From contig JAKPHK010000076.1 in NCBI GenBank assembly GCA_029550345.1, positions 724 through 64,723 on the forward strand: a stretch of DNA of 64,000 nucleotides, read 5' to 3'. Source of the stretch: Pseudomonadota bacterium (GTDB lineage: Bacteria > Pseudomonadota > Alphaproteobacteria > Sphingomonadales > Sphingomonadaceae). Within the stretch, counting starts at the first letter, position 1; each line of letters starts with the position of its first letter. Below are positions 1-64,000 of the stretch, in pieces. The notes below the pieces were generated by a model that had not been told where the DNA came from, did not search any database, and worked only from the letters and a program-made list of their open reading frames with translations. Both the position numbers and the translations under genes were made by a program.

Positions 1-506
1 AACAGGAGCATTCCCAGTGCCGCCCTGCCGACTGGAGTGGAGGTGTCCGCGATCCGCAGAACCAGTGCGGTCGATGACAGCGCCAGGGCCAGGCCCAGCG
101 CCAGTCCGGTCGGTGCGGAATTACCCAGCGCCATCAGCCCCAGTGCGATCAGCAATGCACTGCCGACAAGCTCAAGCGTGCCGAGCCGGAAAATGGTTCG
201 GCGCATCTGCCAGAGCCGCGCAAAGGACAGCTCGAGTCCGATCGTGAACAGCAGCAAAATAATCCCGAACTCGGCGAATGGCTCAAGCCGATGCGGGTCG
301 CTGATCGTCACATAGGCCAGCCAGGGATGTTGCCCCACCACGGCGCCAAGTCCGGCAGGGCCGACCAGCATACCGACCAGGATAAACCCGATGACCGGGG
401 TGATGCGAAAGCGCGCGAACAGCGGGATGACGATCCCGGCTGCGCCAAGGATTACAAGAGCATCGCCAAGCGATGATGAGGGGATGAATTCTGTGGGGCC
501 TGCCAT
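1..506 (-). CDS. Monovalent cation:proton antiporter-2 (CPA2, KefB/KefC-like), 5' part; truncated by window start
   Basis: Hand translation from ATG at 506: MAGPTEFIPSSSLGDALVILGAAGIVIPLFARFRITPVIGFILVG...AEFGIILLLFTIGLELS...LALSSTALVL; AEFGxxLLLFxIGLE and LSSTA are CPA2 motifs. Confidence 0.85.
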   Translation of the reverse strand, partial: MAGPTEFIPSSSLGDALVILGAAGIVIPLFARFRITPVIGFILVGMLVGPAGLGAVVGQHPWLAYVTISDPHRLEPFAEFGIILLLFTIGLELSFARLWQMRRTIFRLGTLELVGSALLIALGLMALGNSAPTGLALGLALALSSTALVLRIADTSTPVGRAALGMLL

Positions 507-554
507 GCCCCGTCTATGGCAGATGTCGGCGGATTTGCAGCCCCCTGACCAAAG

Positions 555-589
555 AAAAACGGCGGCAGGAGCAAATCCTGCCGCCGTTT
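555..589 (-). terminator. Rho-independent terminator of icd
   Basis: AAAAACGGCGGCAGGA-GCAAA-TCCTGCCGCCGTTT hairpin just downstream of the icd stop, U-tract on minus strand. Confidence 0.8.
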
Positions 590-612
590 GTTCGATTATC
601 GCGCCGTTTGGC

Positions 613-1836
613 TTACTGCCAGTTGGCCATTTCCGTTTCGAGGTTCTGAACGATCGCCTCGAAGAACCCTTCGGTGGTCAGCCACGGCTGATCGGGGCCG
701 ATCAGGATCGCGAGGTCCTTGGTCATCTGGCCGCCTTCGACGGTGTCGATGCAGACCTTTTCCAGCGTTTCGGCAAAGCGCACCACATCGGGGGTGCCAT
801 CGAACTTGCCGCGATAGATCAGCCCGCGGGTCCAGGCGAAGATGCTGGCGATCGGGTTGGTGCTGGTCGCCTTGCCCTGCTGGTGCATCCGGTAGTGGCG
901 GGTAACGGTCCCGTGGGCGGCCTCGGCCTCAACCGTCTTGCCGTCCGGGGTCATCAGCACGGAGGTCATCAGGCCGAGCGAGCCGAAGCCCTGTGCAACC
1001 TGATCCGACTGCACGTCACCGTCATAGTTCTTGCAGGCCCAGACGAACTTGCCCGACCACTTGAGCGCAGAGGCGACCATGTCGTCGATCAGGCGGTGCT
1101 CGTAAACGATCCCGGCCTTGTCGAACTTTTCCTTGAAGCCTTCGGTTTCGAACACTTCCGCGAACAGGTCCTTGAACCGGCCGTCGTAGGCCTTGAGGAT
1201 GGTGTTCTTGGTCGAGAGATAGACCGGCCAACCCAGGCCAAGGCCATAGTTGAAGCTGGCACGAGCAAAGTCGCGGATCGAATCGTCCAGGTTGTACATC
1301 GCCATCGCGACGCCCGAGCTGGGGAACTTGAACACTTCCAGATCGATGGTCTGGCCATCATCGCCGTCGAACACCAGGCGAAGGGTGCCGGGGCCGGGGA
1401 TCAGGGTGTCGGTCGCCTTGTACTGGTCGCCGAAGGCATGACGGCCGACCACGATCGGATCGGTCCAGCCGGGGATCAGCCGCGGCACGTTCTGCATCAC
1501 GATCGGTTCGCGGAAAACCACGCCGCCCAGAATGTTGCGGATGGTGCCATTGGGGCTCTTCCACATCTTCTTGAGGTTGAATTCCTCAACCCGGGCTTCG
1601 TCGGGGGTGATCGTCGCGCACTTTACGGCAACGCCGAATTCCTTGGTTGCGTTGGCGGCATCGACGGTGATCTTGTCGTTGGTTTCGTCGCGCTTCTCGA
1701 CCGAGAGATCATAATATTTCAGATCAATATCGAGGTAGGGCAGGATCAGCCGTTCGCGGATCCACTGCCAGATGATGCGGGTCATTTCATCGCCGTCCAT
1801 TTCGACGACGGGGTTCTTCACCTTGATCTTTGGCAT
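613..1836 (-). CDS. icd: NADP-dependent isocitrate dehydrogenase
   Basis: 407 aa; [43 protein letters not shown] motifs. Confidence 0.98.
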
Positions 1837-1929
1837 CGTTTTTTCGCTTTCCCCGGGGATTCAACGGGCCTCCCTTAGCAGAGCTTCACAGTCGTGCAAG
1901 TAAGGGCTGGACGTAACGGCCCTGGACCC

Positions 1930-1945
1930 TTAATCGTTCGATTAA
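1930..1945. promoter_or_regulatory. Palindromic operator candidate TTAATCG-TT-CGATTAA
   Basis: Perfect 7-bp arms, ending 26 bp before the crotonase ATG; near-copy at 51365-51380. Confidence 0.5.
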
Positions 1946-1971
1946 ATGACGGATCGAGAGGAGTAACGAGA

Positions 1972-2739
1972 ATGAGCGAAGACCCCCAGGTGCTGACCGA
2001 AGTGCAAGACGGCGTCCTGATCGTCACGATGAACCGCCCCGAAGCCAAGAACGCGATGAACAAGGCTCAGGCCGAGGGGATCGCGGCGGCAATGGACCGG
2101 CTTGAAGCAGAGAACGATTTGCGCTGTGCGGTGCTGACCGGGGCCGGTGGAACCTTCTGCTCAGGGATGGACCTCAAAGGTTTCCTGCGCGGCGAACGTC
2201 CCAGCATCGAAGGCCGCGGTTTTGGCGGTCTGACCGAATGGACCCCGAAAAAGCCGGTGATCGCCGCGGTTGATGGCTATGCCCTCGCCGGCGGCATGGA
2301 GCTGGCGCTGAGCTGTGACCTGATCGTCGCCAACGCCGCGTCGAAGTTTGGGATTCCCGAAGCGAAGCGCGGCCTTGCCGCTGCCGCTGGCGGGCTCATC
2401 AAACTGCCGCGCCAGATCCCGCCGCGGATCGCCATGGAACTGGCGCTGACCGGCGATTTCATCACGGCGCAGCGTGCCTATGAACTGGGCTTCATCAACC
2501 GGATCGTCGAAGGCCCGGCGCTGGGCGGTGCGCTCGAACTGGCCAAGGCCGTTGCCGCCAACGGCCCACTGGCGCTGATCGCGTCCAAGGCGATCATCCG
2601 CGATTCGCACAGCTGGAGCGATGAGGAAATGTGGCAAAAGCAGGCGGCCTACATCGCTCCGGTCTTTACCAGCGAAGACGCCCGCGAAGGATCGCTGGCC
2701 TTTGCCGAAAAGCGCGCGCCGAATTGGCAGGGCAAGTAG
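1972..2739 (+). CDS. Crotonase/enoyl-CoA hydratase family protein
   Basis: MNRPEAKNA, FCSGMDLK, GYALAGGMELAL, FGIPEAKRGL; GAGGAG RBS before ATG 1972. Confidence 0.93.
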   Translation: MSEDPQVLTEVQDGVLIVTMNRPEAKNAMNKAQAEGIAAAMDRLEAENDLRCAVLTGAGGTFCSGMDLKGFLRGERPSIEGRGFGGLTEWTPKKPVIAAVDGYALAGGMELALSCDLIVANAASKFGIPEAKRGLAAAAGGLIKLPRQIPPRIAMELALTGDFITAQRAYELGFINRIVEGPALGGALELAKAVAANGPLALIASKAIIRDSHSWSDEEMWQKQAAYIAPVFTSEDAREGSLAFAEKRAPNWQGK

Positions 2740-2765
2740 GGCCGGAGCATTACCGCCGCGAAACG

Positions 2766-2794
2766 AAAAAGGCCCCGGGAAACCGGGGCCTTTT
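2766..2794 (+). terminator. Rho-independent terminator (crotonase)
   Basis: AAAAAGGCCCCGG-GAAA-CCGGGGCCTTTT. Confidence 0.8.
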
Positions 2795-2824
2795 CAACAG
2801 CACCGGATCATGTCTGTCTGGCGG

Positions 2825-2855
2825 AAAAGAAAAGGGCCCTGTTACGGGCCCTTTT
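2825..2855 (-). terminator. Rho-independent terminator (tRNA-Val)
   Basis: AAAAGGGCCC-TGTTAC-GGGCCCTTTT just downstream of the tRNA CCA end. Confidence 0.75.
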
Positions 2856-2872
2856 GCTTCTGCTGGTACGAA

Positions 2873-2947
2873 TGGTGGGCGTAGCAAGGATTGAACTTGC
2901 GACCCCTACGATGTCAACATAGTGCTCTACCACTGAGCTATACGCCC
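2873..2947 (-). tRNA. tRNA-Val(GAC)
   Basis: Reverse complement GGGCGTATAGCTCAGTGGTAGAGCACTATGTTGACATCGTAGGGGTCGCAAGTTCAATCCTTGCTACGCCCACCA; cloverleaf, GAC anticodon, encoded CCA. Confidence 0.97.
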
Positions 2948-3045
2948 GCACCGTTCGTGTCTGCCCGAGGCCGTCGCCCCGGGCAGGGGAGCGCCATTAG
3001 CGGGGCTCCCCGCAGATGGCAAGCCATTATCGGCTGCGCCTCAAA

Positions 3046-3420
3046 TCAGATGCTGGCCTGGGCCTGCTGGCCGAAAATCCGTTCAACCTCCATCACCAGA
3101 TCGCGCAGATGGAACGGCTTGGACAGCACCTTGGCCTGCGGCGCCTCACGGCTGGCCTTGAGCGTAACCGCAGCGAAGCCGGTGATGAACATCACCTTGG
3201 TCTTGGGGCTGATTTCAGCACATTTCTGCGCCAATTCGATTCCGTCCATCTCCGGCATGACGATGTCGGACAGCAGCAGATCGAATTCGGAAGTCTTGAG
3301 CAGGGGCAGGGCGGCCGTGCCGCGATCGACCGCGACGACTACATAGCCTGCGTTTTCCAGCGCGCGCGCCAGATATGTACGCATGGCTTCCTCGTCTTCG
3401 GCCAAAAGGATACGGATCAT
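3046..3420 (-). CDS. cpdR: Single-domain response regulator CpdR (ClpXP adaptor)
   Basis: 124 aa receiver: ILLAEDE, LLLSDIVMPEMDGIEL, FITGFAAV, LSKPFHLRDLV; typical position between tRNA-Val and N-formylglutamate amidohydrolase. Confidence 0.92.
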   Translation of the reverse strand: MIRILLAEDEEAMRTYLARALENAGYVVVAVDRGTAALPLLKTSEFDLLLSDIVMPEMDGIELAQKCAEISPKTKVMFITGFAAVTLKASREAPQAKVLSKPFHLRDLVMEVERIFGQQAQASI

Positions 3421-3571
3421 CGCAGACCTTCTTCATTTATCGGTTCGGTAAACCCGGCGAAGCGTTCCCGGGCAATTCAGAATATCCCTACACCGGGACG
3501 GGTTAACAATCCGCCTGCAATTTGCACACTGCTCGCTTTGACACAGGCCGGCTTAGGCCGCAGCAAGGGGT

Positions 3572-4519
3572 ATGGATCGGACCACGACCACACCTGGCGA
3601 TTCGCTTACCCGCTATGGCGGCTCGATACCGGGCGGTGCAAGGCAGGCCGCCTATCGGCTGACCGCACCGGCGGCTTCCGAATTGCCGATCCTGATCGCG
3701 GTGCCCCATGCTGGGCGCGCCTATCCCGGCGCACTGCTCGATTCGATGCGCAACCCGGGTTTCGCCGCGCTCAAGCTGGAGGATCGGTTCGTCGATTTGC
3801 TGGGCGAAGGGGTGCGGCGGGAAACCGGTGTGCCGCTGCTGGTGGCCCAGGCCCCGCGCGCGATGATCGACCTCAACCGCGCCGAGGAAGAGGTTGATTG
3901 GGATATGTTCGCGCGCGGCAAGCCCGACAGTCTCGGCAGCTATTCTCCCGGGGTGCGGGTTCGCAGCGGACTCGGGTTGATCCCGCGCCGGATTCCCGGA
4001 CTGGGTGAACTGTGGAAACGGCGCCACGAACATTCGGAGCTGGAAAGCCGGATTGCGGCGATTCACCGGCCCTATCACGAAGAGCTGGCCCGGACCCTGG
4101 TGGCCATGCGCGACCGTTGGGGGGCGGCGCTGCTGATCGACCTTCACTCAATGCCGCCGCTGGGGGCGAATGGCGCGCAGCAAGCTGCGGAATTCGTCGT
4201 CGGGGACCGGTTCGGTACGGCCTGTGATGGCGCGCTGATTGGGGCCTGCTTTGGTCATTTTGCCGAACTGAAGCGCCTTGCCGCCCATAATCGTCCTTAT
4301 GCCGGTGGTTACGTGCTTGAGCGCCATGCCGCACCCGCGGCGGGAATCCATGCGATCCAGCTTGAAATCGACCGGACCAGCTATCTCGATAGCCGGATGG
4401 CGGAACCCGGCCCCGGATTTGATGACATGGTAACGATGCTTGCGGGACTGGTGCGGCGTCTGGCGATTGCCGTCGCCGATCTTGGGCGGCGCGGAGAATG
4501 GGCCAGCGCAGCCGAGTGA
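3572..4519 (+). CDS. N-formylglutamate amidohydrolase family protein
   Basis: PHAGR, EDRFVD, RAMIDLNR, HRPYH, DLHSMP, NRPYAGG, IQLEIDR motifs. Confidence 0.92.
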   Translation: MDRTTTTPGDSLTRYGGSIPGGARQAAYRLTAPAASELPILIAVPHAGRAYPGALLDSMRNPGFAALKLEDRFVDLLGEGVRRETGVPLLVAQAPRAMIDLNRAEEEVDWDMFARGKPDSLGSYSPGVRVRSGLGLIPRRIPGLGELWKRRHEHSELESRIAAIHRPYHEELARTLVAMRDRWGAALLIDLHSMPPLGANGAQQAAEFVVGDRFGTACDGALIGACFGHFAELKRLAAHNRPYAGGYVLERHAAPAAGIHAIQLEIDRTSYLDSRMAEPGPGFDDMVTMLAGLVRRLAIAVADLGRRGEWASAAE

Positions 4520-4525
4520 TTTCCA

Positions 4526-4634
4526 TGAAAAAACCACCTCGTGCATGAAGCACGAGGTGGCCAAGGTTCAGGGAGGAGGTGCACGAAATGTGCACCAAGC
4601 CCTACCGGGCCATGAGGGCAGCACCGGCAGAACA
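4526..4634 (-). ncRNA. Probable alpha-r8/suhB-family sRNA (MmgR/GsrN-like)
   Basis: CCUCCUCCCUGAACCUUGG core between hairpins, terminal hairpin CCACCTCGTGC/GCACGAGGTGG plus U6; convergent with N-formylglutamate amidohydrolase, the synteny known for mmgR. Confidence 0.7.
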
Positions 4635-4640
4635 GTGTTG

Positions 4641-4669
4641 AGGATAGGCATCTCTGGCCACTTGCGCAA
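4641..4669 (-). promoter_or_regulatory. RpoD-like promoter for the sRNA
   Basis: TTGCGC-N17-TATCCT on the minus strand. Confidence 0.5.
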
Positions 4670-4747
4670 GAGGCAAGCGGCTAGGGCGGAATGATTCGCC
4701 GGGTTCGCCCGGTCCAGCCTGCTCCGCCCCGCCTATCCCTATCGCAA

Positions 4748-5521
4748 TCAGGCGGCGGGGGCCAGGACCGGACCCTTGCCCTGCTGGACCTGCCGACCGA
4801 ACACTTCGCTCATGTGCTCAAGGCTGAAGATGTGGGCAAAGATCAGCGCCAGCATACCGCTCTGGTTCATCGTGCGCAGCACATCGCCGCGCAGTTCGCG
4901 CAGCTTTTCCTGATCGATCATCTTGAAGCCGCGATAGACGAAGGGCTGGTCATTGCCCTGCTGCTGGATCGCCACTTCGCCGTCCATCAGCAGACCGTGC
5001 TTCATCAGTTCGTCAACGAAGGCCTGGGTGCGGAACCCGGCTTCTTCAAAGTTGCGGCAGAAATCGAGGGTGGCCTGGCAGCTTTCGCTGGGCTGGCCAT
5101 CGATGAACAGCGGATTGCCGTCCGAGAAATCACCGATCAGATCGCTGGTCGGGTCAAAGCAAAGCGACAGTTCTTCGCTTTCCGGGTTCAGCTTGGCCAG
5201 CAGGAACGGGTAGCGGCGGACATAGGCCGGAACATAGACCGGATCGGTCAGCTTGCCGGTTTCGTCGAAGAAGGTATTCACGCCTTCGTTCAGCCCCATC
5301 AGCGCCAGCGGCACCGGAGTATCCGAATTCGAGAAGACGATCGGGTAATTCCGCGATGCGTGGACGAATTCCTCGGCGGTCAGCGGAATAGCGTGCTGGC
5401 CAACGATCCAGGTGGCGTTTTCAGTGCTCTTGCTGCCCCAATTCGCGTGATCGCGGCTATTGAGCGGCATCAGGTCCTTGTAAAACAACGGCAGATTGGC
5501 GGCTTGCGGCGCGCTGGCCAT
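4748..5521 (-). CDS. SapC family protein
   Basis: LPLFYKDLMPLN, IPLTAEEF, YPIVF, YVPAYVRRYPF; start at MASAPQ after GGAGA RBS. Confidence 0.88.
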   Translation of the reverse strand: MASAPQAANLPLFYKDLMPLNSRDHANWGSKSTENATWIVGQHAIPLTAEEFVHASRNYPIVFSNSDTPVPLALMGLNEGVNTFFDETGKLTDPVYVPAYVRRYPFLLAKLNPESEELSLCFDPTSDLIGDFSDGNPLFIDGQPSESCQATLDFCRNFEEAGFRTQAFVDELMKHGLLMDGEVAIQQQGNDQPFVYRGFKMIDQEKLRELRGDVLRTMNQSGMLALIFAHIFSLEHMSEVFGRQVQQGKGPVLAPAA

Positions 5522-5588
5522 AATGGTCTCTCCAGTAAGTCGGTGGTGTCCGGCCCGGACTGGGCCAGGCAGGCACGAATGCGGGCCT

Positions 5589-7013
5589 TTAAGCGGTTGT
5601 CGCGGCTCGCGCAAGCAGCTTGCCCGGGTTCATCAGACCCTGTGGATCGAGCGCCTGCTTGATCCGGCGTTGCAGATCAAGCGTGACTGGATCCGCCAGC
5701 CTGACAAGTTCGGCAACCTTCATCTGGCCGATCCCGTGTTCGGCTGAAATCGTCCCGTGCCATTCGCTAACCAGATCATGGACCGCACGGCTGATTTCCT
5801 TTCCGGCGTCAGCTTCCCAGCTCTCCCGATCCGAGCCTGGCGGGGCCTGGACGTGGAAGTGGACATTGCCGTCGCCCAGATGGCCAAAGCCGAAGGCCCG
5901 GGTGCCGGGCCAGCGCGCCTCGATCGCGGGGACAGCGGCGTCAACGAAATCGGCCATCAACGCTACTGGCACCGCAATGTCGTGCTGCATTGCCGGCCCC
6001 TTTGCCCGTTCGGCGGGTGAAATCGATTCGCGCAGCAGCCAGAAAGCGTCGGCCTGGGCCTCACTTTGGGCGATGACCGCATCGTTGAGCAGGGCAGCGG
6101 CATCAGCCAGCAGCTGCTCCGCAAGCAACGCGGGGGCATCGCCGACCAGTTCGATCAGTGCGTGCCATGGGTGGCTTGCCCCCAGCGGCGACCGGGCATC
6201 GGGCAAATAGGCCAGCACCGCATCCAGGCAGGATTGCGGCAACACCTCAAACCCTTCCAGTGCGGCTCCTGCCGAAGCCTCAAGCGCTGTCAGCAGCGAC
6301 CGGGCCTGCTGTAACGACGATAGCCCGATCCAGGCCACACAGCGGGCCGTCGGCGCGGGGGATAGCCGCAGCGTTGCCGCCGTGACAATGCCCAGCGTGC
6401 CTTCGGCGCCGATCAGCAAGTGTTTGAGATCGATCCCGCGATTGTCCTTCTTGAGCGGGGTCAGCGCGGACCAGACCGATCCATCGGCCAGCACCGCTTC
6501 CAGCCCCAGCACCTGTTCCCGCATCGAGCCATGGCGCAGGACCTGCGTCCCCCCGGCATTGGTGGAAATCAGGCCACCGACCGTGGCCGATCCCTTGCCG
6601 CCAAGGGTGAGGGGGAAGCGCAGCCCGGCACCTTCGGCTGCCACGTGCAGCGATTGCAGGATCACGCCGGCTTCGCACACGATCGTCCCGGCCGTTACAT
6701 CCAGCGCGCGGACCGCGTTCATTCGGCGCAGTGACAGCAACAGCGATCGGCCGTCCGGGGAAGGGGTCGCTCCGCCGGACATTCCGCTGTTCCCGCCTTG
6801 CGGCACAATCGGAACCGCCGATTCTGCGCAAAGCCTGACGAGCGCCGCCACCTCTGCCGTGCTGGCGGGTGAGGCCATGCCGATCGCCGCGCCCGAATAG
6901 CGCCCTCGCCAGTCGGTCAGCCACGGCTTCATCAGGTCCGGGTCACGGGTAAAGCCGCGCGGCCCCAGCAGGCGTTCGGCCTGCGCGATAAAGCGTTCTG
7001 GTGGGCGGTTCAT
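5589..7013 (-). CDS. FAD-linked oxidoreductase (D-2-hydroxyacid dehydrogenase/GlcD-like)
   Basis: PQGGNSG, GGLISTNAGG, LIGAEGTLGIVT, GHLGDGNVH, SAEHGIG, MNPGK. Confidence 0.92.
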   Translation of the reverse strand: MNRPPERFIAQAERLLGPRGFTRDPDLMKPWLTDWRGRYSGAAIGMASPASTAEVAALVRLCAESAVPIVPQGGNSGMSGGATPSPDGRSLLLSLRRMNAVRALDVTAGTIVCEAGVILQSLHVAAEGAGLRFPLTLGGKGSATVGGLISTNAGGTQVLRHGSMREQVLGLEAVLADGSVWSALTPLKKDNRGIDLKHLLIGAEGTLGIVTAATLRLSPAPTARCVAWIGLSSLQQARSLLTALEASAGAALEGFEVLPQSCLDAVLAYLPDARSPLGASHPWHALIELVGDAPALLAEQLLADAAALLNDAVIAQSEAQADAFWLLRESISPAERAKGPAMQHDIAVPVALMADFVDAAVPAIEARWPGTRAFGFGHLGDGNVHFHVQAPPGSDRESWEADAGKEISRAVHDLVSEWHGTISAEHGIGQMKVAELVRLADPVTLDLQRRIKQALDPQGLMNPGKLLARAATTA

Positions 7014-7068
7014 GGCGCAATGCTATGGCACATCGATGCACCGCCTTGCCAGTCCCGCGCGGATAGGG

Positions 7069-7083
7069 TTAAGCGATGGTTCA
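7069..7083. promoter_or_regulatory. Possible CtrA box (TTAA-N7-TTCA)
   Basis: One mismatch to TTAA-N7-TTAA, just upstream of the secreted hypothetical gene. Confidence 0.35.
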
Positions 7084-7110
7084 ATCTTGGACGCTATCTA
7101 CACGGGGGCA

Positions 7111-7596
7111 ATGTCGTCCATCGCGTACTTTCTGGCACCGATTGCCGCGCTGGTTGCCTCGCTTGGCGGGGCGGGGCCTGATCGTGCCGATCCGCTGCAA
7201 CCGGCCACGGCCCAGCAGGTTTCGATCCAGCAGCGTGTGACCGTCCGGATCGGTCCGCGTCCGGCGCCGATGCAATCAATGATGTTCGACAACGAAATGG
7301 AAGTCGATCGCGGTCCTCGCTGGGTTGAGCGCAAGATGGGCAGCTGCATTTCGATCAATTCGATTGCCGGCACCCAGCCGATCGACAATTCGCGGTTGTT
7401 GCTGGTTCTGGCCGACCGGCGGATGGTAACGGCGCGGCTCCAGAAGGGTTGCCAGGGACGCGATTTCTATTCCGGTTTCATCGTCGCGCGCAATGCCGAC
7501 GGGCAGATCTGCACCGGGCGTGACAGTCTGCAATCGCGCAGCGGCACGACCTGTCAGGTCACTGCCTTCAACCTGCTGGTGCAGGTCGGGGGCTGA
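7111..7596 (+). CDS. Conserved hypothetical exported protein with four cysteines (DUF6491-like)
   Basis: Hydrophobic N-terminus; CISI..I.G, C.GRDFYSGF, DGQICTGRD.LQSRSG..C pattern. Confidence 0.65.
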   Translation: MSSIAYFLAPIAALVASLGGAGPDRADPLQPATAQQVSIQQRVTVRIGPRPAPMQSMMFDNEMEVDRGPRWVERKMGSCISINSIAGTQPIDNSRLLLVLADRRMVTARLQKGCQGRDFYSGFIVARNADGQICTGRDSLQSRSGTTCQVTAFNLLVQVGG

Positions 7597-7717
7597 GGCC
7601 CCGGGTTTTCTTGACTTTGCAGGTGTTTTCGGACTAGGGCGCGGCCCAAGCCAATGCCGCCAGGGGGCTCCCGGCGGGCTACTTCCTTCAAATCCAGACA
7701 AGCAGTTGTAACCGCCC

Positions 7718-9088
7718 ATGAAATTTGCCGATCTCGGCCTGTCAGACGAATTGCTCGGCGCGGTTACCGCGAAGGGATACGATACGCCCACCCCGATCCA
7801 GGCCCAGGCAATCCCCAGCGTCCTGATGATGAAGGACCTGATCGCGATCGCCCAGACCGGGACCGGCAAGACCGCCAGCTTCGTGCTGCCCATGATCGAC
7901 ATTCTGGCCCACGGTCGGCGCCGCGCGATGATGCCGCGCAGCCTGATCCTGGAACCGACCCGCGAACTGGCCGCCCAGGTCGCCGAAAACTTTGAGCAGT
8001 ACGGTGTCAACCACGATCTGAAAATGGCGCTGCTGATCGGCGGCGTGCAGATGGGTGATCAGGTCAAGGCACTGAACGAAGGCGTGGACGTGCTGATCGC
8101 CACCCCGGGCCGGCTGATGGACCTGTTCGAACGCGGCAAGATCCTGCTGACAGGTTGCGACCTGCTGGTGATCGATGAGGCGGACCGGATGCTCGACATG
8201 GGCTTCATCCCCGACATCGAGACGATTTGTTCCAAGCTGCCGGCCAACCGCCAGACCCTGCTGTTCAGCGCAACCATGCCGCCGCCGATCAAGAAGCTGG
8301 CGGACAAGTTCCTGAGCAACCCGAAATATATCGAGGTTGCCCGGCCGGCCACCACCAACACCAACATTGCTCAGCACAAAGTTCCGGTCGCTTCCAACCG
8401 GGTCAAGCGTGAGGTGCTGCGTCACCTGCTCGAAACCGATGATGTCGCCACCGCGATGATCTTCTGCAACCGCAAGACCACGGTGCGTGAGCTCAACAAG
8501 AGCCTGCAACGCCACGGCTTTGCCAGCGCCGAAATTCATGGCGACATGGATCAGCCGCAGCGCTTGGCGGAATTGCAGCGTTTCAAGGACGGGGTGGTCA
8601 ACATCCTGGTCTGTTCTGACGTTGCGGCGCGCGGGCTAGACATCAAGGGCGTCAGCCACGTGTTCAACTTCGACACGCCCTGGCACCCGGACGATTACGT
8701 GCACCGCATCGGCCGCACCGGCCGCGCCGGGGCAACCGGCCGCGCTTTCACGCTGGTCGCGCCGGAAGATGCCGAAGCGATCGAGAACGTTGAAAAGCTG
8801 ACCGGCGGCAAGGTGCCGGTGTTCGAGGTGGAGCTTGGCGGCAAGACGGCAAAGCCCGAACGCGCCGAACGCAAGCCGAAGGAAGAGCGCAAGCCGCGCG
8901 AAGCCAAGGCCGAACCGGCCCCGCGCGAGCCTCGTCAGGAGCGGCAGGAAAAGCCCCGTCAGGATCGCCCAAAGCGCGACGGCACCAAGCCGCCCCGCAA
9001 TGCCTCGCGCCGCGAAGCCGAAGAGGTCGATGAACCCGGCGTGTGGAACGGCCCGGTCCCCAGCTTCCTGGGCGTTTCAGCGCTGTAA
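7718..9088 (+). CDS. DEAD-box RNA helicase
   Basis: Q motif, AQTGTGKT, PTRELA, DEAD, SAT, HRIGRTGRAG; basic C-terminal tail. Confidence 0.96.
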   Translation: MKFADLGLSDELLGAVTAKGYDTPTPIQAQAIPSVLMMKDLIAIAQTGTGKTASFVLPMIDILAHGRRRAMMPRSLILEPTRELAAQVAENFEQYGVNHDLKMALLIGGVQMGDQVKALNEGVDVLIATPGRLMDLFERGKILLTGCDLLVIDEADRMLDMGFIPDIETICSKLPANRQTLLFSATMPPPIKKLADKFLSNPKYIEVARPATTNTNIAQHKVPVASNRVKREVLRHLLETDDVATAMIFCNRKTTVRELNKSLQRHGFASAEIHGDMDQPQRLAELQRFKDGVVNILVCSDVAARGLDIKGVSHVFNFDTPWHPDDYVHRIGRTGRAGATGRAFTLVAPEDAEAIENVEKLTGGKVPVFEVELGGKTAKPERAERKPKEERKPREAKAEPAPREPRQERQEKPRQDRPKRDGTKPPRNASRREAEEVDEPGVWNGPVPSFLGVSAL

Positions 9089-9110
9089 TCCTCCCCAAGC
9101 CGGGAAGGTT

Positions 9111-11384
9111 TCATTCCGCCAGCTTCACAAAGCTGTCGATCACGCGCTTTGGCCCGGCGGTTTCGAATTCGATTTCCAGCTTGTTGCCTTCCTGCGCGGT
9201 GACGGTGCCATAGCCGAACTTTTCGTGGAACACGCGCGCGCCCAGGCCGATGTCGCCGCGCGGTTTGGCGGCGAAGCTGGCGGCGCTGCGGGTGGCTTCG
9301 GGCAGGCGGCGCGGGGTGGGGTCATAGGACTGGGCGCTGGCGCGCTGCCAGCCCGGACCGCGACCGGTTCCGCGGGCAACATGGGCGAAGGGATCGCTTG
9401 CCTCGCTCCACTGAGCGCGCCACAGCGAGGCACCGCCCGATAGCGTGCTTTCCTGCTCTACATGGGCTTCGGGCAGTTCGGCGATGAACCGACTGGGGAT
9501 CGAGCTGGTCCACTGACCATAGATCCGCCGGTTCGCCGCGTGCAGGATGGTGCAGCGCCGCCGCGCGCGGGTGATCGCGACATAGGCCAGGCGGCGTTCC
9601 TCCTCCAGACTGGCGAGGCCGCCTTCATCCATCGCCCGCTGGCTCGGAAATACGCCTTCCTCCCATCCGGGCAGAAACACGTTATCGAACTCCAGCCCCT
9701 TGGCGGCGTGGATCGTCATGATCGTCAACTTTTCGGCGGCGTCGCTGGCTTCATTATCCATCACCAGACTGACGTGCTCAAGGAAATCACCGAGCGTTTC
9801 GTACTCCTCCATCGCCCGGGCAAGTTCGGCAAGGTTCTCAAGGCGCCCGGCGCTTTCGGCGCTCTTTTCGGCCTGCAAGGCGGCGGTGTAGCCGCTTTCA
9901 TCCAGCACAGTGCGCGCCAGTTCGGCCGGAGTGGTTTGCCTGGCCAGATCTCGCCAGCGGGCAACATCGCGCATGAACCCCAGCAGCGTGTTGCGAGCAC
10001 GGGCAGGCAGTTCGTCGGTGTCGGCGATTTCCACTGCCGCGAGGCTCAGCGGCACAGCGCGGACGCGGGCATGGCGGTGGAGTTTTTCCAGCGTCTTGTC
10101 ACCCAGACCGCGCTTTGGGGTGTTGTAGATCCGCTCGAAAGCCAGGTCATCGCTCGGCTGCGCGATCAGCCGAAGATAAGCGAGGGCATCGCGAATTTCG
10201 GCGCGCTCATAGAAGCGGAAACCGCCGACAATCTTGTAGGGCAGGCCGATCGCGATGAAGCGGTCTTCGAACTCGCGAGTCTGGAACTGGGCGCGGACCA
10301 GGATCGCCACTTCGGCCAGTGATGCGCCTTCACGCTCAAGCCGTTCGGCCTCCTCACCGACGCGTCGGGCCTCTTCCGGGCCGTCCCAGATCCCGATCAC
10401 CCGGACCTTGTCGCCGCCATTACGTTCCGTCCAGAGTGTCTTGCCGAGCCGCTGACTGTTGGCGTCAATCAGGCCCGATGCAGCGGCGAGAATGTCGGGC
10501 GTGGAGCGATAGTTCTGCTCCAGCTTGATCACCTTGGCACCGGGGAAATCCTGTTCGAATTTCAGGATATTGGCCACTTCAGCGCCGCGCCAGGAATAGA
10601 TCGACTGGTCGTCATCGCCGACCACGCAGATGTTCTTTCGGGTCTGGGCCAGCAGCCGCAGCCACAGGTACTGGACCTGGTTGGTGTCCTGATATTCATC
10701 GACCATGATATATTTGAAGCGCTGCTGGTACTGCTCCAAGATCTCACGGTTGGCGCGCAGGATGTTCAGCATGTGGAGCAACAGGTCGCCGAAATCGCAG
10801 GCGTTCAGCGCCTTCAACCGGGCCTGATAGAGCGCATAGAACTTCTGCCCCTGGCCGTTTGCATAGGCTTCACTATCGGCAGCGGAGAGATCGGCCGGGG
10901 TCAGCCCCTTGTTCTTCCAGCGGTCGATACAACCTGCCAGCTGCCGGGCGGGCCAGCGCTTTTCGTCCAGCCCTTCGGCCTGGATCAATTGCTTGAGCAC
11001 CCGCAGCTGATCGTCGGTATCGATGATGGTATAGTTCGATTGCAGTCCGGCCAGTTCGGCATGGCGGCGCAGCATCTTGGCGGCGATGGCGTGGAAGGTG
11101 CCGAGCCACGGCATCCCTTCCACCGCCGGACCGACCAGCTGGCCGACCCGTTCCTTCATTTCCCGCGCGGCCTTGTTGGTGAAGGTCACGCACAGGATCT
11201 CGCTTGGCCAGGCAAGGCGGCTGCGTACGATATGGGCGAGGCGCGCGGTCAGCGCCGCGGTCTTTCCAGTGCCGGCCCCGGCCAGCATCAGCACCGGACC
11301 TTCGGTGGTCATCACGGCTTCGCGCTGCGGCGCGTTGAGGCCATCGATCAGGGGATCGGCGGGGGATTCGGAGGGGTGTTGCAC
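9111..11384 (-). CDS. uvrD: ATP-dependent DNA helicase UvrD/PcrA
   Basis: AGAGTGKT, TFTNKAA, DEYQD, VGDDDQSIY, LEQNYRS, TIHAAKGLEF, YVAITRA; start approximate (GTG 11384 or ATG 11405). Confidence 0.95.
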   Translation of the reverse strand: MQHPSESPADPLIDGLNAPQREAVMTTEGPVLMLAGAGTGKTAALTARLAHIVRSRLAWPSEILCVTFTNKAAREMKERVGQLVGPAVEGMPWLGTFHAIAAKMLRRHAELAGLQSNYTIIDTDDQLRVLKQLIQAEGLDEKRWPARQLAGCIDRWKNKGLTPADLSAADSEAYANGQGQKFYALYQARLKALNACDFGDLLLHMLNILRANREILEQYQQRFKYIMVDEYQDTNQVQYLWLRLLAQTRKNICVVGDDDQSIYSWRGAEVANILKFEQDFPGAKVIKLEQNYRSTPDILAAASGLIDANSQRLGKTLWTERNGGDKVRVIGIWDGPEEARRVGEEAERLEREGASLAEVAILVRAQFQTREFEDRFIAIGLPYKIVGGFRFYERAEIRDALAYLRLIAQPSDDLAFERIYNTPKRGLGDKTLEKLHRHARVRAVPLSLAAVEIADTDELPARARNTLLGFMRDVARWRDLARQTTPAELARTVLDESGYTAALQAEKSAESAGRLENLAELARAMEEYETLGDFLEHVSLVMDNEASDAAEKLTIMTIHAAKGLEFDNVFLPGWEEGVFPSQRAMDEGGLASLEEERRLAYVAITRARRRCTILHAANRRIYGQWTSSIPSRFIAELPEAHVEQESTLSGGASLWRAQWSEASDPFAHVARGTGRGPGWQRASAQSYDPTPRRLPEATRSAASFAAKPRGDIGLGARVFHEKFGYGTVTAQEGNKLEIEFETAGPKRVIDSFVKLAE

Positions 11385-11464
11385 CGGCGAACAACTAGGG
11401 AACATGGTTGGCGCGCGCAAGGCTTTCGGTTGACTTGTCCGGGGCAAACGGCAACCGCAATCCG

Positions 11465-12730
11465 ATGCACCCCGTTCGCCAGCACGCCCGCGTATTGACC
11501 GCTGCCCTGACCGGCACGGCGGTTGAGTTCTATGATTTCTATATTTACGCCACGGCGGCGGCGCTGGTCTTCGGGCCGCTGTTCTTCCCGGCGGAAAGCC
11601 AGTCCGCACAGACCATGCTGGCGTTCCTGAGCTTTGGCCTGGCCTTTGTTGCCCGGCCGGTGGGCGCGATCGTGTTTGGCCATTTCGGGGATCGGATCGG
11701 CCGCAAGTCCACGCTGGTCGCTTCGCTGATGCTGATGGGACTTTCGACCCTGCTGATTGCCTTCCTGCCGACCTATGCAATGGTCGGGTGGGTCGCGCCG
11801 CTGCTGCTGTGCGTTCTGCGGTTTGGGCAGGGCTTCGGGCTGGGCGGAGAATGGGGCGGGGCCTCGCTGTTGGCGGTGGAATATGCGCCGAAAGGGTGGG
11901 AGGCGCGGTTTGGATCGGCCCCGCAGTTCGGCGCGCCGGTGGGGTTTCTGGCGGCCAACGGCCTATTCCTGGTCCTCGGCCTGGTGCTGAGCGATGCCGA
12001 GTTCAAGGCCTGGGGCTGGCGCATCCCGTTCCTGGCGAGCGCGCTACTGGTGGGCCTCGGGCTGTGGGTGCGGCTGCGGATTGCCGAAACGCCGGCCTTT
12101 CGTGAGGCGCTGAGCCACAAGGCACCGCCCGCCGTGCCGATCGCGACGCTGATGACCCGCCATTTCGGCGCGGTTATGGCCGGCACCGCCGGGGCGGTGG
12201 CCTGTTTTGCGATCTTCTACCTGTCCACCGCCTATGCCTTGGCCCAGGGCACGACTACGCTCGGCTATGCGCGTGAAACCTTTCTGGCGGTGCAACTGGG
12301 CGCGAACTGCTTTTTCGCGCTCGGGATCCTGATTGCGGTGATCCGGGCCGATCGCACCAGCCCGCGCAGCGTCATGCTGCTGGGCGCAGGAATGACCATC
12401 GTGCTGGGCCTGCTGTTTGGACCGGGGCTGACTTCGGGTTCCCTGGCGCTTGTATTCCTGACGCTGTCCGCCGCCTTGCTGGTGATGGGCTTTGTCTATG
12501 GCCCGCTCGGTTCGTGGCTGCCGACACTGTTCCCAGTGACCGTGCGCTACAGCGGGATTTCGCTTGCGTTCAACGTCGGCGGGATCGTCGGCGGGGCGCT
12601 TACGCCGCTCGGCGCGCAGCAAATGGCACAATGGGGCCATGCCGCACAGGCCGGCTGGCTGCTTTCTGCGGCGGGGCTGCTGACGCTGGTGGGTGTAAGT
12701 CTGGCTAGAGGGCAGTCCGCAGCAGCGTGA
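11465..12730 (+). CDS. MFS transporter, metabolite:H+ symporter (MHS) family
   Basis: EFYDF, ARPVG..VFGHFGDRIGRK, QGFGLGGEWGG, WGWRIPF, ETP. Confidence 0.93.
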   Translation: MHPVRQHARVLTAALTGTAVEFYDFYIYATAAALVFGPLFFPAESQSAQTMLAFLSFGLAFVARPVGAIVFGHFGDRIGRKSTLVASLMLMGLSTLLIAFLPTYAMVGWVAPLLLCVLRFGQGFGLGGEWGGASLLAVEYAPKGWEARFGSAPQFGAPVGFLAANGLFLVLGLVLSDAEFKAWGWRIPFLASALLVGLGLWVRLRIAETPAFREALSHKAPPAVPIATLMTRHFGAVMAGTAGAVACFAIFYLSTAYALAQGTTTLGYARETFLAVQLGANCFFALGILIAVIRADRTSPRSVMLLGAGMTIVLGLLFGPGLTSGSLALVFLTLSAALLVMGFVYGPLGSWLPTLFPVTVRYSGISLAFNVGGIVGGALTPLGAQQMAQWGHAAQAGWLLSAAGLLTLVGVSLARGQSAAA

Positions 12731-13256
12731 TCCGCGCCTTGCCGACTTTGCGATCGGCAACAGCCTCCAGCCCTTTAACCTTTGGTTCCTCATCCACCGC
12801 GGTTTCGAGGCTGATCCAGGTGGCTTCGCCAATCCAGCCGAGCCGTTGCAACTTGTCGAGCGCGACCGCGCCGGCACCGGTGCCGTAAGGCGGATCGAGC
12901 AGGATCAGATCGAGCGGGGCTTTGGCCAAACCAAGCGCCAGCACCGAACCGGCCCGCACATCGCTTTCCCCGGCAGCGCGCAAATTGGCGATGTTGCTGC
13001 GCAATGCGCGCAGCGCGGCGGGGTCTTGCTCGACGAAAATGCAACTGGCTGCACCGCGCGACAATGCTTCAAGCCCCAGCGCGCCGGATCCGGCGAACAG
13101 ATCGGCGACTGCAAGGCCATCGAAATCGCCGATCCGGCTGACCAGCATCGAGAACAGCGTCTCACGGGTCCGGTCGGCGGTAGGGCGGGTGGTGTCGCCA
13201 GCAGGCGCGATCAGCTTTCGTCCCCGCCATTGTCCGGCAATGATCCGCAGGCTCAC
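12705..13256 (-). CDS. rsmD: 16S rRNA m2G966 methyltransferase
   Basis: LRIIAGQWRGRKL, RPTADR, DLFAGSGALGLEALSRGA, DPPY. Confidence 0.95.
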   Translation of the reverse strand: MSLRIIAGQWRGRKLIAPAGDTTRPTADRTRETLFSMLVSRIGDFDGLAVADLFAGSGALGLEALSRGAASCIFVEQDPAALRALRSNIANLRAAGESDVRAGSVLALGLAKAPLDLILLDPPYGTGAGAVALDKLQRLGWIGEATWISLETAVDEEPKVKGLEAVADRKVGKARITLLRTAL

Positions 13257-14209
13257 CGGCGCGGCTCCGGCTTCTTCGGACCGGGGCGTTTCGGGCCGGG
13301 TTTTCTGGCGCCGGGCTTTTTCAGCTCGGGCTTGCCGGGGCGGGGCGGGCGCGGGGCATCAGCTTTGCGCGGAGCGTCGGGCTTGCGCGGACCGGACCGC
13401 GCGATCCGGGCACGGGCCTGCTGCGGTGCGCTGAGCTTAACCTCGGTGCCAGTGCCGCCAACCAGAGCGCGGCGAAACCGCTCAACCTCGACCTGGCGGA
13501 TTTCAATCGCCTGTCCGCGCGGCAGATCGAGCAGTTCAAACGGCCCATAGGCGGTGCGCAGCAGGCGGCTGACCTCCAGCCCGAGGTGTTCGAGCACGCG
13601 CCGGACCTCTCGGTTCTTGCCCTCGGTGATTGTTACTTCGATCCACTGGTTGCGCCCTGTTCGGCGCTCCATGTTGGCGTCGATCTTGCCATAGCGAACC
13701 CCGTCGATCTCCACCCCTTCGATCAGCTCTTCCAGCTGCGCCTGGGTGATGTCGCCAAAGGTGCGCGCACGGTAGGTGCGGGGCAGGCCGGTGGCGGGCA
13801 GTTCCATTGCGCGCTTGAGTTCGCCGTCGTTGGTCAGCAGCAGCAGACCTTCGGTGTTGAAGTCCAGACGGCCGATCGGCATGACCCGCCCGGCGTCCGC
13901 CGGCAGGGCATTGCGCAGCGCGGTGTAGATCGTCGGCCGACCGGCCGGATCGCGTTCAGCAGTGATCAGCCCGGCCGGTTTGTGAAACACGAAGATCCGG
14001 GTCGGCTCCGCCGCCTTGACCGGCTTTCCGTCCACCGTAACCCCTTTGAGGTTTTTGAGCACGGTGGCCGGGGTGGTCAGCACCTCATCATTCAGCTTCA
14101 CGCGCCCGTCTGCGATCATCCGCTCAACCTCGCGGCGGCTGGCGATCCCGGCACGGGCGAGCAATTTGGCGATGCGTTCGCCTTCGCGGGGTTTTTCGGG
14201 TGCAGTCAT
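13253..14209 (-). CDS. rluB: S4-domain pseudouridine synthase (RluB-like)
   Basis: ERIAKLLARAGIASRR, GRLDFNTEGLLLLTNDG, EGKNREVRR. Confidence 0.88.
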   Translation of the reverse strand: MTAPEKPREGERIAKLLARAGIASRREVERMIADGRVKLNDEVLTTPATVLKNLKGVTVDGKPVKAAEPTRIFVFHKPAGLITAERDPAGRPTIYTALRNALPADAGRVMPIGRLDFNTEGLLLLTNDGELKRAMELPATGLPRTYRARTFGDITQAQLEELIEGVEIDGVRYGKIDANMERRTGRNQWIEVTITEGKNREVRRVLEHLGLEVSRLLRTAYGPFELLDLPRGQAIEIRQVEVERFRRALVGGTGTEVKLSAPQQARARIARSGPRKPDAPRKADAPRPPRPGKPELKKPGARKPGPKRPGPKKPEPRR

Positions 14210-14240
14210 TTTGCGCCCATAGGCGAGGACGCAGCCCGCG

Positions 14241-15401
14241 TCACCCCTCAGCCAGTGCGATCTGTTCGGCGCAGATTTCGTGCAGGCTGGTGATCCCGCT
14301 TTCCAGCGTGCCCAGCGTCAGGTGCGGAACGGCTCCGCTGGACAGCCCCTGTTGCCCCAGGGCAGCGGCGCGAAAATCCTCACTGGCGAAGACGCCGCCA
14401 TCCAGCAGTTCCCAGCTCCGCTGCCAGTGGTCGCGCGCCTTGTCGGTCTGCGGCGCCTCGGGAATCAGCATGAAATCTTCAACCAGGGTGCGGTCGTGCG
14501 CCTGCGGCCAAAGCGCCATCACGTTGATGTAATCCGGACTGATCACCAGAACGGTTGCTGGAAACAGCTGATAGGCAAAGGTGCCTACCCGGCGCAGCGC
14601 CGCCATATCGGACAGATCAACGCCGTCCAGATCCTCTGCCCGGCAGACCAGACTGCGCTGGTGCGGACCGATCTGATCGCCGCTGGTCACCCCATCGCGA
14701 AAGAACGGGCCGATTGTCTGGGCGTGGAGCCGGGCAACGTGATAGCTTTCAAGGAAAGCGTCCATGATCAGCTTCCAGTTCGACGCCACATCGTGGGTGC
14801 GGCGACGAAACAGGTGCAGGTCTGCCATGGCGAAGGCATCGAAATCCGCCCCAAGGGTACGCGCGTCGGCAAAATCCGCCACCTGATCGGGCGCGAACCA
14901 GATCAGGCCGCCCGCCTCGCAGCTGGGCAGTTCAATCAGTCCGAAATCGGACTTTTCAAGGCCAGGAAAGGTATCAGGGCGGGGCAGGGCGAGCAGACGG
15001 CCATCCGTCGCATAGGTCCAGGCGTGGTAAGGGCACGTCATGCGTTTGCCGCACTGCACCTCTGCGCCCTCGACCAACCGGGTGCCGCGATGGCGGCAAA
15101 CATTGAGGAAAACGTGCACCTGCCCCGTGCCATCACGGGTGATCAGCAGCGGCTGCCCGGTCGCATCGTGGGGCACGGTCATGTTCGGCTCGGGCAAAAG
15201 CGCCGATGGGCACAACACCTGCGGCAATCGGCTGAATAGCGCCTGCTTTTCCCGCGCCCAGTGATTCGGATCGGTATAGACCGAAGCGGGCACTGTGGTG
15301 ACGCCGCGATTGGTTCTGGTCGCCCCTACGGCAACCTCTTTCGCGAGGGCGAGTTGCCCTTCGGTGGGTTGTCTGCCAGGAATGGTGGTTGTCCTCTCCA
15401 T
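14241..15401 (-). CDS. Rieske non-heme iron oxygenase alpha subunit
   Basis: CRHRG-X-CPYHAW Rieske motif; [17 protein letters not shown] and EDF mononuclear Fe ligands. Confidence 0.92.
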
Positions 15402-15466
15402 AGGGACTGGTCATAGCGCAATTCGCCGCTAGTTTCGCGGCAAATCTGGTTTCGTGGAGCGCGTGG

Positions 15467-16828
15467 ATGTCGACAACACTTTGGGTTCTGCTGGTTGCGG
15501 TGGTCGTGATCGGCGCTCTGGCCCAGCGAATTCCGGCACTTCGCCCCTATCTTGAGAAGGAGTCGCTTGCGGCTTTCTTCCTCGGCGTCTCGTCAGGCTT
15601 TCCCTATGCGATGATCGGCGCGACTTTGACGACAAGGCTGGCCCAGGATGGGATCGACAAGAAAACGGTCACTGCCTTCACGCTCGCCTTCCTGGTCTAT
15701 AACCTCAAGGTGTTCTGGGCCTGGATCGTTGACGGGGTGCGGCTGCCGCTACTCGGGCGTCTCGGCCAACGGGTTTCGTGGATGCTGGTGGCCGGGATCG
15801 CGGTGATCGCCGCGGTAATCAACCTGGCCCTGGTCGATCCGACCGCAGACATTGCTGCCACCGCGACCGCCGCCATTCTGGTTGGGATCGCCGGGGCAAC
15901 CTTTGACATCGTGATCGATGCCTACCGGATCGAAACGCTCAAACCCTATCAGCTTGGGGTAGGCTCGGGGATGTCGCAATATGGCTGGCGGATCGGCTCT
16001 GCCGGGGCCGGTGCCCTGGCGCTGGTCGTCGCGGCCAGGGCGGGCTGGGACAGCGCCTATATCGCCTGCGCTGCCTTTGCGATTCCCGCGATGATCACGG
16101 CACTGCTTCTGGGCGAACCATCCCGCCACCGCGACCCGGTGGAGAAGAAGGGACTGGTGGAGGTATGGAAATCGATTGCCGGGCCGTTTGCCGAGTTCTT
16201 TCAGCGCAACGGGGCGTGGCTGGTTCTGGCCTTCATTCTGGTTCACAAAATCGGCGATACCCTGGCCAATCTGACCTTCCGACTGCTGTTCGACGATCTG
16301 GGTTTCAGCAATGACGAGATTGCGATCTACGATGTCGGGGTCGGGTTTTGGGCCTACCTGATCGGAATTTTCATCGGCGGCATCGCTTATGCAAAGATGG
16401 GCTTGAAGCGTTCGGTATTGCTGGCGCTGGTCTTGATGGGGGTATCGAACTTCAGCTTTGCCGCGCTGGCCGCCGCAGGCCATTCGAACCTGGGCATGGC
16501 TGCCGCGATCGGCTTCGAAAACACCGCTTCCGGCTTTGGCGGGGTGGTTGTGGTCGCCTATTTCTCGGCACTCTGCGACCTTAGGTTCACGGCAGCACAG
16601 TATGCCCTGATTTCAGCCGGAGCCAGCGTGATCGGCCGGTTCGTGACCGGCACCACCGCCGGAGCGATAATCGAGCAGATGGGCTATGTGCAGTTCTATC
16701 TGCTGACGACGGTGCTGGCAGTGCCGGGTATCGTCCTGTTCTGGTGGATGAGCCGGACCGGCCTGGTCGATGCGGCAATGGGTACTGCAGGTGGCGGCAA
16801 TGACGGTGATCCCGAAACGCCGCACTGA
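15467..16828 (+). CDS. ampG: AmpG-family muropeptide MFS permease
   Basis: LGVSSGFP, KVFWAWIVD, ATFDIVIDAYRIE, FTAAQYAL. Confidence 0.88.
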   Translation: MSTTLWVLLVAVVVIGALAQRIPALRPYLEKESLAAFFLGVSSGFPYAMIGATLTTRLAQDGIDKKTVTAFTLAFLVYNLKVFWAWIVDGVRLPLLGRLGQRVSWMLVAGIAVIAAVINLALVDPTADIAATATAAILVGIAGATFDIVIDAYRIETLKPYQLGVGSGMSQYGWRIGSAGAGALALVVAARAGWDSAYIACAAFAIPAMITALLLGEPSRHRDPVEKKGLVEVWKSIAGPFAEFFQRNGAWLVLAFILVHKIGDTLANLTFRLLFDDLGFSNDEIAIYDVGVGFWAYLIGIFIGGIAYAKMGLKRSVLLALVLMGVSNFSFAALAAAGHSNLGMAAAIGFENTASGFGGVVVVAYFSALCDLRFTAAQYALISAGASVIGRFVTGTTAGAIIEQMGYVQFYLLTTVLAVPGIVLFWWMSRTGLVDAAMGTAGGGNDGDPETPH

Positions 16829-18136
16829 TCAGTCCGGAAACTCGCGATTGAGCCGCAGGACCTCGCCCGCAAGGTAGAGCGATCCCGCGATCAACACGTC
16901 GCCGCGCGGCGGCAGGGCGGCCAATGCCGCCGTCACATCGGCGAAAGCACCGACCGGCAGATCGGCATGGCGGGCGATCTCTTCCGGGCTGTGGGCTTCG
17001 TGGCCGGGGGCCGGGACCACTGAAAGGCTCAGCAATTTTCCCTGCAGCGGGGCGACGATCGCCGCGGGGTCCTTGTTGGCGAGCATTCCGGTAATCAGAT
17101 GGAATGGCGGCCTGCCTTCAAAAAACCGCGCAATCGCCAGCCCGGCATCGACGTTGTGCCCACCGTCGAGCCAGATACCGTGCGCACCAGCCAATTCGGT
17201 CAGCGGACCGGGGCCTAGCAATTGCAGCCGTGCGGGCCAGCGGGCGCTCCGAATTCCGCTGGCCATCGCCGCCGGAGAAACCGTTACTGCTGACTGGTGG
17301 CGCAGCATGGCGACCGCCAGAGCGGCGTTATCGGCCTGGTGCGTTCCGGCGAGGGTAGGGCGAGGCAGTGTCAGCGCACCGTGCCGGTCGGCATAATTAA
17401 TTTCGTCATCGATGCGGGCCGACCAATCCAGATCGCGGATCGCGGTTTTCGCGCCGACCTGCATTGCCTGATCGATGACAGTCTTGGTGACCTGCGACGG
17501 ATAGGCCTGGGTCACCAGCGGCACGCCGGGGCGGGCGATGCCTGCCTTTTCAAAGGCGATGCGGCACAGCGGGTCAGCAGGTACGCCCGGTTCCGGCGCA
17601 AGGAGAAATTCCTTGTGATCGATCCCCAGCGTTGCAATCCCGCAGGCGGCCTGGCCATCAAGCACATTGGTGGCATCGAACCTTCCGCCAAGACCTACCT
17701 CGATCACGCAGGCGTCGGCCTTGATACGATGGAAAGCCAGAAAGGTGGCGGCGGTGGTCACCTCGAAAAAGCTGGGGGAAAGGTCCTGCCCCAGATCGAG
17801 CACATCTTTGAGCAGTTCGGCCAGCAGATCGTCCGCGATCAGTTGGCCAGCCACGCGGATTCGCTCGTTGTAGCGGACCAGATGCGGTTTGGTGGCGGCG
17901 TGGACCGTCAGTCCTTCGGCCTCCAGCATCGCGCGCAGATAGGCGCAGGTGCTGCCCTTGCCGTTGGTTCCGGCGACATGGAATACCGGCGGCAGATCGC
18001 GCTGTGGGTTGCCGAGGCGGTCCAGCAATTCGTGGATCACCGCAAGCCCGATCCGCCCGCTTGGCAGGCTTAGCGCGCCAAGCCGGTCCAGCTGTGCCTG
18101 AACCTGCGGATTGTCTGAAATCGCGAAATCGCGCAC
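16829..18136 (-). CDS. folC: Folylpolyglutamate/dihydrofolate synthase
   Basis: HVAGTNGKGS, EVGLGGRFDATNV, WPARLQ, LDGGHN, GSLYLAGEVL. Confidence 0.96.
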   Translation of the reverse strand: MRDFAISDNPQVQAQLDRLGALSLPSGRIGLAVIHELLDRLGNPQRDLPPVFHVAGTNGKGSTCAYLRAMLEAEGLTVHAATKPHLVRYNERIRVAGQLIADDLLAELLKDVLDLGQDLSPSFFEVTTAATFLAFHRIKADACVIEVGLGGRFDATNVLDGQAACGIATLGIDHKEFLLAPEPGVPADPLCRIAFEKAGIARPGVPLVTQAYPSQVTKTVIDQAMQVGAKTAIRDLDWSARIDDEINYADRHGALTLPRPTLAGTHQADNAALAVAMLRHQSAVTVSPAAMASGIRSARWPARLQLLGPGPLTELAGAHGIWLDGGHNVDAGLAIARFFEGRPPFHLITGMLANKDPAAIVAPLQGKLLSLSVVPAPGHEAHSPEEIARHADLPVGAFADVTAALAALPPRGDVLIAGSLYLAGEVLRLNREFPD

Positions 18137-18141
18137 GCGGC

Positions 18142-18990
18142 TCAGGCCGCCTTGGCCGCCGTCAGATAGTCCAGCAGCGACGCCAGCGTTTCCTTCAGGT
18201 CGCGGCGGTGCACCACCATATCGACCATGCCGTGCTCGTGCAGATATTCAGCGCGCTGGAACCCTTCGGGCAGCTTTTCGCGGATGGTGTCCTGGATCAC
18301 GCGCTGACCGGCAAAGCCGATCAGGCAGCCCGGCTCGGCGATATGAATGTCGCCCAGCATGGCATAGCTGGCGGTAACCCCGCCGGTGGTCGGATCGGTC
18401 AGCACCACGATATAGGGCAGGCCAGCGCGGTTGAGGCGACTGATCGCTACAGTGCACTTGGGCATCTGCATCAGGCTGAGGATGCCCTCCTGCATCCGTG
18501 CGCCGCCGGCGGCGGTGCAGATCACATAACCGCACTTTTCCTTGATCGCCCGGTCGGCCCCGGCCACGAAGGCCGCGCCCACGGCCATGCCCATCGATCC
18601 GCCCATGAAAGCGAAGTCCTGAACGCCCAGCACAACTTTATGCCCATCGATCGCACCCAGCGCATTGGTCAGCGCATCGGGATGCGGATTGGCCGCACGG
18701 GCTGCCTTGAGCCGGTCCGGATACTTCTTCTGATCCTTGAACTTGAGCGGGTCTTCCTTGACCTTGGGCGTGTCGAGAACCTTGAATCCCTGGTCGAGCA
18801 GCTGCGCAAAGCGCGCATCGGCGCCGATTCTGCCATGATGCTCACAGCGCGGACAGACCGAGAGGTTTTCCTCATACTCCTTGGTGAAGAGCATCTCCTT
18901 ACAGGAAGGGCACTTCGTCCAGAGGTTATCGGGGGTGTCGCGCTTGTCGGTAAACGGCAGCGCTTTGCGTACGCGGTCAATCCAGCTCAT
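18142..18990 (-). CDS. accD: Acetyl-CoA carboxylase carboxyltransferase beta subunit
   Basis: Zn finger [34 protein letters not shown]. Confidence 0.98.
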
Positions 18991-19045
18991 GGGCGGGGCT
19001 TTAGCCTAGAGTTCTGGCCATGGCGAGTGGGGAAAGGGCTGAATG

Positions 19046-19220
19046 GTTCACGCAGAGGCGCGGAGAAAGAAAAGTGGAGGCGCGGAGGTGTCATACCTGC
19101 GGCGAAGCCGGTTTTTGAATCCGACTGATCGATGGCACCGTCGCCAGAAAACTAGGCTGCCTTCGGTGAGAAGCGCAGCACTCCGCGCCTCCACTTGCTT
19201 CTCTGCGCCTCGGCGTGAAC
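19046..19220. repeat. REP/MITE-like inverted-repeat element (~175 bp)
   Basis: GTTCACGCAGAGGCGCGGAGA..AAGTGGAGGCGCGGAG (19046-19087) inverted against CTCCGCGCCTCCACTT..TCTCTGCGCCTCGGCGTGAAC (19181-19220). Confidence 0.8.
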
Positions 19221-20014
19221 TATTGCTGCCTTGCTGAATGCACGGCATCGGCCAGCGCGCGCGTCAACTCACGCACCGGACCCGCCGCGGCAGTGCCGTG
19301 CTGGCCAACCAGATCAACCAGCGCCGAGCCGACTACCACGCCGTCTGCCACCCGGGCGAAGGCGGCGGCCTGCTCTGGCGTGCGCACGCCAAAGCCAACC
19401 GCGACCGGGATGGTCGCCTTGGCCTTGATCCGCGCCATTGCGTCCTCGATCGAGGTGACGGCAGCCTGCTGCATTCCGGTGATCCCGGCGACCGAGACAT
19501 AGTAGAGAAACCCGGACGAACCATCCAAAACGGCGGGCAGCCGGGCATCGTCGGTCGTCGGCGTGGCGAGGCGGATCAGGCTGACGCCAACGGCGCGCAG
19601 GGCTGGGCCAAGCTCGGCATCTTCCTCGGGCGGGATATCGACGCAAATCACCCCGTCCACCCCGGCCTTGCGACATTCTGCGGCAAACCAGTCTGCCCCG
19701 CGCACGGTCATCGGGTTGGCATAGCCCATCAACACCAGCGGCACATCGGGATGCTTTTCGCGGAACCGCGCGGCGATGTGGAACACGTCGGCAGTGGTGG
19801 TCCCGGCCCCCAGGCTGCGCAGGTTGGCCGCCTGGATCGCCGGGCCATCGGCCATCGGATCGGTGAAGGGCATCCCCAGCTCGATCACGTCAGCGCCGCC
19901 CTCAACCAGGGCATCAAGGATCGCAGGCGTCGTTTCGGGCGTGGGATCGCCCCCGGTCACGAATGTGACGAGAGCCGGGCGACCCTTGGCAAAGGCAGAC
20001 TGAAGACGGGTCAT
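19220..20014 (-). CDS. trpA: Tryptophan synthase alpha chain
   Basis: IELGMPFTDPMADGPAIQ, LMGYAN, YYVSVAGITG, VGFG, DGVVVGSA. Confidence 0.97.
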   Translation of the reverse strand: MTRLQSAFAKGRPALVTFVTGGDPTPETTPAILDALVEGGADVIELGMPFTDPMADGPAIQAANLRSLGAGTTTADVFHIAARFREKHPDVPLVLMGYANPMTVRGADWFAAECRKAGVDGVICVDIPPEEDAELGPALRAVGVSLIRLATPTTDDARLPAVLDGSSGFLYYVSVAGITGMQQAAVTSIEDAMARIKAKATIPVAVGFGVRTPEQAAAFARVADGVVVGSALVDLVGQHGTAAAGPVRELTRALADAVHSARQQ

Positions 20015-20205
20015 TGCGTGTTCCCGCTGCGGGCAAAGCGCGCGAAAGAGAAGATGGCGGCGGCGCCGATCGGCATGGCGATATCCTGCCACAGCAGCGG
20101 CAGAAACGGCGTGCCGCCGATAACCTTGATTACCTGAACCAGCGCGAACAGGCTGGTCCCGGCGATTACGAACTGAACAAGTGCGGCTTGCAGGCGCGGG
20201 TTCAC
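20011..20205 (-). CDS. Small hypothetical membrane protein (64 aa, two TM segments)
   Basis: GTG start overlaps the trpB stop, stop overlaps the trpA ATG; hydrophobic sequence. Confidence 0.65.
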
Positions 20206-21419
20206 AGCCGTACCCCCAGATGCTCCGCCACGGCGAAGATGTCCTTGTCCCCACGCCCGCACAGGTTGGCGAGGATGATCTGATCCTTGCCCATGGTTGG
20301 CGCGACCTTCTTCACCGCAGCAATCGCATGGCTGGGCTCCAGCGCGGGGATGATGCCTTCGGTGCGGCACAGCAGCTGGAAGGCATCCAGCGCCTCATCA
20401 TCGGTAACGCTGGTATAGTCCACCCGGCCGACATCGCGCAGCCAGGCGTGTTCCGGCCCAATCCCGGGATAGTCGAGCCCGGCGCTGATCGAGTGGCCTT
20501 CGATGATTTGTCCGTCCGCATCCTGCAGCAGGTAGGTCTTGTTGCCGTGGAGAATGCCGGGACGACCACCTGCCAGCGACGCGGCATGATCCTTGTCGAG
20601 ACCGTAGCCCGCGGCTTCGACGCCGAGCATCTTTACATCGGCATCGTCAAGGAAGGGATGAAACAGCCCGATCGCATTGCTGCCACCGCCGATCGCGGCG
20701 ACCAGCAGATCGGGCAGGCGGCCGGTGCGCGCCAGCATCTGGGCGCGGGCTTCCTTACCGATCACGCTTTGGAAATCGCGGACCAGCTCGGGGTAGGGGT
20801 GCGGACCGGCGGCGGTGCCGATGATGTAGAACGTGTCGTGGACGTTGGCGACCCAGTGGCGCAGCGCCTCGTTCATCGCGTCCTTCAGCGTCGCGGCCCC
20901 GGCGGTGACAGGCACCACCTCTGCGCCGAGCAGCTTCATGCGGAAAACGTTGGGCTGCTGGCGGGCGACGTCGGTCGCGCCCATGAACACGGTGCAGGGC
21001 AGGCCGAAGCGCGCAGCGACGGTGGCGGTGGCAACGCCATGCTGGCCCGCGCCGGTTTCGGCGATGATCTTGGTCTTGCCCATCCGCATCGCCAGCAGGA
21101 TCTGGCCGATGCAGTTGTTGATCTTGTGCGCGCCGGTGTGATTGAGCTCGTCGCGCTTGAACCAGACCTGCGCCCCGCCGAGTTCTTCTGTCAGCCGCGG
21201 GGCGAAATAGAGCGGGCTGGGCCGGCCAACGTAGTGTTCAAGCAGATCGTCAAATTCGGCCTGAAACGCCGGATCGACCTTTGCAGCATTGTATTCCCGT
21301 TCAAGGTCGAGAATCAGCGGCATCAGCGTTTCTGCGACATAGCGCCCGCCGAACTGGCCAAAATGCCCGCGCTCGTCAGGCTGATTGCGAAAAGAATTTT
21401 TGGACAGATTTTCGGTCAT
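20202..21419 (-). CDS. trpB: Tryptophan synthase beta chain
   Basis: [44 protein letters not shown]. Confidence 0.98.
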
Positions 21420-21481
21420 CACGGGGCCAGCGATTGGCAGAGTGGCGTAGGGAAGTCCAGTCAAACCGATGACTTGTCTGG

Positions 21482-21540
21482 TTAAACGCTGCGTAAGAAA
21501 CGTACACTCATGGCTGGATATATGTTGCAAGAATGTCACA
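21482..21540. promoter_or_regulatory. Regulatory motifs in the trpB/omp divergent region: CtrA-like TTAA-N7-GTAA (21482-21496) and pseudo-palindrome TGTTGC-N6-GTCACA (21523-21540)
   Basis: Motifs read directly in an AT-rich intergenic region; binding proteins not identified. Confidence 0.35.
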
Positions 21541-21652
21541 TATGAACATTGATGCGTAATTTCTGAACGCCTGGTTCATCGCAATGCAAGCTGGCGATTC
21601 CTACCTAGCTCCTCGACCCCTTTACCGGGGCTGAATTTAAAAGGAGTTTTCC

Positions 21653-22114
21653 ATGCGCAAGTTCATCCTCCCGCTGCTGGCCTCGCTGGCGGTTGCCACT
21701 CCGGCCCTGGCCGACGAAACCCGCGTCGAAGTGCGCGGCGGTGCGATCTGGTCTGATGGCACCACCGAAGACACCTGGGGCGCTGCCGCCGGTTTTGATC
21801 ACGATCTGGGCGCGAACGCCTTTGCCGGTTTCGAAGTCTCGGGTGACAAGATCGGCACTTCGGGCACCAAGGTTGCCTGGGGCCTGACCGGTCGTCTGGG
21901 CGTCAAGGCTGCGCCGGGCACCAAGGTTTTCGCCACCGGCGGTTACACCACCGAACCGTGCGACCTGTGTGAAGACAGCTGGCACGCCGGCGCCGGGATC
22001 GAACAGAACATCAGCGGTCCGTTTTTCGTGAAGGCTGAATACCGTCACCACTTCGTCGGCAATGCTGTTCCGGATTCGGACGCGGTTGTCGCCGGTGTCG
22101 GCATCAAGTTCTGA
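21653..22114 (+). CDS. Small outer-membrane beta-barrel protein
   Basis: Signal peptide ending ATPALA, alternating beta strands, KAEYRH, C-terminal VGIKF; AAGGAG RBS. Confidence 0.88.
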   Translation: MRKFILPLLASLAVATPALADETRVEVRGGAIWSDGTTEDTWGAAAGFDHDLGANAFAGFEVSGDKIGTSGTKVAWGLTGRLGVKAAPGTKVFATGGYTTEPCDLCEDSWHAGAGIEQNISGPFFVKAEYRHHFVGNAVPDSDAVVAGVGIKF

Positions 22115-22140
22115 TCCCAGCGATCGGGAATACCAAATGC

Positions 22141-22172
22141 GAAGGGCGGGCCGTAAACGGTCCGCCCTTTTG
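22141..22172. terminator. Hairpin terminator between convergent omp and trpF
   Basis: GAAGGGCGGGCCG-TAAA-CGGTCCGCCCTTTT. Confidence 0.75.
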
Positions 22173-22817
22173 CTATGCGCTGCGTGCCGCCGCGCAAAAG
22201 GCCGCGATCAGGGCCGGGTCCTTGATCCCGGGCGCGCTTTCGATACCCGAGGCGGCATCGACCAGCGCCGCACCGGTCCGCCGCACCGCTTCGGCGACGT
22301 TGCCGGGATTGAGCCCGCCGGCCAGCCCCCAGGGCAGCGGTGCCTTCCAGCCGGCAAGCAGTCCCCAATCGAATTTCAGGCCCATTCCGCCGGGCAGGGC
22401 GCCCTTCGGGGTCTTGGCATCAAGCAACAGAAAGTCGGCAGCCCCGACATAGGCGGAGGCGCGTTCAAGGTCGCTTGCGCTCGCTACCGACAGGACCATC
22501 CATACCGGCAAGCCGAACCTGGTGCGCGCCTGGCTCAGCCGTTCAGGGCTCTCCGCGCCGTGGAACTGCAAGGCGTCGAGCCCGACCGCATCGGTCAGCT
22601 CGCTCAGCGTCTCGTCGCTCGGATCTACCACGACGCCAACCCTGGTCAGCGTCCCGGCTGCTTGCGCCGAAAGCCGGGCAGCCAGCCCGGTCGCGGCATA
22701 GCGAGGCGAGGGGGGATAGAAATTGAACCCGACGTGGCTGGCCCGCGCCGCCATCGCGGCCTCGAGCGCATCGGCGGTGGTGATCCCGCAGATCTTGATG
22801 TGAGGGGCCGGGTGCAT
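22173..22817 (-). CDS. trpF: Phosphoribosylanthranilate isomerase
   Basis: IKICGIT, LQFHGAE, LLLDAK, LAGGLNPGNV, VDAASGIE. Confidence 0.96.
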   Translation of the reverse strand: MHPAPHIKICGITTADALEAAMAARASHVGFNFYPPSPRYAATGLAARLSAQAAGTLTRVGVVVDPSDETLSELTDAVGLDALQFHGAESPERLSQARTRFGLPVWMVLSVASASDLERASAYVGAADFLLLDAKTPKGALPGGMGLKFDWGLLAGWKAPLPWGLAGGLNPGNVAEAVRRTGAALVDAASGIESAPGIKDPALIAAFCAAARSA

Positions 22818-22842
22818 TGCCCGGCCCCTAGCCCAGCGGGTT

Positions 22843-23589
22843 TCAGGGCGCCAGTTCGAACTGCACGGTCAGGTTGACCTGTGCCTCAACCTCACCCGCG
22901 GCGACCGGGGTAGAGGCCGGGGCGGCCTCGGCCATGGCGTATTTGGCATAGACCGGGCCGGTAGGGGCATAGCCGCCATTTTCACTGATCGAGATGATCC
23001 GCACCACCCGCAGCCCGGCTGCGCGGGCATAGAGATCGGCGCGGGCGCGCGCGGCCTTCATGGCCCCGACGCGGGCTTCATCAGTAGCTGCGCTGGGATC
23101 GGACATCTGGAACGAAGGCCCGCTGACCTGGTTCGCGCCAGAACTGACCAATGCGTCCAGCACCTTGCCGAAGCCCTTGATGTCGCGGCTGCGGACCATC
23201 ACCGTATTGTTGGCCTGATAGCCGACGATCCGCGGCTCCTGCACGACCTGCCCGTTGGGGCCGATCACCGGTTGGCCATAGACCGGGTTGAGGCTGATCT
23301 GGCTGGTCTGGATGTCCTTGTCGGCGATCCCGACTTTCGTCAGCGTGGCGATCACCTTGTTCATTGCCAGGGCATTGGCGGCAAGCGCCTCGCTGGCGGT
23401 GCGCCCTTCGCTCACCACCCCGGCGCTGAACAGCGCGATATCGGGCGTGCGGGTGGATTTCCCCTCGCTGGTAACGGTCAGCAGCGTGCCGGTCGCGGCG
23501 ATGGCGGGTTGATCGGAATGGGCTGCGGCAATGCCGGGCAGGGCAATCGCGGCGGCAATCGGGGCAAAGGCAAATGCAATTGACTTCAT
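22843..23589 (-). CDS. SIMPL (DUF541) periplasmic protein
   Basis: Signal peptide; PDIALFSAGVV, DIQTSQISLNP, GANQVSGPSF, AKARARA-type helix, GEVE..V.V.FEL. Confidence 0.9.
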   Translation of the reverse strand: MKSIAFAFAPIAAAIALPGIAAAHSDQPAIAATGTLLTVTSEGKSTRTPDIALFSAGVVSEGRTASEALAANALAMNKVIATLTKVGIADKDIQTSQISLNPVYGQPVIGPNGQVVQEPRIVGYQANNTVMVRSRDIKGFGKVLDALVSSGANQVSGPSFQMSDPSAATDEARVGAMKAARARADLYARAAGLRVVRIISISENGGYAPTGPVYAKYAMAEAAPASTPVAAGEVEAQVNLTVQFELAP

Positions 23590-23660
23590 GGTCCTACTCC
23601 TTTTGCCGTGGAGCTAGGCCGAGTTCCCTTGCGCCTTGCTGAACCTGATTTCGCTTGCCG

Positions 23661-24338
23661 TTACAGCGTTGCTTCGATCGCGCGGGCGGCAGCGGCAGGA
23701 TCTTCGGCGCGGGCGATCGGGCGGCCGATCACCAGCACGCTGGCCCCGGCATCTCGCGCCTGACGCGGGGTAACCGCGCGTTTCTGATCGCCCAGCTTGG
23801 CATCTGCCGGGCGCAGGCCTGGAACCACCAGGAAACCATCGCGCCATAGCGAATGGACCGCGGCCACCTCGTGTCCGGAACAGACGATGCCATCGAGGCC
23901 CGCCTCGCGCGAGAGTTCGGCCAGTCGGATCACTTGATCGTGCGGGGTGCCGCCGATTCCGGTTGCGGCCATGTCGCCCCCGTCAAGGCTGGTCAGCAGA
24001 GTGACGCCCACAACCTTGCAACCTTCGCCGGCTGCGGCCTTGGCATCTTCCATCATTGCCCGCCCGCCCGAGGCGTGAACGGTCACGATCGCCGGCTCAA
24101 GCACATGGATCGCCTGCATCGCCCCGGCAACGGTGTTGGGAATATCGTGCAGCTTGAGATCAAGGAAGATCGGCAGGCCGAGCTTGTGAACTTCCAGCAC
24201 GCCGTGGTGTCCGTGGGCGCAGAAGAACTCCAGCCCCAACTTCACCCCGCCGATATGCGCCTTGGCCTTCTGGGCCACGGCGATTGCGGTATCGAGACGC
24301 GGAAAATCGAGCGCGAGGTAGATCGGGTTGGTGTTCAT
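23661..24338 (-). CDS. pyrF: Orotidine-5'-phosphate decarboxylase
   Basis: FLDLKLHDIPNTV, TVHASGG, VPGLRP, DQKR, VIGRPI. Confidence 0.97.
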   Translation of the reverse strand: MNTNPIYLALDFPRLDTAIAVAQKAKAHIGGVKLGLEFFCAHGHHGVLEVHKLGLPIFLDLKLHDIPNTVAGAMQAIHVLEPAIVTVHASGGRAMMEDAKAAAGEGCKVVGVTLLTSLDGGDMAATGIGGTPHDQVIRLAELSREAGLDGIVCSGHEVAAVHSLWRDGFLVVPGLRPADAKLGDQKRAVTPRQARDAGASVLVIGRPIARAEDPAAAARAIEATL

Positions 24339-24673
24339 AGCGATGACGTCGGCTGTTCCTGAGCGGCTTGTTCAAGCTGGGTGGTGGTGGCGACCACGGT
24401 GGGTTCGCCCTGGGATGAGGACTTGACGGTGTTCTCAAGGAAGTTGATCCGCCGGTTTAGCCGCCAGCGCGCGCCCTTGTGGAGAAGCCACATCGGCAGA
24501 AAGCCGAGAGCCATCGAGATCAGCACGATGAAGCCCACCGGCCATTCAAGATGGACGTAATTGCCATCCGCGAGCGGCCAGAGGTTGAGCGAAACGGGTT
24601 CCCAGTTGATCGCCACAAAAGCGACCAGTGCGATTGTAAACAGCAAAAGGATCAGAGTGCGGATCAGTTGCAT
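24335..24673 (-). CDS. LapA-family membrane protein
   Basis: Two TM segments, FVAIN..PV.L..WP, basic segment after TM2; upstream of pyrF. Confidence 0.75.
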   Translation of the reverse strand: MQLIRTLILLLFTIALVAFVAINWEPVSLNLWPLADGNYVHLEWPVGFIVLISMALGFLPMWLLHKGARWRLNRRINFLENTVKSSSQGEPTVVATTTQLEQAAQEQPTSSL

Positions 24674-24750
24674 GGGGTATCCTCCCTTGCCGATGCGATG
24701 TCTTGACGGCGATGCTAGGCAAGAACCGGCGTCAAGGGAAGGGCGCTTGA

Positions 24751-26064
24751 TCACTCGCCGAAAACCCGCGCGAAAATCGTGTCGATCGCCTTGAAGTGAT
24801 AGTCGAGGTTGAATTTTTCCTCGATCTCTGCGGGGGACAGCGCCGCGGTGACCTCCGGGTCGGCCTTGAGCAATTCCAGCAGGCTGAGCTGCCCGTCAGA
24901 TTCCCAAACCTTCATCGCGTTGCGCTGAACCAGACGGTAAGCCGCGTCGCGCTCAAGCCCGGCCTGGGTCAGCGCCAGCAAGACCCGCTGCGAATGAACC
25001 AGGCCGCCCATCTTATCGAGGTTCTTCTGCATCCGCTCAGGGTAAACGACCAGCTTGTCCACCACGCTGGTCAGCCGGGCGAGGGCGAAATCGAGCGTGA
25101 TCGTCGCGTCCGGGCCAATGAAGCGCTCAACCGAAGAGTGGCTGATATCGCGTTCATGCCACAGCGCGACGTTTTCCAGTGCCGGGGTGACGGCCGAGCG
25201 GACCATCCGCGCCAGACCGGTGAGGTTTTCGGTCAGCACCGGATTGCGCTTGTGCGGCATAGCCGAGCTGCCCTTTTGTCCGGGTGAGAAATATTCCTCT
25301 GCCTCAAGCACTTCGGTGCGTTGCAGGTGGCGGATTTCAACGGCCAGCCGTTCGATGCTGCTGGCAATCACGCCCAGCGTCGCAAAGAACATCGCATGGC
25401 GATCGCGCGGGATCACCTGTGTGCTCACCGGCTCTGCGGTAAGGCCCAGCTTTTCGGCAACATATTCCTCAACCGAAGGGTCGATATTGGCGAAAGTGCC
25501 AACCGCACCGGAAATGGCACAGGTCGCTATTTCTGCGCGCGCCGCCAGCAGGCGGGTCTTGCAGCGGCTGAATTCGGCATAGGCTTCGGCGAGCTTCTTG
25601 CCGAAGGTAGTCGGCTCGGCATGGATGCCGTGGCTGCGGCCGATCGTCGGAGTAAACTTGTGCTCCAGCGCGCGGCGCTTGATCGCGGCAAGCAGGGCAT
25701 CAAGGTCTTCGAGCAGCAGGTCGCTGGCCCGGGCCAGCTGCACCGCCAGCGTGGTATCGAGCACGTCGCTGCTGGTCATACCCTGGTGCATGAAGCGCGC
25801 CTCGGGCCCGACCTGCTGGGAAACCCAGTCAAGGAAGGCAATCACGTCATGCTTGGTAACGGCCTCGATCGCGTCGATCGCGGCAACATCGATGGCCGGG
25901 CTCGTCGCCCACCAGTCCCACAGCGCCTTGGCCCCGCTGGTCGGGACAACGCCCAGTTCGCCCAGCTTCTCGGTGGCATGGGCCTCAATCTCGAACCAGA
26001 TGCGATAGCGCGCCTCCGGCTCCCAGATCGCGGTCATTGCGGGGCGGGCGTAACGGGGGACCAT
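24751..26064 (-). CDS. purB: Adenylosuccinate lyase
   Basis: MVPRY, TSSD, GRSHGIHAEPTT, GSSAMPHKRNP. Confidence 0.98.
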   Translation of the reverse strand: MVPRYARPAMTAIWEPEARYRIWFEIEAHATEKLGELGVVPTSGAKALWDWWATSPAIDVAAIDAIEAVTKHDVIAFLDWVSQQVGPEARFMHQGMTSSDVLDTTLAVQLARASDLLLEDLDALLAAIKRRALEHKFTPTIGRSHGIHAEPTTFGKKLAEAYAEFSRCKTRLLAARAEIATCAISGAVGTFANIDPSVEEYVAEKLGLTAEPVSTQVIPRDRHAMFFATLGVIASSIERLAVEIRHLQRTEVLEAEEYFSPGQKGSSAMPHKRNPVLTENLTGLARMVRSAVTPALENVALWHERDISHSSVERFIGPDATITLDFALARLTSVVDKLVVYPERMQKNLDKMGGLVHSQRVLLALTQAGLERDAAYRLVQRNAMKVWESDGQLSLLELLKADPEVTAALSPAEIEEKFNLDYHFKAIDTIFARVFGE

Positions 26065-26132
26065 GATCGACTCCTTCTGGGTATGCAGGAGCCGCTAAGG
26101 GCAGGGGCGCAAGGATGCAAGGGCGGGGCGGT

Positions 26133-26702
26133 TTATTCCTGCATCCGCAGCGCAACGTCGCTCATGAAGCGGGCGTCATCGCCCTTGGTAAGCCATTCCG
26201 CCTCCGCGGCGACCGCGCCGAGCATATCGGCCAGCGGGTCCATCTCGGCCTTGGCGTAGTTGCCGAGGACATAGCCGGTCACCCGATCTTTGTGACCGGG
26301 ATGCCCGATCCCGATCCGCACCCGGCGGAAATCGGGGCCAAGGTGCTGATCGATTGAGCGCAAACCATTATGCCCGGCGGTGCCGCCACCCTGCTTCACC
26401 TTGATCTTGAACGGAGCCAGATCAAGCTCGTCATGGAACACGGTCAGCGCATCGGTGCCAAGCTTATAGAACCGCAGCGCCTCTCCCACCGAACGGCCGC
26501 TTTCATTCATGAAAGTCGCCGGCTTGAGCAGCAGAACTTTCTCGGTCCCGATCCGCCCTTCCTGCAGCCAGCCCTGGAATTTCTTCTGGACCGGGCCAAA
26601 GCCATGCACCTCGGCCAGGGCATCGCAGACCATAAAGCCGACATTGTGCCGGTGCAGCACATATTGCGGGCCGGGATTGCCCAGGCCTACCCAGATCTGC
26701 AC
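26133..26702 (-). CDS. pth: Peptidyl-tRNA hydrolase
   Basis: VGLGNPG, RHNVGF, KPATFMNESG, HDELD, GHNGLRS. Confidence 0.97.
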   Translation of the reverse strand: MQIWVGLGNPGPQYVLHRHNVGFMVCDALAEVHGFGPVQKKFQGWLQEGRIGTEKVLLLKPATFMNESGRSVGEALRFYKLGTDALTVFHDELDLAPFKIKVKQGGGTAGHNGLRSIDQHLGPDFRRVRIGIGHPGHKDRVTGYVLGNYAKAEMDPLADMLGAVAAEAEWLTKGDDARFMSDVALRMQE

Positions 26703-26753
26703 GACATTGCCCCCTTTGATGCTGCAGCGATCACCAGATCGCTCCCCCGCCTT

Positions 26754-27206
26754 TTACCGGCTGATCGCCTTGTAGAAATCGTCTTCTGCACGTTGCGCAT
26801 TTTGCCAGCAAAGCGAAATTTCCTGGGCAAAGACATCTTTCGAGACAGCGCGAACTGCGGCGTATTCACGGTCAGCATTGGCCTTCTGGTTACCTGCCAT
26901 GAAGGCTGGCCCAAGCCGCCCGATGTAATAATGCACAGCCTGCGCGGTCCGTTCGGCCTGCACGCGGGCCTCTTCACGCTCGGCCGCCGGTTTGGTTTCG
27001 TCCCTTGCCATCTTGTCTGCCGTGCTGCTCATTGCCATCATTCGCACGGCGCAGCCAAGGTCCGAAGGAACCGGCACTGCCGCAGCTTGCTGCGCCGCAG
27101 CAGGAGAGGCCGTGAGGCTCACTGCCACGGCAACAACAGCAACAGCCGATGCCAGGATTCCAGCCACGGGCATTACCCGCCGCCGCGAAGCACCAAGCAT
27201 GGTCAT
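26754..27206 (-). CDS. Secreted hypothetical protein, paralogue 3 of a two-Cys tandem trio
   Basis: Signal peptide; DLGCAVR...YYIGRL...EISLC; ATG overlaps the upstream stop (ATGA). Confidence 0.75.
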   Translation of the reverse strand: MTMLGASRRRVMPVAGILASAVAVVAVAVSLTASPAAAQQAAAVPVPSDLGCAVRMMAMSSTADKMARDETKPAAEREEARVQAERTAQAVHYYIGRLGPAFMAGNQKANADREYAAVRAVSKDVFAQEISLCWQNAQRAEDDFYKAISR

Positions 27207-27631
27207 TTCGCTTCCTTCTTTTTCAAAGTTTGCAGGACTTGCGCTTGGTGCTGGCGCGAAAAATCGCGGCACAGGTCGATTTCCTTGATCATTTCATCGG
27301 TGCTGAGCTTCAGAAAACCTGAGAAAATCGCAAGGCCTTCTTCGGCGCGATCCGTCTTGGTTGGGGTCAGCTCAAGCCTCGCAAGAAAGTAAGCCTGATC
27401 GCGGCGAGCATCTGCGGCGGCAATTCGTGCCTCCGTTCGCGCGCTCTCACTCTTCGTCGTGTCCTGCGCGGCCTTGTCCAGCGTCATGCCCATGAACATG
27501 AAACGGACCGCGCAGCCAAGATCTCCGCCCGAAACGGCAGGGGTTTCAGTTGGTGCATTTTGCGCAATAGCGGGCGATGGGCTAATCGAAAGCAGTACTG
27601 CCAGGGTGGCGGCGATCGCTGGTTTGTTCAT
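27203..27631 (-). CDS. Secreted hypothetical protein, paralogue 2 of a two-Cys tandem trio
   Basis: Signal peptide ending PAIA; DLGCAVR...YFLARL...EIDLC. Confidence 0.75.
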   Translation of the reverse strand: MNKPAIAATLAVLLSISPSPAIAQNAPTETPAVSGGDLGCAVRFMFMGMTLDKAAQDTTKSESARTEARIAAADARRDQAYFLARLELTPTKTDRAEEGLAIFSGFLKLSTDEMIKEIDLCRDFSRQHQAQVLQTLKKKEAK

Positions 27632-27641
27632 AGTCACCCTC

Positions 27642-28046
27642 TCAATCCTTTTTGCTTTTGAAGCTGTCCATAACCCGCTTTTCGGCGACCTCGTACTGGC
27701 TGACGCAGGTCATCGTCTGATCGACCAACGTTTCATGGTCCTTGTCGGCCAGGGCGGAAATCTCCGTGAAAGCGGCGCTGAATGCCTGGCTGCGGTCAGC
27801 CTTGCCGGTGGCGTCGATCCGCGCTTCGTAATAGCCGAGCGCGCCGCGCATCTGCTCGACGAAACCATAGGTCCGGGCGCGGGCCTCTTCGGTTTTGGAG
27901 GTGTCCTTCGCGCTTTCACGCCCCTTGTTGATGAACCAAATCAGTCGCGCGGTGCAGCCGATGTCATCAACCGGAGCGGCGGCCGCAGCCAGCGAAGGCG
28001 AGGCCAGCGAAACAAGCGCAAGCGCGGCGATGGTGTGGCGAAGCAT
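27642..28046 (-). CDS. Secreted hypothetical protein, paralogue 1 of a two-Cys tandem trio
   Basis: Signal peptide ending PSLA; DIGCTAR...YYEARI...QTMTC. Confidence 0.75.
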   Translation of the reverse strand: MLRHTIAALALVSLASPSLAAAAAPVDDIGCTARLIWFINKGRESAKDTSKTEEARARTYGFVEQMRGALGYYEARIDATGKADRSQAFSAAFTEISALADKDHETLVDQTMTCVSQYEVAEKRVMDSFKSKKD

Positions 28047-28143
28047 AAGACGAGAACCCCTGACCAATGAAAAGCCGGACCGTGTTGCCACGGCCCGGCT
28101 TAATCTTGGCTGACAAAGCCCTGGGCGGTCAACCGCCCGAAAG

Positions 28144-28764
28144 TCAGGCTTCGGACCCGGCTTCGGTCTTGCTGTTATCGCCTTCTTCGCTGCGCAGGCC
28201 CGAAGGGGCAACGATGGTGGCGATGGTGAAGTCACGATCGGTGATCGCGCTCTTCGAACCAGCCGGAAGGGTCACGTGGCTGATGTGGATCGAATCACCG
28301 ACATCGAAACCGGTCACGTCGATCGCGATTTCTTCGGGGATCTTGTCGGCTTCACAAACCAGTTCAAGTTCGTGGCGGACGATGTTCAGCACGCCGCCGC
28401 GCTTCAGACCCGGCGAGGCTTCTTCGTTGGCGAAAGCCACCGGCACGTTGACGTGAACGGTCGAATCCTTCGACAGGCGCAGGAAATCGGCATGGAGCGG
28501 ACGATCGCTGACCGGGTGGAAGGCCACATCCTTGGGCAGGGTGCGCAGCTTCTTGCCGCCCACTTCCACTTCGACGATCGAGTTGAAGAAGTGGCCGGTG
28601 CCGAGCTGGCGGACCAGCAGCTTTTCTTCGACGTGGATCGCCAGGGGTTCTTCATTGCCGCCATAGACAACGGCGGGGACACGGCCATCACGACGCAGTG
28701 CACGGGAGGCTCCCTTGCCTGCCCGTTCGCGCGTCTCGGCCGGCAGGGTCAGCGTATCGCTCAT
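28144..28764 (-). CDS. rplY: 50S ribosomal protein bL25/Ctc
   Basis: [38 protein letters not shown]. Confidence 0.96.
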
Positions 28765-28897
28765 AACTCAAGCCTTTCGAAAACTCTTGGTTGCAACATT
28801 TCTCCGCCACGCCTCCAGGGATGACCATGACGGGAGAAGCGCGGGCCGTTAGCGGCAAAGCGTGGGAAATGCAAGGGTAGAGCGCCGATTGGCCGCG

Positions 28898-29767
28898 CTA
28901 TTGCAGCCGGGTCACCTTGTAGCCTTTGGCGGCAAGAAGCGCCGGAAGGCCGTCCTTGCCTGCAAGATGCGCTGCGCCAACCGCGACGAACGGCTTGGCA
29001 CCGCCGCCCATTATCGTCTCGAGCCTGGCTATCCACATCAGGTTGCGCCGGGTCAGCAGCGCATCACGCAGCTGGTCCTGTCCCGCGAAATCGCCATCGG
29101 TTGCCTTGGCAATGAAATCCATATCGCCGCTGGCCCAGGCCGCCTGCAACTTCTGGAGTTTTTCCTTGAGATGAGGGCTTTCCATCAGCGTGTCCACCAG
29201 CAGTACACGCTGCTGCGCTTCCGGCAGGCCATCGAAAATCCGAAACTGCGCGGCGGCCCCTTCGAACTCTTCGGTCCGGCCCTTCCAGTCGCGAATAATC
29301 GCGCGGTCGATCCCGTTTTTGGCGTCGGCATCGCTGCGCGCACCCGCCGCCTGCTGAAACATCAGCGCGGCCGCCCAGGTTTCGAAATGATCGAGTTCGC
29401 GCCCGCGGTAGCCGGATTGGCGCATCTCTCCCGCCAGCTCGTCACGCAAGTCGGGCGGAACGCGCTCGGCCAACGGGGGCAGGCCTTCCGACTGGGCCAG
29501 ACGGGCAAAGGCCTCCTCGGTCTTCTCGGAATAGAGCAGCGATGCCACTTCAAGGACCAGCAGGTCCGATGCCTTCATCGCCTCGGCGACCTTGGCGGAT
29601 TTCCAGGCCACCGGCTCGGGCAGGGCGTGGATCGTGCCAAACAGCCAGGCCTTTTCGCCCTTGGGCCCTTCAACCTGCCACAGCGCGGGTTTGACTTCCT
29701 GAGGTGCGCTGGAGCAGCCGACCAGAGCCAGCCCCAACAGCAGCGCGATAAAGAGCCTATTGAACAC
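28898..29767 (-). other. TraB/GumN family lipoprotein
   Basis: Lipobox LVGC; PALW, LFGTIHALP, RRN..W, FVAVGAAHL. Confidence 0.9.
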
Positions 29768-30680
29768 GGGCGCTCCTTATCCCTGCGCGGTCGAGAAATT
29801 CCTGCACACTGTTGTTGCCGCCAAGGTGGCCGGCACCGACCGCGATGAAGACCGTGCCGGGCTGATCGAGCCGCTTGTCGATCCATACCGCCCAGTTGCG
29901 GTTCCGCTGGGTCAGCAGAGCGTCATAGAGCACCGGATCGTCGGTTTCGGCATTGAGCAGCGCGGCCAGGCTATCGACATCGCCCTTGGCCCAGGCATCG
30001 ACCATCTTCTGGATATCCTGGGTCATGGTCGGCAAGGCGTCGATCACCGCGAACAGATAGGCTTTCTGCACCTCGGGCGGCAGGCTATCGAAGATGCCGA
30101 GCTGATAATCGAGCGTTTCCAGCCCGATGCGCGGACGTCCGAGATCCTTGTTGCGCTTGTCGAGCTGGTTCTCGATCCCGTTTTCCATCGAGTAGCCCGC
30201 CTTCTGCAGCGGGAAGATCGCCAAGGCCATCGATGCGAACCACGGCTTGTACCGATCGAACACCGCCGGGGGCAGGCCCATCGTGGCCATCGCGGATTCG
30301 TACTTGCCGCGTTCCTCTGCACTCATCAGTCCGCGCAGCGACTGCCCTTGCGGCAGGGTGCCATGCTTGAGGGTCATGGCGATCGTCTCGGCTTCGGGAA
30401 CCTCGGGGATTTCCGTGACGAGAATGTCCGCCTTTTCAAAGGCATTGGCGACCGGCCCGTCGAACCATTCGATTCCCTTCGGGAGCAGGTGGATCGTGCC
30501 GAACAGGTAGATCGTGGTGTCCGCATCGGAAATCTTCCACAGTGCGGGTTTGGCGATGACCGGCGCCGGGACAGCCTCAACCTTTTGCGGGGTCGGCACA
30601 CTTTGCTGGGCCAGCGTGGCCGGGCCAAGGAAAGCGGCAGTGAGGGCAAGCGGGGCGATGAACGATTTGAATAAACGCAT
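29757..30680 (-). CDS. TraB/GumN family protein
   Basis: Signal peptide; [39 protein letters not shown]. Confidence 0.92.
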
Positions 30681-30770
30681 GAACCGGGTTCTAGCGAGGC
30701 ATTCAATGCCAGTCGATCACCATTCTGCGATATTGACCATGCCCGGCCCTTCGGTCAAAGGCCCGAAGCC

Positions 30771-31673
30771 ATGAGCGACACTTCTCAGCCCCTATCCTTT
30801 CAGGACATGATCCTGCGGCTCCATGCCTTCTGGAGCGCGCAAGGCTGCCTGATCCTGCAACCTTACGATATGCGCGTGGGGGCGGGGACATTCCACCCGG
30901 CGACCACGCTGCGCAGCCTGGGTCCGCAGCCGTGGAATGCCGCCTATGTCCAGCCGAGCCGCCGCCCGACCGACGGCCGCTATGGCGAGAACCCCAACCG
31001 GCTGCAGCACTATTACCAGTATCAGGTGATCATGAAGCCGAGCCCGGCGAACCTGCAGGAACTTTACCTGCAATCACTGGGCGAAATCGGGGTCGATCCG
31101 CTGGCCCACGACATCCGCTTTGTCGAGGATGACTGGGAAAGCCCGACACTGGGCGCCTGGGGGCTGGGCTGGGAAGTCTGGTGCGACGGGATGGAGGTGA
31201 CTCAGTTCACCTATTTCCAGCAGATGGGCGGATTTGATTGCAAGCCGGTCGCGGGCGAACTGACCTATGGGCTGGAACGTCTGGCGATGTACATCCAGGG
31301 TGTCGATAACGTTTATGACCTGGCCTTCAACAGCGCCGGGGTTACCTATGGCGAAGTGTTCCTGAAGAACGAGCAGGAATTCTCCAAATGGAACTTCGAA
31401 GTGGCTGATACCGACCAGCTGTTCCAGGGCTTCCGCAATGCCGAGGCCGAATGCCAGCGCTGTATCGAGGCAGAGGTTCCGCTCGCTGCCTATGACCAGG
31501 CGATCGAGGCCAGCCACCTGTTCAACCTGCTGCAGGCGCGCGGCGTGATCTCTGTGCAGGAGCGCGCCAGCTACATGGGCCGGGTCCGTGATCTGGCCAA
31601 AGGCAGCTGCCAGGCCTGGATCGAAAAGAACAAGGACCAATGGGCCAAGGACTATCCGGAGTGGAGCCTGTGA
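30771..31673 (+). CDS. glyQ: Glycine--tRNA ligase alpha subunit
   Basis: [51 protein letters not shown]. Confidence 0.98.
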
Positions 31674-31702
31674 GCGACAGTCTTGACGCAGGCGCGACCA
31701 CT

Positions 31703-34168
31703 ATGACGCGCGATTTCCTTCTCGAACTCCGCAGCGAGGAAATCCCCGCCCGGATGCAGGCCGGGGCCCGCGCTGATCTGGAACGGCTGTTCCGTAAGGC
31801 GATGGACGAGGCCGGGGTTGCGCTGGGTGAGTTGACTGTCTGGTCCACCCCGCGCCGCCTGGCGCTGATCGCGCGCGGCCTGCCTGCGGCGACCGCTGCG
31901 GTCAGTGAAGAAATCAAGGGCCCGCGCGTCGGCGCGCCGCCGCAGGCACTCGAGGGATTCCTGCGCAAGACCGGTCTGGCCGAGGGTGATCTGGTCGAAC
32001 GGGACGGCGTGCTCTATGCCGTGATCGACAAGCCGGGCCGCGCCACTGCCGAGGTGATCGCAGAGGCGATACCAGCCCTGATCCGCGCCTTCCCCTGGCC
32101 CAAGAGCCAGCGCTGGGGCGCTGCGTCGATCAGCACCGAAAGCCTGCGCTGGGTCCGCCCCCTGTCCGAAATCATCGCGCTGCTGGACGGCGAAGTGGTG
32201 CCCTTCGAAATTGATGGGATCGCCGCTGGCCGGACTACGCGCGGGCATCGTTTTCATTCGCACGGCGCGATCGAAATCGCCGGTGCGGACGACTATGCCG
32301 AGAAACTGCGCGCCGCCCACGTGATCGTCGATCATGAGGAGCGCCAGGACCTGATCCGCGAACAGGCCGCTGCTGCCGCCCATGCCGAAGGGCTGGTGCT
32401 GGTCGCCGATGAGGGGCTGGTGGTGGAGAACGCCGGGCTGACCGAATGGCCGGTGCCGCTGCTCGGCCGCTTTGACGAGGCGTTCCTCGCTGTCCCGCCC
32501 GAAGTGATCCAGCTCACCGCGCGGACCAACCAGAAGTACTTCATCTGCCGTGAACCCGCGGGCGAGGGGGAAGAGCAGGGGCGCCTTGCCAATGCCTTCG
32601 TCTGTACCGCCAATATCGTCGCGCTTGATGGCGGCGCAGCGATTGTTGCGGGCAACCGCAAGGTCCTCGCCGCACGGCTGAGCGATGCGCGGTTCTTCTG
32701 GGAACAGGACCAGAAAAAGACGCTGGAACAGCACGCTGAAAAACTGGCGCGGATTACTTTCCATGAGAAGCTGGGCAGCGTCGCCGACAAGGTTGAGCGG
32801 GTCGCCAAGCTGGCACGGTGGCTGGTTGAGGAAGGGATAATCCTCCCCGAAACGGGGAGGGGGACCAGCGGAGCTGGTGGAGGGGCACGCGCAAGTGATC
32901 CCGACATTGCTGGTCGGCACCCTCACGAACACTCGCCTGTACCCCTCCACCATCCTGCGGATGGTCCCCCTCCCCGTGCCGGGGAGGAGCTTTCACTCGC
33001 CGATCAGGCCGAACTGGCCGCACGGCTGTGCAAGGCCGACCTCGTCACCGAAATGGTCGGCGAATTCCCCGAACTGCAAGGCCTGATGGGTGGCTACTAT
33101 GCCCGCGCCGAAGGCCTGCCCGATGCCGTGGCCGACGCGATCCGCGATCATTACAAGCCGGTCGGGCAGGGCGATGAGGTGCCGACTGCGCCGGTGACGG
33201 TGGCGGTGGCTCTGGCGGATAAGCTGGATACGCTGGCGGCATTCTTTGCGGTCGATGAGAAGCCGACCGGTTCAAAAGATCCTTTTGCGCTCCGTCGTGC
33301 AGCAATCGCAGTGATCAATTTGATCGTTCAGAATAACCTTAGGCTGTCATTGAGCCTAACTGCCTACGCGGCGGGCTTGGCTGCATCGCTTGACGGTAGG
33401 AATGACCCGAACCTGCTTCTAGGCAGAATTTATGAGGCGCTGGCTTCGACACGAAGCGATAGAAGGATCGAATCAGAACTCTCAAGCTCGCTACTTTATA
33501 CGGTGGTTGAGAATGCAAATTTCAGTTTGGTTCAGACCAAAGAGCATGTCGCGACAGCAGCAACCGATTGTCTAGATTTCATCATCGACCGTCTCAAGGT
33601 CCAGCAGCGCGAAGCGGGCGTCCGCCACGATCTGATCGACGCGGTCTTCGCGCTCGGCGGGGAGGATGATCTGGTCCGCCTGCTGGCCCGCGTCCACGCG
33701 CTGCAAGGCTTCATCGGCACCGAAGACGGCGCCAATCTACTGGCCGGATACAAGCGTGCCGCCAATATCCTCAAGAAGGAAGGCTTCACCCAAGATCGTC
33801 ACCCCGGACTTGATCCGGGGTCCCGCTTGACGGCGGGCGCGGAAGAAGGGAGCGGGACCCTGGGTCAAGCCCGGGGGGACGGGGATGTTGGCGAGATAGA
33901 GCTTTCCTACACGCCCGATCCGGCGGAAAAGGTGCTGATCGATGCGCTCGATGCAGCCGGGCCCAAGGCTGCCGAGGCGGTTGCGGCAGAGGACTTTGCC
34001 GCTGCCATGGCGGCACTGGCAGCGTTGCGTGCACCGATCGATGCCTTTTTCGAATCTGTGACGGTCAACGATGCCGATCCCGCCAAACGCCAGTACCGCC
34101 TTTCGTTGCTCGCACGGCTGCGCGATGCGGTTCGCGGCGTGGCCGATTTCTCAAAGATCGAGGGCTGA
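31703..34168 (+). CDS. glyS: Glycine--tRNA ligase beta subunit with three in-frame insertions
   Basis: FLLELRSEEIPARMQ, TPRRL, WPKSQRW, ARLSDARFF, EFPELQG, GSKDPFALRRAA; alternative GTG start at 31670. Confidence 0.96.
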   Translation: MTRDFLLELRSEEIPARMQAGARADLERLFRKAMDEAGVALGELTVWSTPRRLALIARGLPAATAAVSEEIKGPRVGAPPQALEGFLRKTGLAEGDLVERDGVLYAVIDKPGRATAEVIAEAIPALIRAFPWPKSQRWGAASISTESLRWVRPLSEIIALLDGEVVPFEIDGIAAGRTTRGHRFHSHGAIEIAGADDYAEKLRAAHVIVDHEERQDLIREQAAAAAHAEGLVLVADEGLVVENAGLTEWPVPLLGRFDEAFLAVPPEVIQLTARTNQKYFICREPAGEGEEQGRLANAFVCTANIVALDGGAAIVAGNRKVLAARLSDARFFWEQDQKKTLEQHAEKLARITFHEKLGSVADKVERVAKLARWLVEEGIILPETGRGTSGAGGGARASDPDIAGRHPHEHSPVPLHHPADGPPPRAGEELSLADQAELAARLCKADLVTEMVGEFPELQGLMGGYYARAEGLPDAVADAIRDHYKPVGQGDEVPTAPVTVAVALADKLDTLAAFFAVDEKPTGSKDPFALRRAAIAVINLIVQNNLRLSLSLTAYAAGLAASLDGRNDPNLLLGRIYEALASTRSDRRIESELSSSLLYTVVENANFSLVQTKEHVATAATDCLDFIIDRLKVQQREAGVRHDLIDAVFALGGEDDLVRLLARVHALQGFIGTEDGANLLAGYKRAANILKKEGFTQDRHPGLDPGSRLTAGAEEGSGTLGQARGDGDVGEIELSYTPDPAEKVLIDALDAAGPKAAEAVAAEDFAAAMAALAALRAPIDAFFESVTVNDADPAKRQYRLSLLARLRDAVRGVADFSKIEG
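32841..32988. repeat. Palindromic REP-pair element inserted in frame in glyS
   Basis: TCCTCCCCGAAACGGGGAGGGGGACCA..TGGTGGAGGGG inverted against CCCCTCCACCA..TGGTCCCCCTCCCCGTGCCGGGGAGGA. Confidence 0.85.
33797..33881. repeat. Second-family palindromic element (RPE-like) inserted in frame in glyS
   Basis: CGTCACCCCGGACTTGATCCGGGGTCCCGCT against inverted AGCGGGACCCTGGGTCAAGCCCGGGGGGACG (27/31 match). Confidence 0.85.
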
Positions 34169-34224
34169 TTTATTCGCCCCCTGGACTGTGGTCCAAGTGG
34201 TCCATGGTCCGGGTCCGGCATTGC

Positions 34225-34236
34225 TGCACCGCACAA
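34225..34236 (+). promoter_or_regulatory. Possible PhaR/AniA-type site upstream of ppdK
   Basis: TGCACCGCACAA fits the rhizobial PhaR consensus TGCRNYGCASMA as I recall it. Confidence 0.4.
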
Positions 34237-34321
34237 TGGGGCTGACACTGCCCGCGTCAGCGGCTAGGGCAATTTGCACACCGGCCCCGACTCGCCGGTT
34301 CTGTGAAACTGGCGGAATTCC

Positions 34322-36985
34322 ATGACTTCATACGTATTCACATTCGGTGGTGGCGCCTCCCATTCAGACCCGCGGGCCAAGGACAAGACGATCGTTGGCG
34401 GCAAGGGCGCAAATCTGGCGGAAATGGCCGGAATCGGCTTGCCGGTGCCCCCGGGCTTTACGATCACCACCGAGGAATGCGTCCGTTACCTCGCCGAAGG
34501 GGGGGACTTCTCCGACAGCGTAAAGGCCGAAGTTGCCGAGGCGCTGACCCATATCGAAAAGGCGGTCGGTAAGAAGTTCGGCGATGCAGCCGATCCGCTG
34601 CTGGTCTCGGTCCGCTCGGGCGCACGGGTTTCGATGCCGGGGATGATGGATACCGTGCTCAACCTCGGCCTCAATGACGCGACTGTGCAGGGCCTTGCCG
34701 CCAGTTCGGGCGATGAACGCTTCGCCTGGGACAGCTACCGCCGCTTCATCCAGATGTATTCCGATGTGGTGCTGGGACTTGACCACCACCTGTTCGAAGA
34801 CGCGCTGGAGATCGCCAAGGAAGATGCCGGCTACTACGCCGATGTCGAAATGCAGGCTGATGACTGGAAGGCGATCGTCAAGGAATACAAGGGGATTGCA
34901 GAAGCCGAGCTTGGCCACCCGTTTCCCCAGGACCCGATCGAACAGCTGTGGGGCGCGATCCGCGCGGTGTTCGACAGCTGGGATTCGGATCGGGCCAAGG
35001 TCTATCGCCGCCTCAACGACATTCCGGGTGACTGGGGCACAGCGGTCAACGTCCAGGCAATGGTCTTCGGCAACATGGGCGATACCAGCGCCACCGGCGT
35101 CGCCTTTACCCGCGATCCGGCAACCGGCGAAAAGGCCTATTACGGTGAATGGCTGGTCAATGCCCAGGGCGAAGACGTGGTCGCGGGGATCCGCACCCCG
35201 CAATACCTGACCAAGGCCAGCCGGGAACGCGCCGGGGCCAAGCCGCTTTCGATGGAAGAGGCGATGCCCGATGCCTACGGTGAACTCGCGGCGGTGTTCG
35301 AGCTGCTCGAAAAGCATTACCGCGATATGCAGGACATCGAGTTCACGGTGGAACGCGGGCACTTGTGGATGCTCCAGACCCGTTCTGGCAAGCGCACCGC
35401 CAAGGCCGCGCTCAAGATGGCGGTCGATATGGTCGGCGAAGGCCTGATCGACGAGCGCACTGCGATCCTGCGGGTCGATCCGATGGCGCTCGATCAGCTG
35501 CTGCACCCCACACTCGATCCCGAAGCGCCGCGCGATGTGCTGACCAGCGGGTTGCCCGCCAGCCCCGGCGCGGCATCGGGCGCGATCGTGCTTGATGCCG
35601 ATACCGCCGAAAAGCGCGCCTCTATGGGTGAGGCGGTGATCCTGGTACGGGTAGAGACCAGCCCCGAAGACATTCACGGGATGCATGCCGCCAAGGGCAT
35701 CCTGACCGCGCGCGGCGGGATGACCAGCCACGCCGCCGTTGTCGCGCGCGGGATGGGCCGCCCCTGCGTTTCAGGGGCCAGCGCGGTTTCGATCGACATG
35801 GCTGGCCGCACGCTGAAGATCGGCGGGCGCGAACTGAAGGAAGGCGATCAGATCACGCTCGATGGCAGCACCGGTGAGGTGATGGCCGGGCACGTCCCGA
35901 CGATCGAGCCGGAACTGGTCGGAGACTTCGGCGTATTGATGGGCTGGGCCGACCAGCACCGCCGGATGAAGGTACGCACCAATGCCGAGACCCCGGCCGA
36001 TTGCCGCACCGCGCGGCAGTTCGGTGCAGAAGGCGTCGGTCTGTGCCGGACCGAGCATATGTTCTTTGACAACACCCGGATCGCCGCCGTGCGCCAGATG
36101 ATCCTGGCCGAGGACGAAGCCGGTCGCCGCGCCGCGCTGAGCAAATTGTTGCCTGAGCAGCGCGCCGATTTCCACGCGATCTTCGAAGTGATGGCGGGCC
36201 TTCCGGTAACGATCCGTCTGCTGGATCCGCCGCTGCACGAGTTCTTGCCGCACAGCGACGCCGAGTTTGACGAGCTGTCCGAGGCGATCGGGATCGGCGT
36301 GCCGACCCTGAAGCGCCGGGCGGATGAACTGCACGAATTCAACCCGATGCTGGGCCATCGCGGTTGCCGTCTGGGGATAACCTTCCCCGAGATCTATGAA
36401 ATGCAGGCCCGCGCGATTTTTGAAGCGGCCTGCGATGTCGAGGCACAGGACGGCATCGCCGTGGTGCCTGAGATCATGATCCCGCTGGTCGCCACCAAGA
36501 AGGAACTGGCGCTGCTGAAGGCGCTGGTCGATCGCACCGCGGCGGCGGTCTTCGCCGAAAAGGGCCGGACTCTGGCCTATCACGTCGGGACCATGATCGA
36601 GCTGCCGCGCGCCGCGCTGATGGCCGGGGAAATCGCCGAAGAGGGCGAATTCTTCTCGTTCGGCACCAATGACCTGACCCAGACCACGCTGGGCGTCAGC
36701 CGCGACGATGCTGCGAAATTCCTTGGGCCCTACGTGGAGCAAGGCATTTTCGCGCGCGATCCCTTCGTCAGCCTTGACGTCGAAGGCGTCGGCCAGCTGG
36801 TCGAGTTGGCGGCGGAGCGCGGGCGCAAGACCCGCCCGGGGATCAAGCTGGGGATCTGCGGCGAACATGGCGGCGATCCGGCCTCGATCACGTTCTGCGA
36901 AAAGGTTGGGCTCGATTACGTCAGCGCCAGCCCCTACCGCGTGCCGATCGCCCGGCTCGCAGCGGCACAGGCAGCGCTGGGGTAA
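34322..36985 (+). CDS. ppdK: Pyruvate, phosphate dikinase
   Basis: GGKGANLAEM, SMPGMMDT, GGMTSHAAVVARG phospho-His, GLCRTEHMF, FSFGTNDLTQ, GICGEHGG. Confidence 0.98.
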   Translation: MTSYVFTFGGGASHSDPRAKDKTIVGGKGANLAEMAGIGLPVPPGFTITTEECVRYLAEGGDFSDSVKAEVAEALTHIEKAVGKKFGDAADPLLVSVRSGARVSMPGMMDTVLNLGLNDATVQGLAASSGDERFAWDSYRRFIQMYSDVVLGLDHHLFEDALEIAKEDAGYYADVEMQADDWKAIVKEYKGIAEAELGHPFPQDPIEQLWGAIRAVFDSWDSDRAKVYRRLNDIPGDWGTAVNVQAMVFGNMGDTSATGVAFTRDPATGEKAYYGEWLVNAQGEDVVAGIRTPQYLTKASRERAGAKPLSMEEAMPDAYGELAAVFELLEKHYRDMQDIEFTVERGHLWMLQTRSGKRTAKAALKMAVDMVGEGLIDERTAILRVDPMALDQLLHPTLDPEAPRDVLTSGLPASPGAASGAIVLDADTAEKRASMGEAVILVRVETSPEDIHGMHAAKGILTARGGMTSHAAVVARGMGRPCVSGASAVSIDMAGRTLKIGGRELKEGDQITLDGSTGEVMAGHVPTIEPELVGDFGVLMGWADQHRRMKVRTNAETPADCRTARQFGAEGVGLCRTEHMFFDNTRIAAVRQMILAEDEAGRRAALSKLLPEQRADFHAIFEVMAGLPVTIRLLDPPLHEFLPHSDAEFDELSEAIGIGVPTLKRRADELHEFNPMLGHRGCRLGITFPEIYEMQARAIFEAACDVEAQDGIAVVPEIMIPLVATKKELALLKALVDRTAAAVFAEKGRTLAYHVGTMIELPRAALMAGEIAEEGEFFSFGTNDLTQTTLGVSRDDAAKFLGPYVEQGIFARDPFVSLDVEGVGQLVELAAERGRKTRPGIKLGICGEHGGDPASITFCEKVGLDYVSASPYRVPIARLAAAQAALG

Positions 36986-36995
36986 GCAGCAGGGC

Positions 36996-37739
36996 CTAGC
37001 GTCTCCAACCGGTCAGGGTCAGGATTTCGAAGCTCTCGACCCGGCCGGTCCCGAACGCTGACGATGCCCGGGCGATGGCGGCCTTGCCCAGCGGCGGGCC
37101 GGGGTCGGCCAGGCAGTTGCTCAGCGCCTGGGCGCGCAGATCGGCGATCAGGCTGGCGAGGCTGGAGAAGCGCACGTCTAGGCGGCGGCTGTCAACCACC
37201 GGGTCGGCCCATCCGGCACGCTGGAGAAGCTGACCGCCCGCCCGCACATCGACCGCCGGGTGCAGCCGTGGGGCGGGGCGATCGCCATCGGCAGCCAGCA
37301 TGGCGGCGCGCAGTTCGGGCAGGCTCCCGGCGCCGACAAAGCTAGCCAGCGCGAGGCCGCCCGGCGCCAGTGCGCCACGGATATGGATCAGCGCACCGGG
37401 CAGGTCGTTGACCGTATCGAGCGAGGACAGATTGGCGATCAGGTCAAACCCGCCATGCGGGTAGGGGGCCTCATCGTTGAAGCCCTCGGCCGGATCAGCC
37501 GCGCTGACTGCACAGCCCCGCTCACGCAGCGCGGCGGCAAGTGTACCGGTGCGATCGCCGATGATCAGCGCGGTGGCAGCCTCATGCCGCAAGAAGGCGA
37601 GGCGTTCGATCACGTCCTCAACCATGTCATCAAGCACATAGCGCGCCGCGCCGGGCAGGTGCTGCAAGCGCGAGGCGCGTCGGCGGGCAGCCAGACGGCG
37701 TTGGGACGAGAAGATACGGGGAGGGCTGGGCTGGTTCAC
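36996..37739 (-). CDS. SAM-dependent methyltransferase-like protein (BioC/NDUFAF5-like)
   Basis: VNDLPGALIHIR..LAPGG, L.ELR, LLQRAGW..PVVD; divergent from comF as is usual in alphaproteobacteria. Confidence 0.82.
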   Translation of the reverse strand: MNQPSPPRIFSSQRRLAARRRASRLQHLPGAARYVLDDMVEDVIERLAFLRHEAATALIIGDRTGTLAAALRERGCAVSAADPAEGFNDEAPYPHGGFDLIANLSSLDTVNDLPGALIHIRGALAPGGLALASFVGAGSLPELRAAMLAADGDRPAPRLHPAVDVRAGGQLLQRAGWADPVVDSRRLDVRFSSLASLIADLRAQALSNCLADPGPPLGKAAIARASSAFGTGRVESFEILTLTGWRR

Positions 37740-37791
37740 CAAATCGCCCTGCCTTGCGCCGGGCGGGCTGGCAAGCGATACCCTGCCATCA

Positions 37792-38535
37792 ATGCGCCTG
37801 CATCCGCTCCTCGTCCCGGTCGCCGATTTGATCTTCCCGCCGCGCTGCCCGCTGTGCGGAGAAGCAATCGCCGCGCAGTCCGGACTTTGTGGGCGCTGCT
37901 GGGGTGAACTAGCGATTCCCGGTGAACCGGCCTGCCCCAGCTGCCAGCGGCCACTGGGGGAAGGCATGGCTGCGGGCACGATCTGTGCGGTCTGCCTGGC
38001 CGATCCGCCGCGCCATGACGGTATCGCGGCGGGCACACTCTATAACGATGCCTCGCGGCGATTGATCCTTGCCCTGAAACACGGGCACCGCATCGCCCTA
38101 GCGCCGCTGCTGGCCCGGTTGATCCTTGCGCAACTGCCCGAGGAGGTGCGACCGGACTGGTTGATCGTTCCCGTTCCGCTGCACCGCTGGAGGCTCTGGA
38201 GCCGGGGCTTCAATCAAGCCGCATTGCTGGGCCATGAAGTCGCCAAGGCACGGGGCTGCACCATGCTGGTTGACGGGCTGATACGCACCAAACGGACCCC
38301 GCCGCTCGGCGGGCTCGGCAAATCAGCACGGGCCAGAACCTTGGCGGGCGCGATCCGGGTCAGTGCGAAACGCAGTCCGCAAATCAAGGGCGCAAAGGTG
38401 CTGCTGGTGGACGACGTGTTGACCAGCGGCGCCACGACTGCGGCCTGCATCTCAGCGCTGAAGCGGGCAGGGGCTGACAAGATCAGGATCGCCTGTTTCG
38501 CCCGAGTGCTCGACGAGGCGCTCGATCTGGTCTGA
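37792..38535 (+). CDS. comF: ComF-family phosphoribosyltransferase-like protein
   Basis: Zn ribbons CPLC/CGRC/CPSC/CAVC, VPVPLH, RGFNQA, LLVDDVLTSGAT. Confidence 0.92.
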   Translation: MRLHPLLVPVADLIFPPRCPLCGEAIAAQSGLCGRCWGELAIPGEPACPSCQRPLGEGMAAGTICAVCLADPPRHDGIAAGTLYNDASRRLILALKHGHRIALAPLLARLILAQLPEEVRPDWLIVPVPLHRWRLWSRGFNQAALLGHEVAKARGCTMLVDGLIRTKRTPPLGGLGKSARARTLAGAIRVSAKRSPQIKGAKVLLVDDVLTSGATTAACISALKRAGADKIRIACFARVLDEALDLV

Positions 38536-38745
38536 AAACGAAAACGCCCGGAGCCGAAGCTCCGGGCGTTCTCGTGACGAAACTCAATGGGCTTCCGCTT
38601 TTGCGGTTCGGCAAGCCCCCCTAGACTTGCCTCGCCCAATCCCTCATGCGGTGGGTGTCCCTGAACCCGGGCCATCGGCCGTCCGCACCCGCTCATTTCC
38701 CGAATCCGACCGGGAAGGAAAGGGCGATCCGCGTCGCGGCGTGTT
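38536..38745 (-). ncRNA. Unidentified structured ncRNA candidate (~200 nt)
   Basis: Multiple stems across the whole intergenic region, ending in terminator GAACGCCCGGAGC-TTCG-GCTCCGGGCGTTTT; boundaries approximate. Confidence 0.5.
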
Positions 38746-38786
38746 TTTGCTCGACATATGTGGTTATCTTGCAACAAGGGCCAACC

Positions 38787-39164
38787 ATGAGCGAACCCGA
38801 CCAGACCCTGCGCGAATCCGGCGCCAGCTTCCTGCCCAAATTTGATTCCGCCGGTCTTTTGACCGCCGTGGCAGTCGATGCCCGCAGCCGCGATGTCCTG
38901 ATGGTAGCCTTCATGGATGCCGAGGCGCTGGAAAAGACCCGGTCCACCGGATTTGCCCACTTCCATTCGCGCTCACGCGGACGGTTATGGATGAAGGGGG
39001 AAACTTCGGGACACGTGCTGGTAGTTCAGGAAATCCGGGTCGATTGCGATCAGGATGCACTGGTCCTGTTCTGTGAGCCGAAAGGTCCTGCCTGTCATAC
39101 CGGTGCCACGAGTTGTTTCTATCGCAAGCTGGAAAGGGACGGGCTGGTCCGGCTGCCGGATTGA
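38787..39164 (+). CDS. hisI: Phosphoribosyl-AMP cyclohydrolase
   Basis: SRSRGRLWMKGETSG, DCDQD, ACHTGATSCFY. Confidence 0.96.
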   Translation: MSEPDQTLRESGASFLPKFDSAGLLTAVAVDARSRDVLMVAFMDAEALEKTRSTGFAHFHSRSRGRLWMKGETSGHVLVVQEIRVDCDQDALVLFCEPKGPACHTGATSCFYRKLERDGLVRLPD

Positions 39165-39189
39165 CGCTTACGTAAAGGTAAGCTAGATT
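39161..39189 (+). promoter_or_regulatory. Promoter with overlapping LiuR-type operator
   Basis: TTGACG-N17-TAGATT overlapping TTGACGCTTACGTAAAGGTAA (TTACGTAA core). Confidence 0.65.
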
Positions 39190-39196
39190 GGTGGGC

Positions 39197-39646
39197 ATGG
39201 AACAATCGGTCAGAAGCTCATCCGAACACGGCGGCGCCCATCTGGAAATGCCCGATGCGCTTGAGCGTGAGAGCTATTCGATTTCGGACCTCACGGGTGA
39301 ATTCGATGTCACCGCAAGGGCACTTCGCTTCTATGAAGACGAAGGCCTGATCGCTCCGGCCCGGATGGGGCTGAGCCGCGTCTATTCCAAACGCGATCGC
39401 GCCCGGCTGGCCTGGATTCTGCGGGCCAAGAACGTCGGTTTCAGCCTGACTGAAATCAAGGAAATGATCGATCTTTACGATCTCGGCGATGGCCGGGCAA
39501 AGCAGCGCCAGGTTACGGTCCTGCGCTGCAAGGAAAAGGTCGAACGGTTGAGCCAGCAGCGCGATGATATCGTCGCGGCAATCTCTGAACTGACTACCTT
39601 CATCGAACTGGTCGAAAATATCGATCCGTCCGTCGCCAAGGGCTGA
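39197..39646 (+). CDS. MerR-family regulator (LiuR-like)
   Basis: YSISDL..EFDVTARALRFYEDEGLIAP, R.YSKRDRARL..ILR.K..GFSL.EI. Confidence 0.92.
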   Translation: MEQSVRSSSEHGGAHLEMPDALERESYSISDLTGEFDVTARALRFYEDEGLIAPARMGLSRVYSKRDRARLAWILRAKNVGFSLTEIKEMIDLYDLGDGRAKQRQVTVLRCKEKVERLSQQRDDIVAAISELTTFIELVENIDPSVAKG

Positions 39647-39670
39647 CGGCCAAATTCAAGGATAAATGCA

Positions 39671-41473
39671 ATGCCGATCTATCAGGCGCCGACGCGCGAT
39701 ACCCGCTTTGTCATCAATGAAATGCTGCGCCTGGAAAGCTATGCGGCGCTGCCTGGTTTTGAGAATGCCAGCGCCGACATGGTTGACGTTCTGGTCGAGG
39801 AATGCGGCAAGTTCTGCGCGGAGGTTCTCGCTCCGCTGAACCTTTCTGGCGATCAGGAAGGCTGCACCCGCCACGCCGATGGCACGGTGACGACGCCGCA
39901 GGGCTTCAAGCAGGCCCACGCCCAATTCCGCGAAGCGGGTTGGGGAACACTGTCTTCGCCCGAGGAATTCGGCGGGCAGGGTTTGCCGCACGTGCTGGGT
40001 TTCATGGCAGAGGAATTCATCTCCTCCGCCAATCAGGCCTGGGGGATGTACCCCGGTCTGACCAACGGCGCGGTCAGCGCGATCCTGGCAAAGGCCAGTC
40101 CGGAACTTCAGGCGAAGTATCTGCCCCGGATGATCGCCAACGAATGGCTCGGTACGATGAACCTGACCGAGCCGCACTGCGGCACCGATCTGGGGCTGAT
40201 CCGCACCCGCGCGGTGCCAAATGCCGATGGCTCCTATGCGATCAGCGGCACCAAGATTTTCATTTCGGCCGGCGACCATGATCTGACCGAAAACATCATC
40301 CACCTGGTTCTGGCCAAGACCCCGGACGCGCCGGATTCGGTTAAGGGCATTTCGCTGTTCATCGTGCCCAAGGTGCTTGTGAACGACGATGGCTCGCTGG
40401 GCGCGCGCAACGCGGTTTCCTGCGGTAGCCTTGAACACAAGATGGGGATCCACGCCAACGCCACCGCCGTGATGAACTATGACGGGGCCACCGGATGGAT
40501 GGTCGGCGAGGAAAACAAGGGCCTCGCCGCGATGTTCATCATGATGAACGCCGCGCGCCTGGGCGTTGGTATCCAGGGCCTGTCACAGGCTGAGGCAGCC
40601 TATCAGAACGCCGTCAGCTACTGCGCTGATCGCCGCCAGGGGCGGGCGCTGACCGGGCCGGTCGATCCAGCCGAAAAGGCCGATCAGCTGTTCGTTCATC
40701 CGGATATCCGACGGATGTTGATGGACGCCAAGGCTTTCACCGAAGGGATGCGTGCGCTGTGCCTGTGGGGCGCCTTGCAGGTCGATCTCAGCCACAAGGC
40801 GGCGAGCGACGAAGAGCGTCAGGCCGCTGACGACGTGATCAGCCTGCTGACCCCGGTGATCAAAGGTTACGGCACAGACAAGGGCTTCGATACCTGCGTT
40901 CAGATGCAGCAGTGCTTTGGCGGGCACGGCTATATCGAGGAATGGGGGATGAGCCAGTTCGTCCGCGATGCGCGCATCACCCAGATTTACGAAGGTGCCA
41001 ACGGGGTTCAGGCGATGGATCTGGTCGGCCGTAAGCTGGCCCAGAACGGCGGGCGCGCGGTTCAGGCGTTCTTCGCGATGGTCGATGCCGAATGTGCTGC
41101 CGCCAGGTCGGTTGCCGGTCTTGAGGGACTGGCCGGTCAGGTCGAAAAGGCCTGCGGGGAACTCAAGGCCGCAACGATGTGGCTGATGCAGAACGGAATG
41201 ATGAACCCCAACAACGCCGGGGCCGGGGCGCACCACTATATGCACATCATGGGGATCGTCAGCCTTGGTCTGATGTGGCTGCGCATGGGCGCGGTCGCGA
41301 CTGATGCCCTCGCTGCCGGAACTGCCGACAAGGCGTTCTACGAGGCCAAGCTGGTAACCGCGCGCTATTTCGGCGAACGTTTCACGCCCGATGCCGGGGC
41401 ACTGCGCCGCAAGCTCGAAGCTGGGTCCGAAGCGATGATGGCGCTGCCGGTGGAAGCCTTCGCGCGCGGCTGA
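39671..41473 (+). CDS. Acyl-CoA dehydrogenase (long, DmdC-like type)
   Basis: GTMNLTEPHCGTDLG, GTKIFIS, EHKMGI, MMNAARL, FGGHGYI, IYEGANGVQA. Confidence 0.95.
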   Translation: MPIYQAPTRDTRFVINEMLRLESYAALPGFENASADMVDVLVEECGKFCAEVLAPLNLSGDQEGCTRHADGTVTTPQGFKQAHAQFREAGWGTLSSPEEFGGQGLPHVLGFMAEEFISSANQAWGMYPGLTNGAVSAILAKASPELQAKYLPRMIANEWLGTMNLTEPHCGTDLGLIRTRAVPNADGSYAISGTKIFISAGDHDLTENIIHLVLAKTPDAPDSVKGISLFIVPKVLVNDDGSLGARNAVSCGSLEHKMGIHANATAVMNYDGATGWMVGEENKGLAAMFIMMNAARLGVGIQGLSQAEAAYQNAVSYCADRRQGRALTGPVDPAEKADQLFVHPDIRRMLMDAKAFTEGMRALCLWGALQVDLSHKAASDEERQAADDVISLLTPVIKGYGTDKGFDTCVQMQQCFGGHGYIEEWGMSQFVRDARITQIYEGANGVQAMDLVGRKLAQNGGRAVQAFFAMVDAECAAARSVAGLEGLAGQVEKACGELKAATMWLMQNGMMNPNNAGAGAHHYMHIMGIVSLGLMWLRMGAVATDALAAGTADKAFYEAKLVTARYFGERFTPDAGALRRKLEAGSEAMMALPVEAFARG

Positions 41474-41477
41474 ACGG

Positions 41478-41510
41478 ACGGCCGACTTGACCTTCAATCA
41501 AGTCGGCCTG
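41478..41510. terminator. Hairpin between convergent acyl-CoA dehydrogenase and cysK
   Basis: GGCCGACTTGA-CCTTCAA-TCAAGTCGGCC; no clear U-tract. Confidence 0.5.
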
Positions 41511-41535
41511 CCGCCATCAATCGGGACGAGTCGGT

Positions 41536-42453
41536 CTATTCAGGCAGGAATTCCGGCACGGACAGATAACGCTCACCGGTATCATAGTTGAAGCCGAGCA
41601 CGCGGCTGCCTGCGGGCAGTTCGGCCAGCTTCTGCCTGATCGCAGCCAGCGTCGCGCCAGAGCTGATCCCCACCAGCATCCCTTCCTTGGTTGCGCAGAG
41701 CCGGGCCATTTCCTTGGCCTCGGCAGGATCGACCTGGATCGCGCCATCAATCGCCTGTGTGTGAAGGTTGGCCGGGATGAAGCCGGCCCCGATACCCTGG
41801 ATCGGATGCGGGGCGGGCTGACCGCCGGAGATCACCGGCGATAGCGTCGGTTCCACGGCAAAGGCCTTCATCGCCGGCCACTTGGCCTTTAGCGCCTCTG
41901 CGCAGCCGGTCAGATGCCCACCAGTGCCAACCCCGGTGATCAGGGCATCGATCGGGGTATCGGCGAAATCGCTGAGAATTTCCTGCGCCGTGGTGCGAAC
42001 GTGGACCGCGATGTTGGCCGGGTTCTCAAACTGTTGCGGCATCCAGGCGCCGGGCGTTGAAGCAACCAGTTCATGCGCCCGTTCGATCGCGCCCTTCATG
42101 CCCTTTTCGCGCGGTGTAAGGTCAAAGCTCGCACCATAGGCCAGCATCAGGCGGCGGCGCTCGATCGACATCGATTCCGGCATGACGAGGATTAGCTTGT
42201 ACCCCTTGACCGCCGCGGCCATGGCCAGGCCAATCCCGGTGTTGCCGCTGGTCGGCTCAACGATGGTGCCGCCGGGCTTTAGGCTGCCGTCCTGTTCGGC
42301 CGCCTCGATCATCGCCAGGCCGATCCGGTCCTTGATCGAACCACCGGGGTTTGCTCGCTCGGCCTTGATCCAGACCTCGTGATCGGGAAACAGCCGGGAA
42401 AGCCGGATGTGAGGGGTGTTGCCGATGGTGGCGAGGATGCTGTCTGCCTTCAT
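41536..42453 (-). CDS. cysK: Cysteine synthase A
   Basis: [48 protein letters not shown]. Confidence 0.96.
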
Positions 42454-43715
42454 GGGACCAGGTCCTTTTCGCGATATTGCGGAGCGAAGGTCTTCGCCCG
42501 CTTGAGTTCAGGAAAGATCACCGCCCAGACTGCGGTGATCACGATTGCACCGGCGCCGCCCAGCGCCACCGCGCCGACCGCCCCCAGGAAAGCAGCTGCC
42601 AGACCCGACTGCATCTCACCCAGTTCATTCGAGGCGGAAATGGCCAGCCCCGAAATCGAGGAGACCCGCCCACGTTTGTCATCGGGCGTGTTGAGCTGGA
42701 TCAGGGTGTTGCGGATGAACACCGAAATCGCATCGGCAGCCCCCAGCAAGGCCAGCATGGCCAGCGACAGGGGAAAGATGGTTGAAAGCCCGAAGATCAG
42801 CGTGGCCAGGCCATAGGCGGCAACCGCCCACAGCATCTTTGCGCCAACATTATGCTCAAGCGGCCGGAAACCGAGCCACAGCGCCATCAGCATCGCGCCC
42901 GCGGCAGGCGCGGCCCGCATCAGCCCCAGCCCTTCATCGCCGACGTGAAGCACGTCATAGGCAAATGCCGGAAGCATCGCAGTCGCGCCGCCCATCAGAA
43001 CCGCAAACAGATCGAGCGATACGCAGCCGAGCAGGAATCGTTCGCTCCAGACAAAGCGCGCGCCTTCGGCCATCAACTTGATTGGCTTGTCGGCTGCGGC
43101 CGCGGGCGGAGCGCGGTGACGGATCGCCAGCAGCGCGCCAATTCCCAGCACCAGTGCGCCGCTGGCAAACCAGTAAGGCAGCGAGGGATGCGAGGCGAGC
43201 AGGAAGCCGCCCAGCGCCGGGCCGATCACCGCCGCCGATTGCCAGGCGACCGAACTGATCGCGATCGCCTTGGGCAGCAGCGCAGGCGGAACGACATTGG
43301 GGGTAATCGCGCTGATTGCCGGGCCGATGAAGACGCGGGCCGCCCCGTAACAGGCGGCCAGCGTGAACAGCAGCGGCAATGAAACAAAGTCAAATGTGTT
43401 GGCCAGCGCCAGCGCCAGGCCGATTAGCAGGTCAACGGCAATAGCCATCGCGCCCAAATGCCGACGATCCATCCGGTCGGCCAGAACCCCGGCCAGCGGG
43501 GTCAGCAGCATGAACGGGATAAACTGGATCAGACCCAGCAATCCCAGCATGAAGGCGGCTTCGCCCTCGCTCATGCCATGGACGCGGCGCGCGATCTGAT
43601 AGACCTGCGCGCCGATCACCACGACCATCGCCGTGGTTGCCGCCGTGTTGATGAACCGCGCCAGCCAGATCAGCCGGTAATCACGAATGTGCAGGGGATG
43701 GCTGGGCTGGGTCAC
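42450..43715 (-). CDS. MFS transporter (EntS/DHA3-like)
   Basis: About 12 hydrophobic segments; [28 protein letters not shown]. Confidence 0.9.
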
Positions 43716-43784
43716 ACACCAGCAATGGCAGCGCGACCTGCGCTTGCCAAGCGATCAGATGCTTGGGCGGACTAAAGCGGGCCT

Positions 43785-44123
43785 TTAGCGGCTTTTGCGC
43801 AGCCGGGGGTTGGGCTGGATCGTATCGATCATCCGCATGAAATCATCGAGCCTGATGATCCGCTCAAACTGAAAGCCCGAACGCCCTTCGGACGACCAGA
43901 TCAGGTGAGCTTCGATCCGGCCAACGTCGGGAAGGCGGATTACAACACGTTCACCGCGCTGGAGATCAAGATCGCCCTGAACCATAAAACCGTGCGCGGA
44001 GATATTGACGATGTGCATATGCACATCGCCCAGACGGCGGTGTTCGCCAATCACCTTGTGGTCAACCGGATGACGCGCCGCGCGGCGCATATCGGTAACC
44101 GTCAATTGTGCTCCTGCGCCCAT
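43785..44123 (-). CDS. PilZ domain protein
   Basis: RRAARH (RxxxR) and NISAHG ((D/N)xSxxG) motifs. Confidence 0.85.
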   Translation of the reverse strand: MGAGAQLTVTDMRRAARHPVDHKVIGEHRRLGDVHMHIVNISAHGFMVQGDLDLQRGERVVIRLPDVGRIEAHLIWSSEGRSGFQFERIIRLDDFMRMIDTIQPNPRLRKSR

Positions 44124-44213
44124 GCTCTCGCACGCCTCCTGGATTCGTTCACAGCGTCAGCCGTTATGAATGCCAAAGGCAAAAATTGGGTAAATCCGGC
44201 AGAATTTTGCCGC

Positions 44214-45437
44214 TTACGCCGGGCGCAGGATGCCGTGTTTCTTCTTTCCGGAAGAAATGCGCGTCTCATTTTCCACAGTGATATGAAGCGCTTCATTGGT
44301 TACCGCAGCACCATCGATGCGCGCTCCGCCGCCGGCAATAAGACGCTTTGCCTCACCCTTGCTGGCCGCGAATCCGATCCCGACGAGGGCGTCTATGATC
44401 CCGATCCCACCTGCGGCAACCGCAAGAACCGGCAGATCGGCACCCAGACCACCCCCTGCAAAAGTGGCTGCGGCAGTCGCTTCGGCGGTGCTGGCGGCTT
44501 CGTCACCGCGGCACAGGCGGGTGACTTCATTGGCCAGCACAATCTTGGCCGCATTGATATCGCTGCCTTCAAGCGTTTCAAGCCGGGCGATCTCTTCGAG
44601 CGGAAGATCGGTGAACAGCCGCAGGAACTTGCCCACATCGCGGTCATCGCAATTGCGCCAGTACTGCCAGAAGTCATAGGCGGGCAGGGCATCCTCGTTC
44701 AGCCAGACGGCCCCGGCCGCGGTCTTGCCCATCTTGGCGCCGTCAGCCGTGGTCAGCAGCGGGGTGGTAGCCCCGAACACCTCGATCCCGTTCATCCGAC
44801 GGGTCAGTTCGATCCCGTTGACGATATTGCCCCACTGATCGGAACCCCCCATCTGCAGGCGGCAGCCATGCTGCAAGGCCAGTTCGCGGAAGTCATAGGC
44901 CTGAAGGATCATGTAGTTGAATTCGAGGAAGGTCAGCGGCTGTTCGCGATCAAGCCGCAATTTAACCGAATCGAAAGTCAGCATCCGGTTGATCGTGAAG
45001 TGAGGCCCAACTTCGCGCAGCAGATCGACATAGCCCAGCTTCGCCAGCCAATCGTCGTTGTTGATCATGACCGCGTCGGTCGGCCCATCGCCGAATGTCA
45101 GCAAACGCTCAAACACCTTGCGGATCGAAGCGATATTGGCGTCGATCGTTTCAGAGGTGAGCAGCTTGCGGCTTTCGTCCTTGCCCGAAGGATCGCCGAC
45201 TTTGGTCGTCCCGCCACCCATCAGCACAATCGGCTTGTGCCCGGCCTGCTGGAGGCGGCGCAGCAGCATGATCTGCACAAGACTGCCGACGTGCAGCGAT
45301 GGCGCGGTGGCATCAAAGCCGATATAGCCGGGCACAACCTGATTGGCGGCAAGGGCATCAAGCCCTTCGGCATCGGTCAACTGGTGGATATATCCACGTT
45401 CGTCGAGCAGGCGGAGCAGGGTGGAGTTGTAGGTCAT
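44214..45437 (-). CDS. tyrS: Tyrosine--tRNA ligase
   Basis: [32 protein letters not shown]. Confidence 0.98.
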
Positions 45438-45485
45438 GGTGCCTTCCGGTTTTCGGGCGCGCGCCTAGCACAGGCGGAGACAGGG

Positions 45486-46007
45486 TTGCAAACGCACAGG
45501 TTGAACTTCCATCCGGCTTTTCACCCTGCCGGGGTCCGGCAGCTTGCGGTCCGGTGGGGCAGGTTGACCGACGGGCGCATCATGCTGCGTTACCGCCTGG
45601 ATGGCTGCGAGGGGCTTGTCCTGCCCCCACCGCGGGCACCTGTCCGGGCCGATGAACTGTGGCGCACCACCTGTTTTGAACTGTTTCTGGCCGATCCCGG
45701 CGGCCATTACCGCGAATACAACTTTTCCCCCGATGGCCGGTGGGCAGCCTATGCCTTTGCCGGATACCGCAACCGGATCGGCAATCATGATCCGGCCCTG
45801 CCGCCTGAAATTGCAGTCGAGATCGGACAAAGCGTGTTGACCGTCACCGTCTTTCTGAGCGGGGATGAACTGGCCGGGGCAACCCGTGCCGCCTTGACCG
45901 CCGTGGCCGAGGAACAGGGCGGGAGGCTGTCTTACTGGGCCAGCAAGCATCCGGGCCTCAAGCCTGATTTTCATGACCCCACTTGCTTCGTGCTTCCGGT
46001 TCCCTAA
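45486..46007 (+). CDS. DOMON-like domain protein
   Basis: RADELWRTTCFELF, YREYNFSP, SYWA..HP...PDFH; TTG start inferred. Confidence 0.8.
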   Translation: MQTHRLNFHPAFHPAGVRQLAVRWGRLTDGRIMLRYRLDGCEGLVLPPPRAPVRADELWRTTCFELFLADPGGHYREYNFSPDGRWAAYAFAGYRNRIGNHDPALPPEIAVEIGQSVLTVTVFLSGDELAGATRAALTAVAEEQGGRLSYWASKHPGLKPDFHDPTCFVLPVP

Positions 46008-46016
46008 GCAGTCTTC

Positions 46017-47213
46017 ATGAAATTCGGCATCGACCGCCTGCTGGCGGACCCCACCTTGCGCAAACCGCTTGACGGCAGGCGTGTCGCGCTGGTCGCGCAC
46101 CCGGCCAGCGTGACGGAAGACCTTGTCCATTCGCTCGATGCGATGATCGCGGCGGGCGTCAACGTCACCTCGGCATTCGGCCCGCAGCATGGGCTGAAGG
46201 GCGACAAGCAGGACAACATGGTCGAAACTCCGGATGAGGTCGATCCGATTTACAACATCCCGGTTTTCAGCCTCTATGGCGAAGTGCGCCGCCCTTCGGG
46301 CCAGATGATGAGCACCGCCGATGTGTTCCTGTTTGATCTGCAGGACCTGGGCTGCCGGATCTACACATTCGTCACCACGCTGCTCTACCTGCTGGAAGCT
46401 GCGCATGGGACCGGCAAGGAGGTCTGGGTGCTGGATCGTCCCAACCCGGCCGGTCGCCCGGTTGAAGGGACACTGCTGGTGCCGGGGCAGGAAAGCTTTG
46501 TCGGCGCGGGGCCGATGCCGATGCGCCACGGGCTGACCCTGGGTGAAATGGGCCACTGGTTCATCAATCACTTCAAACTCGACGTGCCCTATCGGGTGAT
46601 CGCGATGGAAGGGTGGGAGCCGGAAGGGGCCGGATTCGGCTGGCCGGAGAGCCGGATCTGGATCAATCCCAGTCCCAATGCCGCCAGCCTCAACATGGCC
46701 CGCGCCTATGCCGGGACCGTGATGCTGGAGGGCGCGATGTTGAGCGAGGGGCGGGGCACCACCCGTCCGCTGGAACTGCTGTTCGGTGCGCCGGATGTCG
46801 ATGCCAAGGCGGTTCTCGCTGAAATGCAGGCGCTCGCGCCCGACTGGCTGGCCGGCTGCGCGCTGCGCGAATGCTGGTTCACGCCGACCTTCCACAAACA
46901 CGCCGGGGCGCTGTGCAACGGCCTGATGATCCATGCCGAAGGCAAGTTCTACGACCACCACACCTTCCGCCCCTGGCGACTTCAGGCGCTGGCCTTCAAG
47001 GCGATCCGGAGACTTTACCCAGACTACGAAATCTGGCGCGATTTCCCCTATGAATACGAGTTCGAGCGGCTGGCGATCGACGTGATTAACGGCGGTCCGG
47101 CGCTGCGCGAATGGGTTGACGATCCTGCTTCCGTTCCGGCCGATCTTGACCATATCGCCGCCCGCGACGAAGCGAGCTGGCGCGAAATCGTCCGGCCATT
47201 GCTGCTCTACTGA
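46017..47213 (+). CDS. DUF1343/NamZ-like exo-beta-N-acetylmuramidase
   Basis: FGPQHG, SLYG, DLQDLGCRIYTF, LDRPNP, RHGLTLGE, PSPN, SEGRGTT.P. Confidence 0.9.
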   Translation: MKFGIDRLLADPTLRKPLDGRRVALVAHPASVTEDLVHSLDAMIAAGVNVTSAFGPQHGLKGDKQDNMVETPDEVDPIYNIPVFSLYGEVRRPSGQMMSTADVFLFDLQDLGCRIYTFVTTLLYLLEAAHGTGKEVWVLDRPNPAGRPVEGTLLVPGQESFVGAGPMPMRHGLTLGEMGHWFINHFKLDVPYRVIAMEGWEPEGAGFGWPESRIWINPSPNAASLNMARAYAGTVMLEGAMLSEGRGTTRPLELLFGAPDVDAKAVLAEMQALAPDWLAGCALRECWFTPTFHKHAGALCNGLMIHAEGKFYDHHTFRPWRLQALAFKAIRRLYPDYEIWRDFPYEYEFERLAIDVINGGPALREWVDDPASVPADLDHIAARDEASWREIVRPLLLY

Positions 47214-47285
47214 CGAACACCCCGGCGGCCCGCCAACGCACGCGGGACCTGATCCAGATATACAACGATAAAATGCGGAGAGACC

Positions 47286-48587
47286 ATGATTGCTGGCAAT
47301 ACGGCGGGCGGAAAGCTCGACAGACCGACACGAACGATGCTTGGCGTTTTGCTGCTCGTCTATGTTTTCAATTTTCTGGATCGACAGATCGTCAACATTC
47401 TGGCCGAGCCGATCGGCAAGGATCTTGATCTAAGCGACACCCAGCTGGGACTGATGACCGGACTTGCTTTTGCGGTGTTTTATACGGTTCTTGGTCTGCC
47501 AATCGCCCGGATTGCGGATCGGCGAACCTCCGATCGCGGCAAGATGATCGCCCTGGCGCTGGCCGTCTGGTCAGCAATGACGGCGCTATGCGGCCTCGCG
47601 CAGAATTTCGGTCAACTTCTGCTCGCGCGGATCGGTGTGGGCGTGGGGGAGGCGGGGTGCACGCCCGCAGCCCATTCGCTGATTGCTGATAAGGTTCCGC
47701 CGGAGCGGCGCGCGGGGGCAATGGCATTCTATGCCCTGGGCATTCCGATCGGGTCGCTGCTGGGCATGATGATCGGGGGGCATCTGGCCGATACCCTGGG
47801 TTGGCGAAAGGCGTTCCTGCTGGTTGGCGCGCCAGGGGTCCTGCTGGCCGGGCTTGTCGTCCTGTTGATCCGTGATCGGAATCGACCGCAGCTTGCCGCT
47901 TCGCATCACGAAGACAGTCAGTCCATCATGGCTGCGATCCGGGCGCTTCTGGCGTCGCGGACGTTTGTTCTGGTGCTTGTGGCGGCTTCGGCCTGCTCGT
48001 TTCTGTCCTACGGCAAGTCAACCTGGACCACGATCTATTTTCAGCGCAGCCATCAGCTGACCCCCGGTGAGGTCGGCTTCTGGTTTGGCCTTTGGGGTGG
48101 GCTTGCAGGCATCCTCGGGACCTGGCTGGGCGGCTATCTCGCCGATCGGTTCGGCAAATTGGATCGGCGTCATGTCGTGACCGGTCCGGCGATCGGCATG
48201 GCAATGGCAGTGCCCATCGCGATAGCGGCCTATCAGGCAGAAGATTGGCGGCTTTCTCTGGTCCTGTTGATGATCCCGACGGTTCTCAACTCATTGTACT
48301 ATGGGCCGGTCTTTTCATCGGTTCAGGGCCTTGTCGCCGTTCGACACCGTGCAATGGCGAGCGCCCTATTGCTGTTTGGGCAAAACCTGATTGGCCTTGG
48401 GTTGGGGCCGTTGTTCTTCGGGCAGCTTTCAGATCTGCTCAAACCGGCATTCGGTGCAGATTCGGTTCGCTATGTTCTTTATGGCGCCGCACTTCTGGGA
48501 CTGATTCCGGCGCTGCTGTTCTGGGCGCTGCGACCGCGCCTTAATGCCGAGCTGGATGTGCAGGCCCAAGCGGCAAATTCCGCTTAA
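47286..48587 (+). CDS. Spinster-like MFS transporter
   Basis: FNFLDRQI, DTQLG, ARIGVGVGEA, GGYLADR. Confidence 0.9.
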   Translation: MIAGNTAGGKLDRPTRTMLGVLLLVYVFNFLDRQIVNILAEPIGKDLDLSDTQLGLMTGLAFAVFYTVLGLPIARIADRRTSDRGKMIALALAVWSAMTALCGLAQNFGQLLLARIGVGVGEAGCTPAAHSLIADKVPPERRAGAMAFYALGIPIGSLLGMMIGGHLADTLGWRKAFLLVGAPGVLLAGLVVLLIRDRNRPQLAASHHEDSQSIMAAIRALLASRTFVLVLVAASACSFLSYGKSTWTTIYFQRSHQLTPGEVGFWFGLWGGLAGILGTWLGGYLADRFGKLDRRHVVTGPAIGMAMAVPIAIAAYQAEDWRLSLVLLMIPTVLNSLYYGPVFSSVQGLVAVRHRAMASALLLFGQNLIGLGLGPLFFGQLSDLLKPAFGADSVRYVLYGAALLGLIPALLFWALRPRLNAELDVQAQAANSA

Positions 48588-48632
48588 GGCCAAGCGCCAG
48601 CCTTTCAACTTCCCAGGCGGCAGCCGGCCAGC

Positions 48633-49814
48633 CTAGTGCTTCTTGCGGGTCAGTTCCCGCATCGCGTCGTCCAGCCCTTCCAGGGTCAGCGAGTACATCG
48701 ATCCGCCCACCAGATCGCGGATCATCTTGGTCGATTGCGAATAGGACCACTGCTTTTCGGGCACCGGGTTGATCCACACCGTTGCCGGATAGACATTGGC
48801 GATCCGCTTGAGCCACTCGGCCCCCGCTTCCTCGTTGAAATGCTCGACAGAGCCGCCCGGGTGGGTGATTTCATAGGGGCTCATCGCGGCATCGCCGACG
48901 AAGACCACTTTGTAGTCATGACCGTACTTGTGAAGGATGTCCCAGGTGTCGGTCCGTTCGCTCCAGCGGCGCTTGTTGTCCTTCCACACACCTTCATAGA
49001 GGCAGTTGTGGAAGTAGAAGAATTCCAGGTTCTTGAACTCCGCCGTCGCGGCGCTGAACAGTTCCTCGACCAGCTTGATGAAGGGGTCCATCGACCCGCC
49101 GACGTCCAGAAACAGCAGGACCTTCACCGCATTGCGCTTTTCCGGTCGCATCCGGATGTCGAGCCAACCCTGCCGCGCGGTGCCTTCGATCGTGCCCTCC
49201 AGATCAAGCTCCTCGGCCGCACCCTCGCGCGCGAAACGGCGCAGCCGCCGCAGCGCGATCTTGATGTTGCGGGTGCCCAGCTCGCGGGTGTTGTCGAGGT
49301 TCTGGAACTCGCGCTTTTCCCAGACCTTGAGCGCCCGCTTGTGCTTGCTTTCGCCGCCGATCCGCACCCCTTCGGGGTTGTAACCGTTATTGCCGAACGG
49401 ACTGGTCCCGCCGGTGCCGATCCACTTGTTGCCGCCTTCGTGGCGCTTCTGCTGTTCCTCAAGCCGCTTCTTGAGGGTGTCCATGATCTCTTCCCAGGAT
49501 CCCAGCTTTTCGATCGCCGCCATTTCTTCGGGTGTGAGGAATTTTTCGGCGACAGCCTTGAGCCAGTCCTCGGGGATATCGACCGGGTTCTGACCATAGC
49601 TGGTCAGGATCCCCTTGAAGACCTTGTTGAAGACCTGGTCGAATCGGTCGAGCAGGCCTTCGTCCTTCACGAAGACCGCACGGGACAGGTAATAGAACTG
49701 CTCGGGCGTCTGCTCGATCACGTCCTTCTCAAGCGCTTCAAGCAGCATCAGATGCTCCTTGAAGCTGGCCTTGATCCCGGCGGCCCGCAGTTCATCGACG
49801 AAATTGAAGAACAT
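48633..49814 (-). CDS. VWA domain protein (CoxE-like MoxR partner)
   Basis: MIDAS-like DVGGSM, WIGTGGTSPFG, VGDAAM, WINP. Confidence 0.92.
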   Translation of the reverse strand: MFFNFVDELRAAGIKASFKEHLMLLEALEKDVIEQTPEQFYYLSRAVFVKDEGLLDRFDQVFNKVFKGILTSYGQNPVDIPEDWLKAVAEKFLTPEEMAAIEKLGSWEEIMDTLKKRLEEQQKRHEGGNKWIGTGGTSPFGNNGYNPEGVRIGGESKHKRALKVWEKREFQNLDNTRELGTRNIKIALRRLRRFAREGAAEELDLEGTIEGTARQGWLDIRMRPEKRNAVKVLLFLDVGGSMDPFIKLVEELFSAATAEFKNLEFFYFHNCLYEGVWKDNKRRWSERTDTWDILHKYGHDYKVVFVGDAAMSPYEITHPGGSVEHFNEEAGAEWLKRIANVYPATVWINPVPEKQWSYSQSTKMIRDLVGGSMYSLTLEGLDDAMRELTRKKH

Positions 49815-49820
49815 TGCCGC

Positions 49821-50501
49821 CTAGCCCCTTCGCGTCCGCCACCAGCGGGTCACGGCGTGGATCGCCATCGCCAGCCAACCGAGCGCAATCAGCTGGGTCG
49901 AAAGCGGGGCGATGCCGTACGGATCGAGCATTCCTGGCACCAGCATGATCGGCGCGGGCACGCACAAAGCGGCAAGTATCCAGCGGCGCAGACGCACAAA
50001 GGCCCAGGCCGCGCCGGCGCAGCTGAGGGCCAGAAGGCCGAATTTGGTCCAGACCGCAAAGGGCAGGACGGCCATTTCATTGAGCGGATCTGCCATGTCC
50101 GCGACCATCCGGAACATCAGCCAGTTTTCCGCCGCATCCGCCACGGCCGCGACGATGCCCATCCACCCGAACAGACGCCACGATGCGGACCCCAATTCCT
50201 TTGCGATCCCGAAAAAGAAGCTGAGCGTCAGCAAGCCATAAGCTGGCATCAGCAGGTAATCGATGGTGTTGCCGGTGTTCATCCCGGCGATCCGCACAGC
50301 CTGCGCCGGATCGCCCGGAGCGCCAAAAATGTTGACGAGATGCTGCGGGGTCGAAGCCAGCTCAAGCAACAGCACCGGCCGGATCGAGCTGCCCTCAAGC
50401 GGCACGGCCAGCTGCTGCGGGAAATAGCCCATCATGACCAGCAGAATGCCGATCGCGGCAGCGAACAGCAGCGCCGTCAGGCGGTGATCACCGATCCGCA
50501 C
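49821..50501 (-). CDS. Hypothetical integral membrane protein
   Basis: 226 aa, several TM segments, D..LMPAY and ADAAEN motifs; tightly packed between moxR and the VWA gene. Confidence 0.75.
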   Translation of the reverse strand: MRIGDHRLTALLFAAAIGILLVMMGYFPQQLAVPLEGSSIRPVLLLELASTPQHLVNIFGAPGDPAQAVRIAGMNTGNTIDYLLMPAYGLLTLSFFFGIAKELGSASWRLFGWMGIVAAVADAAENWLMFRMVADMADPLNEMAVLPFAVWTKFGLLALSCAGAAWAFVRLRRWILAALCVPAPIMLVPGMLDPYGIAPLSTQLIALGWLAMAIHAVTRWWRTRRG

Positions 50502-50503
50502 GA

Positions 50504-51346
50504 TCAGTTCTGCCGGCGCGCCATAAAGGCCAGACGTTCGAACAGCATCACGTCCTGCTCGTTCTTGAGCAGCGCGCCGTGCAGCGGCGGGATTGCCTTG
50601 GTCGGGTCCTTCTGCTGGAGCACTTCCAGCGGCATATCCTCATTCAGGAGCAGCTTGAGCCAATCGAGCAGTTCGCTGGTGCTGGGCTTCTTCTTGAGGC
50701 CGGGTACGTCACGGACTTCATAAAAGATGTCCATCGCCTTGCCGACTAGCGCCTTCTGGATGCCCGGGAAGTGCACGTCGATGATCGACTGCATCGTCTC
50801 ACGATCAGGGAACTTGATATAATGGAAAAAGCAGCGGCGCAGGAAAGCGTCGGGCAGTTCCTTTTCGTTGTTCGAGGTGATGACAACGATCGGGCGCTCC
50901 TTGGCGGCGATCCGTTCGCGCGTTTCGTACACGTCGAAGCTCATCCGATCGAGTTCCTGCAGCAGATCGTTTGGAAACTCGATGTCAGCCTTGTCGATTT
51001 CATCGATCAGCAGCACCGGTAGCTGGGGTGAGGTGAAGGCCTCCCACAGTTTGCCCTTCTTGATGTAGTTGGCGATGTCGTGGACCCGTTCGTCACCCAG
51101 CTGGCCGTCGCGCAGACGGGCAACCGCATCGTATTCGTAAAGCCCCTGCTGGGCCTTGGTGGTGGACTTGACGTTCCATTCGATCAGCGGGGCGCCGGTG
51201 GCCTTCGCGATTTCGTGGGCCAGCACGGTCTTGCCGGTGCCGGGTTCCCCTTTGACCAGCAGTGGGCGGCGCAAAAGTACGGCGGCATTCACCGCCACTT
51301 TGAGATCATCGGTTGCGACGTAGTTGCTGGTGCCTTCGAAACGCAT
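50504..51346 (-). CDS. MoxR-family AAA+ ATPase
   Basis: GEPGTGKT, LLIDEIDKAD, TSNNEKELPDAFLRRC. Confidence 0.95.
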   Translation of the reverse strand: MRFEGTSNYVATDDLKVAVNAAVLLRRPLLVKGEPGTGKTVLAHEIAKATGAPLIEWNVKSTTKAQQGLYEYDAVARLRDGQLGDERVHDIANYIKKGKLWEAFTSPQLPVLLIDEIDKADIEFPNDLLQELDRMSFDVYETRERIAAKERPIVVITSNNEKELPDAFLRRCFFHYIKFPDRETMQSIIDVHFPGIQKALVGKAMDIFYEVRDVPGLKKKPSTSELLDWLKLLLNEDMPLEVLQQKDPTKAIPPLHGALLKNEQDVMLFERLAFMARRQN

Positions 51347-51364
51347 GGAAACTCCCCGGAAATC

Positions 51365-51380
51365 TTAACCGCTTGATTAA
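51365..51380. promoter_or_regulatory. Operator candidate TTAACCGCTTGATTAA
   Basis: 13/16 identical to the 1930-1945 palindrome; 18 bp from the moxR start. Confidence 0.45.
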
Positions 51381-51611
51381 GGAATAGGGGAGGCGACGAA
51401 AGCTGACAAGCGGCAATCCGCAGGGCGATGTCCCGGGGCATCACGCCCGGAAAGATCGCGGGCGTCGCACTGAAAGCGCGACGCCCGTTTCCCCTTCGTC
51501 ACTCCGACCCAGCCATTGTTTGGCCTGTTAAGCGACCCAAAGGACTCCGGTTGCGAATTACCTAGCGTCAATCGCCGATCAGAAATATAAAAAAGTTTAC
51601 TTTTGGAGCAG

Positions 51612-52277
51612 ATGCCCATGGTAACCGTCGCAGGAGAAGCTCTGCTCACCCAACTTTCGCCGGAATCGCGCGCGGTTCTGCGGTCCCTGGGCAAACGGCA
51701 TGACTATGAGGACGGCGCGCTGATCCATAGCCGCGGCGATACCGGTCATGGCATGAAGATCGTCATCAAGGGGGCGGTCCGGTTATGCCTTACAAAACCC
51801 GATGGCGGCCACACGTTCATCAGTAACATATTGCCCGGACAGCATTTTGGGGATGTCGTGATGTTTCGCGGCGGGGTGCGGACCCACGATGCCTATGCGA
51901 TCGGCAGGACGGTGATTGACCATTACGACAAGGCCGCATTCGACAAGCTGCTCGCCCACCCGGAACTGGTCTCTGCGCTCTATCGCATAACCGCGCTGCG
52001 GCTTGACGGCGCAATGGCGATGAATGACGATCTGCGCGGTCTTGCGCGCGAAGTGCACCTTGCCAAGGTCCTGCTCAGCCAATGGCGCAGCAATGGGCGC
52101 AAGACGGAAATTGCCTGCCTGCAGGAAGACCTTGCGGGGATGCTGGGCATATCGAACATGACCCTGTCCAAATGCCTCGGCAAGCTCCGCGATCTGGGCT
52201 TTGTCGAAACGCGCTACCGCGCCATCCTGCTGCGCGATCCGGTGGCCATGCGGGCCTGGCTGCAAAGCCATTCCTGA
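51612..52277 (+). CDS. Crp/Fnr-family transcriptional regulator
   Basis: cNMP-like domain (GAV, PGQHFGD, RTHDA) and HTH QEDLAGMLGIS; start 51612 or 51618. Confidence 0.88.
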   Translation: MPMVTVAGEALLTQLSPESRAVLRSLGKRHDYEDGALIHSRGDTGHGMKIVIKGAVRLCLTKPDGGHTFISNILPGQHFGDVVMFRGGVRTHDAYAIGRTVIDHYDKAAFDKLLAHPELVSALYRITALRLDGAMAMNDDLRGLAREVHLAKVLLSQWRSNGRKTEIACLQEDLAGMLGISNMTLSKCLGKLRDLGFVETRYRAILLRDPVAMRAWLQSHS

Positions 52278-52299
52278 CCTGGGCGACGATCCGATCTGG

Positions 52300-53892
52300 T
52301 CATTGGTCTGAAATGGTAAAGTGCAGGGTGATCATCGCGCCCGATGCCATCGGCAGCACGAACACCGGCGAACCATCGCGCATTTCCCATGCCCGATCAG
52401 ATTCGATGATTTTCCAGCCACCACCGGTTGGGACCTTCAGCTCAAACATGATCGCCTGCGGGCTGGCGTTTGAAATTTCAACTTCGGCCCATTGTTTGCG
52501 GCCCTCGCGCCGCAGCGTCCTGCGCACGACGGTGACATCCGGCGAAAAACCGGCAGCCAGCTCGATCTTCTCATCCTCGGCCGTATCGCGCAGGTCAGGT
52601 TCTGCGATGCGCATCGCCAAACCGAATTGCTGCTGCTGGATCAGGAAGGCACCGGCCGGAAGCGGCAGGCCAAGGTTGTTCTTCTTGTCATTGCGAGTGC
52701 GCAGCAACACCTGGGTATTGGGGCGTTCTTCTCCGCCATAGGAGAGGCCGGAAACCCCGGCGGTGTGGATCCGGTCAAACGGCACCCCGCGTTGCTCGAC
52801 AAGGCGTGTCTGCTTCATCTGCATGGCGGCAACGGTTGTCCGCTGCGGCACGCGGTACAGTTTCAGATCGCCCAGTTGCTCGGGCGGCGGAGGAGGGGGC
52901 GGGGGCGGGGGCGGCGCCATCGGCGCCGGCACCGCCATATAGACAGACCTGTCCCGGCGCTGGGCAGTCACAACGATGCCATCGGATTCTTCAAGATCTC
53001 CGAAATCGTCTTCAATGTAGGGACTGACCAGCTGATAGGGCCGCCCTGGCTTGAGCGGCACCTGGTGAGTGCGCTGATTGGGCCAGCATTTCGCCACAAC
53101 CTGCGGCTGGTTGTTGAAGAACTTGCGGACATAGGAACGATTCAGCCCGCCGGCGACAATCTGGGTGCGCGCATTGGTGAGCGAAATCGAGTTCCCGTTG
53201 GCCAGGGTAATCCAGCCGCCGATGTCCATTGTCTTACCGTCGGGATTGATCTGGGCGGTATAGCTGGCGCTCCAGTCAAAACCTTCCGCAATGTAGGTCA
53301 GGGTGACGGTGGCGGTGATTTCCCTGCTGCTGTTGGTCAGCACGGAAAGCGTTGGCTTGGCGGAAAGGCCTTCGGTTCCACCGGTGTAGCGGAACGTCTC
53401 GGGCATTCCGGTGCAGCGCAGACTTTCGGTTCCGCTGGCGGTCTTGAAGACAACGCCGTCCTGGCTGGCGGATACGATTTCCGCGGTTACCAGAACCGGT
53501 TTGCCGGTGCGCGGATCGGTCCGCTTCAGCGTAACGGTCTTGCCGCGCACCGCCCGGATCAGGGACGATGGGGAGAGCAGAGCGGCATCGCGGTTCTTTT
53601 CCAGCACGCCGCCGGGCAGGCCGGTGATGATCGCGCTTTCGGGCAGAATCCCGTCAACCACCCCTTCGAAACGCAGGCGGCTGCGCCCCGCCGGGATCCG
53701 GACAGTCCGCGTTTCCATCACAACCGCGAACCCGCCGAGCGAATCCAGCCGGAGCGATCCACCGTTGCGCCAGGGCGCGCGATAGATTGTCACCGATACG
53801 TCGGTTGGGGCGGACGCCGCAATCTCTCGCTGCTGGGCCTGCGCGGGAAGCGCGGAACCCAGCAAGGCCAGCAATGCGAGCAGCCAGCGCAT
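52300..53892 (-). CDS. DUF4139 domain-containing secreted protein
   Basis: Signal peptide MRWLLALL..AQA; VSVTIYR, LTY...GFDWSASY, EQLGDLKLY, LGLPLPAG; Pro11 run. Confidence 0.88.
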   Translation of the reverse strand: MRWLLALLALLGSALPAQAQQREIAASAPTDVSVTIYRAPWRNGGSLRLDSLGGFAVVMETRTVRIPAGRSRLRFEGVVDGILPESAIITGLPGGVLEKNRDAALLSPSSLIRAVRGKTVTLKRTDPRTGKPVLVTAEIVSASQDGVVFKTASGTESLRCTGMPETFRYTGGTEGLSAKPTLSVLTNSSREITATVTLTYIAEGFDWSASYTAQINPDGKTMDIGGWITLANGNSISLTNARTQIVAGGLNRSYVRKFFNNQPQVVAKCWPNQRTHQVPLKPGRPYQLVSPYIEDDFGDLEESDGIVVTAQRRDRSVYMAVPAPMAPPPPPPPPPPPEQLGDLKLYRVPQRTTVAAMQMKQTRLVEQRGVPFDRIHTAGVSGLSYGGEERPNTQVLLRTRNDKKNNLGLPLPAGAFLIQQQQFGLAMRIAEPDLRDTAEDEKIELAAGFSPDVTVVRRTLRREGRKQWAEVEISNASPQAIMFELKVPTGGGWKIIESDRAWEMRDGSPVFVLPMASGAMITLHFTISDQ

Positions 53893-53903
53893 CGGCGCGG
53901 CCT

Positions 53904-54174
53904 TAGAGCGCTTTTCGACCATTCCGGGTCGCCCTGATTGCGACAGGAAGTCCGCTGGCAAGGCGTAGCGCGTGGCAGGGGCTGGTTGCCCCTGCAAGCG
54001 ATGCAACGCTGTCCAGCGGACTTCCTGTCGCAACCCCGAAGTGGCGGGCTGAATTTGGCCTGTCACGGCGTCGCTCGTCGGTCACTATGCAACGGCATGG
54101 CTCTCTCCTCACTTCTTGCGACAGGCCAAATTCAGCTCCGTCAGGGCGATCCGGAATGGTCGAAAAGCGCTCTA
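53904..54174. mobile_element. MITE with TA target duplication
   Basis: 34-bp inverted ends TAGAGCGCTTTTCGACCATTCCGG(G/A)TCGCCCTGA (33/34 match), internal hairpins, no transposase. Confidence 0.85.
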
Positions 54175-55530
54175 GTAGCGGGTGTCGAAAGTGGCGGTCA
54201 CTTCGGCCTTGCCGTTGGCCGGCACGGTTACCGACCAGACCGCGGTATCGGCATCACGCCGTTCGCTCTTCTGGCTTTCATCGACGATCCGCACATCGCC
54301 CCACAGTCCGCCCTGGATCACCCGCACGGTTACCGGCTTGGGCAGCGCATTGGTGACGGTATAGCGCATCGCGGTTTTCCAGCGGGTGCTGTTCACCCGG
54401 GTGCGGCTCTCGACGACCGGCTGGACCTTCACGTCAAAGGCTTGTCCGGTGCTGACCGACAGTTTTGAACCCATCGGGGTGTGGCCGATCGCGCTTTCCC
54501 CGATGAACTGGGCCTGCCCGCGCGAATCGCGGATGTAGAACCGCACGATCCCGGCCGGCAGCTGATCACCAAGCCCGCCCTTGGCCGAATTGGAGAACTG
54601 ATAGACCGTATTGGCGCTAATCGGCGTGGTGGAGGTCTGCATCCAGCCGAAGCGCGCCTCATAGCCGTGCTGTGCCGGGGCGCCGTGGACGTCGAGGAAG
54701 CTGACCTGCTTGGTCTGCAGGTTGGCGATCGTGGTGCGCTCTGCCAGCGGATAGAGGTAGTAATCGCCCAGTCGTTCACGGTCACCGCTTTCGGTCCCGG
54801 CATCGACCATGCCTGGATTGCCGCGATAGTTGTTCTGGCCGATCATCTGCGGCGTACCTGCCACTAGCACCGTGCGGGCATTGTCATAGGTCGTGCCCGA
54901 ATTGTTGGTCAGGGTGATCCATCCCTGCACGTCGATCGTGCCCTGCTTGTCATCATAGAGCGCGACGTAATCGGCCCGCCAGCCAAGCCCCGGGGTGAGA
55001 TAGCGCAGCGCCGCCTCGCGCTTGCCGGGATTGCCCTGAAGCGTGATCGACAGCGTGGGATCGGCCCGCATGTTGGGCGGCACCCGATCAAAGATCACCC
55101 GCACCGGCAGGCCATCGTCGCGCAGTACCTCGATCCGATTGCCGATTTGCAGTACCACGCCGCCATTCGCGGCCAGGACCACCGCCTGCTCGCGCGTTTC
55201 GGCGCCGGTTGCGGGGTTGGTGCGTACCAGGGTGATTGTCTGGCCAACCGCGTTTTCCATGATCTTGGCCGGGCTGAGCAGATCGTAATCGAAGTTCTGC
55301 TCGATGATGTGCATATCGGTCGCCGCAAGGCTGGCGGTTTCCGCCCGGATCTGAGCTGAAACCCCCTTGAACTCAACCTTCTGGGGTGCCCCGGTGAAGG
55401 TAATCTCGCGGGTATCCTGCACCAGCGCCTGATTGTCGGCATAGATCGTGATGTCGATCCCGGGGTCGGCGGAGGCGGCGGTTGCCAGAGTGATGAGCGA
55501 AGCAGCAGCAATCAATGGCAAGCGCGGCAT
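54172..55530 (-). CDS. DUF4139 domain-containing secreted protein
   Basis: Signal peptide; ITIY...ALVQD.R, EQNFDYDLLSP, YLTPGLGWRADY, ERLGDYYLY, LPAGIVR. Confidence 0.9.
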   Translation of the reverse strand: MPRLPLIAAASLITLATAASADPGIDITIYADNQALVQDTREITFTGAPQKVEFKGVSAQIRAETASLAATDMHIIEQNFDYDLLSPAKIMENAVGQTITLVRTNPATGAETREQAVVLAANGGVVLQIGNRIEVLRDDGLPVRVIFDRVPPNMRADPTLSITLQGNPGKREAALRYLTPGLGWRADYVALYDDKQGTIDVQGWITLTNNSGTTYDNARTVLVAGTPQMIGQNNYRGNPGMVDAGTESGDRERLGDYYLYPLAERTTIANLQTKQVSFLDVHGAPAQHGYEARFGWMQTSTTPISANTVYQFSNSAKGGLGDQLPAGIVRFYIRDSRGQAQFIGESAIGHTPMGSKLSVSTGQAFDVKVQPVVESRTRVNSTRWKTAMRYTVTNALPKPVTVRVIQGGLWGDVRIVDESQKSERRDADTAVWSVTVPANGKAEVTATFDTRY

Positions 55531-55595
55531 GGACAATCCCCTCTTCATCAGAGTGATACTCTGTAACTTCGAAATCTGTCAGTGCAATGAATGCC

Positions 55596-57581
55596 TCACG
55601 CGTCGATCAGATCGCGGTCAACATCGCCCGCGCGGTTCTGGATGAACATGAAGCGCTGCGCCGGATCGCGGCCCATCAGCCGGTCAACCAGTTCCTTCAC
55701 CGCCGCGCGGCCTTCGTATTCGGGGGGCAGGGTCACGCGCAGCAGGCTGCGTTTGGCCGGGTCCATGGTGGTTTCGCGCAGCTGCTGGGGGTTCATCTCC
55801 CCCAGACCCTTGAACCGCCCAACTTCAACCTTCTTGCCCTTGAACCGCGTTTCTTCCAGTTCGGCACGGTGGGCGTCGTCGCGGGCATAGGCGCTCTCCT
55901 TGCCCGCGGTCAGGCGGTAGAGCGGCGGTTGGGCGAGATAGAGGTGCCCGCGCCGGACCACTTCCGGCATTTCCTGAAAAAAGAACGTCATCAGCAAGGT
56001 CGCGATATGTGCGCCATCGACGTCCGCGTCGGTCATGATGATGATCCGGTCATAGCGCAGATTGTCCGGATTGCAGTCCTTGCGCATGCCGCAGCCGAGC
56101 GCGAGCGAGAGATCGCCGATTTCGCTGTTAGCGCGGATCTTGTCCGCCGTGGCGCTGGCGACGTTCAGGATCTTGCCGCGGATGGGCAGGATCGCCTGGC
56201 TCTTGCGGTCACGCGCCTGCTTGGCTGAGCCGCCGGCGCTGTCGCCCTCAACGATGAACAGCTCGGTTTCGAGATCGCCTTCGCCGGTGCAGTCGGTCAG
56301 CTTGCCCGGCAGGCGGACCTTCTTGGCGTTGGTCGCGGTCTTGCGCTTGACCTCACGCTCGGCCTTGCGACGCAGGCGCTCGTCCATTCGCTCCATCACC
56401 GCACCCAGCAGCGCCTTGCCGCGCTCCATGTTCTCGGTCAGGAAATGGTCGAAGTGATCGCGCACCGCGTTTTCGACCAGACGCGCAGCCTCGGGGCTGG
56501 TCAGACGGTCCTTGGTCTGGCTCTGGAACTGGGGGTCACGGATGAAGACCGAGAGCATGACCTCGCTGCCGGTGACGACGTCCTCGGGCGAAATGTCCTT
56601 GGCCTTCTTCTGGCCGACCAGTTCGCCGAAGGCGCGAATGCCCTTGGTCAGCGCCGCGCGCAGGCCCTGTTCATGGGTCCCGCCATCAGGCGTCGGGATG
56701 GTGTTGCAGTACCAGGAATAGGAACCGTCAGACCACAGCGGCCAGGCCACAGCCCATTCAACCCGGCCCTGCTGTTCACCGGGAAAGTCCTGGGTTCCGG
56801 AAAAGAACTGGCTGGTCACGCATTCGCGCGCGCCGATCTGTTCCTTGAGGTGATCCGCCAGCCCTCCGGGGAACTGAAACACGGCCTCTGCCGGAACATC
56901 CTCGCTGGCAAGCGCGGCGGCACATTTCCAGCGGATCTCTACCCCGGCAAAGAGGTAGGCCTTTGACCGGACGAGCTTGAACAGCCGGGCCGGCTTGAAC
57001 CGGGCGTCTTCGCCGAAGATTTCGGGATCGGGAACAAAGGTCACCGCAGTACCGCGCCGGTTGGGCGTTCCACCCAGGTGCTGCAACGGCCCGAGCGGCA
57101 CCCCGCGCGAAAATTCCTGCGCGTAAAGCTCCTTGTTGCGGGCCACTTCGATCCGGGTCAGGGTCGAAAGGGCATTGACCACCGAAACGCCGACCCCGTG
57201 CAGACCGCCCGAAGTGGCATAGGCCTTGCCCGAGAACTTGCCGCCAGAATGCAGCGTGGTCAGGATCACCTCCAGCGCCGATTTGCCGGGATATTTGGGA
57301 TGCTCATCAACCGGGATGCCGCGCCCGTTATCTGTGATGGTCAGGCGGTTGCTTTCCTCAAGCGTGACCTCGATCCGGTTGGCGTGCCCGGCGACAGCTT
57401 CGTCCATCGCGTTGTCGAGCACTTCGGCGGCCAGGTGGTGGAAGGCGCGTTCATCGGTGCCGCCGATGTACATCCCGGGCCGACGCCGGACAGGCTCCAG
57501 CCCCTCCAGCACCTCGATCGCGCTGCCGTCATAGGATTCGCCGGAACCGGCGGGCAATTTGTCAAACAGATCATCGGACAT
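55596..57581 (-). CDS. parE: DNA topoisomerase IV subunit B
   Basis: EVLDNAMDEAVAG, GGLHGVG, VEGDSAGG, PIRGKILN, TDADVDGAHI, RFKGLGEM; lacks the GyrB insertion. Confidence 0.95.
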   Translation of the reverse strand: MSDDLFDKLPAGSGESYDGSAIEVLEGLEPVRRRPGMYIGGTDERAFHHLAAEVLDNAMDEAVAGHANRIEVTLEESNRLTITDNGRGIPVDEHPKYPGKSALEVILTTLHSGGKFSGKAYATSGGLHGVGVSVVNALSTLTRIEVARNKELYAQEFSRGVPLGPLQHLGGTPNRRGTAVTFVPDPEIFGEDARFKPARLFKLVRSKAYLFAGVEIRWKCAAALASEDVPAEAVFQFPGGLADHLKEQIGARECVTSQFFSGTQDFPGEQQGRVEWAVAWPLWSDGSYSWYCNTIPTPDGGTHEQGLRAALTKGIRAFGELVGQKKAKDISPEDVVTGSEVMLSVFIRDPQFQSQTKDRLTSPEAARLVENAVRDHFDHFLTENMERGKALLGAVMERMDERLRRKAEREVKRKTATNAKKVRLPGKLTDCTGEGDLETELFIVEGDSAGGSAKQARDRKSQAILPIRGKILNVASATADKIRANSEIGDLSLALGCGMRKDCNPDNLRYDRIIIMTDADVDGAHIATLLMTFFFQEMPEVVRRGHLYLAQPPLYRLTAGKESAYARDDAHRAELEETRFKGKKVEVGRFKGLGEMNPQQLRETTMDPAKRSLLRVTLPPEYEGRAAVKELVDRLMGRDPAQRFMFIQNRAGDVDRDLIDA

Positions 57582-57637
57582 GGCGCTGCTATAGGCGGGC
57601 GGGATTCCGCCGCGCAAGCGCGCGCGCGCGGTTTTCG

Positions 57638-58786
57638 TCAGTCCACGAACTTCTCGGGCGCGGGGCTCAGCACCGTAACGCCGCCCGCCCGGGTTTCGCG
57701 AACCTCCAGCGCGCGTTCGCTGATCCCGGTCGAGTTGAACCGGAACGGTCCATCCAGACCCAGAAAGCCGCCGCTATCGACCAGTTTGCCCAGCGGAAAG
57801 GCGCTGCCGCCGCGCCAATCGCGCGCGATCCGCACGGTCAGCAGCACCGCATCGTAACCCAGTGTCGCCTGGCGATAGGGGGCAGCGCCGAACCGCGCCT
57901 TGTAACTGACGGTGAACTGGCGAAAGCGGCTGTCGGCAATTGCGGAATACCACGCGCCGCGCAGCACTGCCGCGCTCGCCTGCGGATCGCCGCTCCACTG
58001 ATCGGTGCCGAGGATCCGGGGTGTGACGGCTCGTGCCGATTTCAGGCGCGGCACGGCAATTGCGGCATAGCGCGGGGAATCCGCGATCAGCACAGCCTGA
58101 TAGCTGCCTTTGGATTTCAGCCGGGTCGTTGCGCCGATGATCGAGCTGTTGCCGCGATCATAGCTTTCGCTGGCCACCAGGGTGCCGCCAGCCGCCCGCA
58201 CTGTCGCGGCAAAGGCAGCGCTTGTCCGCGCGCCATATTCGGTCTTCGGCGCAAGCACGGCGAATTTGGAGATGCCCTTGGACCGGGCATAGGCCACGGT
58301 CCGTTCAAGCGAGTTCTCCAGGCTTGGTCCCATCGCGAACACATCGCGAGAGGCCACGGAAGGTTCGTTAGCGAAAGTGATCAGCGGCACTTTGGATGCG
58401 CGCGCCACCGATGCGACCGCGCCGACCTGATCGCCATCCAGCGGTCCCAGGATCAGCCGGTTGCCATCCTGCATCGCCTGCCTGGCGGCTGCAGCCGGTC
58501 CTGCGGCAGTGTCATAGGTGGTGATCCGGATTGTCTGGGCATTGGTATCAAGGATCGCCATATTGGCGGCATTGGCCACCGACTGGCCCATTGCGGCATT
58601 CGGTCCGGTCAGCGGCACCAGCAAGGCAACGCGGTGCCGGGCCTTATCCGGGGGCAGGTTGCTGCTCGGTTCGGGGGCGGGGGGCGTTCCTGTATCGGTG
58701 CCCTTCGGGATCACCTTGCACCCGGCCAGCAAGGCCACCCCGGCCAGCAGGACCAGGGTCCGCCGGTTCGTCCTTACTTCGATCAT
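57638..58786 (-). CDS. Penicillin-binding protein activator (LpoA/LppC-like) lipoprotein
   Basis: Lipobox LAGC; VALLVPLTG, ILGPL, LGYDAV, GF.GLDG.FRF; divergent from rsmI. Confidence 0.85.
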   Translation of the reverse strand: MIEVRTNRRTLVLLAGVALLAGCKVIPKGTDTGTPPAPEPSSNLPPDKARHRVALLVPLTGPNAAMGQSVANAANMAILDTNAQTIRITTYDTAAGPAAAARQAMQDGNRLILGPLDGDQVGAVASVARASKVPLITFANEPSVASRDVFAMGPSLENSLERTVAYARSKGISKFAVLAPKTEYGARTSAAFAATVRAAGGTLVASESYDRGNSSIIGATTRLKSKGSYQAVLIADSPRYAAIAVPRLKSARAVTPRILGTDQWSGDPQASAAVLRGAWYSAIADSRFRQFTVSYKARFGAAPYRQATLGYDAVLLTVRIARDWRGGSAFPLGKLVDSGGFLGLDGPFRFNSTGISERALEVRETRAGGVTVLSPAPEKFVD

Positions 58787-58825
58787 CGCTTGTCGCTCCC
58801 GTGTCGGCGGTCCATGGTAAGTCCG

Positions 58826-59653
58826 ATGGATCAAACGCTTGAACCCGGACTCTATATAGTCGCAACCCCGATTGGCAATCTGGGGGACCTTTCGCCGCGC
58901 GCGGCCACGGTGCTTCGTGCCGTAGCTGCGGTGGCCTGTGAAGACACCCGCGTCACCGGCAAACTGATGCACCATATCGGCCACAAGGCGCGCCTGATCC
59001 GCTATGACGATCACGCCAGCGATGCGACCCGCGATCACCTGCTTGATCTGGCCCGGCAGCACCCGGTTGCCCTGGTCAGCGATGCCGGCACGCCGCTGAT
59101 TTCAGATCCCGGTTACAAGCTGGTACGATTGGCGCGGGAACTGGGCATCGCGGTAACGTCGCTGCCCGGACCCAGCGCGGCGATCGTCGCCCTGACCCTG
59201 GCGGGGCTACCCAGCGACCGCTTTCTGTTCGGCGGCTTCCTCCCGTCCAAAGCCAAGGCGCGCGGCGAGGTGCTGGGCGAACTGGGCGCGGTAAAGGCAA
59301 CGCTGGTGTTTTATGAAACGGCCCCGCGCCTGATCGATACGCTGCAAGCGATCGCACAGCTGCTGCCGGGACGCGAAGTCGCCGTCGCCAGAGAGCTGAC
59401 CAAGCTGTTCGAGGAATGCCGGAGCGGCGACCCGGCAGAGATCATCAGCCATTACACCGCTCACCCGCCCAAGGGAGAGATCGTGCTGGTGATTGCCCCG
59501 CCGGGCGCGGTTCAGACCAGCGCCGATGATGCCGATGCGCTGCTGCGTGAGGCCCTGCAAAACCTGAAGCCCAGCCAGGCCGCAGCCGAGGTGGCCCGTG
59601 CCACCGGGCTGGACCGAAAGGCGCTCTATACCCGGGCGCTGGAGCTGAAGTGA
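58826..59653 (+). CDS. rsmI: 16S rRNA C1402 2'-O-methyltransferase
   Basis: LYIVATPIGNLGD, CEDTR, VSDAGTPLISDPG, RELTKLFEE. Confidence 0.96.
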   Translation: MDQTLEPGLYIVATPIGNLGDLSPRAATVLRAVAAVACEDTRVTGKLMHHIGHKARLIRYDDHASDATRDHLLDLARQHPVALVSDAGTPLISDPGYKLVRLARELGIAVTSLPGPSAAIVALTLAGLPSDRFLFGGFLPSKAKARGEVLGELGAVKATLVFYETAPRLIDTLQAIAQLLPGREVAVARELTKLFEECRSGDPAEIISHYTAHPPKGEIVLVIAPPGAVQTSADDADALLREALQNLKPSQAAAEVARATGLDRKALYTRALELK

Positions 59654-60003
59654 CCGGGCGGGCCGAGCGGGAGGCGCAGGGCAGAAAGGGCGAGGCGCTG
59701 GCGGCCTGGTATCTGCGCTTCAAGGGCTGGCGCATTCTGGCCAGGCGGGTCAAGACCCCGCGCGGAGAGATCGACCTTGTGGCGCGGCGCGGAAAAACCG
59801 TGATTTTTGTGGAGGTGAAATGGCGCAGGTCAGCTGCGGACCTTAACCAGGCGATCGACGAATACCGCCTGCGCCGGGTGGTCGCAGCAGCACAGGCCAC
59901 CGCGCACCGCTTTGCCGGGCCGCAGGACGAACAGCGGATCGACGTGCTGCTCCTTGCGCCGGGGCGTTTCCCACGCCACATGGCAAACGCCCTGATGCTG
60001 TGA
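59650..60003 (+). CDS. yraN: YraN family protein (UPF0102)
   Basis: G..GE..A..YL, GEIDLVA, FVEVK. Confidence 0.92.
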   Translation: MTGRAEREAQGRKGEALAAWYLRFKGWRILARRVKTPRGEIDLVARRGKTVIFVEVKWRRSAADLNQAIDEYRLRRVVAAAQATAHRFAGPQDEQRIDVLLLAPGRFPRHMANALML

Positions 60004-60019
60004 GTGGAGTCCGTTTCGC

Positions 60020-60979
60020 ATGACCCTTCGTGTTGCCGTCCAGATGGACCCGCTGGAAACGATCAACCTTGCCGGGGATTCGAGCTTTGCCCTGATCGAG
60101 GCTGCCCAGGCCCGCGGGCACGTCTGCTATCACTATGACGTAAAGACCCTGGCCTACGATTGCGGGCGGCTGACTGCATGGGCCGCGCCGGTGACGGTGC
60201 AGCGGGTGCCCGGCGATCATTTTTCGCGCGATGAGCATCGCCGGATCGATCTGGTCAAGGATGTGGACGTGGTGCTGATGCGGCAGGATCCGCCGTTCGA
60301 CCTGTCCTATATCACCGCGACCCACCTGCTTGAGCGGTTGGAAGGGCAGACGCTGGTGGTCAACGATCCCGCTAGCGTCCGCAATGCGCCGGAAAAGGTC
60401 TATGTGCTGGATTTTGCGCACTTCATGCCGCCCACGCTGATTGCCCGGCGGATCGAGGACGTGCGCGAATTTCACGCCCGCTATCCCGGCGATCTGGTGA
60501 TGAAACCGCTCCACGGCAACGGCGGCAAGGCGGTGGTGCGGATTCCGGCCGATGGATCGAATCTGGGCGCGCTGATCGAACTGTTCGACAACGCCTGGGT
60601 CGAACCGCACATGTTCCAGCCGTTCCTTCCCGAGATCAGCGAGGGCGACAAGCGCATCGTGCTGGTCGACGGCGAAGTCGCCGGCGCAATCAACCGCCGC
60701 CCCGGTGCGGGCGAGTTCCGCTCCAACCTGGCCGCTGGCGGCTATGCCGAACCCACCACGCTCAATGCGCGCGAAGAGGAAATCTGCGCAGCGCTCGGCC
60801 CGGCGCTGAAGGAACGCGGGCTGGTGTTCGTCGGGATCGACGTGATCGGCGGCAAGTACCTGACCGAGATCAACGTCACCTCGCCCACCGGCATCCAGGC
60901 GATCGACCGCTTCAACGGCACCGATACGCCCGCGTTGATCTGGGAAGCGATCGAGCGCCGCCACGCGGCGATCGGCTAA
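60020..60979 (+). CDS. gshB: Glutathione synthetase
   Basis: QMDP, MRQDPPFD, PEK, GDKR, RSNLAAGG, EINVTSPTG. Confidence 0.97.
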   Translation: MTLRVAVQMDPLETINLAGDSSFALIEAAQARGHVCYHYDVKTLAYDCGRLTAWAAPVTVQRVPGDHFSRDEHRRIDLVKDVDVVLMRQDPPFDLSYITATHLLERLEGQTLVVNDPASVRNAPEKVYVLDFAHFMPPTLIARRIEDVREFHARYPGDLVMKPLHGNGGKAVVRIPADGSNLGALIELFDNAWVEPHMFQPFLPEISEGDKRIVLVDGEVAGAINRRPGAGEFRSNLAAGGYAEPTTLNAREEEICAALGPALKERGLVFVGIDVIGGKYLTEINVTSPTGIQAIDRFNGTDTPALIWEAIERRHAAIG

Positions 60980-60991
60980 GGCCCGATCTTC

Positions 60992-61591
60992 ATGAACGAA
61001 CTGATCGTCAACCTGATCGAGCAGGGTGGCTATTGGGGCATTTTCGCCCTGATGGTGATCGAGAACGTGTTTCCCCCGATCCCCAGCGAACTGATCATGG
61101 GCATGGGCGGCGTCGCCGTGGCGCGTGGCACGATGAGCTTCTGGCCGCTCTTGCTGGTTGGTACGGTCGGATCGACTCTGGGCAACTACGTCTGGTTCCT
61201 GGCCGGTCACAAGCTCGGCTATCAGCGGCTGGAACCGCTGGTGACGCGCTGGGGCCGCTGGCTGACGCTGGAGTGGGAGGACGTCGAGAACGCCACCGCG
61301 TTCTTCCGCCGGCACGGGCAGTGGATTGTCTTTGCCCTGCGCTTCTCGCCGCTGCTGCGCACGATCATCTCGCTGCCGGCGGGCCTCACCCATATGTCGC
61401 AATGGCGGTTCCTGCTGTTCACCTTCGCCGGGGCGGCGATCTGGAACGCGGCGCTGATCGGCGGCGGGCAGTGGCTGGCGCACTACCTCAAGGAATATGG
61501 GGTGGTGATGGACTGGCTGATCGGCGGAACCATCGCCGTCGGAGTTCTGGCCTACGTCTGGCGCGTGATTACCTGGAAGCCGCGCGGTTAG
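60992..61591 (+). CDS. DedA family membrane protein
   Basis: ENVFPPIPSELIM, RFSPLLRTIISLPAG. Confidence 0.93.
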   Translation: MNELIVNLIEQGGYWGIFALMVIENVFPPIPSELIMGMGGVAVARGTMSFWPLLLVGTVGSTLGNYVWFLAGHKLGYQRLEPLVTRWGRWLTLEWEDVENATAFFRRHGQWIVFALRFSPLLRTIISLPAGLTHMSQWRFLLFTFAGAAIWNAALIGGGQWLAHYLKEYGVVMDWLIGGTIAVGVLAYVWRVITWKPRG

Positions 61592-62478
61592 CTTCTTGGA
61601 TGGGCGCTGCGGTAGACGTCCAGCAGCACGGCGGCATCGACCTTGGTGTAGATCTGCGTCGAGCCGAGGCTGGCATGGCCGAGTAGTTCCTGCAGGCTGC
61701 GCAGGTCCGCACCCGCGCCCAGCAGGTGGGTGGCGAAGGAATGGCGCAACGCGTGGGGCGTTGCCGTGGCCGGCAGGCCGAGCGAGGTGCGCGCGCGCGC
61801 CATCGCTTTCTGGACCATGCCCGGCGACAGAGGGCCGCCCTTGGCGCCGCGAAACAGCGCCGCTTGCCTGTCCATTGGCCAAGGGCATTTGGCCACGTAA
61901 TCCTCCACCCCGGCGCGGACCAGCGGGAGGAGCGGCACGGCGCGCTGTTTGGCGCCCTTGCCGGTGACGACCAGCACTTCACCCAGCGGCAGGGCGCCTC
62001 CGGTCAGCGACAGCGCCTCGGCGATCCGCAGCCCGGCGCCGTAGAGCAGCAGCAGCACCGCCCGGTCGCGCGCGCCGATCCATTCCTCGCTGGCGTCCTC
62101 TTCGACCATGGCGGCCAGGTTCACCGCCTCGTCAGGCGTGACCGGGCGCGGCAGACCCTTCTTGACGCGCGGCCCGCGCATTCGCGGCGGGGCGGGATCG
62201 GCCATGCCCGCCTGGCCGCGGGCAAAGGCGATGAAGCCCTTGAGCGCGGATAGCTCGCGTGCGGCGGAGACGTTGGTCAGCCCCTCCGCCCGCCGCCGCG
62301 CGAGCTGGGCGCGCAGGGCGGCAGCATCGAGCCGGGCGAGGGCGGGCCAGTCCACCTCGCCGATCGTGTCCAGCAGCCGCGCGGCCGTGGCCAGATAGGC
62401 CCGCACCGTATGCGGGCTGCGCCGCCGCCCTTCCGATAGATACGCCTGCCAGGCCTCCAGAATGTCCGCCCGCGTCAT
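61588..62478 (-). CDS. xerC: Tyrosine recombinase XerC
   Basis: SPHTVRAY, LYGAGLRIAE, GKGAKQR, TPHALRHSFATHLL, LLGHASLGSTQIYT. Confidence 0.9.
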   Translation of the reverse strand: MTRADILEAWQAYLSEGRRRSPHTVRAYLATAARLLDTIGEVDWPALARLDAAALRAQLARRRAEGLTNVSAARELSALKGFIAFARGQAGMADPAPPRMRGPRVKKGLPRPVTPDEAVNLAAMVEEDASEEWIGARDRAVLLLLYGAGLRIAEALSLTGGALPLGEVLVVTGKGAKQRAVPLLPLVRAGVEDYVAKCPWPMDRQAALFRGAKGGPLSPGMVQKAMARARTSLGLPATATPHALRHSFATHLLGAGADLRSLQELLGHASLGSTQIYTKVDAAVLLDVYRSAHPRS

Positions 62479-63626
62479 GCCTCGACCAGAGCGGCGGGGA
62501 CCAGTTCGCCCAGCAGGCCGTCGAGCAGCGGCATCCCGGCCTCGGTTACGCCGATCCGGTTGCCTTCACGCCAGACCAGCCCCTGCGCGGCGTAGAAGGC
62601 GAACTTGGCGGGGTCGCACAGCTCCGCCTCGGCAAAGCCGAAACGCGCGGCTATGGCGGCCAGATCGACGCCTTCGGCCAGCCGCAGACCCATCAGCATC
62701 GCCTCGCTCGCCTGCTCGGCGGCGCCCAGCGGCACTTCATCCTGCGTGCCATGGCCACGCTCGGAAACGGCGGCCAGCCAGTTTTCCGGCTTGCGGTGGC
62801 GGGTGGTGGCCTGGCCGAACCGGCGTCCGTGCGCGCCGGGGCCGATGCCGTGGTAGTCCTGATAGCGCCAGTAAGTCAGGTTGTGGCGGCTTTCCTCTCC
62901 CGGACGGGCGTGGTTGCTGATCTCGTAAGCCGGGAGCCCAGCCTCACGCGTCATCTGCCGGGTCAGGGCGAACAGGTCGGCGGCGGCATCCTCGTCCAGC
63001 GGCTGGAACTGGCCCTGCCGTACCATCGTCTCGAACCGGGTGCCGGGCTCGATGGTCAGTTGGTAGAGCGAGAGGTGCCCAGTGCCCATGCCCAGCGCGC
63101 GCGACAGCTGGGCGGACCATTGCTCCGGCGTCTGGCCGGGAAGAGCATAGATCAGGTCGAAACTGACGCGGGCGAAATGGCGCTGCGCCGTCTCCAGCGC
63201 CTCCAGCCCCTCGCGTGCATCGTGGAGGCGGCCAAGAAAGCGCAGCGGCTCGTCCTCCAGCGATTGCAGGCCGAGCGAGACGCGGTTGATCCCCGCGCCT
63301 GCCAGCTGGGCGAAGTTCGCCGCCTCGACCGAGGAGGGATTGGCTTCCAGCGTGATCTCGATGCTTTCGGCAAAGCCCCAGCGGCGCTCCGCCTCGTCAA
63401 GCAGCGCGCCGACGAGGGCCGGCGGCATCAGCGAAGGAGTGCCACCGCCGAAGAAAATCGAGGTCAGCGGCTGTGTCGGGCCGGCCCCGGCCTCCCGCGC
63501 CATGTCGGCCAGCAGCGCGCCGCGCCACAAGTCAACGTCGATCCCCGCGCGAACGTGGCTGTTGAAGTCGCAGTAGGGGCACTTCGCGAGGCAAAACGGC
63601 CAGTGGATGTAGAGCGCGCGGGACAT
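62475..63626 (-). CDS. hemW: Radical SAM heme chaperone HemW
   Basis: YIHWPFCLAKCPYCDFN, FGGGTPS, YEISN, HNLTYW. Confidence 0.93.
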   Translation of the reverse strand: MSRALYIHWPFCLAKCPYCDFNSHVRAGIDVDLWRGALLADMAREAGAGPTQPLTSIFFGGGTPSLMPPALVGALLDEAERRWGFAESIEITLEANPSSVEAANFAQLAGAGINRVSLGLQSLEDEPLRFLGRLHDAREGLEALETAQRHFARVSFDLIYALPGQTPEQWSAQLSRALGMGTGHLSLYQLTIEPGTRFETMVRQGQFQPLDEDAAADLFALTRQMTREAGLPAYEISNHARPGEESRHNLTYWRYQDYHGIGPGAHGRRFGQATTRHRKPENWLAAVSERGHGTQDEVPLGAAEQASEAMLMGLRLAEGVDLAAIAARFGFAEAELCDPAKFAFYAAQGLVWREGNRIGVTEAGMPLLDGLLGELVPAALVEA

Positions 63627-63651
63627 GGTGGTGGCTCTACCATCAATCGCA

Positions 63652-63673
63652 TCGTCATTGCGAGCGTAGCGGC
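63652..63673. repeat. Truncated REP-like fragment
   Basis: TCGTCATTGCGAGCGTAGCGGC resembles the start of CGTCATTGCGAGCG..GCAATC-type alphaproteobacterial repeats. Confidence 0.35.
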
Positions 63674-63702
63674 GCCGACGGACTTTGGTTTGACGGGTGG
63701 GG

Positions 63703-64000
63703 TCAAACCTGACCGAACTGTTCCGCGACCAGCTTGGCGAAGGCATCGGCGCGGTGGCTGATCGCGTGTTTCTCTTCCGGGTCGAACTCCGCGAAGGTCC
63801 GGGTGTCGCCCAGCGGCACGAAGGACGGATCATAGCCGAATCCCATCGTCCCGCGCGGCGGCCAGGTGAGGGTGCCGTTCGCGCGGCCTTCGTAGACCGC
63901 GCTTTCCCCGTCCGGCCAGGCGAGGGCAAGGACGCAGGCAAAGTGGCACGAACGGTCGGTGTCCGGCCCAAGCTCGCACAGCAAGCCTTCGACCTTGCCC
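63703..64000 (-). CDS. rdgB: Non-canonical purine NTP pyrophosphatase, 3' part (truncated by window end)
   Basis: GFGYDP.F, TFAE, K..ISHR motifs; rdgB-hemW synteny. Confidence 0.93.

What the first reader, a model, noticed from the sequence alone, without database searches (positions are those of the whole stretch)
33240..33580. Low-GC in-frame cassette inside the essential glyS gene
Seen: between GSKDPFALRRAA and DRLKVQQREAG, bases 33301-33580 are ~49% GC by hand count (136/280), against roughly 65% in the flanks. They use codons rare elsewhere in the window (AGA, AGG, CTA, TCA) yet keep the frame for ~90 codons. Atypical codons begin already in the conserved anchor (TCA AAA GAT CCT TTT). 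Knowledge: as I recall, this linker is much shorter in typical GlyS. Inference: this may be a hypervariable module swapped by recombination between conserved anchors in an essential tRNA synthetase. It could be under diversifying selection, for example as a phage/toxin decoy or escape surface, or as an accessory domain. This is the best candidate for an undescribed system in this window.
Basis: partly seen in the sequence, partly recalled or inferred. Interest (0 to 1): 0.72.

Follow-up and report, generated by a model that had tools for sequence, protein, structure and literature searches.

The report
Swappable low-GC module inside glycyl-tRNA synthetase
An essential tRNA-charging enzyme of this Novosphingobium carries a unique, AT-rich, translated 70-residue segment at a site where even close relatives hold unrelated segments or none, an unusual pattern for a housekeeping enzyme whose cause is still open.

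Summary
Bases 33301-33580 are 136/280 GC (48.6%), against 66% for the rest of glyS. The segment is in frame and holds 18 genome-rare codons in 105, where 2.4 are expected. Contigs from four independent metagenome studies bridge it without a single difference, so it is not an assembly artefact.

The divergent tract is 33272-33586. It starts inside the conserved GSKDPFALRR motif, the loop that reads the tRNA-Gly acceptor stem (E. coli G473-R482). It ends just before DRLKV, whose Arg aligns with E. coli R531. The core of about 70 residues is an orphan. It was found in 0 of 375 congeneric genomes and had no true homologue in two very large protein libraries.

The same site is 27-135 residues long in about 200 Sphingomonadales GlyS sequences. 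Their 133 inserts fall into 101 unrelated families. Similarity is bimodal: near-identical or unrelated, even where the flanks are at least 95% identical. Retained inserts are under purifying selection. Rare inserts have GC3 about 0.22 below their gene, while one widespread family is host-like.

My best reading is a replaceable helical surface module exchanged at the conserved anchors. The driver, neutral tolerance or escape from an antagonist, is untested.

The parts
30771..31673 (+). glyQ (GlyRS alpha subunit), immediately upstream of glyS
   Evidence: 300-aa ORF. The same glyQ-glyS order is annotated in a Sphingomonas record.
31640..34168 (+). glyS (GlyRS beta subunit), 842-aa ORF. The likely true start is M22 at 31703.
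   Evidence: Pfam tRNA_synt_2f, E 4.5e-180, residues 26-670. AF2 model with mean pLDDT 87. Foldseek TM 0.80 to 7YSE_C and 8IE2_E. Relatives' matches begin at aa 16-24.
33269..33298 (+). Upstream anchor GSKDPFALRR, the acceptor-stem reading loop and helix start (E. coli G473-R482)
   Evidence: Ungapped alignment to 7YSE_C. Passages of PMC9908026 name Gly473, Asp474, Asp476, Arg481 and Arg482 as contacts to base pairs 1-4. From the Ser codon on it is encoded with A/T-ending codons.
33272..33586 (+). Low-GC divergent tract: 105 codons, 48.6% GC, GC3 0.49
   Evidence: Codon alignments with G007 and G321 show identity collapsing at 33272 and resuming at GAC CGT, 33587. Rare codons 18 of 105. RNA fold is not unusual, z -0.9.
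33299..33352 (+). Helix after the loop (AAIAVINLIVQNNLRLSL). It is homologous to other GlyS but recoded and diverged.
   Evidence: Aligns with E. coli 483-505. Helix in the AF2 model, model residues 528-543.
33353..33565 (+). Orphan insert core (P0001 aa 572-642), modelled as three helices
   Evidence: Found in 0 of 375 congeners. Only itself among 5.8 billion clustered proteins. One spurious hit in 1.84 billion representatives. Single copy in its own genome. AF2 helices at model residues 550-563, 569-583 and 589-603, pLDDT 52-69.
33587..33649 (+). Downstream anchor DRLKVQQREAGVRHDLIDAVF. Its Arg aligns with E. coli R531, an acceptor-stem backbone contact.
   Evidence: Alignment to 7YSE_C. PMC9908026 passage. 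Nearly invariant across relatives, also at DNA level.
32838..33002 (+). In-frame GC-rich palindromic repeat element. It is a separate insertion in glyS and not part of the low-GC module.
   Evidence: Copies on both strands on contigs C69, C18 and C22. RNA hairpin of -105 kcal/mol, z -9.9. pLDDT under 50.
33785..33895 (+). Second in-frame palindromic repeat element in glyS
   Evidence: Copies on C22, C62 and C29 on both strands. pLDDT under 50. A relative's contig skips it.

Best explanation
The segment is a translated, species-specific helical excursion. It sits at the far end of the helical hairpin of the GlyRS beta subunit whose base reads the tRNA-Gly acceptor stem.

The two anchors are fixed because they contact the tRNA. 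The hairpin tip tolerates anything from a 5-residue turn to more than 100 residues.

Across Sphingomonadales this tip behaves as a cassette. Each variant is kept under purifying selection while it lasts, and it is replaced or deleted wholesale on the time scale of speciation. The most likely route is recombination with crossovers in the conserved flanking DNA. That would explain why the recoded tract reaches into the anchor motif.

The low GC is a maintained local property of rare, allele-specific DNA, not a fresh foreign signature. The inference is that AT-biased mutation goes unopposed there, because such DNA has no homologous partner for GC-raising gene conversion.

Shown: anatomy, orphan status, hypervariability, bimodal similarity, constraint within families, and real assembly. 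Inferred: the recombination mechanism, the cause of the low GC, and the absence of a catalytic role.
For: Structure and anatomy
- Anchor mapping to E. coli G473-R482 and R531 (PMC9908026 passages).
- The insert is modelled as three helices. A second insert family is also modelled as helices.

Hypervariability
- Length is 27-135 aa in 98 loci.
- 101 families among 133 inserts.
- Similarity is bimodal at flank identity of 95% or more: 16 homologous pairs, 12 unrelated.
- No cross-frame homology (36).
- 37 of 113 proteins have the minimal form, so the module is dispensable.

Constraint within families
- Insert pN is 0.23-0.54 against pS 0.79-0.91 in 6 of 8 homologous pairs.
- In the 113-aa family, pN/pS is 0.20 against 0.25 in the flank.
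- Pooled inserts have the codon periodicity and amino-acid make-up of real proteins: r 0.84 with flanks, against 0.57 with a random expectation.

Recombination
- Recoded anchor codons and sharp ends.
- In 51 long-insert genes GC3 falls from about 18 codons upstream and recovers sharply at DRLKV. In 14 minimal genes there is no dip.
- Mosaic pairs: P0031/P0076 and P0048/P0057 are 100% identical in the insert and 96-100% in the adjoining blocks, but 84-86% in the N-terminal block.

GC as a maintained property
- 54 of 62 singleton inserts have GC3 more than 0.10 below their gene. The one 10-species family is host-like, at -0.014.
- Inserts shared across genera, with saturated synonymous sites, still have GC3 of 0.46-0.58.
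Against: - No pair shows a near-identical insert in clearly distant backgrounds, so lateral exchange of cassettes is not directly demonstrated.
- The mosaic pairs come mostly from metagenome contigs and could be chimeric assemblies.
- The source of new cassettes is unknown. No donor or homologue of this insert was found in any library searched.
- The contrast between the widespread family and rare inserts rests on a single large family of related species, so effectively n = 1.
- That contrast equally fits amelioration of foreign DNA over time.
- Within a species the insert can still recombine normally, which weakens the argument from missing gene conversion.
- The AF2 confidence in the insert is low (pLDDT 52-69).
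Confidence: 0.5

Rival explanations
1. Adaptive diversification. The hairpin tip is a docking surface for an antagonist, such as a phage protein, a toxin or an inhibitor that targets GlyRS. Cassette replacement would be favoured because it escapes that binding, as with flagellin or hsdS variable regions.
For: - Replacement is all-or-none among very close relatives, while each variant is conserved when it is kept.
- 101 families among 133 inserts.
- Of the 12 other long ORFs of this genome with an internal window under 52% GC, 4 are TonB-dependent receptors, 1 is BamA and 1 a Tad protein. The other 6 are a GGDEF protein, an AraC regulator, an MFS transporter and three without a Pfam family. glyS is the only core translation gene among them.
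- Weak leads from passages of two papers: a 2-bp deletion upstream of glyS in phage-coevolved Vibrio alginolyticus (PMC8521149), and a glyS SNP listed in 4 phage-resistant E. coli mutants (PMC8711792).
Against: - No GlyRS-binding antagonist turned up in the literature searches.
- There is no sign of positive selection where it could be measured.
- The allele is identical in contigs of four metagenome studies dated 2016-2022, although contigs hide rare variants.
- Many lineages do well with the minimal form.
- The enzyme is cytoplasmic.
Confidence: 0.2
2. Recent horizontal import. A stretch of a foreign, lower-GC glyS replaced the native one by homologous recombination. The low GC is the donor's signature and will ameliorate with time.
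For: - The tract covers homologous glyS codons, with nearly every synonymous site changed and sharp ends.
- The one widespread, presumably older, insert family has host-like GC, while rare inserts are low.
- Pooled inserts look like long-standing coding sequence.
Against: - No donor was found. There was no homologue in 375 congeners, in 5.8 billion clustered proteins by word search, or in plasmid and phage DNA.
- Only spurious hits came from 1.84 billion representatives and from metagenome contigs.
- Insert families shared across genera, with saturated synonymous divergence, still have GC3 of 0.46-0.58, which amelioration should have erased.
- Limits of these searches: the word search misses relatives under about 50% identity, and 50% clustering hides insert variants.
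Confidence: 0.15
3. An unconstrained loop that drifts very fast in place, by substitutions and indels, and becomes AT-rich through mutation bias alone.
For: - Where inserts are homologous across genera they have diverged 2-5 times more than the flanks at non-synonymous sites.
- The site tolerates any length.
Against: - At short distances inserts are as conserved as the flanks: 90-100% identity and pN/pS 0.20 against 0.25.
- Similarity is bimodal, not graded.
- There is no residual DNA or shifted-frame similarity between unrelated inserts of close relatives.
- The make-up is protein-like, not random.
- The conserved anchor is also recoded.
Confidence: 0.08
4. Assembly chimera or contamination in a metagenome-assembled genome (completeness 93.7%, contamination 7.1%).
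For: The genome is a bin with 7.1% contamination. A second glyS fragment lies at the start of contig C31.
Against: - Contigs of four runs from four studies cover 33034/33121/33142 to 33640-33828 with 0 differences.
- The frame is intact.
- The same kind of insert occurs in isolate genomes such as Sphingobium xenophagum and Sphingomonas mucosissima.
Confidence: 0.01

Closest known systems
Lineage-specific insertions and appended segments of aminoacyl-tRNA synthetases (general knowledge of aaRS evolution, recalled)
   Same: A surface-located extra segment in a conserved synthetase that leaves the catalytic and tRNA-reading elements intact.
   Different: Such insertions are normally shared and stable across whole clades. 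Here species with flanks at least 95% identical carry unrelated segments, there are 101 families among 133 inserts, and composition differs sharply from the gene.
Hypervariable central regions of flagellin, and target-recognition domains of type I restriction hsdS (recalled)
   Same: Conserved flanks suited to homologous recombination. The middle parts are non-homologous between close relatives and have lower GC than the genome. Each variant is conserved while it is present.
   Different: Those proteins face phages, immunity or DNA targets, and their exchange is documented. GlyRS is a cytoplasmic housekeeping enzyme, no selective agent is known, and exchange is only inferred here.
In-frame palindromic elements in protein genes (Rickettsia palindromic elements; recalled)
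   Same: Extra peptide segments inserted in frame into essential genes at permissive surface sites. This same glyS carries two such elements.
   Different: The low-GC tract is single copy in the genome, is not palindromic (RNA fold z -0.9), and includes recoded homologous glyS sequence.
GC-biased gene conversion in bacteria (Lassalle et al. 2015, PMC4450053; search listing and start of abstract only)
   Same: It would predict lower GC3 in DNA that does not take part in recombination with mismatched partners. That fits rare inserts being low and a widespread family being host-like.
   Different: That work compares genes. Here the contrast would be within one gene, over about 300 bases. It has not been tested with polymorphism data.

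Membership tests
GlyRS beta subunit (bacterial alpha2beta2 type) | Match to Pfam tRNA_synt_2f over the whole core | tested here: met
   E 4.5e-180, residues 26-670, profile positions 1-535 of 536.
GlyRS beta subunit (bacterial alpha2beta2 type) | Fold of solved beta subunits | tested here: met
   AF2 mean pLDDT 87.2. Foldseek E 2e-42 and target-normalised TM 0.80 to 7YSE_C, and 0.79 to 8IE2_E.
GlyRS beta subunit (bacterial alpha2beta2 type) | Acceptor-stem reading loop G-x-K-D-P-F-x-L-R-R, and the Arg aligned with E. coli R531 | tested here: met
   GSKDPFALRR aligns ungapped with E. coli 473-482, and the R of DRLKV aligns with R531. Residue roles come from passages of PMC9908026.
GlyRS beta subunit (bacterial alpha2beta2 type) | C-terminal DALR-type anticodon-binding domain | tested here: inconclusive
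   PF05746 scores 22.2 bits against a cut-off of 22.3. The fold match covers the C-terminus.
GlyRS beta subunit (bacterial alpha2beta2 type) | Alpha subunit gene (glyQ) adjacent | tested here: met
   300-aa ORF at 30771-31673, directly upstream.
Recombining hypervariable cassette (flagellin or hsdS type) | Conserved flanks with non-homologous middle parts in close relatives | tested here: met
   12 of 28 informative pairs with flanks at least 95% identical have unrelated inserts. 101 families among 133 inserts.
Recombining hypervariable cassette (flagellin or hsdS type) | Same cassette in different genetic backgrounds (lateral exchange) | tested here: inconclusive
   In some pairs the insert and C-terminal part are 94-100% identical while the N-terminal block is 84-86%. 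Most of these come from metagenome contigs. No near-identical insert was found in distant flanks.
Recombining hypervariable cassette (flagellin or hsdS type) | Several cassette alleles segregating within one species | tested here: inconclusive
   This allele is invariant in contigs of four runs. Two proteins named Citromicrobium bathyomarinum carry different inserts at 93.8% flank identity, but species names are the sources' own.
In-frame mobile palindromic element (MITE, REP or RPE-like) | Multiple copies in the genome and a palindromic structure | tested here: not met
   One copy in G000. RNA fold z -0.9. The two neighbouring GC-rich elements do meet this feature.
Intein | Splicing-domain motifs and a size of about 130 residues or more | tested here: not met
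   The Pfam scan of the whole protein at E up to 0.01 gives only the two synthetase families. The core is about 70 residues. The segment continues homologous GlyS helices on both sides.
Diversity-generating retroelement target | A template repeat copy of the variable region elsewhere in the genome | tested here: not met
   The 321-base tract matches only itself in the 3.1-Mb assembly, which is 93.7% complete.

The most novel reading that the evidence does not exclude
GlyRS beta of Sphingomonadales carries an exchangeable surface module under long-term diversifying or balancing selection. The selective agent would be an unknown intracellular antagonist, such as a phage-encoded or toxin protein, that docks on the hairpin next to the acceptor-stem reading loop. 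This would be a cytoplasmic, housekeeping counterpart of flagellin or hsdS variable regions. Its low GC would mark ancient allele lineages that never recombine with one another.
Probability: 0.17. Interest if true: 0.85.

Novelty: new variant of a known kind. Interest (0 to 1): 0.6.

Why it matters
Aminoacyl-tRNA synthetases are textbook examples of slowly evolving core genes and are used as phylogenetic markers. A site in one of them that swaps whole 50-110-residue segments between closely related species is unexpected. This site lies directly between two tRNA-contacting elements.

If the turnover is adaptive, it points to an unrecognised conflict that targets the translation apparatus.

If it is neutral, the locus is a compact natural experiment on why GC-rich bacteria are GC-rich. 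Within 300 bases of one gene, GC3 drops from about 0.8 to about 0.5 in allele-specific DNA, but not in a widely shared insert.

On the practical side, glyS-based trees, and bins or assemblies of Sphingomonadales, can be misled by this mosaic region.

Tried and rejected
- **Repeat or mobile element:** the tract is single copy in its genome. It has no match in plasmid or phage DNA at blastn sensitivity.
- **Homologues of the insert:** a word-based search gave only the protein itself. The full HMMER search gave one hit, P0004, a repetitive 1844-aa protein matched on a short Leu/Ala-rich stretch, which I judge spurious. The metagenome scan gave L126, an unrelated ORF in 72.5%-GC DNA picked up through the seeded 8-mer GRIYEALA, also judged chance. 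My follow-up BLASTP failed on a frame error and was not repeated.
- **ESM Atlas:** the nearest clusters are GlyS fragments at 0.86-0.88, below the 0.9 level, so this is only a lead.
- **DNA of the closest protein relative, P0005:** it was not found in the genus genomes. Only a 37% relative turned up, in G055. The metagenome contigs gave nothing.
- **Duplication of neighbouring GlyS helices or internal repeats:** no similarity beyond shuffles.
- **Compensated frameshifts as the source of 'new' inserts:** no cross-frame hits apart from two same-frame hits (L109/L111, from their 86% DNA identity; L064/L067, weak, E 3e-4).
- **Internal promoter or terminator:** 0 promoter-like sites, and terminator-like sites at chance level.
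- **RNA structure in the tract:** z -0.9.
- **Plasmid-borne glyS as a vehicle:** the Sphingomonas parapaucimobilis 'plasmid' hit carries glyQ-glyS-ppdK and the ribosomal protein L25 gene. It looks like a chromosomal piece.
- **Phage glyS copies:** all under 60% identical and mostly from unrelated hosts.
- **Fold of the insert:** both AF2 models give only low-confidence helices (pLDDT about 51-69), so I made no fold search of the insert alone.
- **Rows dropped:** 12 of 110 loci were left out of the anchor-based counts. My pattern for the second anchor did not match their variants (DRLEV, YRLKV, DRLGV, ERLKV and others), or the gene was cut. Several of them visibly carry long inserts too.
Full report
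**1. What is there**

The window holds glyQ (30771-31673) followed by glyS (31640-34168, 842 aa). The likely true start of glyS is M22 at 31703.

- The protein matches Pfam tRNA_synt_2f at E 4.5e-180.
- Its AF2 model has a mean pLDDT of 87.
- The model superposes on solved GlyRS beta subunits, with TM 0.80 to 7YSE_C.

The organism is a metagenome-assembled genome of 3.1 Mb, 93.7% complete, with 7.1% contamination. It belongs to the genus that also holds Novosphingobium nitrogenifigens DSM 19370: locus L014 of that genus is identical to the named locus L036.

**2. The observation**

- Bases 33301-33580 hold 136 G+C of 280 (48.6%), against a window mean of 63.3% (sd 3.9% for 280-nt windows).
- The rest of glyS is 66% GC.
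- Genome-wide, the lowest internal 240-nt window of glyS ranks second-lowest, tied, of 2424 long ORFs.
- Only the glyS frame is open across the tract.
- The 105-codon tract 33272-33586 has 18 genome-rare codons, where 2.4 are expected. The rest of the gene has 16 in 716.
- Contigs from four sequencing runs of four different studies (activated sludge and anaerobic digester) bridge the tract and both junctions with no difference. An assembly artefact is therefore excluded.
- In the same samples a related organism has 106 bases in place of 33283-33592, which is a short form of the region.

**3. Exact anatomy**

Codon alignments were made with the two nearest relatives for which DNA is available. 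G007 has the minimal form. G321 is 97% identical over the 88 residues upstream.

- Nucleotide identity is high up to the Gly codon of GSKDPF.
- From TCA (33272) onward nearly every synonymous site differs and ends in A or T, although the amino acids SKDPFALRRAA are conserved.
- Identity resumes abruptly at GAC CGT (33587).

The tract is therefore not a simple insertion into a loop. It includes recoded, homologous glyS sequence: the motif and the following helix, AAIAVINLIVQNNLRLSL. It also includes a core of about 70 residues with no counterpart elsewhere.

Alignment to the E. coli enzyme (7YSE_C) places the parts as follows:
- GSKDPFALRR aligns with E. coli G473-R482.
- The Arg of DRLKV aligns with E. 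coli R531.
- The extra residues lie between E. coli 505 and 518.

Passages of PMC9908026 state the roles of these residues. [quoted passage not shown] Arg531 contacts the stem backbone.

[quoted passage not shown] That geometry is an inference from helix lengths. I could not inspect coordinates.

AF2 models the core as three helices with pLDDT 52-69. The core is net acidic by my own count of the printed sequence. That argues against a role in RNA binding.

**4. The core is an orphan**

- It is single copy in its own genome.
- It was not found in 375 other genomes of the genus, one per species.
- It matched only itself among 5.8 billion clustered proteins by word-seeded search.
- It had no true homologue among 1.84 billion representatives by full HMMER. 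The one hit is a repetitive, unrelated protein.
- It had no match in plasmid or phage DNA.
- It gave only a seeded chance hit in metagenome contigs.

Two limits apply. The word search misses relatives below roughly 50% identity. The representative library clusters at 50% identity over whole proteins, so insert variants can hide behind one representative.

**5. The site across relatives**

*Length and composition.* I parsed both anchors in 98 of 110 loci fetched from genomes. The other 12 were dropped because of anchor variants or truncation.
- The anchor-to-anchor distance ranges from 27 to 135 residues.
- Long forms are typically 43-56% GC in genes of 63-70% GC.
- The pattern extends to Brevundimonas, Paracoccus and Hyphobacterium loci.

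*Number of families.* Adding 113 parsed proteins from the large database gives 186 distinct sequences. Of these, 133 have an insert core of at least 20 residues. They fall into 101 single-linkage families at BLASTP E < 1e-4. Of the 113 proteins, 37 have a minimal 28-residue form ending in GEGD.

*Similarity is bimodal*:

| Flank identity (177 residues) | Homologous pairs | Unrelated pairs |
|---|---|---|
| 95% or more | 16 (at 90-100% insert identity) | 12 |
| 90-95% | 21 | 171 |

A further 25 pairs at 95% or more are both short.

- One pair at 98.3% flank identity has the minimal form in one member and a 98-residue form in the other.
- Two proteins that their sources name Citromicrobium bathyomarinum carry unrelated inserts.
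- Unrelated inserts show no DNA similarity and no similarity in shifted frames. Compensated frameshifts do not explain them.

**6. Constraint**

Where inserts are homologous they are under purifying selection.
- Six of eight pairs have pN 0.23-0.54 against pS 0.79-0.91. One close pair has dN/dS 0.18, against 0.12 in its flank. One short pair has 0.55.
- In the widespread 113-residue family of Novosphingobium (9 species, 36 pairs), pN/pS is 0.20 in the insert and 0.25 in the flanks.
- The pooled cores have clear codon periodicity. G at position 1 is 0.40, and position 2 composition is as in the flanks.
- Their amino-acid make-up correlates better with the flanks (r 0.84) than with the expectation for random sequence of the same base composition (r 0.57).

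The inserts are therefore real protein segments of some age, not freshly captured junk. Yet they are dispensable in many lineages.

**7. Composition**

- In 51 GC-rich genes with long inserts, GC3 falls gradually from about 18 codons upstream of the motif: 0.83, 0.70, 0.61, 0.58, 0.53. It stays near 0.55 through the helix and recovers within five codons at DRLKV. In 14 genes with the minimal form there is no dip.
- Among 90 cores with DNA, 62 singletons have a mean GC3 deficit of 0.22, and 54 of the 62 are below -0.10. Families of two or three are at -0.21. The only large family (10 species) is at -0.014. The members of that family are kin, so this contrast is effectively one observation.
- Families shared across genera, whose synonymous sites are saturated, still have GC3 of 0.46-0.58. 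This argues that low GC is a maintained local state rather than a leftover donor signature.
- The recoding of the conserved anchor argues for a regional, DNA-level cause rather than relaxed codon selection at unconstrained residues.

**8. Evidence for recombination within glyS**

In several pairs the insert and adjoining parts are much more alike than the N-terminal 366-residue block:

| Pair | Insert | Adjoining parts | N-terminal block |
|---|---|---|---|
| P0031/P0076 | 100% | C-terminal part 100% | 86% |
| P0048/P0057 | 100% | 96-100% | 84% |
| P0051/P0119 | 94% | upstream flank 99% | 85% |

Most of these sequences come from metagenome contigs, so chimeric assembly cannot be excluded. I found no case of a near-identical insert in clearly distant flanks. 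Exchange of cassettes is therefore inferred, not demonstrated.

**9. Interpretation**

The best-supported reading (about 0.5) is a replaceable helical excursion at a permissive hairpin tip. It is bounded by two tRNA-contacting elements whose conserved DNA offers crossover sites.

I attribute its low GC to AT-biased mutation in allele-specific DNA that lacks partners for GC-raising conversion. This is the idea of PMC4450053, of which I saw only the listing and the start of the abstract.

The rivals are:
- adaptive escape from an unknown antagonist (0.2);
- recent import from a lower-GC donor, with amelioration over time (0.15);
- pure in-place drift (0.08);
- assembly artefact (0.01).

The conflict reading draws on three things: the all-or-none replacement, the mix of genes that share such low-GC patches in this genome, and two anecdotal reports.
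- The 12 other long ORFs with an internal window under 52% GC are four TonB-dependent receptors, BamA, a Tad protein, a GGDEF protein, an AraC regulator, an MFS transporter and three ORFs without a Pfam family.
- The anecdotal reports are glyS-associated mutations in phage-resistant Vibrio and E. coli (passages only).
- Nothing here tests the conflict reading directly.

**10. Literature**

Full-text searches found no description of a hypervariable or cassette-like segment in GlyS. The searches combined the following terms:
- glycyl-tRNA synthetase with beta subunit, insertion and anticodon-binding domain;
- glyS with hypervariable and insertion;
- glycyl-tRNA synthetase with bacteriophage, toxin and GlyS.

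The library holds only CC-licensed PMC papers and bioRxiv. I read passages of PMC10464925, PMC9908026, 10.1101/2023.05.29.542759, PMC8521149 and PMC8711792, and no supplements.

**11. Verdict**

The selective story remains open.

I file this as a new variant of a known kind: lineage-specific synthetase insertions on one side, recombining hypervariable regions on the other. Interest is moderately high.

Noticed in passing
window 32838-33002 and 33785-33895: glyS also carries two GC-rich palindromic repeat elements inserted in frame, at P0001 aa about 401-455 and 717-750. Copies lie on both strands on other contigs of the genome. The first folds as a hairpin of -105 kcal/mol (z -9.9). Both are disordered in the AF2 model, and some relatives lack them. 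They resemble the in-frame palindromic elements known from Rickettsia (recalled).
   Followed up: partly
G000 contig C31:82-333 (outside the window): A second glyS C-terminal fragment, 69% identical to aa 759-842, lies at the start of a 206-kb contig. It is either contamination of the bin (7.1%) or a second strain.
   Followed up: no
G000 contigs C31, C39, C79, C22, C73, C100, C120, C82, C103, C35, C87 (loci L113-L124): The other 12 long ORFs with an internal 240-nt window under 52% GC are four TonB-dependent receptors, BamA, a Tad pilus protein, a GGDEF protein, an AraC regulator, an MFS transporter and three ORFs without a Pfam family. glyS is the only core translation gene among them.
   Followed up: partly
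window 21231-21451: This is the only other place in the window as GC-poor as the glyS tract (47%). It covers the 5' end of, and the region upstream from, the minus-strand ORF 20202..21539, which looks like tryptophan synthase beta by eye.
   Followed up: no
loci L034, L129, L132, L134, L136, L138, L143, L145, L147, L148, L154: A 113-residue insert family is shared by many Novosphingobium species. It has host-like GC3 and is as constrained as the flanks (pN/pS 0.20 against 0.25). AF2 models it as helices with pLDDT 51-60.
   Followed up: partly
proteins P0031/P0076, P0048/P0057, P0051/P0119: These glyS pairs are 94-100% identical from the upstream flank to the C-terminus, but only 84-86% identical in the N-terminal 366 residues. 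The cause is either intragenic recombination or chimeric metagenome contigs.
   Followed up: partly
L127 (NZ_CP155756.1, 20377-33162): A 197-kb record labelled as a plasmid of Sphingomonas parapaucimobilis carries glyQ-glyS-ppdK and the ribosomal protein L25 gene, in chromosomal-looking synteny. It is probably a chromosomal piece or a chromid.
   Followed up: no
window 31640-31703: The longest glyS ORF overlaps the end of glyQ by 34 bases. Relatives' matches begin at aa 16-24, and the database copy P0003 is 832 aa. The real start is probably M22 at 31703.
   Followed up: no
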